DNA of 62,000 nt from Octopus vulgaris (taxonomy: Eukaryota): positions 60,222,001-60,284,000 of the forward strand of contig OX597826.1 in NCBI GenBank assembly GCA_951406725.2, written 5' to 3'. Position 1 is the stretch's first letter; each line of letters starts with the position of its first letter. The translations under genes were made by a program, and so were the position numbers. The notes beneath the pieces were generated by a model. It ran no database searches. It saw only the letters and a program-made list of their open reading frames with translations, and was not told where the DNA came from. Of this stretch, positions 1 to 62,000 are shown in pieces.

Positions 1-133
1 CAGCACATCTCCCTCCCCCCATACACACACACTTACTAAACATAGACAAACGTAAATAAAGACATATACAATAGGAATACAAAATGTCTGATCATTAGTA
101 AGGTAAGACACAAAAAAGAAAGAAGAAAGCAAA

Positions 134-178
134 GGACCACTGATGAGGTAACAGAAGTGTGACGAAAGAACTCTGGCC
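134..178 (+). ncRNA. Type I hammerhead ribozyme-like motif (family 3), canonical core
   Basis: GGACCA-CTGATGA(140-146)-G-GTAAC/AGAAGT/GTGAC-GAAA(164-167)-G AA CT-C(173)-TGGCC. Stem I CCA/TGG, stem II 5 bp with one A.G mismatch, 2-bp stem III, CUC cleavage triplet. Confidence 0.55.
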
Positions 179-1254
179 GAAATACGATTAATTCAAAAAT
201 AAAACTGAAGCAAATAAACACCAAATATATAGTGCGTGTGTTCTTATTGGCTAAACTGGCAACGTGACTATACCCAAATACAACAATATATATATATATT
301 ATACACACACACACATATATATGTATGTATATACACATATATATGGAGGTGTGTATGGATATGTACACACACACACGCACATATAAATAACGCATATATT
401 ATATATGTATGTGTGCGTGTGCACATATATAAATTATATCTTTTGTATGTATGAATGTATGTATGTATGTATGTTTGCACGTATGTATACATGTATGTTT
501 GGTTACATGACTGCATATAGGTATATGTGTATGATTGTAACCTGACATACTTATGGACCACTGCACTGAAATATTAAAGTGTTTAAACCTATAGACGCAA
601 TCATAAAGCTAACAAATATGAACTATCTTACATATAATCATACACCCACACACCCAGGTATACATATCACACATATACGTACAGCTGTGTGTCTGAGTCT
701 GTGTATTATGTGAGCATATGTATTATGTATGTCTGTATCTCCGTGTGTTTCTTGGCGAGGAATATCTTGGAAATTGAAAACAGTTTCTTTCACTTTCATT
801 TTTATTGTAGCCAAAAAAAAAAAAGAAATAATAAATAACAAAAGAAAATAAATACAGGAAATGAAGTGTTTTATTATCGAACAGATATAACATAGAATAG
901 AAAAATAAGAAAATTTACACAGACGAATGAATAAAATTATAAAAGAATGAAAAGTATAACGGAATGAATGAATATATGAAGTAAAACTGTAAATATAAAA
1001 TCTTTAAGTCTTTTACGAAATTAAAATAAGGATGTATGAAGTGTCCAGTTTGATGATGCTTGGAACACTTTAGAAGCAGTTTAATACACTGGTAGAATCC
1101 ATCTTGAAGTACTAATTAAGACTATCGTGGCGATGGGAAGAAATAGAGAATAAATAAATGAAAAAAAATTGCGATTTTAATTCAGGTTTTTAATTAAATG
1201 CGAACAAATATGATGATTATAGGAGTGGAGAGGAATAATAGTGAAGATGATAAA

Positions 1255-1656
1255 AATAATAATAATAATAATGATAATAATGATAATAATAATAATTATA
1301 AGAAGAAGAAGAAGTGGAGAAGAAGAAGAAGAAGAAGAAGAATTAGAAGAAGAAGAATTAGAAGAAGAATGACAACAACAACAAAAACAACAAGGAGAAG
1401 AAGAAGATGAAGAAAGTGAAGGAAAAGAAGAAGAAGAAGTAGAAGATGTAGAAGACGAAGAAGAAGTAAAAGATGAAGAAGAAGAAGTAAAAGATGAAGA
1501 AGAAGAAGAAGAAGAAGAAGAAGAAGAAGAAGAAGAACAAGAAGAAGATGAGCAAGAAGGAGAAATAGGAGGCAAGAACAGAAAACAAGATGAGGAATAT
1601 AACAAATAAAATTGTTTTTGTTGATGTTGATGTTATTATTATTATTATTATAATTA

Positions 1657-1730
<74 letters not shown>

Positions 1731-1747
1731 AATAATAATAATAATAT
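1255..1747. repeat. Compound (AAT)n/(GAA)n/(ATT)n microsatellite
   Basis: Direct reading of the trinucleotide tracts. Confidence 0.95.
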
Positions 1748-2244
1748 TACTGAAGCAACAGCAATGGTACTATTAATTTTATAGAAAATTCAACGTCAGA
1801 AATTGAAGTAGGAAGGTGTATTATTACTAGTAGCTGCGTCAAATTGTATATATCTGTTGAGCATGTGGCTACTATATACATGTGAGTCATTGCGCATGAA
1901 TATAAGAATAACATATGTGGTTAATATTTTCACCACGCAACCTGGGGACCTTGGGTTCTATTTCAATATTCGCACTTCGATCAAGCATTCCTACCGTAGT
2001 CCTTATTTACCTTTCATTCCATATTTTGGTGTTCCTTAATGAACCGACGTGGCTCAGTTCGAACTATCTAAAAACGCGCGTAGGATCTTTAATATAAACT
2101 TGATTTCATCCATGTTTCTCCCACATTTGCTCAGTAGCTGGTAATTGGTAATACTACACAATATAATGTGTAATATAATGGTTTATTAACAACTATGCAG
2201 AAAGCAGCTGGGAGTAAGAAATATATATATATATATATTTCTAG

Positions 2245-2450
2245 CATATGGGTGTCCAGATAGTGGTTTCCCTATTATATAAAAAATACAAAATGGGACA
2301 AGAACGCAAAACATCCAAACAGTTAGGTGACACAAAAAAGCGCGAAACAAAACATTCAGATAGAAGATACAAAGAAAATAAGGATGGGTCATTCGGAGTT
2401 TTCTTTCCTCAGTCGAGTTCCAGATTTATCTTTGCAATTTCGGCTGGTTT
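2245..2450 (-). repeat. Interspersed repeat shared with 29440-29720 (possible Penelope-like terminal sequence)
   Basis: The reverse complement matches 29590-29715 (CAGCCGAAATTGC...GACTGARGA...CGAATG...TTTGTATTTT); both copies sit next to (TA)n. Confidence 0.55.
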
Positions 2451-2502
2451 TGCCCTATGTGGCAAGGCCAACACTTTGTATTACAGGTATCATACATTTT
2501 TA

Positions 2503-2603
2503 CCAGCTTATTGAACAGGAGCAAAATGAAACAACTTGCCTTGCTCAACGGAATTGAACTCCCGACCTTACTTTCGGAAACTGAATATCGTAACCACTTA
2601 CCC
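2503..2603 (-). mobile_element. tRNA-derived SINE head fragment
   Basis: The reverse complement has A-box-like GTAAGTGG and B-box-like GAGTTCAATTCC, followed by TTGAGCAAGGCAAGTTGTTTCATTTTGCTCC, which resembles the body of the 31321 SINE. Confidence 0.55.
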
Positions 2604-2628
2604 AAGTATGCATGTTAATACATACATA

Positions 2629-2693
<65 letters not shown>

Positions 2694-3984
2694 ATGCCAC
2701 TCTCTCTCTATTTCTGTTGACACACACACACGCATATATATACATATATATATAGAGAGAGAGAGAGACAGAAAGAGAGATAGATAGATAGATAGAGATA
2801 TATAGATATAAATATGAAGTTATATATTAGGACCAGAAAATATATGATATTTTAGGACTTTCTATAGAGAACAAAATCTTTTCAGAATCATAATAAGGGG
2901 AAGGAGGATGGGTATATTCGTGGTAGACATTGTGAGAATAACACGTGACGGAAAACTGAAACCAGCAAAAATCACAAGAGGAATCTCGTTTTTCGATACA
3001 TAAAGGGGATACTAATTAAATTGAAGAACAGAATAGCTTTTTAGACATTTCAGGACGTCATACTAAGTTCTAATGGGCTGGATGCGCGTAAAATGTACGT
3101 GTCTAAGCATGGATGTATAAATACATACATACATACATACATACACACACATATATATGCACACACACGCACACACACACACCCATATATATACACGCAT
3201 ATATAAATTTATATATGTACGGATATATCCATATACAAGTTTGTGTATATGGATATGAGTATATCTACATGATGTATGTAAATACATATATAATACATGT
3301 ATAACTTTATATACATACTCAAGCGTGCACATATATATACGTATGTATGTATGTATTTATATATATACGTATGTATGTATGTATTTATATATGTATGTAC
3401 GTACGTATGTATGTATGTATGTATGTATGTATGTATGTATGTATGTATGTATAAGCCATACACGTTCACACAAGTCCAATTTCATGCAAGCATTATGAGT
3501 TTCGTGTAAATGTAACTGTTCCACTGTCACCGATAAGTATTCAATTGTTCCAACAGCTGAACTGATTTTTCATTCAATTATTGTGCAGGTGGCCGAATGT
3601 TTCATAGACACGTTCGAATTTGTTATAACTGCGAAAAACAAAAAAATATCAACTCAACAAAGTGTGTAACAATATAAGATCTGTAAATGACAGTAACAGT
3701 ATTCAAAGGCCTAAAACTTGGTGGATCAAATCATGGTAGACGACGTTTGTCCAATGTTCCGGGCAGTCGATCTGAAATCGGAACCTCTTGATTATAGGCC
3801 TGCGTTCACATAAATGTTGTTACATACACGGTATTCAAAAAATGACTGGTTATATGGAACCCCCGACTATTATGCATCCGAAATCCTTTTTTAACTTATT
3901 ATACTAGTTCGTATTATTTGTAATCAAATCTATTTTGCTTTCCTCCTGTTATAAATAGGTATATGTGTGTATGTATGTATATTA

Positions 3985-4119
<135 letters not shown>

Positions 4120-4309
4120 CTATATATACATATATATATATCGAAATAGTTTGATTCAAATTAGTTGGTACTCTTGAGTTTCAACGGATACCAACACATT
4201 TGAATCAAACTGTTTCGATCCATACACGTAATTCCGAATAAGTTAGTTGAGTGCTCTTTTTTTTGTTTTCCCGCACACTCGTATATATATGTATATTTAT
4301 ACTTTGGTA

Positions 4310-4462
4310 CTCTAGGCACAAGACCCGAAGTTTTGGGAGAGTTGGCGAGCCAATTACATCAACTGGTACTTTATTAATTCACCCCGAAAAGATGAAAGAC
4401 AAAGTCGACCTCGGCGAAATTTCAACTCAGACAGACGAAATTTCGCCCGGCCTGTTAACGTT
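4310..4462 (-). mobile_element. Degenerate SINE-B copy
   Basis: Shares ACTGGTACTT...CCCGAAA.GATGAAAG.CAAAGTCG.CCTC.GCG.AATTT.AACTCAG and TTTCGCCCGGC with 61775-62000. Confidence 0.7.
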
Positions 4463-5289
4463 TGAGTGTGTGTGTGTGTGTGTGTGTGTGTATACATAAT
4501 AAAATGAATCGTTTATACATGGTAATTTACTTGTAATGTGCGATCGTTTTTTAGGTGTTCGCTACGTTTATGGTAAATGATAGACTGAAGAAACGAGAAT
4601 TCTTATTAATCCCGACAATAGTTTCGACACATCTAGATTCGATCCCACACGGGTGAGATGTTTAACAATTGGTTCAGGAGCATCAAGCAGTGTAGATATG
4701 TCTCTTCGGATGATAAACTTGTTAAAATAAGAGTTCTGCAGTGTATCCTCTCATTTCGTGTAAAGAAATGCAGCAAATTAAAAAAATATATCTTCATTGG
4801 TATGCAAAGATGCAAAGAAGAAACGAACACACGGGTCAGCGAGAAAAGTACCAAAGATAACCGATGACGGATATAGATGTATAAATTCCCTCGTGCAAGC
4901 TGCATGGCGCATGTACATTCGCCCATAAAAACATCCAAGAAGAAGTAAGCATATGCACACGTGTGACTTGGTTCACACACGTTCACACACCGAGTTAAAT
5001 AGCTACTTGGTGTTTATAAGGATGGGTATGAAGATACATTCCAGACCTGTTATTTTTACGAGACAAATCTATTTTATTTCATAATATTTGCCATAAGGCA
5101 ATACATAGATGGGACGGACAAGGACAGACAAACATAAAATGGGTGAAGTAGCTGTCAACGATTAAAATTTAACAATGATTATCATGCAGATAAGATTAAA
5201 ATTGAATACATTGCTAAAAGCAATGTTTAACACGAAGGAAAGACATCCTACACCAGAGTAGAACCTTTGCATTATTTCCGTGGCTCCGC

Positions 5290-5740
5290 TCACTTGGTGC
5301 CAATTCCTCCTAGCTTTCTCTCCACAAGCTTCCATCTTTCTCTGAATTTTTCACCTGACGGGTACCTCTTCTCCAGTCTGATCTTACTGCTGAGGTGGTA
5401 ACTAAAAAAGTTGACCAAAAGTTGATACAAAGGTACCCGTCACAATCCCTTTCAACCGCGTCTTCCATACTGTTTTTTCATCATGGCCACCACGCAGAAA
5501 AAAACAGGCTTTCCTCTCCCCGCTAAGGGAAGGAGGTGGCACAATCACGATGATGGACTCAGCTGAGAGTTGTACTCTTCCCATCGATGACAACAGTTGT
5601 TCTTTAAAAACTATGAGTCTCAATAATTCTGGACATTCCACGAATGCGTGCAAGACGGTTTCTCTATCACGAGTTATATCTATTTATCGACCGAAGAGAC
5701 ACATCTGCACCGTCGGATTCTCCTGAACCATTTGTTAAGT
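5290..5740 (-). mobile_element. Tx1/L1-like LINE ORF2 C-terminal fragment (pseudogenised)
   Basis: The minus strand encodes ETVLHAFVECP, resembling the end of the L1/Tx1 CCHC knuckle (E-T-x-x-H-x-F-x-x-C-P), then VWKTRLKG. It is interrupted by stops and frameshifts. Confidence 0.55.
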
Positions 5741-7137
5741 ATCCCACCAGTGAGGGATCGATACTGGATGTGTCGAAACGACTGTCGTGATTAATAACAA
5801 TTCTCGCTTCTTCTATCTTTCGTCTTTCATTCACCATATACTATATATATGAGTGTGAGTGTGTGTCTGTGTGTGTGTATGTGTGTGTGCACAATATGGA
5901 GCACACATACACAAGGTATATGTTTCGTCAGATCATGGGCAGGGAGAGGCAACGAACGTAAGAAAATATATTCTCATCAATTCACTTGGTGTTATATACA
6001 TATAATCAAAGGTGTTGGAAATGCACTGGGATATGTTAAGATTTTTAATTCTAAGTTTTTAAAGATGTAAGTGGTTTCTCTGATTTTCAAAATTTTAGAC
6101 AGAAAGACGTGGAGCTGTACTGCAGACACACGCACGTTTAAACACACGCACACACATGAACACACACACACCCGCACACACACACAAACACATACTTCAT
6201 AGATTTAAAACATATCCGTTCGCGATTTTATGTTCTTTCTCTCTCGTTTTAATTTTTCTTTTTACACTTTTTGTGAAGATTAAAAGACAGAGCTACGTGA
6301 AAAGCACCACATATTTGTCTACTCCCTACTGAGGAACTTTTGTGGAATTTTTCAGAGTTTCCCTTAGAAATATCTATTTCTCTTTGCAACCAATTATATA
6401 TTGCCATGGCTCTTTTATTGCTAGCCATGCAGAGTCAATTATGATGTAAAGAAATTCCGTGTTAGATTCGAGTCTATTTATTTGATGTTTACATAAACTA
6501 TTCTACATAGTAAGATAAATAAAGAGGATATAGACTACACACATTGATTCGTTTTGTTTTGTTTCTTACTAACTATAAATTCCTACCATTTGCACTGAAG
6601 AAAGAATTGTGAACTGTGTAACCCTTACTTATTTCAAATGTGTTACTCTAACCTAAGATTGTTTCAAATTTAAGATGCATCGTTCTTTCGTCGCACCAAG
6701 AACTTAACTCTCGTTCTGAAATTCTTTCGAAAAGTTGTTTTTATACATTAAAATATATTTTCATCTTGATCGTGAACTCTACAGCATTTCTTGTATGTTC
6801 TGGTAATTTAATCTCGTTTCAAGATTCCTATACGGACTCGATGAGGACTAATCCCCTTGTTTACCTCATATCTCGGATCCCATTTCCCGCTTTGGCATTT
6901 TCGTTAACTGCTTTGTAACATAGACTTGCATCGAATGAAACCTTTGGATTTATATACTGAAGTTTAAAAACGTAAACAGTTTTGACTTACACATATGTAT
7001 AGGGATACACGTACATATAGGCGTACATACATACCTATATATATATATATATTCTTCTTTTTCCTATTGTCGTTTCTTCCTACTCTGGTTGTTATAGATC
7101 GCTAGCCACTATACATTCTTTATTTTCTCTCCTTGCT

Positions 7138-7175
7138 TCTTTCTGTGGAAGAGCGTAGGCTCGAAACATTAAAGA
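7138..7175 (+). ncRNA. Hammerhead-like motif, family 1 copy 1
   Basis: TCTTT-CTGTGGA-A-GAGC/GTAG/GCTC-GAA-ACAT-T-AAAGA. Stem I is 5 bp and stem II 4 bp; the stem III palindrome is mutated from ACGT to ACAT. Confidence 0.6.
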
Positions 7176-7633
7176 CTTTTTCATTTCCCGAGCGCTAAAC
7201 TAATACATCTGTTTGCTGTCTACACCAGCTCTCTTCGTATTTTGATATTTTAAATGAATTCTCCCCGTATATTACACGCTCACGTGTTCGCGCCAGTTGA
7301 TCCTGTCTCCTCTCATTACTCAACGAAATATTACATCTTCTACACTGGGCTATTCTACCTGGATTCCCTACCTGGACTTTCTACTCTCATACACTTCAGC
7401 TATACCTCTCCTGCCCATGGATTACACTAGACTCTCTGTTGATGAAAAATCGCTCCAATACACCACAACGTTCGAAGCTTTTGAATCTTTTGAACTTTAC
7501 TTAACTTTTTTGTACTTTCTAAACTTTTTTTGCACCTTCTGCTTTTTCCTATAGTCGTTTCGTCCTACTGTGTTTATTATAGATCGCTAGCCACTACGCG
7601 TTCTTTATTTTCTCTTCTTGTTTCTTTCTATGT

Positions 7634-7671
7634 TCCTTTGTGTGGAAGAGCGTAGGCTCGAACATTAAGGA
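7634..7671 (+). ncRNA. Hammerhead-like motif, family 1 copy 2 (degenerate)
   Basis: TCCTTT-GTGTGGA-A-GAGCGTAGGCTC-GAAC-ATT-AAGGA; C3 is changed to G and one A of GAAAC is lost. Confidence 0.45.
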
Positions 7672-7774
7672 CTTCTCTTTTCCCGAGCGTTAAACTAATA
7701 CATATGAGTGATATCTATACCACGTGTCTTCGTCCTTTGTTGTTTTTTTTTGTGAATTTTCCCTATATATATAC

Positions 7775-7825
<51 letters not shown>

Positions 7826-7862
7826 TAGACAGATAGATAGATAGACAGATATATAGATAGAT

Positions 7863-7920
<58 letters not shown>

Positions 7921-7924
7921 TATG

Positions 7925-8116
7925 TCACCATGATAGATCGTTAGCCACTACACACATTTTTTTCTCTCCTTGTTTCTTCTGTGTCCCTTTCTGTAGAAGA
8001 GCATAGGCTCGAAACGTAAAATACTTTTTCTATTCCTGAGCGTTATACTAATACATCTGTTTGCTTTATACACCGCCTGTCTTCGTTTTTTGTTGTTTTT
8101 TTTCGTAAACTCTCCC
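7925..8116 (+). mobile_element. Third copy of the family 1 terminal repeat, with hammerhead-like motif at 7988-8021
   Basis: TTT-CTGTAGA-A-GAGC/ATAG/GCTC-GAA-ACGT-A-AAA. The repeat ends in CTCTCCC followed by (TA)n. Confidence 0.65.
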
Positions 8117-8689
8117 TATATATATATATATATATATAGATTGCAGAGCATGCATCTATCAATGCAAAAAACTTCATAGCATGATAAATATGTCGAAGCA
8201 ACAAACACGTAGTAGTATAGACGTTGCTGGATAAGACGGAACACGTTTCTTTGATACTTTTATGTCTCACAAACTATCTTTTACTAACGCACTCTATCAT
8301 TATTGCACACATTTCGTAATATTTTTCTACTTTGGTACAAGATAAAACTTTCATTTTCACAGTTATTTTGTAGCTTGCTTGTAGAAAAATTATGTAGTAA
8401 ATATTAGTGCTTAACTTTGAGCAATGTTATTAACTGAGATGCATGAACAGAACAAAGTGAAATGAAACAAAACTGCAAAGGTAAATAAAATCTACGCCGT
8501 ATTTATTCAGTTTATTAGTATTTCTTTTTTTTCTCAACGTTCCATATGATTTGTGCAAAGTAGCCAGAAGGGAAGTGAGGGATGTTTCAGTAATCAGTCT
8601 CAAGGATGAAACGTTGGAAATGGACTCTTAACATTTTTTATTATAATCTTAAGATAATGATATACTGATTAGTGTAACGTAGGAAGAAA

Positions 8690-8777
8690 CATCGTAGCAG
8701 AAGCAACAGACTTAACAACGACAGCAGCAGCGACAGCAACAGCAGCAGCAGTAGCAGCAGTAGCAGCAGCAGTAGTG

Positions 8778-8824
<47 letters not shown>

Positions 8825-9152
8825 GGTGGTGGTGGTGGTGGTGGTGGTGGTGGTGGTGGCGGTGGTGCTAGTGGTGGTGCTAGTGGTGCTAGTGGTGGTG
8901 GTGGTGGTGGTGGTGCTAGTGGTGGTGATGGTGCTAGTGGTGGTGATGATGGTGGTGGTGGATTTGGTGGTGGTGGTGCTAGTGGTGGTGTGATGGTGGT
9001 GGTGGTGGATTTGGTGGTGGTGGTGGCTATGGTGGTGGTGGTGGTGGTGATGGTGGTGATGATGGCGGTGATAGTGGTGGTGGTGGTAGTAGTAGTAGTA
9101 GTGGAAGCAGCAGCAGCAGCAGCAGCAGTGGTAGTAGTAGTAGTAGTAGTAG
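8690..9152. repeat. Compound (AGC)/(AGT)/(GGT) microsatellite
   Basis: Direct reading. Confidence 0.95.
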
Positions 9153-9660
9153 TGTTTTTGTCAATATCATCTTTCATCAAGTTCATCTATGATGGAATGT
9201 ATACCAGTGAAGAAACTGATGTGTTATTGATACGTAACGTATCTAGGATTACTCTTCAATGTACACACCCTACTTTTAAGATCTCAAAAATGTGATTTAG
9301 GAGAAAAGTTGATGCTTAGGCTTACAGGTTTATGCGGCTGATAAAAATTAGTATGGCGAGGGAAATGTTAATAATTAACCCCGATTATGCAATCGAATTT
9401 ATTTTTACATTAGCAACTCGTTATTTATTCACTTCAGGCTTATACATTTAATTACCAGAATGAATTAAACTTACTTCAGATTCTTAGATTAAAACTGAGC
9501 GCATCAGCCAATTTTAGAGTAAGACGCTTTGGTCAGTTTCGATGTCTATGACAAGATATGAGTCGGTGTCACTTCCGACTCTTCTTTGACTCGTATTTTC
9601 CTCCTTATTCTTTTCCATTTTTCCATATCTTTCATTCTATTTAAATGTTTGTTTTAGTTA

Positions 9661-9881
9661 TACTCTTACTCACTTTTACTTGTTTCAGTCATTTGACTGC
9701 GGCCATGCTGGAGCACCGCCTTTAGTCGAGCAAATCGACTCCGGGACTTATTCTTTGTAAGCCCCGGGACTTATTCTATCGGTCTCTTTTGCCGAACCGC
9801 TAAGTGACGGGGACGTAAACACACCAGCATCGGTTGTCAAACACAGACACACATACAGCGGGGACAAACACAGACACACAA

Positions 9882-9912
<31 letters not shown>

Positions 9913-10087
9913 CACACATATATACGACAGGCTTCTTTCAATTTCCGTCTACGAAATCCACTCAGAAGGCATTGGTCGGCCCGGGGCTATAGCAGAAGAC
10001 ACTTGCCCAAGATGCCACGCAGTGGGACTGAACCCAGACCATGTGGTTGGTTAGCAAGCTACTTACCACACAGCCACTCCTGCGCCT
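9661..10087 (-). mobile_element. SINE-A, full length (tRNA head, CORE-like CTTGGGCAAGT, internal microsatellite, second module, TAAAAGAG tail)
   Basis: High similarity by eye to about ten other copies in the window; Pol III A/B-box-like motifs (GTGTGGTAAG, GGGTTCAGTCC). Confidence 0.9.
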
Positions 10088-10502
10088 ATTATCTTAATTT
10101 CTGTTTGTTTGTTTGTTTTTTATTTTCATCATTTTTTATTCATTTAAAGTCTACGGGATACTCAACCAAATTTATTTAGAAAACAACTCTATTTCAGTAT
10201 GCAAATCTTTATGGTTTCCTAATATTACACTTCATACATTTTTCTGATTTTTTATTCTCTTGATCTTTTAATCATATTGGATCAAATATTGTTCTTCCTC
10301 TGAATTTTATTGACCAGCTGTCATCGCTTGTTAAAAAGAAGTCATATATGGTAACCTGCAGTATTGTGTTAACATTAAATGTTTACAATATATGAGACTG
10401 ACTGCTATCTTTAGTGAGGCCATAGGCCTCACTAAAGATAGTCAGTTTTAACTTATCATGAAGCGTTTGGAAGACAATATGTTGAATTAAAGCACACTTA
10501 CA

Positions 10503-10950
10503 TACTCTTTTTACTCTTTACTCTTTTACTTGTTTCAGTCATTCGACTGCGGCCATGCTGGAGCACCGCCTTTAGTCGAGCAAATCGACCCCGGGACTTA
10601 TTTTTTGTAAGCCAAGTACTTATTCTATCGGTCTCTTTTGCCGAACCGCTAAGTGACGGGGACGTAAACACACCAGCATCGGTTGTCAAGCAATGCTAGG
10701 GGGACAAACACAGACACACAGAGACATGTGGTTGGTTAGCAAGCTATTTACCACACAGCCACTTATATATATATATATACATATATACGACAGGCTTCTT
10801 TCAGTTTCCGTCTACCAAACCCACTCACAAGGCATTGGTCGGCTCGGGGCTATAGCAGAAGACACTTGCCCAAGATGCCACGCAGTGGGACTGAACCCGG
10901 AACCATGTGGTTGGTTAGCAAGCTACTTACCACACAGCCACTCCTGCGCC
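10503..10950 (-). mobile_element. SINE-A full length, with an extra internal duplicate of the head terminus (10725-10763)
   Basis: Similarity to 9661-10087. Confidence 0.9.
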
Positions 10951-10964
10951 ATATATATTTTTTA

Positions 10965-11219
10965 TTACTCTGTTATTGTTTTAAATGTTTCAGTCATTTG
11001 ACTGCAGCTATGGTGGATCACCGCCTTTTAGTCGAAGAAATCCACCCCAAGACTTATTTTTTGTAAGCTCGGTACTTGTTCTATCGGTCTCTTTTCCCGA
11101 ACCGCTAAGTTACGAGGATGCAAACACACTAACATCGGTTGTCAAGCGATGGGTGAGGGAGAAGAAACGTAGACAGAAAGACATACGTAAATACACACAC
11201 ATATACGCACGCACACACA

Positions 11220-11302
<83 letters not shown>

Positions 11303-11440
11303 GACGAGCTTCTCAGTTTCCGTCTACCAAATTCATTGACAAGGCTTTGGTCGCCCCGACGCTATGGTAGAAGACACTTGTCCCCTGAACCACAGAACCA
11401 TGTGGTTGGGAAGCAAGCTTCTTACCACACAGCTAACCCT
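10965..11440 (-). mobile_element. SINE-A, more diverged copy
   Basis: Similarity to neighbouring copies. Confidence 0.85.
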
Positions 11441-11441
11441 A

Positions 11442-11506
<65 letters not shown>

Positions 11507-11765
11507 ATGACAGACAGACATACAGAGACAGAGAAAGAGAGCGGGAGGGAAAGAGAAGGAGAGAACAGCGTAAAAGGTAGGAATTGAAATCATTTCAATT
11601 TCATAACAACCGGTTATGAGGTAAGTACGAATGTAGCATAGGAAAAATGCGTAGGTGTACGATAAAAGGAGGTGAGAGGCATCCTAAGTTTCAGTCAACG
11701 GCTTGTTGACTTCCCTTGTTTTAACCCTGTGGTGGTTCTTTTTCTCATTCAATACCATAGATCAT

Positions 11766-12153
11766 CATTGTGGAGGCGCAATGGCACAGTGGTTAGGGCA
11801 GCGGACTCGCGGTCGTAGGATCGCGGTTTCGATTTCCAGACCGGGCGTTGTGAGTGTTTATTGAGCGAAAACACCTAAAAGCTCCACGAGGCTCCGGCAG
11901 GGGATGGTGGTGATCCCTGCTGCACTCTTTCACCACAACTTTCTCTCACTCTTTCTCCCTGTTTCTGTTGTACCTGTATTTCAAAGGGCCGGCCATGTCA
12001 CTCTCTGTGTCACGCTGAATATCCCCGAGAACTACGTTAAGGGTACACGTGTCTGTGGAGTGCTCAGTCACTTACACGTTAATTTCACGAGCAGGCTGTT
12101 CCGTTGGTCGGATCAACCGGAACCCTCATCGTCGTAACCGACGGAGTGCTTCC
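11766..12153 (+). mobile_element. SINE-C (head H1 + tail X) with a 12-bp target-site duplication
   Basis: A box TGGCACAGTGG and B-box-like GGTTTCGATTTCC; ACCATAGATCAT at 11754-11765 and 12154-12165. Confidence 0.9.
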
Positions 12154-13589
12154 ACCATAGATCATAGATCTGCTGCTTATAAAACTGTCATCAATGAGGA
12201 GAGCGCCGTAAAGGAAATCCTAAGTTTTTATTAATGATCTTAACTGCTTCTTGTTAATTAAATAACACTTATAAACATATAACACAACATAAATTAGAAG
12301 TATGAAAATTACTTTAAATATCAAACATTTAGGAATTTGCACAAAACGGTATGAACATTGTGATTCGCTCAATTGATATTTAGTGTTCTTTTCGTTAGAT
12401 TCCTTCCTCCACGCTACGATAAACATGAACAGCTGGCCAAACACAATTAGTCACACGTTATTTGCATTTGTCATGTGAAATCATGTGTTAGTGTGTTAAT
12501 TATATCTGGCGTATTATTGTATACACAATAATTATAGTTTCCGAAGTCAACTACCATAGCAAAATCCCATAAATAGTACATTACCGCAACACCCTGCAAC
12601 CAGCTTCTTTTTTTTTAAAGATATGAAACTGGCCATGCCATTCAGCGACGTATTTTCGTTGAAGGCTTCGTATAAATAACTTCTGAAAAGATTGCAGGTG
12701 TTATTGGAATGACAATGATTGTGTAACAGAGAATAACTGCCATACAATATATATCGTAGAATATTAATCATTACATTTTAGAGAGAGAGAGAGAATCGAC
12801 TTTAAATATCTTCACTGATAGTTCTGGAAGCTTAGACGCAGAAGAAGTAACGAGGCACCAATAAAAGGAAGTATTATTTTAAAAACATATAAACATATAA
12901 TAAGCCATCCATAAATTGCACCAAGCGGTTCAGCTTCTACATCGCTGTGTAAAGTAATGTATAATGGCAGCAGATATTAATTTATATAGAAGGAATGAAA
13001 CATTTGGAACATGCTGAAACGTTTTATCACAAATAAGTAAATGTCTTTTATATTCAATTGCAGCGCAAACAAAATGTGTTATCTCTCTTAAATCTATTAA
13101 ATAAATCTACGGAGGAACAGAATAAGACAAAGGAGATATTTCTCACTAAGAACGTGTAACTATAAAATTATAGTTTTCTCTTTTTCCACTCTTTGCTCAA
13201 TCGTAGATCTAATTTTCGATGTTTCCTTACAATCCATATCAACTGGTTCTACACGGATTACGCTGAAAACAACTTGACTATAATTACCAGTTCCGCCTAG
13301 GATCATGTAGTAATGTGTCAAAAATGAATTACAAATTGTACATTAAAATTACGGATAAACTTACTTCCGTAACGTACACAAGTGGAGTTATATGTGGAAT
13401 CATGAGTATGAGACGGCATTCTGAAAGACAAGAAACATTCCATGTGTAAGGCCTTTGTAAAATATCTAAATGAATAACAAACATACGGCCATAAATAGAA
13501 AATAACTATATTGAATATCAGATAATGAAATCTCTTTAGGACACTAAAATAGGTATTTCTAAACCTAACATTCGATTTTAATGTGTTAT

Positions 13590-13623
13590 ATATATTTTAG
13601 TATCTATCTTTCTATCTATATAT

Positions 13624-13722
<99 letters not shown>

Positions 13723-13813
13723 ACTATCTACATATCTATCAATCAATCAATCAATCTATCTATCTATCTATGAATCTATCTATATATATGTATGTATATA
13801 TATATTTATATAG

Positions 13814-13846
<33 letters not shown>

Positions 13847-13848
13847 TA

Positions 13849-13900
<52 letters not shown>
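13590..13900. repeat. (TATC)n/(TA)n microsatellite
   Basis: Direct reading. Confidence 0.95.
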
Positions 13901-13903
<3 letters not shown>

Positions 13904-13919
13904 GAGTGTGCGCGCGAGA

Positions 13920-14150
13920 GTGTGCCTGCGTTTGTCCCCCTACCATCGCTCCCCAACTGATGTTGATGTATCTACGTCCCCTTAACTTAGCGGTTCGGCA
14001 AAATTAACCGATTGGATAAGTACTAGGCTTACAAAGAATGAGTTCTGGGGTCGATGTATACTCTTTTACTCTTTCATTTGTTTTAGTCATTTGACTGCGG
14101 CTCTACTGGAGCACAGCCATTAGTCAAAGAACTCATTCTTTGTAAGCCTT
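13920..14150. mobile_element. Two SINE-A 3' fragments in inverted orientation (+ 13920-14057; - 14060-14150)
   Basis: TTTGTCCCCC...CTGGGGTCGAT on plus, immediately followed by the reverse-complemented tail CTCTTTTACTC...TTCTTTGTAAGCC. Confidence 0.75.
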
Positions 14151-14263
14151 GTCCTTATATAAGTGTGCTTGTGCGTGTATGTAAATGCATTTATATATGT
14201 ATATATTAAGACACTCACACATACACACAACTATATATAAACGTATCTATATGTATTCATGTG

Positions 14264-14302
<39 letters not shown>

Positions 14303-14429
14303 CCACACACACATAATAACACGCACGCACACACACACACACACACACATGGTTTTACATTTGTGTTGCACGCGCGTTTATGTGTGTAAGTGTAAGACAT
14401 AATGTGTGACGGTCCTTTTGGATGCAAGT

Positions 14430-14660
14430 ATGGAAGCCTTTTCATTATACGCTAAGATACCTTTGTTTTAACATGGCCAATATCTCATACCACGGTCCAC
14501 GTAATTGGACAAAGCCGCCATCTTCAATCACCTTCCACGCCAGTTAATTAATCTATAGACACCATCAAGACATGTCTGTACACTTGTATACTATCCTCAA
14601 CGCATTCGGAAGTACATGCATCACTTACCGCAGCGATCATTTTCGGAGACAACAGCTTCA
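14430..14660 (+). mobile_element. Possible CR1/L2 LINE 3'-end relic
   Basis: Only the IFNHLPRQL peptide resembles the LFNxLPxxL motif near CR1/L2 ORF2 ends. Confidence 0.3.
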
Positions 14661-14683
14661 CACTATGATCTGAGTACATGTAC

Positions 14684-14722
<39 letters not shown>

Positions 14723-14808
14723 TGTGTGTGTGCATAATATTTATATATATATGTATATATATACTATATATATATATACATACGTATATATATATAGGTA
14801 TATATATG

Positions 14809-14870
<62 letters not shown>

Positions 14871-14957
14871 AGAGAGAGAGAGCGAAAGGATAGATAGATA
14901 GATAGATATATATATAGATAGATAGATACATATATATATATATATATATACGTATAT

Positions 14958-15018
<61 letters not shown>

Positions 15019-15810
15019 CAGACAGATAAATAGGTTGACAGACAGACTGATTAATTCATAGATAGATATATAGAGATACATATACATACATATACATATA
15101 TATGCATGTGCGTGTGTGTGTGTGCATGTATCTATCTATCTATCACACTCTCTCTCTCTATATATATATATATTGATATATATATGCATATATATGCCTA
15201 TATAGTTATATATTATACTTGATTTTACTTGTTGCTTTAGTATATTCTTGAATGATTCATATTTTCATATTTGCATGCAGGAGCTACTGACCCAACCCAC
15301 ACACCAATTAAGCTCACACAGTCACCTTCACTTCACCATCTACATAAACACATTGCCAAACATATTCACACACACGCACACATACACACACACCTATATC
15401 CAGCTATGCATCTGCGTATCGACTCATTTGAATCTACTAACGATCTGCTCTTCTCTTATCATTTTCATCATTTTTATGCATCTCTATGCCATTCTGCTGA
15501 CACTTACAAGCAAAGCAATGTGCTTAATGATGAAGTCAACAGCTATAGATGTGAGTTTCAATTATTTTGTGCAACACTATATTGCCTGTTGGGATTATTA
15601 CAGCGACCTGTTCATATTTCAGTTAAAATAATTGGATAATGGATTTCAGAGGAAATTCGTGAAGTGTTCATTAATGGAATCATGAATCACCAGCGTATTA
15701 AATATGCGTTGAAATATGGTGCTTGTTCACATATGCATATGAGTGTTTATATATGTGAATGCTATACATATGTCTATTTGTTTTCAAAAAAATAAAAAAT
15801 GATCTAACGA

Positions 15811-16166
15811 GGCGTGGCTGTGTGGTAAGAAATTTGCTTCCAAACCACATGATTCCGGGTTCAGTCACACTGTATGGCACTTTGGTCAAATGTCTTCTAT
15901 TATATCCTCGGGCCGACCAAAGCCTTGTGAGTGGATGTCTGTGTGTATGTATGACTACATTTCTGAGTTTGTCCTCCCGCCGTCACTTGACAACTGATTC
16001 AGGTTTGTTTTCGTCCCCGTAACTTAACCTTTCGGCAACAGAGACCGGTAGAATAAGAACTAGTCTTTCAAAAGAATAAGTCTGGGGGTCGATTTCCTCG
16101 ACTGAAGACGGTGCTCCTGCATGGCCGCTCTCAGATGACTGAAGCAAATGAATGAAAGAATGAAAC
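15811..16166 (+). mobile_element. SINE-A, old diverged copy
   Basis: Head GGCGTGGCTGTGTGGTAAG and second module recognisable. Confidence 0.85.
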
Positions 16167-16239
16167 AATATGTAAAAATCCTTCCACATACAGACAAACT
16201 TACAAGTCATGTATAATTGCTCATGTATGTACGTATACA

Positions 16240-16620
16240 TATATCACCTTGACCGACCAGTCCGTCAGGCGTCCATTTGACACCGCTGGTCATAGCACGC
16301 TGTCCACTCCTCTCTGGATCGCGCCTTTCGACAACTGCGCGGTTCCACCGATTATCGGTGAGCCGGGCGACGTGTCCAGCCCATCTAAACTTGCTGTGTG
16401 TATACTCTGCGATGACATCCCTCACGACGGACTTCTTTCTGATTATCTCGCTACTGACGTGCTCTCTCAACGAGATACCAATCATTGACCTTTCCATGGC
16501 TCTTTGAGCCGTTACCAGTCTCTGCTCTTCTCTCTTTGTGGTAGCCCATGTTTCAAACATTGCAGGTAGAACCGTACTGTTGATGAGGTTGAAAAAACGA
16601 GTTCTCAATTCCATACTATG
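16240..16620 (-). mobile_element. RTE-clade LINE 3' fragment (ORF C-terminus and 3' UTR)
   Basis: STVLPAMFETW...AQRAMERSMIGISLREH...KFRWAGHVAR..DNRW is the typical RTE C-terminal signature. Confidence 0.85.
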
Positions 16621-17081
16621 TATTAGCAATATAATTTATTTGGGCCGACGCATTTTAATGATACTCCGCCACTCCGAGTTTCGCCTGTGAGTGCACAGTC
16701 TTCAGGCAAATTATGGCTGATGACTTGCAACAGGTTCCTGTGCGCACACAAATGAAATCAGAGACCTACAGACTGACTCCACCTGAAAAAAATATTACAG
16801 AACTGTGTGTATGTATGTATGTGAGTGTGTGAGTGTGTACGCTAATTCTAAGGCGTACCTTAACATTTTGCTGTAATTAGTTACACATTTGGAACTGTCA
16901 ATTTTAGTATTAGGTTTCCAGAAATTCTACTTTCATTTTTAATCTATGTATCTATCTATCGATCGATCGATCGATAGATCGATGGACCTATGTATCCTTT
17001 TCTCTTGAATATTACTATATTTTCTATTTGTAGAATGATATATTAAGCTGTTATTGTGACTCACTCACTCACACACACACT

Positions 17082-17139
<58 letters not shown>

Positions 17140-17147
17140 GACAGACA

Positions 17148-17629
17148 GAGAATTCACAAAAAAGACAAAAGACGAAGACAGGTGGTGTAGACAACAAACA
17201 GATGTGATAGTTTAACGCTCGGGAAGTAAAAAAATGTCTTTAACGTTTCGAGCCTACGCTCTCCCACAAAAAGGAACACAAAGAGAAACAGAGAGAGAAA
17301 ATAAAGAATGTGTAGTGGCTTGGGTCTATCATGGCGAATGCCGGACAGAGGGGTTATACATGAGAGTTAGGAAGAAAGGGAGATAGAAAGAACCAAAAAG
17401 TTTAGAAAGTACAAAAAAGTTCTAAAACGTTGAAAAGCTTCAAAAGCTTCGTCGTGGTGTATTGGAGCGATTTCTCATCAACGGAAGAGTCCATTGTAAT
17501 CCATGGACAGGAGAGGTACAGCTGACGTGTTGGAGAGTAGAAAATCCAGGTAGAATAGTCCGAAGTGTAGAAGGTGTAGAAAATCCAAGAAAAGTTCATT
17601 GGGAGACAGGATCAACTGGTGCGACCACG

Positions 17630-17631
<2 letters not shown>
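17148..17631 (-). mobile_element. Family 1 core plus terminal repeat; degenerate hammerhead-like motif at 17236-17274
   Basis: The reverse complement aligns to 7281-7763; motif CTTT-TTGTGGG-A-GAGCGTAGGCTC-GAA-ACGT-T-AAAG (C3U, A9G). Confidence 0.7.
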
Positions 17632-17668
<37 letters not shown>

Positions 17669-18329
17669 AATTTGAGATAAAACCACTATTAGGCAACTCA
17701 AACAGTGATAGACATAAACCAAAACATAAAAAACATAAATAAATATAATTAATATAATATGCAATATATATATAAAATATAAAATTTAAAATTTAATTTT
17801 TCTGGGGCCTAATATTGGTTTTATCACTAATTTTATCACTAATACTGTGAAATTTGATTCATCCTAAATTTAATTTTCGCTTTAAGTTTGGATATACTCC
17901 CTAATATTGTTATTATTATTATATATATCTATATATATATATATATATATATATATTAACATGAACATGAAGATAGAATCGAGTATACGAAAAGCTATGC
18001 ACCAGGAAGGGTTGAGTAATCTCTGTGGTTCCGTGCTATGGTTTGGGATGGTCGAAATATCGAACTGGATACTTTGGTCGTGTAGACAGAGAAAACCAAT
18101 ACTATACATATTTAGCGCCTAAGGAGCTGGTCCAAATTACGTGTTACTTTGAGTAGAACGTTGTTGGTATACTCTAGGCTGTCCGTCAAGTGGCAAATTC
18201 CCTTGGGAAATTATAATCACACGAATAACATACCAACATCAATCCATCGTACGATATTATTCCTTTAATTATACACACACACACACACACAAACGCATAT
18301 ATATATATATGAAATGTAAATACGAACGG

Positions 18330-18567
18330 AATAAATCAAATTTCGGGTAAATCGGATAAGTGGTTGTGGAGATATTAAGTGTTTTCGGGATACAAATATC
18401 CAAAACAGTGCATAATGGAAAAAGTCGCCGAAAATAATCTTTATCTTGAAAGGGAAGAAACTCTTAACTTTCGATTAGATACAGTGACTTAACGAAAATA
18501 CACGATTTGTTTTTTACAATAAAGTAGCCTGACCCGTGCCGTCAAAAATGACGGCTAATTGTACTAT
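18330..18567 (+). mobile_element. Possible non-autonomous Helitron/Helentron-type element 3' end
   Basis: Hairpin GCCGTCA-AAAA-TGACGGC (18538-18555), then 8 nt and CTAT|T (CTRR expected, so imperfect). The left boundary is uncertain. Confidence 0.35.
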
Positions 18568-19329
18568 TTTATATATAAATAGGGTACATAATAATCACGC
18601 ATATAAAAGTTTTATACGGCACGCATTTCTGTCGAATGAGCAACCGTTTACATTTTAAGAAAGTTGAAATAATTCCATTAAACGAACACGTAAATGGTCG
18701 TCGTCATACAAGGTAGATACAACATATATGGGCGTGTATGTGTGTGTTTGTGTAAGTATGGTGTGCATGGGTGTACGTGTATGTGTGTGGACATGTGTGA
18801 CTGAGCGATTCTATAGATCACACAGACACAGACGTTCACATGTGACTACTAATGAATACATTTTACGCTATGAGAACCTGTACTCCTAAACACATTCAGT
18901 GGGGCTTTTTGTCATATGTGCATTACACACACATGCGCACGCACACACACACGTATATGCATATATAGATATATATACATGAAAAGCTGTATCGCTAAAA
19001 GTGGAACTTAAAAATACTTCTATGCCACAGAATAGTCAAAAAATTAATTCAAACATGATAGGAGAAAAATTACAGTGAACAATAACATCAATTTACCTCT
19101 GCTAGGTCAGCAAAAGTAATACTGGCACTAGCGATGATATCTTTAGTAGGACTACCAATCTCATATATATATGTAAATATATACATATACACACATATAT
19201 GAATGTATGCCTGTATGTATGTATAACATTAGAAGTTAGCTTGAAACTTGCTTGCAATGTTACCCAGCAGAACTGGCGCATAATGGGTCATGTGTTGTCT
19301 AGTTTTGTATCAATAATGATAGCTATATG

Positions 19330-19680
<351 letters not shown>

Positions 19681-20133
19681 TGAATGAGTGATTGACTAAT
19701 TGTTTGATTGATTGACAGACAGATAGACAGAGTTTTCTCGTCAAGTGTTAGGATTAGAGTTTCCATCAAGGAATGGAGACGAAATATGGGAGTATATTGG
19801 TGTGTGTGTGTGTGTATGCGTTTGTATGTGTGTGTGTGGATGTGTGTATGTTGTGTGTTTACACGTTTCTGTGTCTCTGTTTTTCTACAATTCTAGGGTT
19901 ACTGTCGAATATTAACGATTCATTGAAACCCGTCATATATGAGTCATACTATGGGCAGCGTTACACACTAGGAATAAATAGGAAGTATAGGTTAAAGGTC
20001 GTCAAGCCAACTTAATCAGCGACAATGTAAGAATATATATCTATCTTTCTATATATTGACAAAGATATATAGATGAATAGATAAATAGATAGATATGTAT
20101 GTGTGTGTGTGCGTGTGTGTGTATGGGTAAACG

Positions 20134-20170
<37 letters not shown>

Positions 20171-20190
20171 ATACGTTATATGCATTCTAT

Positions 20191-20392
20191 TATTCTTTCA
20201 TTTGTTTCAGTCAATTGACTGCGGCCATGCTGGAGTACCACCTTTAGTGGAACCAATCGACCCCAGGACTTATTCTTTGTAAGCCTATTACTTATTCTAT
20301 CAATCCCTTTTGCCGAATCGTTAATTTAAGAGGATATAAGCACGCCAACATCAGTTATCAAGCGACGGTGGGGTTAAACACAGACACACAAA
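20191..20392 (-). mobile_element. SINE-A second module only
   Basis: Similarity to other copies. Confidence 0.85.
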
Positions 20393-20409
20393 TAAACATA
20401 AACACACAG

Positions 20410-20457
<48 letters not shown>

Positions 20458-20463
<6 letters not shown>

Positions 20464-20752
20464 ATCACGTGACCGGCCACGCTATCAGGTGTTGCTACAC
20501 ATCGCTGGTCACAATGCGCCTCGCATTGTTTTAGCAATCAAGTGACGCTACCCGGCCGGCTATGCCAGCAAGCCAACAGAAGACAGAGTGAGAGAAAGAT
20601 GTGGTGAAAGAGTACAGCAGGGATTGCGAACACCCGCTGCCGGAGCATCGTGGAGCTTTAGGTGATTTCGCTCAATAAATACTCACAACACCCGGTCTGG
20701 TAATCGAAACCACGATCCTCTGCCCTAACCACTGGGCCATTGCGCCTCCACA
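20458..20752 (-). mobile_element. SINE-C variant (head H1 + RTE-like tail Y)
   Basis: The head matches 11770-11950; the tail matches 29829-29948 and resembles the RTE 3' end at 16240-16295. Confidence 0.85.
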
Positions 20753-20781
20753 CAAACACGCACACACACAAACACACACAC

Positions 20782-21044
20782 AGGAGTGGCCAAGTACTTT
20801 CTTACGAACCACATGGCTCCGGGTTCATTTCCACTGCATGGCACCTTGGGCAACTGTCTTCTACTATAACCTCGGGTCGACCAAAGCCTTGTCTGTGGAT
20901 TTGGTAGACGAAGACTGAAAGAAGAGACCGATGCAATAAGTACTAGTCTTACTAAGAAATAGTCCTGGGATCGATTTGCTCGATTAAAGGCGGTACGGCA
21001 GCATGGCCGCAGTCAAATGACTGAAACAAGTAAAAGAATAAAAG
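20782..21044 (+). mobile_element. SINE-A with internal deletion
   Basis: The head joins the tail directly at CTGAAAGAAG|AGACCGAT; the internal microsatellite is absent. Confidence 0.85.
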
Positions 21045-21082
21045 TATACTATTTATATTTATATGCATATATATACATATAC

Positions 21083-21143
<61 letters not shown>

Positions 21144-21145
21144 TT

Positions 21146-21415
21146 TTGTGTTTGGGGAGAGTCATTCTCTTTTAGTGCCTAATTATTTAACACACTCACC
21201 GGTAAAATTAACACTTATTTCTTATTTTTTATTTTCAAAAAGTTTCATTGCGTCTTACAACCTTTTCAATAGTATTTGAGAGTCAAGACTATTGAAAAGG
21301 TTGCAAGATGCAATGAAAATTTCAGAAAATAAAAAATAAGAAATAAGTGGTAACTTTACCGGTGAGTGTGTTAAATAATAAGGCACTAAAAGAGAATGAC
21401 TCTCCCCAGACACAA
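21146..21415. mobile_element. Fold-back MITE-like element, ~128-bp arms and 14-nt loop
   Basis: 21146-21273 is the near-perfect reverse complement of 21288-21415; (TA)n on the left flank; partial copy at ~27392-27484. Confidence 0.85.
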
Positions 21416-21474
21416 CAGAATATGCTGCAACACACGAACTCATATAAAGAATCTTGCAAACCAAATCCCAAAAC

Positions 21475-21524
<50 letters not shown>

Positions 21525-21985
21525 TACACACAAGCACGCACACACACACACACACATATGACATACGTAAATGTATATACGAAGATATACACAGCTATAA
21601 CCATGTTTTTATATATGTACGTATTTGTGTTCGTGTATGTGTATATGTACGTATTGGTGCACGGATTATTTATACGATGCATTTTGCCCCAAACTCAACG
21701 GAAGTATATGAAAGTTTGTACGGAAGTTGTTATCAACATATCTGTGGACTTTATCACTGACATTTTCGAGTCTTGTTCTGTATATTTGTCTGGGAGGTGT
21801 AAAGTACATAATATTTACTTGCATCAACCAGATAGATGATGTTTGTGAAACTGGACAACCGGATGTGAGACCAACATTTTCGTAATTGAAGCTTGCCCGA
21901 AGTACGTGACATTCGAAACATAAAAACCTAGATGATTGCCCACTTCAGACATATATAGAGAACCGGACGCTCACCCACAGACACA

Positions 21986-22048
<63 letters not shown>

Positions 22049-22116
22049 TCGTGTGTGTGTGTGTGTGTATAAATACATACATATATATATTTGTGTGTGT
22101 GTGCGTGTAGATAGAC

Positions 22117-22151
<35 letters not shown>

Positions 22152-22394
22152 TGGACAGACAGTTATATATATATATGCTGACAGGCACATGGCCATATAT
22201 ACGAATTATTGGTAAAAGTTCCTAGGTTTAGGTAAAAGAAAGTACTGGAGAAGCAGTTAATTATGATTATTTTTCCCTACATATTCCCCTCTCAGGTTCA
22301 CACACTTATTGCAACGGTACTTCAGTTTTTCTGAGCTTTGTAAAAGTAGAGGTAGATTGGAGACTCCAGCCAGGGCTTTTGCGATATATGCTTC

Positions 22395-22435
<41 letters not shown>

Positions 22436-22607
22436 GCAGGAGTGTCTGTGTGGTAGGTAGCTTGCTTACCAGCCACATGGTGCTTGGTTCAGCCCCACTG
22501 CGTGGCACCTTGGGTAGGTGTCTTCTACCTTGATCCGACCAAAGGCTTGTGAGTGGATTTTGTAGACGGAAACTGAAAGAAGCCCGTCGTATATATGTAT
22601 ATGTATG

Positions 22608-22663
<56 letters not shown>

Positions 22664-22875
22664 GGTGTATATGATTGTGTGTCTGTGTTTGTCCCTCCAG
22701 CATCGCTTGACAACCGATTGTGGTGTGTATACGTCCCCGTAATTTAGCGGTTCGGGATAAGAGACCGATATAATAAGTACAAGGCTCCCAAAGAATAAGT
22801 CCTAGGGTCGATTTTCTGAACTAAAGGCGGTGCTCCAGCATGACTGAAACAAGTAATAGAGTAAAAGAGAGTAAG
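22436..22875 (+). mobile_element. SINE-A full length
   Basis: Similarity to other copies. Confidence 0.9.
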
Positions 22876-22912
<37 letters not shown>

Positions 22913-23193
22913 AGTGAATATAGATATGCATACATGAAATCTTTTGCTGGTAACGTATGTATAACTCTCTGTTTCGAAAAATTCAGAAATAAACGCAGAA
23001 AAAGGATAAATCAGCAGAAATTCCATTGGTAAACAAGTAAAATCTAATTAGAAACATCGTAAGACTTCCAGATTTACATCATGTTTTTGCATGCAACACA
23101 GGTTGACGACAAAATACAATAGATTGTGGGAGTTGTAGTCATAATTTATGTTCAGCCTGTGCAAATATACAAATACATAAACACATAGATATG

Positions 23194-23814
23194 ACTAAGT
23201 GGCATTGCATCCCGGCGTTGCCCGGGTGTTATGACCTGCGGCCATTTGTATTAACTTTTCTTTTCTTCTAGTCAGAATCGGCACACCTGATATATAATGA
23301 ACTGGATTACTAGCGTAATGGAAGTTATTGCTTGTTTAAAAGTGAAGGACGGGAGGGTGCTATTTGCATGTGTTTGCATAAAAGTGCTTTCTGTTATTTA
23401 GAAGGACCATAAACTACGAATTGTTTCATTGTATAGAAAGGGGTTAATACAATTTTTTCCAGAAATCACGTTCTCAAAATTTTAATTCTCCACCCCGTCC
23501 CCACCGCGATTTCTTAATTTGTAGCTATTTTTCGATTTTTAAAAAAAATTCTGGAAAAATACAGAGATTACGAATCTGGGAAATACATTTTTGAAAGTTT
23601 AATTTTTGTTAATGCCCCTTCCCCTATCTTGTTCACCCATTACCTACCGCTTTCATAAAACTAAAACCTCCCAACGTTTCACTTTCGTCTGATGTTTTAC
23701 GCATGCGTACAATTGTACTGAAGGGTGCACGATACGCTTGAAGCAACACGGGTTAAGAGAGACTTAAACATTTTAATATTTCTATCTTTGAAAACCAGTG
23801 GATGTATTCCACTG
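23194..23814 (-). mobile_element. Possible non-autonomous Helitron/Helentron-type element
   Basis: Minus strand: hairpin CCCGG-GCAACG-CCGGG (23211-23226), 11 nt, then CTTAG|T. A second hairpin CAGTGGA-TGTAT-TCCACTG lies at 23796-23814. Confidence 0.4.
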
Positions 23815-24179
23815 AAATTAGGTAAATAATTCTTCGATCAGACGGTCAGCAGCGACGCCTGCTGGGCTTGGCTAATCTGCATTGATAAAGGGCAAATACT
23901 CTGAAACATGTCTGCAGATACCTGACCAGCAAGGGGGAGCGGCTGACCTCCCCTTTTCGAAGGTTATAATGGACACAGGTTCGTGTGTCATATAACTAGC
24001 TAGAGGCGAAGTTGAAGGCGATGGCGTCTTGGAGCTAATCAACGGCGGTTTAGTCTTATATTTATGGACTGCCATATTAGCTTGGCGATAACTGTTAATT
24101 TCCAGTACCGCTGCCGTAGTCTCCTTTAGAGAGACTCAGAAATTTTAATATTTATATATATATAAATATATATATATAA

Positions 24180-24250
<71 letters not shown>

Positions 24251-24280
24251 AAAAAAGGAGATGTCGAACACGAGTGGTGA

Positions 24281-24736
<456 letters not shown>

Positions 24737-25070
24737 GTGTGTGTTTGAAAGTAAGTACTGGAGCCGATTCATTCGATTAAATATTCTTGAAGGCATTGTA
24801 ATGACTGAAAGAAATAAAACGTATCAGATAACCCCACTCCACAACATTTATGGATTTTTTGTTATTTTTCTACGGATCATTATTTTGAGATGGTATTATA
24901 TAAATAAGTCTTGTTATCTCACTCTCAGAAAAAATATTTATAGTGAGTAACACTCCAATCAATGATGGAGGGTAAAGGGATTTGCAGACGTCTTGCCAGT
25001 TCCTATCTCAGCTTCTCTTGATTCAAATTGAAAACCCTCCGAGAAATAAAAAGAAACGTTTTGTCCTCTA

Positions 25071-25382
25071 TGTTGTTTTTCTTTGTTCCTTCTTGAGCCA
25101 CGCCTGGTTCATAAGGGCCAGTTTCCCGGTTTCATTGAGGTATAGGTTCTTTACCTGTACGGGACACCGGTCAGTCGCAGGTGAGTTGCTTGATGCAGGA
25201 GGAAAGAATGAGAGAAAGTTTTGGCGAAAGAGTCAGCAGAAGTTCACCATTACCTGCTGCTGGACCCGCGTGGAGCTTAGGTGTTTCGTTCCTAAAGACA
25301 CACATCGCCCTAGCTGAGATTCGAACCCTCGATCCCTCGACCACGAGTCCGCTGCCCTAACCAGTAGGCCATGTGCCTCCAC
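25071..25382 (-). mobile_element. SINE-C variant (head H1 + tail Z)
   Basis: Head GTGGAGGCACATGGCCTACTGGTTAGGGCAGCGGACTCG..GGTTCGAATC matches 11770; the tail CCTGCGACTGACCGGTGTCCCGTACAGG...AAGAAGGAACAAAG differs from tails X and Y. Confidence 0.8.
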
Positions 25383-26289
25383 TTTGTCCTGTAAAGTTCT
25401 TAAATTTTGAATAACCTAGTTTTGACCACAACAGTTATGTGAAGCAATTTAAAAACAGCTCAGTATTGGGAGTCACCAGCGAGGTCTATGCTACATAAGG
25501 ACACTGTTGACACTTAAACAAAAAAATACTAATATACGTGCATACCAGTGAACGAATGCATGTGCCTGAGGCATGAGATTTTTTTCCATTTCATAGAATT
25601 CAAAATCTGATATTTATATGTACTTAGTATTATCAAATAAATTCCTCTGTAAATAAGTGTTAACGTTGCCTCCTTGGTTCTACATTTATCTATAACATAT
25701 ATTTTACACCTGTTATTAATTTGATCGGCTCCGTTGACAAAATACTATTGTATCTAGAGATATGTGTTTTTTTAATGTTTCCTATAAATGGCCAGTATTC
25801 TAGACACTTTTTGAAATATGTTGTGGCTTCAAGCAATTCCTACAAACATCGAAACTTCTCAATTTTTTCTTTTCTCCTTCTTTCTCTTTCTTGTTCTTTC
25901 TCCCTCTACCACTCAGTTTTATACACACTTCGCTTTTTCACACACACATATGCACAGTGAGTGAAACAGACAGAGAAAACAAAAATAACAGACATATAGA
26001 CTACTGAGCCAATATCTTTTACATTCAGTTATCATTTATTTCTAAATATAAATATTTAAAATAACGTTACTCTTTCACTGACGCGATTTGTTCAATGTTC
26101 CGTTTTATCTTTGGAAAAATAATGTCGAGTTTGAATAAGCTTCAAGGATTTCCGTTTCCTTAGTCTGTATATTATTATTTGTGTGTGTGTGTATTTCATT
26201 ATACTTGCTGAAATTTTAACCTATGATGTTAGGATTTGGACTTTTGATGTATGAAACTTCCCTTATTTTAGGATTCGGTTTCCAGTTTT

Positions 26290-27118
26290 TAACAAGAGGC
26301 ATTCTTGAAGTTTCGTGTCTTTCTCAGGCGAGACATTTATTAAGTTCAAAGCTGTAAAACACTCTAATCTCTTTGAAATTAGGATCCTTTGATTTCAATT
26401 CTCTTGTTCTGGTGCTCCAACCATTTCGTGAAGGCCCCATGGGACTCCTCCCAAAATTAAGGTATCCAGGAGCTTTCACACGTCTTCCTTCATGTCTTTC
26501 AGTTCGAGAAATTTCACAGGGAGCAAGTCCTGAATTATATGGATGTGTGGGATAGTTTTGATGTCCACTTCTGTTAAGTAGTTGGTTACCAGGAAGTGGG
26601 TGTAGACTGGAGTATTGTCATGGGACACATTCTTTGGCCTTTTGCGACGAAATCTCTACTGAACTCCTTAAAAACCTTCACAAAGTACACTTTGTTGGCC
26701 GTTGGGCGACAGGGAACCAAACATATATAGATGATGACTTTGATGTCGTAAATGGGGAACTTCATGTGTTTTCCGGTGGAATTGATTTGCTTGGTCTTTA
26801 CGGCCAGCGAAAGAAAATGCTAAACACATACAAGTTTATTCACAGGCGATTTGGATCATTTCATAAGATTTCATGCTACATTTCCCTGTCTAAACTAAAA
26901 CTTTATTGCATGGCGAGTTTCTAAATTTTCTTTTCATTCGCAAACTAGGCAGCTGTGAAAGTTCCTCTTATGGCCATCTTCTTCAATCTGGAATTAAAAA
27001 AGTTAGCTGGTCAACTTATCTGATGTATTATAATGATATATTAGACTGACAATATGCTAGGTCAGTTATAAGTGTCTTTCCTAAAAAGTCTAACAATTTC
27101 TAGAATGCATTTCGCATA
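26290..27118 (-). mobile_element. Internally deleted, decayed mariner transposon with both TIRs
   Basis: Minus-strand peptides ETRHAIKF (N-terminal HTH), HDNTPVYT-like (HxDNA motif) and HGAFTKWLEH (C-terminus). Imperfect ~45-bp TIRs at 26290-26335 and 27073-27118. Confidence 0.75.
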
Positions 27119-27391
27119 TGTGTTGAAATCGTACCCTTATTTCTTTGATTTTAATAGCCTTCGCGTATTTTATGGTGAAACACTTTCTGTAGTCATAGGT
27201 GATGTTTCGAATATTACGCTTTCTCATTTATCAGCTATGTAGAAATTGTCATTAAGTACCCACGCAGTCAATAAGTTAATAACCAATTGTACAGATGAAT
27301 ATTTGAGCGTGGCTGCGTATAGGTCCAGACTTGGCTGCGTGGTAAGCTTCCTTCCCAACCACTTATCTATGTATATATATATATATATAAG

Positions 27392-27484
27392 TTCACCGGT
27401 AAATTTATGTATAAATATAACTTTACAGGTGAGTGTTTAAAATAATAAGGCACTAAAAAAGAATGACTCTCCCCAGACACAACA
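27392..27484. mobile_element. Partial copy of the 21146-21415 fold-back arm
   Basis: CTTTACAGGTGAGTGTTTAAAATAATAAGGCACTAAAAAAGAATGACTCTCCCCAGACACAACA matches 21355-21417. Confidence 0.8.
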
Positions 27485-27716
27485 ATATATATATAGACAC
27501 ATATAGACAAATATATACATGCATACATATGTATAATTTTTTTATGTTATTCAAAATTTTGCATACTTCATAGCTTATATTTACTTTTGATATAAAAGCG
27601 AGGTACGCGTCAATTAGTTACCAAATTACGGGAACGCGCGGTAATTGAATTTAAATGTACAAGTAAATTTTCTCTGATTATTATTACTTTATACACAGAC
27701 CAACTTAGTATCACGC

Positions 27717-27785
<69 letters not shown>

Positions 27786-27798
27786 GATATATGCATGA

Positions 27799-27829
<31 letters not shown>

Positions 27830-29439
27830 CATGCATGTTTGTATGTATGCATGCATGTATGTATGTATGTATGTATAGTATGTATATCAGAATAGGTAAA
27901 TGATACAGACCGCTTTCTGTAAATATACCATATTCATTTCGCTATATCGAAATGCTTGAGCCATTGCACTAGAATGTCGATCGGTCGTGCGAATGCTACG
28001 ACATTGAAACTTTCGTGTTCATATTAATATTGTTTTCGTCGCTGCTCTGTATAGCTTATGCTCTAATTTTTACTGTATTTTTTACTGTTTAACATTTATC
28101 CTTCAACCTGTGCTATTAACAATCTGCCGCCAGTTGCCATTGGACCACGTGATAGATTGACTGGAGACAACTTCCGACATATTTACGTGATTTGGTAAAA
28201 ACAAAATGGTCGAAAGATGGAGAAGAAGTAATGACAAAGATGTTGGTAAGTGGGGAAAGGAAAATGTTGTTGTTAGCTGTGGTAGTGGCGTGAGGTTTCA
28301 ACGTATTTTTTTTATGTCTCCATGTGGTTATCGTGGTGATGGTGACATTTGTGACAGTGGCCGTTGTGCACGATACTCGTATTGATATTAGTGATGGTGA
28401 TGATTACGCTCATAGTATTAATGGTCGTGATTTTGGAGGTGCGAGTGGTGATGGAGACGGAGATGTTGCTTTTGATGGCGTGCTTGATGATTGCTGTTTT
28501 GATGATATTAGCTGCAACTATATTCATAGTTGAAAATGTTGATATCGCTGTTGATTGCGTTAGCAATGTCGGTAGAGACTGTTGTAGAGACGATAGTAGC
28601 GTTGGCGGTGATATATAGAGATGATAGCTAGTTTGGTGCTTCCATTGACTGATTGACACATTTATTAATGATCGCATGCACTGTCAGGCCTGCTGGGTGA
28701 ATTCTGTTTGGATGGATGGATGGATGGATGGATGGATGGATGGATGGAGAGAGGGCGGAAGAAGGCATAGACGAATACAGAAATAAGGGGAGGTTATATA
28801 GATGAATGAACGATTGACGGATGCTCTGAGATTTTGTTGAAATGAACATTTTAGATATAAAGACAGTTTACAGATTGGTCAAGGATGCGAGGAAATGAAG
28901 AGAATACATCAGGCGACAACAAGTCTGGAATCCCTGCACGCAGACTCCGTGGAGCTCATGGCATTTGTTGTGATGGACTGGCGTTATTAGCGATGATGTT
29001 TACTGGGCCGCGGTTTGCATCGGATTGATAGTAGCGAAGTTGATGGCCGTCATTTTAGTGTCGGTGGTAATTATGGTAGTAACTGATGAACGTGATTGAC
29101 CTAAATGGATTTTGCATGTATTGTCTATATTCATAGTGAATAGATTATCAGTAGGTATAGTTAGGGAGCGACTAAGACTTTGAGCTAGAAAAGGTGTTCG
29201 TTAATCGAATTAATGAGTTAAAATCCGCTGCGTATATATATATATATATATTGATCTCTCTCTTCTAAATATACAATATGTGTACATCATTTGAAAGACT
29301 CTCTGTGTGTGTATATATATATATATATATATGTGTCTGCCGATAAAGGCTTTTTTCCCAAAATACGCCAGCTAAACTTGTACTGTTATTAGTCGTAAGA
29401 CACCTGCTTTTTGTATTTCATTTTTGTTTTTTGTATTTC

Positions 29440-29719
29440 ATTATTGTTTTTTGTATTTTATATTCGTGTGGCATCGTCCGTTTTTCTGTCCCTATTTCGT
29501 ATACATTCGATCCTTCTTCCTAGAAATCTAATGCTCGTAGCTTAGTTTTTCCTGGGGGCTGGCCGGATCGGAGCGATCTCAAGATTAATCAGCCGAAATT
29601 GCTACGATGATCCGGTTCTTGACTGAAGATTGAAGGCTTCGAATGTCCCGTCCGTGTTTTTTGTATCGTCTTCTAAGTGTTTTGCGTTCTTGTCCAAGTT
29701 TGTATTTTTCTACATATAA

Positions 29720-29720
<1 letters not shown>
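29440..29720 (+). repeat. Interspersed repeat shared with 2245-2450
   Basis: See the 2245-2450 entry. Confidence 0.55.
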
Positions 29721-29776
<56 letters not shown>

Positions 29777-29800
29777 CACACATACATATATATATATACG

Positions 29801-29828
<28 letters not shown>

Positions 29829-29832
<4 letters not shown>

Positions 29833-29948
29833 CCTGCTCGCTTAGCCAGCGGGGTGGCGTCATTCGAAGGCTAAAACAATGCGAACGCATTGTGACCAGC
29901 GATGTGTAACAACATCTGATGGTCTGGTCAGTCACGTGATCACGTGAT
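29829..29948 (+). mobile_element. 5'-truncated SINE, tail Y only
   Basis: Matches the reverse complement of 20458-20575; flanked by (TA)n. Confidence 0.8.
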
Positions 29949-31320
29949 ATATATATATACATATATATATATACACATACATATACATATGTATATATAT
30001 ATATATATAATATAATTATATAAATATATGCATACATGTATATACATACCTACCTATTTATGTATATATACACGCATATAAGGGTACAGGACAAAAAAAA
30101 ACGTGCAACACAATAAGAAACGAAAACATAAAAACAAAATCATAGAGACGAAATTGTTTTTCAAATACCGAAAAAAACAGCGTACAAAACATACAACACA
30201 AGGAATATTCCCCTTCTTCAGTTGTCCCTGTTTCATCTACTCCGTGTTGCGAACGTAAGAACAAGACGCGACTTTTTGAAACAATCCTTCCTTCAAAGTA
30301 AATTAAATAAAAGTGGTAACAAGAACAATACAGTAAAAACAATAAAAATGCAGAAACAGTAAAAGAAAGAACAATGAGAACAAAACAGCAAAAACGAACG
30401 ATGAAGTTTGTTAAGCCAAGACGATGGAAAAATTATTGTGAAAACTTACGGAGACAGCTTATGAAAGAGACAGGATAAGCTGGTCAGGTCTTGGTGAAGA
30501 TAGCAGTTGGAAAGATGGCTTCCCTCTGATTACATCTCAGTGATGAGAGAGTCGAGGAGGAGGAGGAGGAGGAGGGGGAGGAGTACGAGAGAGGGAACGG
30601 TAAAGAGGAGAGGAGAAGAATAAGGAAGGGTGGGAGAGAAAATCAGACACGATGAAGAACAAGAGAAGGAGACAGATAGACAGAGAACAAATAGTAAAAC
30701 AGAAGATACATACATATATGTGTGTGTATGTAGTTGTGTGTAAACCCTGAAATAGATATAATTAAGCAGATAAAAATAGAAAAATATAGCAATCAACCAT
30801 TTATATCACTTCAAATCAATATACGAGAAAAATACCATTGTCAGGAAAGACAATGTGTAACAAAAAATTTTTAAATGTTACATGAGATAGATATTATTTT
30901 TGCTCATAATTTTCAAATGACTAAATATTTTACTCTGTCTGAACATTTCTTGTACAAATTTTTTTTTTTCATTTCTCATAATCACAACTGTATCATCTTG
31001 TGTTATTATTATATGGTGTTACATTTTTCATTATGATTATTCGTAAGTGCAGAAAATTAGTCTACGTAGCTGTATCAAATTGTTTGACAGCTTTTCGCTT
31101 TTAAATTAATAAACTGTTATAATATAGACAAGTAATTTAATAATTCATTCACATAATGTTTCTTTTGTCAGAATGTATAACAACAAATTCGTGATATCAA
31201 GTGAGTAGGTCATTCACTATATACACATAGTTTTTGTCTTACAACGTATAATACGTTGTTTGTTACCAAAGCCATGTGCTTATGCATATAAGCATATATC
31301 TATGTACGCGTAAATACATC

Positions 31321-31627
31321 TGAAGGCGCGTGAGTTGGTATGTAGGGGCATGCAGCTCACGATAGTGAGGTCTCGCGTTCGATTCCCGACTGCTTGATGT
31401 GTCATTGAGCAAGAGACTTTATTTCACGTTGCGCCAGTCTACTCAGCTGGCAAAAATATATGGTACTTCTAATTCAAACGACCAGCTATTTCACTTCCCG
31501 TGTCACGCTGAATCTCCCTGAGAACTATTTTAGTGGTACGCGCATCCGTGGAGTACTCAACTATTGCACGTTAATTTCATGAGCAGGTTGTTCTGTTGAT
31601 CGGATCAACTGCAACGCAATCCGTTTC
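31321..31627 (+). mobile_element. SINE (head H2 + tail X)
   Basis: tRNA-like head with GCGTTCGATTCC; the body GTGTCATTGAGCAAGAGACTTTATTTCACGTTG differs from H1; the tail GTGTCACGCTGAATCTCCC...GGATCAAC matches 12008-12120. Confidence 0.8.
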
Positions 31628-32945
31628 ATCACGACAAAATGAAGCTTCTTACACCTCTTCTAATTTTCAAGAAGTTTTAGCATTTAGTCGTTAGATGTTT
31701 GAATGTATTTGGCCAGTCCTAATGCGGTAGATTTGTAAAAAATATATTAAGATTGAGTCAAGCCTCGATCTCCTTGGGCTCCGGGAAGAACAAAAACGAT
31801 TCACGTCTGGCTTTGAGCCGTGCATCATATAACGAGATAGCAGCTTACGCATTTTCTTCCTTTATTCCATTCATGTTCTAGTTCAACACATTGAAGCTAT
31901 AAGCAATTTATACCTAACACCTTTATGAATGAATTTATGGTTAACACTTTGTTATGTGCATTTAGCTCAGATTTCAGGACTGCTCCAACTCGACTATAAC
32001 ATTCCTTTTTAATCTACTTATGCTTGCATGCTGAATGCTAGAGCCTTCATTTATTCCTAGGTATGTGTAAGTTTGTTCCTGCCCAAATTCATTTATGAGT
32101 GAACATTCGATACTACTGAATTTGGGGTCTTCACTTTACCTTTTTGGAAAGTAACCTGGCACATTTATCAGAACAATATCCACGCAAATGTCATCACTGG
32201 ATGCTTTCACAGTACTTAATAGGCCTTGAAGCTCATCATTGCCTTTGCCATAGAATCTTAAGTCATCCATATAGAAAAGATGGCTTATTTTCTTGAGATA
32301 TTTTTTATCCATACCCTGGTCTGTTATGTTCACATGGAAGGGGTATTAGTGCTGCGCAAAAAATCAGAGGTGAAGGTGAAACGTTATAGAAAATGCCACA
32401 GTAGATGGAGTGATATAATTGTTCCAATTAAATCACTGCATTTTGGTGATATTATTGGACATTCGCATTCCACAATGACAAATTATGCTTCAGGAATTTT
32501 GAAATTGCAGAAGTTTGAAGATGCCCAGCAATTGCAAGATCCATAAATATAATATGCTTTCAAAGGCCTTTATTGCAATCAATCCATGCAGGACTGAGGT
32601 TCTTGAGTATCATGCGATTAATTAGGAATTGATCTTTGCATCCATATAACCCTTTTTGTTCAGTGAGGAAACATCCTTCTGTTCTTTAAATGCATATGCA
32701 TTCTCCACGGCCTAGTCATTAAAATTTTATAAGTGGTGAATAAACAGGATATGAACTGGTTTCATTATTCTTTGGGAGTAGATAACAAAGACCACATGTG
32801 AAGAAGTCACGTATTTTCTTAGGGAACATTACATTAATTTTATCAGCGTCAGTATATCTCGAAATAAATTAGGTACTATTCTTTTCCATTACGTTTTATG
32901 ATGTCTTATAATATAGAATTGGCTGCCATGTCTTGTAGAACGAGT
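31625..32945 (-). mobile_element. Dong/R4-type (RLE) LINE reverse-transcriptase fragment, decayed
   Basis: Minus-strand peptides GCKDQFLIN, AWIDCNK, CGIF...SPLIFCAALIPL, ISHLFYMDDLRFY (YxDD motif) and ALGLAKYI, broken by frameshifts. Confidence 0.85.
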
Positions 32946-34250
32946 CGTTACCTCGAAACAAATACACTTTTATTCATATTGTTTGACCTTCGTGTGATTT
33001 TCTAAGATATCATTGTACAACCAGATCTTCTTGAGACCGAATACAATGCTGGCTTTTGAGACAACAAAGCAGCTTATCGCAATGAATTTAACTGTATCCT
33101 AGAGGAGAGATGCAACAGAAGAAGTGAACTAAGTATAGTGACTTGGAGAAAGATTGTAACATGTTGGGGGGAACCCGAGATGCTTACTAGTGGAAGTTGG
33201 CAGTAGGACTTACACTGAGTAAATTGGGCATTGAAAGAAGATGTAGAAACATGAAGAACAACGCAGAGTCGGCTGAGAAGCATCTAGGTGAATCATTATG
33301 GTTAGTAAAAAGATGTAATATGTGGTGTAAGTAGAATGTTGCTTGGAGCACAGGCCTAGTCATGATAAAGATATTTCGGTTCTCCTGGTTAAAAGTTTAT
33401 ACTGTAAGAAACGAAATCAGCGATGCCAGGATGCAGAACTGACAGCCTGTCCAAAATTTGCATCTGTAGGTACATGTGGAACTAGTATGTGTCATGAGAA
33501 TAAATTTACCTAGGCTTAGGTCTGCATCGTCATCTATGAATTCTTACGGATGTTGTTTATGCTTTTGTCATTTTTACTCCAAAATTTGATGTGAAAACTC
33601 GAGGAGATAGAATTTTAATAAAACAAGTGTGTTTATTAACATCTACTCAAGACACGACACGAAATGATAAAGTAAAATAAACCACAAAAATTGTAGACAT
33701 TCAGTTAATATCAAATTTAGATAGGCGAGTATGCTTCCTACCAAATACTGCATTGATGTTTTGTTGCTTTGGTTATTGGTGATGCTACTCTTGTTGTTTT
33801 TCAGCGCCTACAAGTTCTATAGAAAAGAAAAGAAGGTTTTAATATGCAATAATTATCAATATCTTTTGTAGACACAAAGAAGGAATAACTGGATATTTGA
33901 ATAAATAAACGTATTGAGATGTACTTACATTATTCCATAAGTAGATAGAATATTCTGTGATATTACAGAATAATTTGAAATGTTCGTCATATCATGTATT
34001 CATATTAATATTTCGATATTTTATTTTTGCGAATATTTTATTTAGTTTCTCGTTTTTAATGAAATGTCTTTGTTAGTTTCTTACACAAAATTTTCGTTTC
34101 ATACACTTAAATATTAATATTGTTGAAGACTTCTTCACAATTTTTCTTATGTATTTTTAAAATTCTGCAACAGATATTCTAGACTCTACTAGAAAGTATC
34201 TTGCTGTCTCTGTTTACATGGCGTAATATCTGAATTTTTACATATATGCA

Positions 34251-34600
<350 letters not shown>

Positions 34601-34931
34601 TATATAGACATATATATGCGCATGTATCTATGTATATATGCAAGCGCCTGTGAAGGAGCACCAACGCGGATATGCACGTCTATATACATAAGCAAACACG
34701 CACACACACACACTCATATATATGTGTGCTTATACATATGAATATGCATATACATTCCGTGTGAGGATGAGCAGTGTTGTTATAAAAAGAAATACATATG
34801 TAACGTATTACCGTGAGAGCGTTTATGTGTCTGTGAGCGTGTGTGTGTATTGTGTGTGTTTGTGTTTCAGCGTATTTCTGTGAATGTGCTTGGTTTCGTG
34901 TACTGTATGTGAAGGTGATTGTTTCATATTT

Positions 34932-34934
<3 letters not shown>

Positions 34935-35005
<71 letters not shown>

Positions 35006-35086
35006 GTTATTATTACTATTGATAACATCATCATCATCATCATCATCATCATCAGCGGCAGTAGCAGTAACAGCAGCAGCAGCAGT
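34935..35086. repeat. (ATT)/(CAT)/(AGC) compound microsatellite
   Basis: Direct reading. Confidence 0.95.
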
Positions 35087-35329
35087 ATCATATGTCTGCA
35101 AATTCTTAGTGAGACACACACGCATAGACACACGTAGATTTAGCAGGGTGTGAATATACGCGTACACATTATTTTAACATACATATTACATATATCAGTT
35201 TTTGCTAGTATCTTATATTTTGGGTAAGAAAAACTTTTCCAAATTCTTATGTAAACATCCACATGGAATTGGTGAAAAAATTCTCTATCTCTCTTTTTAC
35301 ACATACATACACACACACATACAAGTATA

Positions 35330-35361
<32 letters not shown>

Positions 35362-36311
35362 CATATATGAATGTGTATATATATATATGAATGTATATAT
35401 GCATAGAGAGAGACAGAGACAGAGACAGATAGACAGAGAGAGAGATAAGCACATATATACATATAGATATTTATCTTTCAATCTACTCCTCATACCAAAA
35501 TCTTCTTTCCCTCATACTTCTTCTTATCCTTCTCTTCTCAATACTATTTTTTAAATTAGTTTTGGTTATTAATGTTGGTATTAATAAATGTGAAAGTTGG
35601 ATTGAATCATAGAGTGATTTACTACGATAATTTACATCATGTGTTCAAAATCCACTGTGGAGGCGACACTTTCGTGACAAAAGACGTGCTAGCTTGTATC
35701 TTGGACGACGATTCAACTGAGAGATATCTCGCTGCCATGGCTGTGTTGTTAATAATTTCGCTTTGCAACATGGTCTCTGCTTCAGTCACAGCCGGCGATA
35801 CATTTTGATATTGTCCTCTCCTGAATTCTCGGACCGACGAATGTCTCCACATTGAATATGGTACATGGAAAATATGCAAATGCTTGTCGTGAGTGTGTGT
35901 GTGTGTGTATGTGTAAGTGTGTCCTTGCGTGCATGTTGTTGGCATGTTTACTTACCCGTATATTAAAGGTTCAGTGAAGGTAGATAGAGAACAATTACTC
36001 TAGAAATATGCACAGGGGTCAATTTCTTTAACTACGCCCTTCGAAGTAGTATCGTGGATGGTCGTAGATTCAATAACTAACCAAAGATAAAACATTCTAA
36101 GTGTGTAATTTCCTAATTATATTTGAAACCATTATGCATATTAATATGAAGTTGGTATAATAATGTGGTATTATGTAATATTGATGCTTGTAAGATAGTG
36201 TGATAATACAGTGGCGCTGGTATATATTAGTATGTCTTAATGTGAGTTGAGTATTATGAGAATTTCAGTACTATTTTCGTTTCGCTTTGTCAGAAACTTT
36301 TAATGCAAATA

Positions 36312-36423
<112 letters not shown>

Positions 36424-36494
36424 TAAAGAGAAAAAGAGAGCGAGAGAAAGGGGAGACTGAATGAATGTAATCATATCCAGCGAAAGATCAGAGG

Positions 36495-36666
36495 TCTTTC
36501 CCGAGTCACAGACTCATGTCATCGATTCTGGACCGTGTATCATAATATCGCTCTGGGCAGAACACCTATCCGTCGCAGTATTTTACATTTTTGCCCGCTG
36601 AGTGAACTGGGACAAAGTGTTTTGCTCAAGAACACGATGTATCGCCTGATCCAGGAATCCAAATCC
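36495..36666 (-). mobile_element. Degenerate SINE (H2-type body + Z-like tail)
   Basis: GCTGAGTGAACTGGGACAAAGTGTTTTGCTCAAGAACAC matches the reverse complement of the 31397-31450 body. Confidence 0.5.
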
Positions 36667-37758
36667 TGATCATATGTATATGAATATTATATATGCATAT
36701 ATACAGTTATTGCGGCTTTTCTACCAGTGGAACCTGAAAATGTTAGAAAAAAATATCCTTCAGACAGAAAACGTCGATGGCTTACGCGTGGGACTCGAAC
36801 ACACACATTCTGTAAACATGATAATGTTCTACAATAGCGTCAAAGCAATCTGTCGTATTTCTTTATCCATTTAAGAAACTATGTTCTTATCTCCGAGAAT
36901 TGAAAGTTGTTAACGTCATAGAAATTTACAAGCTTCGAATGTACATGCAATTCGTAATTTCACTTAAACATATAACTAGAATTAGATAATGCTGTGCATT
37001 ATATTAGGAAAAAGGTTTCTAAAATAGAGAATTTCGAAGGATTGCTATCGTCCTATTTCAGAACGCCTGTCATGTCTATAGAAGAAATGGGTTCGTAAAC
37101 CACAGCTTACCTTCAATTTTTCTATCCAAATAATGAAAGGTAAGGTACATTCCGAAAATTAAATAGACTTTTATATTCACGGTTTGGATTTCAATTGCGA
37201 CAATATTGAACATTAGTAAATTTTGTACATTGTTTTCGTTGCTATATGCGTGTTAGATCGAGATTACTTATCGAAGACACACAGAAAGACACTAGCGCGC
37301 TTTCACCAGCAAGTAGGGACAGAAACTCGATAGATTAATCGTGTTTCTGTATAGATTATATAATAGTAATCTACCCTCAGCTCCCATGAACGGTAACAAA
37401 GCAACAATCGGACTGATCTGGTGAGAGATGTCTTCGAAGCTTCTTTGTATGTTTGGATTTATAGTGTATCACTGTGCCTGGGTAATACTTCTCTCGCAAC
37501 CCGTGGGCTTGCTGTAAGATCGTTTCTCTTTTATATCTTGAGAAACAGCAAATATTTATTTGTGATACCATAATCACCATATCTGTGTCCAACACTTTCC
37601 AGCCGAGGTTGGTCAGTATGGGGACTAGTTCTTCATTCAATAGAAAAGACAGGGGGTACTTCCTCGAGCATGGAATGGAAATTTCACATCAATCGTGCCG
37701 AAATTTCTCTCTCGAGCAACGTATGTTTGGTCTCCCTGATATGTTTTACATGGTGTCT

Positions 37759-37848
37759 GGTTAATTCGTCGACGGCAATTTGACGTCGTATAGTTTGTCT
37801 CCAGTCAATTCATCGTTGGTCAGTTCGTTCCCAGGACAATTCGTCGAG
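37759..37848. repeat. Six degenerate ~15-bp tandem units (consensus GGTCAATTCGTCGNN)
   Basis: Units start at 37759, 37774, 37788, 37804, 37819 and 37834. Confidence 0.6.
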
Positions 37849-37904
37849 ATCATAGATAAAATGGAAGAACGTATATCTGAATTAAAACACGATTTAAATA
37901 TTAC

Positions 37905-38321
37905 ATATTCTTTTACTTGTTTGAGTCATTGGACTGCAGCCATGCTGGAGCACCGACTTTAGTCGAGCAAATCGACCCCGGGACTTATTCTTTGTAAGCC
38001 CAGTACTTATTCTATCAGTCTCTTTTGCCGAACCGCCAAGTGACGGGGACGTTAACACACCAGTATCGGTTGTCAAGCAATGCTAGGGGGACAAACACAG
38101 ACACACAAACATATACACACACATAAATATATATATATATATATATACATACATATATACGACAGGCTTATTTCAGTTTCCGTCTACCAAATCCACTCAC
38201 AAGGTAGTGGTCGGCCCAAGGCTATAGCAGAAGACACTTGCCCAAGATGCCACGCAATGGGACTGAACCTGGAACCATGTGCTTGGTAAGCAAGCTACTT
38301 ACCAGACAGCCACTCCTGCGC
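37905..38321 (-). mobile_element. SINE-A full length
   Basis: Similarity to other copies. Confidence 0.9.
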
Positions 38322-38899
38322 ATATTTAGTTTTACTTAAAATTTAAGATTTTGTGCAATTGCTTTTAGAAAAATGTTTTGGGTTGGATATACTACTGTAC
38401 ATTTAAGGACACTGTACTTCATTGTACATAGGAAATATTTTCGCCATTTTGAAAATCATGTAGTGATCGAAAGTCATCTCTTGTGTTAGACGCGCTAAAT
38501 TGAAGCCGAAAGCAGCCGGTTTGTTAGGCTTTGTTATTGACGTTACTAATGACATTAGTTCTAATACTGGTGATGGTGGTGGTGTCGGTGGTGGTGCTGG
38601 TGGTGTTGGTAGTGTCGGTGGTGCCTGGTGCTGGTGCTGGTGATGTCGATGGTGAAGTTTACTTCAATGCCCTCTTCTCTGTCCTATATGCCATGGTCCT
38701 TACTGTTGTTAATAGGAAAAGTGCTGCTGGGGGAAAGGGGTGTTGTTATCTTCTGTCTTACTTCACTGAGGTTGTTTTATTGTTTTTGTCGCTATTGTAG
38801 TAGGTAATATTTTCATTGCTGTCGATGATGTCGTTCCCGGTGCTGCTGCTGCTGCTACACGTTTCCATTAGAACTGGGATAGGAAAGAGTAATTGTGTC

Positions 38900-39303
38900 A
38901 CCGATACGAAGTGGGGCCGGTCGAAGATGCTCGTTCTCAAGCGAAACACCGCCGCTGCCACGCCATGAGGCCTATTGCGTTGCGTAGGCATCCGCCCCTT
39001 CTCTCCATATCTGTGATTTTCCTTCGCTGCGCTGCTGGCTTGCCTCCACTTGCAAATTTACTTACTGCGCTCGTTCCCTGTTACCGCGTAGCAGGGTGCT
39101 CCCTTTCATTTTCTCGCTCGTTCGTTTCTATATTTGCTTGTTTGCTTGCCTTCTTCGCGCGTCTGTTCGCTCGCTTCTGTCTCCGTCTCCGAGCTCACCA
39201 CGCACCCGGCGGGCCCCTGACGTCTCCTCCTCCTCCCGCCGCCAACGCCTTCGCAACATTTTGTTCGCTTCGTTTCTGTGCGGGGCCGCCTCGAAAGGGC
39301 GGA
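38900..39303 (-). other. GC/CpG-rich segment, probably rDNA 3' ETS/IGS carried with the 28S fragment
   Basis: Abrupt GC and CpG enrichment contiguous with the 28S 3' end on the minus strand. Confidence 0.5.
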
Positions 39304-39400
39304 TCATATCGTTCGCGAGAAGACACTCAATAGATCGCAGTGTGGTAGCTGCTCTACTAAGCACGTCACTGCGAACAGCAAGTCGAGTCGTATGGAAGGG
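39304..39400 (-). pseudogene. Orphan 28S rRNA 3'-terminal fragment
   Basis: The reverse complement CGTGCTTAGTAGAGCAGCTACCACACTGCGATCTATTGAG matches the conserved metazoan LSU 3' end (human CGTACGTAGCAGAGCAGCTCCCTCGCTGCGATCTATTGAA, from memory). Confidence 0.75.
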
Positions 39401-52773: not shown

Positions 52774-54047
52774 GAACAAACTGAGGAAAAGAATGTAATT
52801 GTTTATATAATTTTTGTTGCAGTTACACGTAGGATAAGACTTACATATATAAATTAAATATAGACATATTCTATTGACAATCAAATAATATATTTATATT
52901 ACGATTACATTAAATTCTACGAATATAATATATAACGTAACATATTATATAATATAAACAATTATAAAAGCCAAAAAAGGCCAACAAATTGTTTCAACGT
53001 ATTTATATCTTTCCTAATATACATAATCATAGTTCCATTATATATATAGTAACTTCCGTTTCTTTGGTTTAGAAAAAGACGAAATTCCATGTGAAAGGAC
53101 GGCTGGATTTTAGAAATTAATTCAAATGTCTGTGTTATGAGTGTGGGCGTTAACTATTCTACCACACATCAATTACAATTAAATAAATAACAAAAACACT
53201 TCAATGGGCGAAAGAATCAAGTAAGTGCAATCCACAACCTTCGAAATTAATTTCAATCGTCGCAATTAATTTCATTATATCTCAAACACATACCAATTGA
53301 AACCCTTTCATGTCCAAGATAGCCGCTTGTCATCACAACATACAACAATAAAATGTGTGTGTATAAATGTATACAATTAAGTATCTAAGTCTTCTCCAAC
53401 GTGTAACTGCAACAAAAAATATATGAACAAATATATTATTTTCCTCGGTGTGCTGCTTTTATATACATACATACATACATACATACATACATACATACGC
53501 GCACACACAGACACATAGGTATGCATGCACGTATGTAAATATATCTTTAGAGATAGCGGACGATTTTCTTTTTCGGTGGGGCAGAGACGGAAATTCAAAT
53601 AAAATATTTAAGAAACTGGTCTTAATGTGAAGCATTGTAGTCGAACTTCATCGTTCTGAGTTCCAACACCAAAAGATTCAAGGTCATCACAAATTTAGAT
53701 AAACATCATCGGGACAGGAACTAGAACTATTGACTATTAAGTTACTTCCCCTATTGTGACGCAAGATATAGTTATGGAAGTAGTACTTTTTTGCTCCATA
53801 GACTATAAGTATAGTTGGAAATTCCATAGTTGATTTGAATAGTGTAAGGCGATTGGATGTAGTGTATACAAAACTACTGACTATGTAATCTTTCTCAAAA
53901 TACAATTTTGTCTAAAACATTTAACTGTCCGTATATATACTATTTTCCTTGTTACATACTTATACCCGCTTGTAACTTAAGAGATTTTATCTGTCATTAA
54001 TCACTTTGCATCAAAATGTAAGCAAACCTTACAAAATGTAAAGCATT

Positions 54048-54456
54048 GGAGTGGCTGCGTGGTAGTAGCTTGCTTACCAACTACATGGTTTTGGGTTCAG
54101 TCCCACTGCGTGGCACGTTGGGCAAGTCCCTTCTACTATAGCCTCAGGCCGACCAAAGCCTTGTGAGTGGATTTGGTAGATGGAAACTGATAGAAGCCCG
54201 TCGTATATATATATATATATGTATGTGTGTGTATACGTTTGTGTCTGTGTTTGTCCCCTAAAAACCGCTTGACAACCGATGCTGATGTGTTACGTCCCCG
54301 TAACTTAGAGGTTCGTCAGAAGAGACCGATAGCGTAAGTACTAGGCTTACAAAGAGTAAGTCCTGGGGTCGATTTGCTCGACTAAAGGCGGTGCTCCAGC
54401 ATGGCCACAGTCAAATGACTAAAGCAAGTAAAAGAATAAAAGAATAAAAGAATAAA
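54048..54456 (+). mobile_element. SINE-A full length
   Basis: Similarity to other copies. Confidence 0.9.
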
Positions 54457-55032
54457 CCTCTCGCCTTCCATTTTCGTGTCTTCTTTTCTATATGGTTTTC
54501 ATCATATTTATTTTGCGTGGTCAGTATAAATTCTGCCTCTAAATTCTTTCTTTGTATCATCTGTTATTCTGTATTTCATTCTCTATTCCTATCAAATCTT
54601 CTTTCTACCTTTTCATTAAGTCTGCAGTTTCCTCCTCTCTCTCTCTCTTCTCATCCATTTCTCTATCACATCTTTGCTCCTGCACCAATATCAATTCTCG
54701 CGCCATTGCCAGTGTCTCCGCTACCATCAATAACATGACTGCCCACTGTTTACTTCCTGTGTATGAGTTGCTTACATAAAAGTGACGTTGGAATGAACTA
54801 TTGTATTCGTAGAAAAGATGGAAAATACATTTTTCAATAATACTCAAATATATATTGATATACTGCTTTGAAAACGTGTTTCTATATGGTTATCTATCTG
54901 CCTGTTTGTCTGTCTGTCTGCCTGCCTTTCTCTCTGTCTCTCTATCTATCTATCTGATTGCCTGTCAGTCTGTGTGTCTGTATTCCTGTCTAAAGCTCTC
55001 CCTCACCTGTCTGTCTTTTCTCTCTCTTTCTT

Positions 55033-55091
<59 letters not shown>

Positions 55092-55136
55092 ATATATATA
55101 TGTGAGTTTATCTATATCTCTGTATATATCTATATC

Positions 55137-55202
<66 letters not shown>

Positions 55203-56488
55203 CATATATATATGCATGTATTTGCGTGCGTGTTGTTTTCATATTATTGTTTTTAATATTACTCGTTATATTTTGTTTTAAAGTCAGACTTCTCGCTGTT
55301 ATGTAATATTTTGTGTGCATTGTGTATGTATGCACATATGTATAAGATATATGTAAATATGTGGACGTATATATATGTTGTAGATATGTTGGTATGTATG
55401 TTGTATACGTCCGTATGCATATATTCAAGGTAGTGTTGTTTTCGTGTAAGACAATGGACGCTTCAAAATGTTTTTTAGTAGCTTCTTATGTGGTGTGGTA
55501 TCTAAATCTAAACTTATTTTCTTCGGCTTTTACAGTGTCACCTCATACACAAATGCATGTCTGCACGCGTTTAAATTCAGACATATAGATATAGAGGGAC
55601 ATAATTATTGTAATCCAGTTAGAACGTAGATATAAAAGGAAATGTGAGAGAACTATAAGGGGAAAATGGTAAGTAATTTGCCAAGAAAATCAATCGAGAC
55701 TGTGGGCGATGGTCTATATATTTAACAAGTGTTTCTCAAAGAGTCTAGATTTTTCCGACATATTGGACATATTTCAATTGAGTTCTGTCTCGGGTAATTT
55801 TTAAAGAATACTCACCTATTATTGTTTTTGTAAGATCTTCATACTTCCACAATTTTCTATTTCGTACCTTAGACCTAAACGCCGTCTGTTTATCATGGGA
55901 TGTATTCAAGTATTTTTGTGATTATCCTAGCTTTTAGGTAAGAATGGCTATAGTATCCTAGGCGAAATTTCTTTCTGTAAACTAGAGATGGTTTGATATA
56001 GGTTAACGCAGTTTTGTAATAGCTTCTGAATTACAGGACATATTAAGTGTTCGAAAAATTTGTTTCAACATAAGCAAAATATATTTTATAAGCATGAAGA
56101 TATACAGTTTCTATTAGTTGTACAACTTGAGGTCTTTGAACTCGGAATCTATGCTTAAGATAATCAGAGACGTGTTTATTTTTATGAAATTCTTTTAAGC
56201 CATGGAAACATTAAATATAAACTTCGCTGAGAACATTGCTTTAAACGGAGAGATAATTCAGCACCGTCTTATCGTTGGAAGGCGTGTAAGTGCAGTTACA
56301 ACCAATTTTGCTTTTAAATCCGTTGCTTAGTAACTCATTGTTGCATTTGTATATTTGTCTTTCTATTTGTTGACAAACTATATAATTATCATCAAACTCC
56401 AAAAGCGAGTTCTAATGAATTTTTGATGTAAAATACCAGTGCTACACCTGCATTCAAGTGATAGTCTTTTGTTTATGCAATGTATGTT

Positions 56489-56520
<32 letters not shown>

Positions 56521-57089
56521 CGCGTGTATTTGTATGTATATATTTATTACATATGTACATATATACATATATACGTATAAACACACACTCACATATACAT
56601 ATATATGTATATGTATATATACGTACATATATATATAAATATATATATAATCCTGTATGTCTATGCATTCATATGCATATACATGTGCGCATGTGTGTTT
56701 GTGTGTATGTGTATGCGCGGTGTATGTGTGTGTGTGAGTGAATCATTGTGTGTGTGTGTGTGTCTGTGTATGTGTGTGTGAGTGTGTGTGTGTGCGAGTA
56801 CATCTATATGTATGTGTAACTATGCCTTAAATATCTTTGGAGTGTGGGATCAGTTGCATTTGCAGCATATGATGCAGCTATTTACACTCCCCGAATTCAA
56901 GGCATAGGCCGTGACAAGAAGACGCTTGGTAGCTGTTGCAGCTGCTACAGAACTGTACAGAGATCATTGGCCATTCTCGTAGAAGAGTAAGTTGTGAAGA
57001 AAGGACACATTGAAACATTGGTAACTGCTCATATTCCTAAAAAAAACAGCTTGTTCATGTCATTATATGCATGTGCTATCAGCTATGTA

Positions 57090-57135
57090 TATGCTTGCAT
57101 ACATATGTATATACGTACATACACACACATGTATA

Positions 57136-57166
<31 letters not shown>

Positions 57167-57253
57167 GTAAATATCTATATATATATATACATACTTATAT
57201 ATATATATACATATATATATATATGTAAATATCTATATATATATACATACATA

Positions 57254-57293
<40 letters not shown>

Positions 57294-57296
57294 TCC

Positions 57297-57344
<48 letters not shown>

Positions 57345-57389
57345 GTATATATATATGGATATTTACATATATATATATTTATATATACA

Positions 57390-57423
<34 letters not shown>

Positions 57424-57500
57424 AGTATGTATGTATATATATATATAGATATTTATATATATATATATATATATATATAAATATATATATACATGTGTGT
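57090..57500. repeat. (TA)n-rich compound microsatellite with higher-order units
   Basis: Direct reading. Confidence 0.9.
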
Positions 57501-57618
57501 GTATGTACGTATATACGTATGTATGCAAGCATGTACATACATGATAGCACATGCATATAATGACATGAACAAGCTGTTTCTTTAGGAATATGAGGAGTTA
57601 CCAATGCTTCAACGTTTC

Positions 57619-57688
<70 letters not shown>

Positions 57689-57969
57689 GTGTATATATGT
57701 ATATATACATGTGGACAGCCATATGCTAGAAATAGATCCCCTATGATAAGACTACTGAATTTCTCTAGAGAATATTCTTTCTCTGTAGTTTGATCGTAAG
57801 TGATATATTTGAAAACAAATGGCTGTCCACATGGTGGTTTTTAAACCTTAAAATATACACATGTATTAGAATTTTCTCTATTTTTCAGATTTTTGTATGC
57901 TAGGCTACTGGTTTTAAATTGATATTAATTAAATTAATATTCAATTTAATTCCCACATTATTTAAATCT

Positions 57970-58046
<77 letters not shown>

Positions 58047-58903
58047 CATATATATATATACATATGTACATATATATACACATATACATACATATATAAA
58101 TATATGTGTGTGTTTGTGTGTGTGCGTGCGCGTGTGGACATATTTATAATTGCATCCACAGATGCAATTATCTGACGCCTTGGTATATACGCTCTATTAC
58201 TACTGGATTACCGAAACACTTAAGAGTTCGATATCCCAACACTTTGTCCTCAGCATCACCCATATTAACACCTACAACTCCCCTCACGCAAAACCTACAC
58301 AAACACCTCAGCGGCACACATGCGCACAATACACCTTTGCTCAAAACAATACGAAAGTTCGATCTCTTAACGAATATCAATACCGGAGTTAAAAGCCTCC
58401 TAAAAGGGTCTTTAAAAGACTCCTAATGACAGTCTTTGTCCTGGTAAGGGATTTGTTATTGCAGAAGACCTTTCCGTTAATCTTTATTCTGGTCTTGTAA
58501 CATTTACAGTTATAGTCCCAAACACTATGTACGTATGTATCGATATATATATATGTATGTAAGTATGCATGCATACGCACACAGAAACACACCCACACAT
58601 ATACCTATGTTCACATGTACCAACATACATATATGCACATATATTTATGCAACGATATACGTGCATACTTATACTTCTTATTAAACCATATTAAATGTTT
58701 CTTGACGGAAAGTACTAAGGTACTGAGTTACTTGCATTATAGATAATAGCAGCGAGTTCGTTTTATGTACGCGTATATGCACGCGAAATTATGTAATTAA
58801 ACACACAAACTCACACATATATGTATGTATGCTCTCTCTATATACGTGTGTGTTTGTGTGTGTGTGTTTGTGTGTGTGTGTATGTGTGTATCTATATATA
58901 TAC

Positions 58904-58952
<49 letters not shown>

Positions 58953-58987
58953 GGTCCCAGAGTAAATTAATTTATTTTATAGAAGGA

Positions 58988-59036
58988 GCTTCTACAGGAC
59001 TAGAACTGTTTCATTCAAAAGAAATCATCAGGAAGC
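58988..59036 (-). ncRNA. Type I hammerhead-like motif, family 2 (left arm)
   Basis: Exact reverse complement of 60238-60286. Confidence 0.7.
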
Positions 59037-59805
59037 AAGTAGACAAGAGTTGTTTTGGTATTTATACATTTAGGCAGGTTTAAATGGGTTGTGGTGGGGG
59101 ACTTTTTTGGGGGTAGGCATGGCGCAAAACTGTCATTATTAGGGGAGTGGTCAAAGGAATCGGTGGTAAAGTAGATAAAAGAATAAATAAAAGAATAAAA
59201 AATAAAAATAAAAATAAAAGTAAAAATAAATATAAATATAAATGTGTGCATGTGTATATATGTATGAGTGTATATGTGTATGTATATGTATATGAATGTA
59301 TATGTGTATATATATATGTATATATATGTGTATATGTGTATGTATATGTATGTATGTGTATGTATGTGTACATGTATATGTGTATATATATTAATTAGTG
59401 TATATGTATGGACTAGTCTTATGTGGGTGTGTTGAGGTATGTATGTGTATGCGTGTATGTGAATATACGTGAATGTATGTAGATGTAGGCGTGTATGAAT
59501 ATAACTTGTGCGTGAGTGTACGTGTGGATGTGTGGGCGTGAGTAAGTGCTTGCGTTCGTATCAGTAAGTAGATAGAATAACAGAACCTTTAGAGATCCCT
59601 TGGGACAAGTTTGACCGGTCAAGATAAAAATAAAGATATAAACAAAAGTAGTTAATAAAATTAAAATAAGAGAATAAAGATGTGTGTGTATGTGCGTGCA
59701 TGTATATGCATATGTATATATATGTGCGAGTGGGTATACATATGTGTATGTATGTGTATGTGTTTGTGTATCTGTGTGTACGTACATGAGTATGTGTAGA
59801 TATAT

Positions 59806-59837
<32 letters not shown>

Positions 59838-60237
59838 ATGTGTATGTGTACGTATGTATGTGTATATATATATGTATGTATATGTGGGTATGTATGTATA
59901 TGTATAGATATATGTGAATAGGCGGGTGTGTATATGTGTATGTGTATATATATATATGTAGATGTACAAGTGAGAGTCTCCCCACTTACCTAAAACTTTT
60001 CTATTTATATTTTTTTATATATTTTTTGTTTTAATATTTATATTTATTTTTATTTATTTATTTATTTTTTTATTTTTATTCTTTTATTTATTCTTTTACC
60101 TACTTTACCACCGATTCCTTTGACCACTCCCCTAATAATGACAGTTTTGCGCCATGCCTACCCCCAAAAAAGTCCCCCCCCACCACCCATTTAAACCTGC
60201 CTAAATGTATAAATACCAAAACAACTCTTGTCTACTT

Positions 60238-60286
60238 GCTTCCTGATGATTTCTTTTGAATGAAACAGTTCTAGTCCTGTAGAAGC
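60238..60286 (+). ncRNA. Type I hammerhead-like motif, family 2 (right arm)
   Basis: GCTTC-CTGATGA-T[TTC TTTT GAA]T-GAA-ACAG[TTCTAGTC]CTGT-A-GAAGC. Stem I 5 bp, stem II 3 bp with a U.U closing pair, stem III 4 bp, GUA triplet (cut after 60281). Confidence 0.7.
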
Positions 60287-60342
60287 TCCTTCTATAAAAT
60301 AAATATATATATATATATATATATATAGTAATACTAATATTA

Positions 60343-60364
60343 CTAGAATTTACCGTATAACGGT
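60343..60364 (-). mobile_element. Possible Helitron-type 3' terminus
   Basis: Minus strand: ACCGT-TAT-ACGGT hairpin, 5 nt, then CTAG|T. Confidence 0.3.
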
Positions 60365-60448
60365 CCTGGTTTCATACCGAATTCTATTTGGTGAAATTTA
60401 TTGATTACTTCGTAATTAATTAGTTTTACCCTTAATTGCTATATATAT

Positions 60449-60782
60449 ATGGTTTCACATGAAATGTCGCATTTCTAATTATTTGTTATTTCAATCATTT
60501 AAAAACTCAATGATGTATACTATTGTATTTAAAGTTGACTCTTTTTTTCTTTCCCAGTAATATTGGAATACAAAATTCGTCCCCACAGACCTTATGAAAA
60601 TGATAACAACCAAATAGCTGTTGAATGATTTTCTCGTATGAGTACATACTGGGTCACCCTGCTGCAGAGGCTCTACAGAATATCAAGCGGGTCTTTCTTA
60701 ATGGCTTTGTTGACATCAGAACTTTTCAGAGAAGGTTCCAAAATTTTCGTTCAGGTGGTGATAGCCTTGAAAATAAACCAAG
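60449..60782 (+). mobile_element. Mariner transposon 5' fragment (HTH domain)
   Basis: YEYILGHPAAEALQNI...RTFQRRFQNFRSGGDSLENKPR resembles the Hsmar1-type YEFKLGHKAAE...RTVQWWFKKF..GDESLEDEER pattern. Confidence 0.75.
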
Positions 60783-61770
60783 GATAATTAAAGGTGTTAC
60801 ATTCCTACTTCCAAAACATGAAGAAACATATTAACCAAAGATTTATCGACCCATAACCTGCTTAACAGCAATGTATAAAGTACTAACATCTGTCTTGACT
60901 GAATATACTTATAGTTTTTTAATGGAAAGTGGCATGTTCGTTAATGAGCAAGAAGGATGTAAACGTGGGTCCTGTGGTTGTAAAGATCAGCTACTCATCA
61001 ATTAGATGATCTTAGGAGATAGTAACAAACGACACAAGTTGTCGATAGACTGGATAGACTATATAAAATACTCTTGATAGTCTACTATGTAGCTGGATTA
61101 AGAAATGTATAAAATCGTACCTACTGTAAATATGAGACCTACACTGACTTACAAATATGAGAACTACACTGACTTTCAACAGTGACAATGAATCTCTCAA
61201 TGTTGGAGATGTAAGAAATGCAAGTGGCATTTTCCAGGGAGACTTTCTATCATTATTCGTCTTTTGTCTAGCCTTAATACCCCTCTCGAAATTGCTCGAT
61301 GATGTACAATATGGCTATAAAATATTATATCTGATAACATCTCTTTTACACGGTTGAATTAAAGTACTTTGCAAAAATGATCAACAACTACTGGGTTTAC
61401 TAGCATTTATTAAGTAATACAGTGATTACACCAGGATGCAATTTGGCTTCGATAAACGTACAAAAGTTACCTTTATGAAAGTAAAAATGATAGCAACATC
61501 CAACGTTAATATTGACCAACAGAACGTCATAAAGGAACAAGAAACAGGGGAGAGCTACAAATACCTAGGGGTATTTGAAGGTGATGAAATCAAACATGCA
61601 ACGATGGAGGAAATGATCAGAAAAGCATGTTTTCCTAGGGTAAGAGCAATACTTAAGACAGCGTTAAATATAAGAAACAGGATCGAAGCGATAAATATTT
61701 TAACCATACCAGTCGTGCCTTACAGTTTCAATATCATTAAGTGGTGTATTACTGAAATATGTAATCTTAT
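60783..61770 (+). mobile_element. Dong/R4-type LINE reverse-transcriptase fragment, decayed
   Basis: KGVTFLLPK..YRPITCL.AMYKVLT; EQEGCKRGSCGCKDQLLIN; GIFQGDFLS; MQFGFDK; SYKYLGV. Stops and frameshifts throughout. Confidence 0.9.
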
Positions 61771-61774
61771 TTAT

Positions 61775-62000
61775 TTGTTGCCCACAAGGGGCTAAACATT
61801 GAGGGGACAAACAAGGACAGACAAAGGGATTAAGTTGATTACATCGACTCCAGTGCGTAACTGGTACTTAATTTATCGACACCGAAAGGGTGAAAGGCAA
61901 AGTCGCCCTCAGCGGATTTTGAACTCAGAAAGTAACGGCAGACGAAATACCGCTAAGCATTTCGCCCGGCGTGCTAACGTTTCTGCCAACTCGCCGCCTT
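61775..62000 (-). mobile_element. SINE-B, near full length
   Basis: The reverse complement begins AAGGCGGCGAGTTGGCAGAAACGTTAGCACGCCGGGCGAAATGCTTAGCGG, with B-box-like GAGTTCAAAATCC and tail TTTAGCCCCTTGTGGGCAAC. Confidence 0.85.

What the first reader, a model, noticed from the sequence alone, without database searches (positions are those of the whole stretch)
7053..8116. Retrozyme-like tandem array: three hammerhead-bearing repeats spaced ~500 and ~350 nt apart
Seen: repeat, core, repeat, microsatellite, repeat, all on plus, with predicted cuts after 7170, 7666 and 8018 (spacings 496 and 352 nt) and no protein-coding content. Known: metazoan retrozymes are non-coding tandem repeats with type I hammerheads, processed to monomers and circRNAs, and are thought to use Penelope-like RT. 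The loopless ACGU stem III needs two motifs to pair, which tandem copies on one transcript provide. Inference: a cephalopod retrozyme-like family. Copies 1 and 2 here carry mutations, so active relatives may lie elsewhere.
Basis: partly seen in the sequence, partly recalled or inferred. Interest (0 to 1): 0.85.

Follow-up and report, generated by a model that had tools for sequence, protein, structure and literature searches.

The report
Penelope-element terminal repeats with crippled hammerhead
The three repeats are real, but they are copies of the end-piece of an old Penelope-like jumping gene that has spread tens of thousands of times next to TA microsatellites, and their "hammerhead ribozyme" has a changed catalytic base in the whole family, so self-cleavage is doubtful.

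Summary
The layout is as described: repeat (7053-7266), internal piece (7267-7536), repeat (7537-7763), compound microsatellite, repeat (7924-8116), all on plus and non-coding. It is not a homogeneous tandem array. The first two repeats and the internal piece form one old composite element. The third is a younger, separate insertion into the microsatellite.

The repeat (R) is highly dispersed: 19,607 exact copies of its 25-nt motif, six copies in this window, mostly solitary. Its 3' end is fixed at ...CTCYCC and is usually followed by (TA)n.

In all three copies tested of one RT + GIY-YIG Penelope-like lineage, R lies 0.7-0.9 kb after the endonuclease and is followed by (TA)n. In one copy R also lies upstream, giving R-core-head-X-ORF-R. 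So R is that lineage's terminal repeat, and the window holds an ORF-less derivative plus a solo copy.

The motif has the hallmarks of a Penelope-type minimal hammerhead and is very unlikely to be chance. But its box reads CUGUNGA, not CUGANGA (19,607 versus 265 copies), including in the coding elements. Rfam finds no hammerhead here.

Verdict: a non-autonomous Penelope derivative. The retrozyme reading is supported for the Penelope ancestry. Self-cleavage and circles remain untested and doubtful.

The parts
7036..7052 (.). (TA)n at the 5' edge of the composite element, the presumed insertion target
   Evidence: Sequence. 26 of 48 family copies have (TA)>=4 within 45 nt upstream.
7053..7266 (+). 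R1: upstream terminal repeat (pLTR-type) of the old composite. It belongs to a subfamily with a 12-nt deletion and ACAU.
   Evidence: The closest genomic copies are 91-93% identical. It ends ...GAATTCTCCCC.
7139..7174 (+). Hammerhead-like motif 1: CUUU|CUGUGGA|A|GAGC-GUAG-GCUC|GAAA|CAU|U|AAAG. It has A6->U and has lost the ACGU palindrome.
   Evidence: read against the hammerhead numbering in PMC4209133.
7267..7536 (+). Internal 'core', which is the 5' end (untranslated leader) of the Penelope-like unit. It starts (G)TATATTACACGC.
   Evidence: 459 first-look candidates in the genome. In 19 loci it is preceded by R and followed by a 41-nt head, with or without R. In L038 it is followed by head, X and an RT ORF.
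7537..7763 (+). R2: downstream terminal repeat of the composite, including the 41-nt 'head'. It ends ...GAATTTTCCC.
   Evidence: R2 copies of different loci are 0.91-0.95 identical to one another and are closer to each other than to their own R1.
7636..7670 (+). Hammerhead-like motif 2. It is the most decayed: GUGUGGA, GAA instead of GAAA, and ACAU.
7764..7923 (.). Compound microsatellite (TA)21-(GA)n-(GATA)~36. It is the tail or target of the composite and the landing site of R3.
7924..8116 (+). R3: a younger solitary copy, starting GTCACC-ATGATAGATCG and ending CGTAAACTCTCCC.
   Evidence: 95.7% identical to the consensus of 30 genomic copies. The top 40 genomic matches are 91-95% identical.
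7987..8022 (+). Hammerhead-like motif 3: CUUU|CUGUAGA|A|GAGC-AUAG-GCUC|GAAA|CGU|A|AAAU. It has A6->U and helix I of 3 bp.
   Evidence: It fails the 4-bp helix I descriptor and passes at 3 bp.
8117..8138 (.). (TA)11 tail or target after R3
   Evidence: 34 of 48 copies have (TA)>=4 within 30 nt downstream, against a background of 6.4%.
17148..17632 (-). Another family member in the window: a 5'-truncated composite, with core 17395-17632 and then R 17148-17337
   Evidence: one search lists G000:C13:60239395-60239632.
49452..49653 (-). Another R copy. Its motif (49546-49573) is the only one in the window that fits the minimal-hammerhead descriptor with 4-bp helix I, again with U6: CUGUUGA.
48328..48442 (-). 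5'- and 3'-truncated fragment of R

Best explanation
The locus holds two insertions of a non-autonomous derivative family of an old Penelope-like retroelement (PLE) lineage.

R (about 190 nt, up to about 270 nt with its head) is the 3'-terminal region of that PLE. As is usual for PLEs, R is also found upstream of the unit as a pseudo-LTR, because insertions are partial head-to-tail tandems.

The full unit reads: core, head, X, ORF (RT, CX4CX2C linker, GIY-YIG endonuclease), about 0.7-0.9 kb of low-complexity spacer, head, R, then (TA)n.

Window 7053-7763 is an ORF-less deletion derivative in the same partial-tandem form (R, core, head, R). Window 7924-8116 is a later solitary copy of a younger subfamily that landed in the microsatellite left at the first element's 3' end.

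Inferred mechanism: transcripts ending in R are copied by target-primed reverse transcription at nicks that a PLE GIY-YIG endonuclease makes in (TA)n. This would explain the fixed 3' end, the variable 5' end and the TA repeats on both sides. The parent lineage is decayed. The young subfamilies were therefore probably moved in trans by other PLEs that are still intact in this genome and also end at (TA)n.

The hammerhead-like motif in R is the lineage's version of the minimal hammerhead that PLEs carry in their terminal repeats. It has U instead of the essential A at core position 6 in the coding elements and in about 20,000 derivatives. Efficient self-cleavage is therefore unlikely and was evidently not needed for amplification.

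Shown: repeat anatomy, family size, TA association, physical linkage of R to RT-EN ORFs, and the state of the motif.

Inferred: mobilisation in trans, and loss or weakness of cleavage.
For: Linkage of R to PLEs.
- L038 (reverse complement) reads partial R, core, head, X, then an ORF with RT motifs (LLFTLDIQSLY; FYPQISGVAM) that aligns with the RT of a bona fide RT + GIY-YIG PLE, P0001.
- Its continuation L094 aligns with P0001 residues 422-556 and 616-730. It then carries head + R (86% identical to the R consensus) and about 37 TA repeats.
- Two further independent copies of the same RT lineage show the same order: L095 (C13) and L096 (C20). R lies 0.7-0.9 kb after the EN region and is followed by (TA)n.
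- The L095 frame shows YIDD, CSRPRCRTC and YIGQTGR, with a weak Pfam GIY-YIG match at E=0.0027.
- L050 carries an 86%-identical fragment of the same RT, inverted, just upstream of its composite. Inverted 5'-truncated copies next to the upstream pLTR are a known PLE arrangement (PMC8557442).

Family anatomy.
- The 3' end is fixed and the 5' end varies: solo R with or without head, core-R, and R-core-R with different truncation points inside R1.
- (TA)n lies at the 3' side in 34 of 48 copies, against 6.4% background.

Abundance.
- Motif counts are 19,607 and 18,753.
- There are six copies in this 62-kb window.

Candidate helper elements.
- GIY-YIG gave 5,955 first-look candidates, many with 781-aa open frames.
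- One such copy (L091) has RVT_1 + GIY-YIG and a CX4CX2C linker, and ends ...TTTTTTACAAA(TA)33.

The motif.
- The consensus has 4-bp helix I, an unpaired A between positions 9 and 10.1, a G10.1-C11.1 pair, GAAA, the ACGU palindrome and a GUH site. These are the features listed for PLE minimal hammerheads in PMC4209133.
- The descriptor gave 0 hits in 150 shuffled windows.
- U6 outnumbers A6 by 19,607 to 265.
- The PLE copies themselves read CUGUUGA, UUGUGGA and CUAUGGA.
- Changes at A6 give low activity (PMC3088659, for A6C and citing the systematic core mutagenesis).
Against: - No fully intact autonomous copy with R at both ends was read. The L038/L094 copy has frameshifts, and its upstream R is 5'-truncated.
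- The nearest genomic relatives of its RT are only 55-67% identical and carry stops.
- Trans-mobilisation by the 781-aa PLE family is inferred only from co-occurrence and a shared (TA)n end. That element shows no sequence similarity to R.
- R1 and R2 of composites are not each other's closest relatives. This needs the added assumption that master copies already carried diverged repeats.
- Nobody has measured an A6U minimal hammerhead in a dimeric PLE context. PLE minimal hammerheads with canonical cores are already poor cleavers in vitro (PMC4209133), so sequence alone cannot settle activity.
- No covariation is available, because helices I and II are invariant across subfamilies.
Confidence: 0.8

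Rival explanations
1. A working retrozyme. The U6 variant hammerhead still self-cleaves, as a dimer or with host factors. Transcripts of R-core-R are cut to about 496-nt monomers, circularised, and copied by a PLE reverse transcriptase.
For: - All other hammerhead features are kept in about 19,000 copies.
- Among the three best-sampled subfamily consensuses only 3 of 36 motif positions differ. Two of them are N7 and H17, the two positions a hammerhead leaves free.
- The motif lies in a PLE terminal repeat, and two motifs lie on one strand in the composites.
- Animal retrozymes are reported to be PLE derivatives (preprint 10.64898/2026.07.22.740005; PMC7761336).
Against: - A6 is part of the U-turn of the catalytic core. 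Natural and engineered changes there give low activity (PMC3088659).
- One large subfamily has lost the ACGU palindrome (ACAU) and still amplified.
- Element ends do not coincide with the predicted cut site.
- Most copies are solitary.
- R1 and R2 were not identical at insertion.
- The motif is not more conserved between subfamilies than the rest of R: 3 of 36 positions against about 38 of 150, the latter count including gap columns.
- There is no Rfam hit.
Confidence: 0.1
2. An ordinary SINE moved by a microsatellite-specific LINE, for example the Dong/R4 type that is active in Octopus. Its hammerhead likeness and its proximity to PLE ORFs would be incidental.
For: - The elements are short, non-coding and 5'-truncated, with microsatellite tails.
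- Octopus genomes hold 11.6% SINEs, mostly unclassified, and active Dong-R4 LINEs (PMC13282606).
- The stretch GGCTCGAAAC loosely resembles a Pol III B box.
Against: - R lies at the same distance and orientation after the EN region in all three PLE copies examined, and upstream of the ORF in L038.
- No tRNA, 5S or 7SL match was found at E<=10.
- Runs of T7 and T6 between the would-be A and B boxes would stop Pol III.
- No LINE similarity was found in any fetched sequence.
Confidence: 0.05
3. A local tandem duplication or satellite with a chance hammerhead-like string.
For: Three copies lie within 1.1 kb, on one strand, among simple repeats.
Against: - The family has thousands of dispersed copies on all chromosomes.
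- Copy 3 belongs to a different, younger subfamily.
- The descriptor gave 0 hits in 150 shuffles.
Confidence: 0.02

Closest known systems
[quoted passage not shown]
   Same: The motif lies in the terminal repeat of an RT + GIY-YIG element. [quoted passage not shown] Most genomic copies are single and derive from truncated elements.
   Different: The CUGANGA box reads CUGUNGA throughout the lineage. Helix II is 4 bp, not the 6-8 bp typical of the published PLE motifs. Copy number is higher, about 2x10^4 by exact motif count.
Metazoan non-LTR retrozymes (PMC7761336; preprint 10.64898/2026.07.22.740005)
   Same: Both are non-coding and PLE-related, with repeat units of a few hundred nucleotides and hammerhead motifs on one strand. 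The proposal is the same: they are non-autonomous PLE derivatives.
   Different: Retrozymes are head-to-tail arrays with competent hammerheads and abundant circular RNAs. Here copies are mostly solitary, the array is a 1.4-unit partial tandem plus an unrelated later insertion, the core is non-canonical, and there are no RNA data.
Neptune/Nematis-type C-terminal-EN PLEs and Naiads (Craig et al. 2021, PMC8557442)
   Same: Shared features are the CX2-5CxxC linker before GIY-YIG, the insertion bias for (TA)n, partial tandems, inverted 5'-truncated copies and variable 5' ends. Like Naiads, this lineage proliferated without a canonical hammerhead.
   Different: That paper states that canonical hammerheads are universal in C-terminal-EN PLEs. 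This lineage has a one-base variant. Clade placement by phylogeny was not done.
SINEs of Octopus, 11.6% of the O. vulgaris genome and mostly 'unclassified SINE' (PMC13282606)
   Same: Size, abundance, 5' truncation and age match. The young subfamily is about 5-7% from its consensus, similar to the reported SINE burst at Jukes-Cantor distance 0.065.
   Different: There is no Pol III-type head, and the origin can be traced to a PLE terminal repeat. Whether this family is in that paper's library could not be checked.

Membership tests
Hammerhead ribozyme (type I, PLE minimal form) | Catalytic box C3-U4-G5-A6-N7-G8-A9 | tested here: not met
   The family reads CUGU-N-GA. There are 19,607 copies with T6, 265 with A6 and 592 with C/G6. 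All three window copies and all three PLE copies lack A6.
Hammerhead ribozyme (type I, PLE minimal form) | G12-A13-A14 box followed by A15.1, and a U16.1-H17 cleavage site | tested here: met
   The consensus reads GAAA-C-G-U-(A/U). In the window this is met in copies 1 and 3. Copy 2 has lost one A.
Hammerhead ribozyme (type I, PLE minimal form) | [quoted passage not shown] | tested here: met
   The sequence is A + GAGC-GUAG-GCUC. Helix II is present in the minimum-free-energy fold of R.
Hammerhead ribozyme (type I, PLE minimal form) | Palindromic 15.2/16.2, so that two motifs can form helix III | tested here: inconclusive
   ACGU occurs in about 83 of the first 100 listed copies. One subfamily, and window copies 1 and 2, have ACAU.
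Hammerhead ribozyme (type I, PLE minimal form) | Helix I of at least 4 bp flanking the core | tested here: met
   CUUU pairs with AAAG in the consensus. Window copy 3 has 3 bp.
Hammerhead ribozyme (type I, PLE minimal form) | Match to the curated Rfam hammerhead models | tested here: not met
   There is no hit at gathering score or at E<=10. The same model finds canonical hammerheads elsewhere in this genome. The model expects a helix III hairpin.
Hammerhead ribozyme (type I, PLE minimal form) | Site-specific self-cleavage | not testable with these tools
   This needs in vitro transcription or RNA end mapping.
Metazoan non-LTR retrozyme | Non-coding unit | tested here: met
   The longest frame is 98 aa and has no Pfam hit.
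Metazoan non-LTR retrozyme | Head-to-tail tandem repeats, each unit with a competent hammerhead | tested here: not met
   25 of 30 sampled loci hold one copy within +-1.5 kb. The window holds a 1.4-unit composite plus an independent insertion. The core is non-canonical.
Metazoan non-LTR retrozyme | Unit-length circular RNAs | not testable with these tools
   No transcriptome data were available.
Metazoan non-LTR retrozyme | Sequence relationship to PLE terminal repeats | tested here: met
   R is the 3'-terminal region of three RT-EN copies.
Penelope-like element, non-autonomous derivative | Autonomous relatives encode RT plus GIY-YIG endonuclease | tested here: met
   L038/L094, L095 and L096 align with P0001 (RVT_1 + GIY-YIG) over RT and EN. 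A relative from another organism, L093, aligns over residues 249-732.
Penelope-like element, non-autonomous derivative | Terminal direct repeats from partial tandem insertion, with variable 5' truncation | tested here: met
   L038 + L094 read R, core, head, X, ORF, R. A truncation series is seen.
Penelope-like element, non-autonomous derivative | Insertion bias for (TA)n microsatellites, as in Neptune- and Naiad-type elements | tested here: met
   34 of 48 copies against 6.4% background. The PLE copies end at (TA)n.
Pol III SINE (tRNA/5S/7SL-derived) | Small-RNA-derived head with A and B boxes | tested here: not met
   No Rfam small-RNA match at E<=10. T7 and T6 runs lie inside R.
LTR retrotransposon / TRIM | LTRs identical at insertion, TG...CA ends, and a primer-binding site next to the 5' LTR | tested here: not met
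   R1 and R2 are not nearest relatives. R starts TTCT... and ends ...CTCCC. No tRNA-complementary site abuts R1.

The most novel reading that the evidence does not exclude
A whole C-terminal-endonuclease Penelope lineage and its roughly 2x10^4 to 10^5 SINE-like offspring carry a minimal hammerhead whose A6 is replaced by U, while every other core and helix feature is kept. This would mean one of two things. Either the fold serves something other than fast cleavage, for example recognition by the PLE reverse transcriptase or template jumping, or U6 is tolerated in the dimeric in vivo context. It would also mean that a sizeable share of the 'unclassified SINEs' that fill octopus genomes are Penelope terminal repeats moved in trans.
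Probability: 0.2. Interest if true: 0.7.

Novelty: new member of a known kind. Interest (0 to 1): 0.45.

Why it matters
The role of hammerheads in Penelope-like elements is an open question. Naiads thrive without them, and minimal ones barely cleave in vitro.

This family offers a natural experiment. A lineage and tens of thousands of derivatives kept the whole motif except one catalytic base. One cleavage assay (U6 consensus against a U6A revertant, monomer against dimer) plus a look at octopus RNA ends would show whether cleavage matters for spread.

It also gives a concrete origin, and a likely mobilisation route, for one very abundant short interspersed repeat of a cephalopod genome. There, SINE expansions are a prominent and poorly classified feature.

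As a discovery it stays within known kinds: PLE terminal repeats, minimal hammerheads and non-autonomous PLE derivatives.

Tried and rejected
- Rfam at gathering score and at E<=10 gave only microRNA-like hits in the TA repeats, and no hammerhead, tRNA, 5S or 7SL match.
- I looked for a canonical-core subfamily. A6 copies are 1.3% of U6 copies. That is fewer than the C6+G6 copies together (592, mostly C among those listed). They are spread over all four N7 variants, so they are point mutants.
- An alternative monomeric helix III (ACGU pairing with GCGU 24 nt downstream, seen in the fold) leaves no helix I. Rejected.
- A Pol III SINE reading (B-box-like GGCTCGAAAC) was rejected. There is no A box, T-runs lie inside R, and there is no Rfam small-RNA hit.
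- LTR/TRIM and MITE readings were rejected. There are no TG...CA ends or inverted terminal repeats, and R1 differs from R2.
- The abundant intact 781-aa PLE (L091) was tested as the source of R. It shows no similarity and no hammerhead in the 4 kb read. It remains only a candidate helper.
- Canonical-hammerhead repeats of this genome (L071-L090) share nothing with R beyond the core. R copies in their flanks are incidental.
- PDB sequence searches with the RT fragment and with P0001 gave nothing useful.
- Contigs encoding RT relatives from other organisms (L092, L093) hold no R-like DNA.
- Covariation could not be assessed, because helices I and II do not vary between subfamilies.
- The Lunse et al. 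2017 paper on dimeric PLE hammerheads is not held in the library.
Three small fetches succeeded later.
Full report
**1. What is in the window**

The plus strand of 7036-8138 reads, in order:
- (TA)n
- R1, 7053-7266
- a 270-nt internal piece, 7267-7536
- R2, 7537-7763
- a compound microsatellite, (TA)21-(GA)n-(GATA)~36, 7764-7923
- R3, 7924-8116
- (TA)11

The three R copies align with 79% mean column identity. No frame longer than 98 aa is open, and that frame has no Pfam match.

**2. The hammerhead**

Rfam gives no hammerhead in the window at gathering score and none in 6900-8300 at E<=10. The same Rfam model does find canonical type I hammerheads in other repeats of this genome, for example GUAC-CUGAAGA-GACC...GGUC-GAAAC-AUGU-GUU-GUAC.

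Read by hand, the consensus of 30 genomic copies is CCCUUU-CUGUAGA-A-GAGC-GUAG-GCUC-GAAA-CGU-A-AAAGAC. It shows:
- a 4-bp helix I
- an unpaired A between positions 9 and 10.1
- helix II closed by G10.1-C11.1
- the GAAA box
- a loopless palindromic A-C-G-U in place of helix III
- a GUH cleavage site

These are the features Cervera and de la Pena list for the minimal hammerheads of Penelope-like elements (PMC4209133).

The likeness is not chance. It found 1-2 sites in the real window.

One essential base is wrong, however. Core position 6 is U, not A. Counts across the genome:

| Pattern | Copies |
|---|---|
| CTGTNGAAGAGCRTAGGCTCGAAAC (U6) | 19,607 |
| same with A at position 6 (canonical) | 265 |
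| same with C or G at position 6 | 592 |

The A6 copies carry all four N7 variants, as the U6 copies do, so they are scattered point mutants rather than an active subfamily.

Changes at A6 are reported to give low activity (PMC3088659). In the window, copy 1 has also lost the palindrome (ACAU). Copy 2 has C3->G, a shortened GAAA and ACAU.

**3. The family**

R is one of the abundant dispersed repeats of this 2.8-Gb genome.
- Searches gave 2,008 and 3,628 first-look candidates for two R queries, with the best 40 at 91-95% identity.
- There are six copies in this 62-kb window.
- R copies also turned up by chance in 5 of 20 unrelated 3-kb loci.
- That density suggests roughly 10^5 copies. This is a rough extrapolation.

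Copies are mostly solitary: 25 of 30 loci have one copy within +-1.5 kb.

The 3' end is fixed at ...CGTAAACTCTCCC or ...GTGAATTCTCCC and is followed by (TA)n. 34 of 48 copies have (TA)>=4 within 30 nt, and 42 of 48 have some microsatellite, against 6.4% background. 26 of 48 also have (TA)n upstream.

The 5' end varies. Most copies start near GCC-ATGATAGATCG. Some carry a further 40-105-nt head.

The internal 'core' is itself repeated, with 459 candidates. In 19 loci it is preceded by R and followed by a 41-nt head, with or without another R. The truncation point inside the upstream R differs between loci. R-core-head-R is therefore one transposed unit with a 5'-truncation series. Another truncated example, core then R, lies at 17148-17632 on the minus strand of the window.

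R3 is 95.7% identical to the young subfamily consensus, whereas R1 and R2 are about 80%. R3 is thus a separate, later insertion into the microsatellite. Within composites, R2 copies from different loci are closer to each other (0.91-0.95) than to their own R1. The two repeats were therefore not identical when inserted. That argues against both an LTR mechanism and a fresh rolling-circle copy of a single circle.

**4. The link to Penelope-like elements**

The genome is rich in PLEs. GIY-YIG gave 5,955 first-look candidates, many inside 781-aa open frames. One such copy (L091) encodes RVT_1 + GIY-YIG with a CX4CX2C linker and ends ...TTTTTTACAAA(TA)33. It has no similarity to R.

The decisive observation came from a core-containing locus, L038. 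After R(partial)-core-head comes a 330-nt pyrimidine-rich segment, X, that is shared with other composites. An ORF with PLE-type RT motifs follows on the same strand.

Fetching the next 2.8 kb (L094) showed:
- the rest of the RT, aligned with P0001 residues 422-556
- the linker and endonuclease, residues 616-730, including IGQTGRRLADRFAEH
- about 0.7 kb of spacer
- head + R, 86% identical to the consensus, with its motif reading CUAUGGA-A-GAGC...GAAACGUU-AAAG
- about 37 TA repeats

The element spans about 3.5 kb, at G000:C16:55,203,919-55,207,461 on the minus strand.

Two further copies of the same RT lineage on other chromosomes give the same order: L095 on C13 and L096 on C20. In both, the RT-EN ORF is followed 0.7-0.9 kb later by R and then (TA)n. 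The L095 frame shows YIDD, CSRPRCRTC (a CX4CX2C linker) and YIGQTGR, with a weak Pfam GIY-YIG match. Their own motifs read CUGUUGA and UUGUGGA. The coding lineage itself therefore carries U6.

L050 has an 86%-identical fragment of the same RT, inverted, just upstream of its composite. This is an arrangement described for PLEs (PMC8557442).

A relative of this RT from another organism (58% identical) aligns with P0001 from RT through EN. This confirms that the clade is RT-HTH-GIY-YIG.

The nearest genomic copies of the L038 RT are 55-67% identical and mostly carry stops. The parent lineage is old, while the young R subfamily is only about 5-7% from its consensus.

**5. Best explanation**

R is the terminal repeat (pseudo-LTR, 3' end) of an old C-terminal-endonuclease PLE lineage with a Neptune-like linker.

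'Core' is the 5' leader of the unit. The R|core junction (...CTCCCC|GTATATTACACGC) is the unit-to-unit junction of the usual PLE partial tandem.

Window 7053-7763 is an ORF-less deletion derivative in that configuration. Window 7924-8116 is a solo terminal repeat of a younger subfamily.

Copies spread by target-primed reverse transcription at (TA)n. The bias for (TA)n is known for Naiad PLEs and has been ascribed to the CX2-5CxxC linker in Neptune PLEs (PMC8557442). The young subfamilies were probably moved in trans by PLEs that are still intact.

The hammerhead-like motif is homologous in place and architecture to PLE minimal hammerheads, but it has a fixed A6U change. Fast self-cleavage is therefore unlikely and was not required for amplification.

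I put 0.8 on the structural and ancestry part. Within it, I put about 0.7 on 'cleavage is lost or very weak'.

**6. Rivals**

- A working retrozyme with a tolerated U6 core (0.1). All other hammerhead features are conserved, and two of the three positions that differ between the three best-sampled subfamily consensuses are N7 and H17, the free positions. Against it: the ACAU subfamily, element ends that do not match the cut site, solitary copies, and no excess conservation of the motif.
- A LINE-driven SINE (0.05). The three-out-of-three linkage to RT-EN ORFs argues against it.
- Local duplication or chance (0.02). Excluded.

**7. Comparison with what is known, and novelty**

Dispersed minimal hammerheads from truncated PLEs (PMC4209133) and non-autonomous PLE derivatives (retrozymes; PMC7761336 and the 2026 preprint) are both known. 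This is a new cephalopod member of that kind.

Two points are notable:
- The one-base core variant is fixed in a whole lineage. Craig et al. state that canonical hammerheads are universal in C-terminal-EN PLEs.
- The family shows SINE-like success in a genome where 'unclassified SINEs' make up most of an 11.6% SINE fraction (PMC13282606). No paper found links octopus SINEs to PLEs or hammerheads.

**8. Limits**

- No RNA data and no cleavage assay were available.
- No intact autonomous copy with both repeats was read.
- Clade placement was not done.
- Copy number is extrapolated.
- Whether the family is already in a curated repeat library could not be checked.

Noticed in passing
window 17148-17632 (-): A 5'-truncated composite of the same family: core 17395-17632, a short gap, then R 17148-17337. 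It shows the truncation series inside this very window.
   Followed up: partly
window 49452-49653 (-) and 48328-48442 (-): Two more R copies. The one at 49546-49573 has the best-preserved motif in the window (CUUU-CUGUUGA-A-GAGC GUAG GCUC-GAAA-CGU-U-AAAG), again with U6.
   Followed up: partly
window 8722-9153: About 430 nt of back-to-back trinucleotide repeats (CAG, AGT, GTG, GTA). They give long artefactual open frames on both strands.
   Followed up: no
window 9808-11473 (+): Several copies of a different repeat, visible as recurring translated strings (...[39 protein letters not shown]). The same sequence type (GGTTC.GGGTTCAGTCCCACTGCGTGGCAC) flanks R copies in L029 and L033. It is probably a tRNA-like SINE of this genome.
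   Followed up: no
window 16207-16635 (-): A 142-aa open frame ending ...RWAGHVARLTDNRW..., which is reminiscent of the C-terminal part of LINE ORF2 proteins. It has no Pfam hit.
   Followed up: partly
G000 loci L071-L090: Canonical type I hammerheads occur in other repeat families of the genome. Eight score above the Rfam cut-off among 73 scored, from 263,122 first-look candidates. Some have a roughly 60-nt insertion in helix II. They are unrelated to R beyond the core.
   Followed up: partly
L091:2922-3273: The 3' untranslated region of the intact 781-aa PLE holds about 92-nt tandem repeats, each with a TGATGACGTC (CRE-like) motif. No hammerhead was found in the 4 kb read. A string CUGAAACAUGU near its 3' end looks like a deleted hammerhead.
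   Followed up: no
L095 (G000:C13:83965900-83968664), reverse strand 2050-2765: The PLE copy on C13 is followed by more than 700 nt of almost pure (TA)n.
   Followed up: no
G000:C10:4458716-4459612 (-): One of the rare canonical-A6 motif copies (CTGAGGAAGAGCATAGGCTCGAAAC) lies about 240 nt downstream of an RT fragment of the same lineage (60% identical, query residues 8-214). It may be an internally deleted element. The sequence was not fetched.
   Followed up: no
L036, L038, L039, L045, L050: A 330-nt pyrimidine-rich module, X, lies between head and ORF. In L050 it joins straight to R at about position 20. Different internal deletions of the same parent element therefore coexist.
   Followed up: partly
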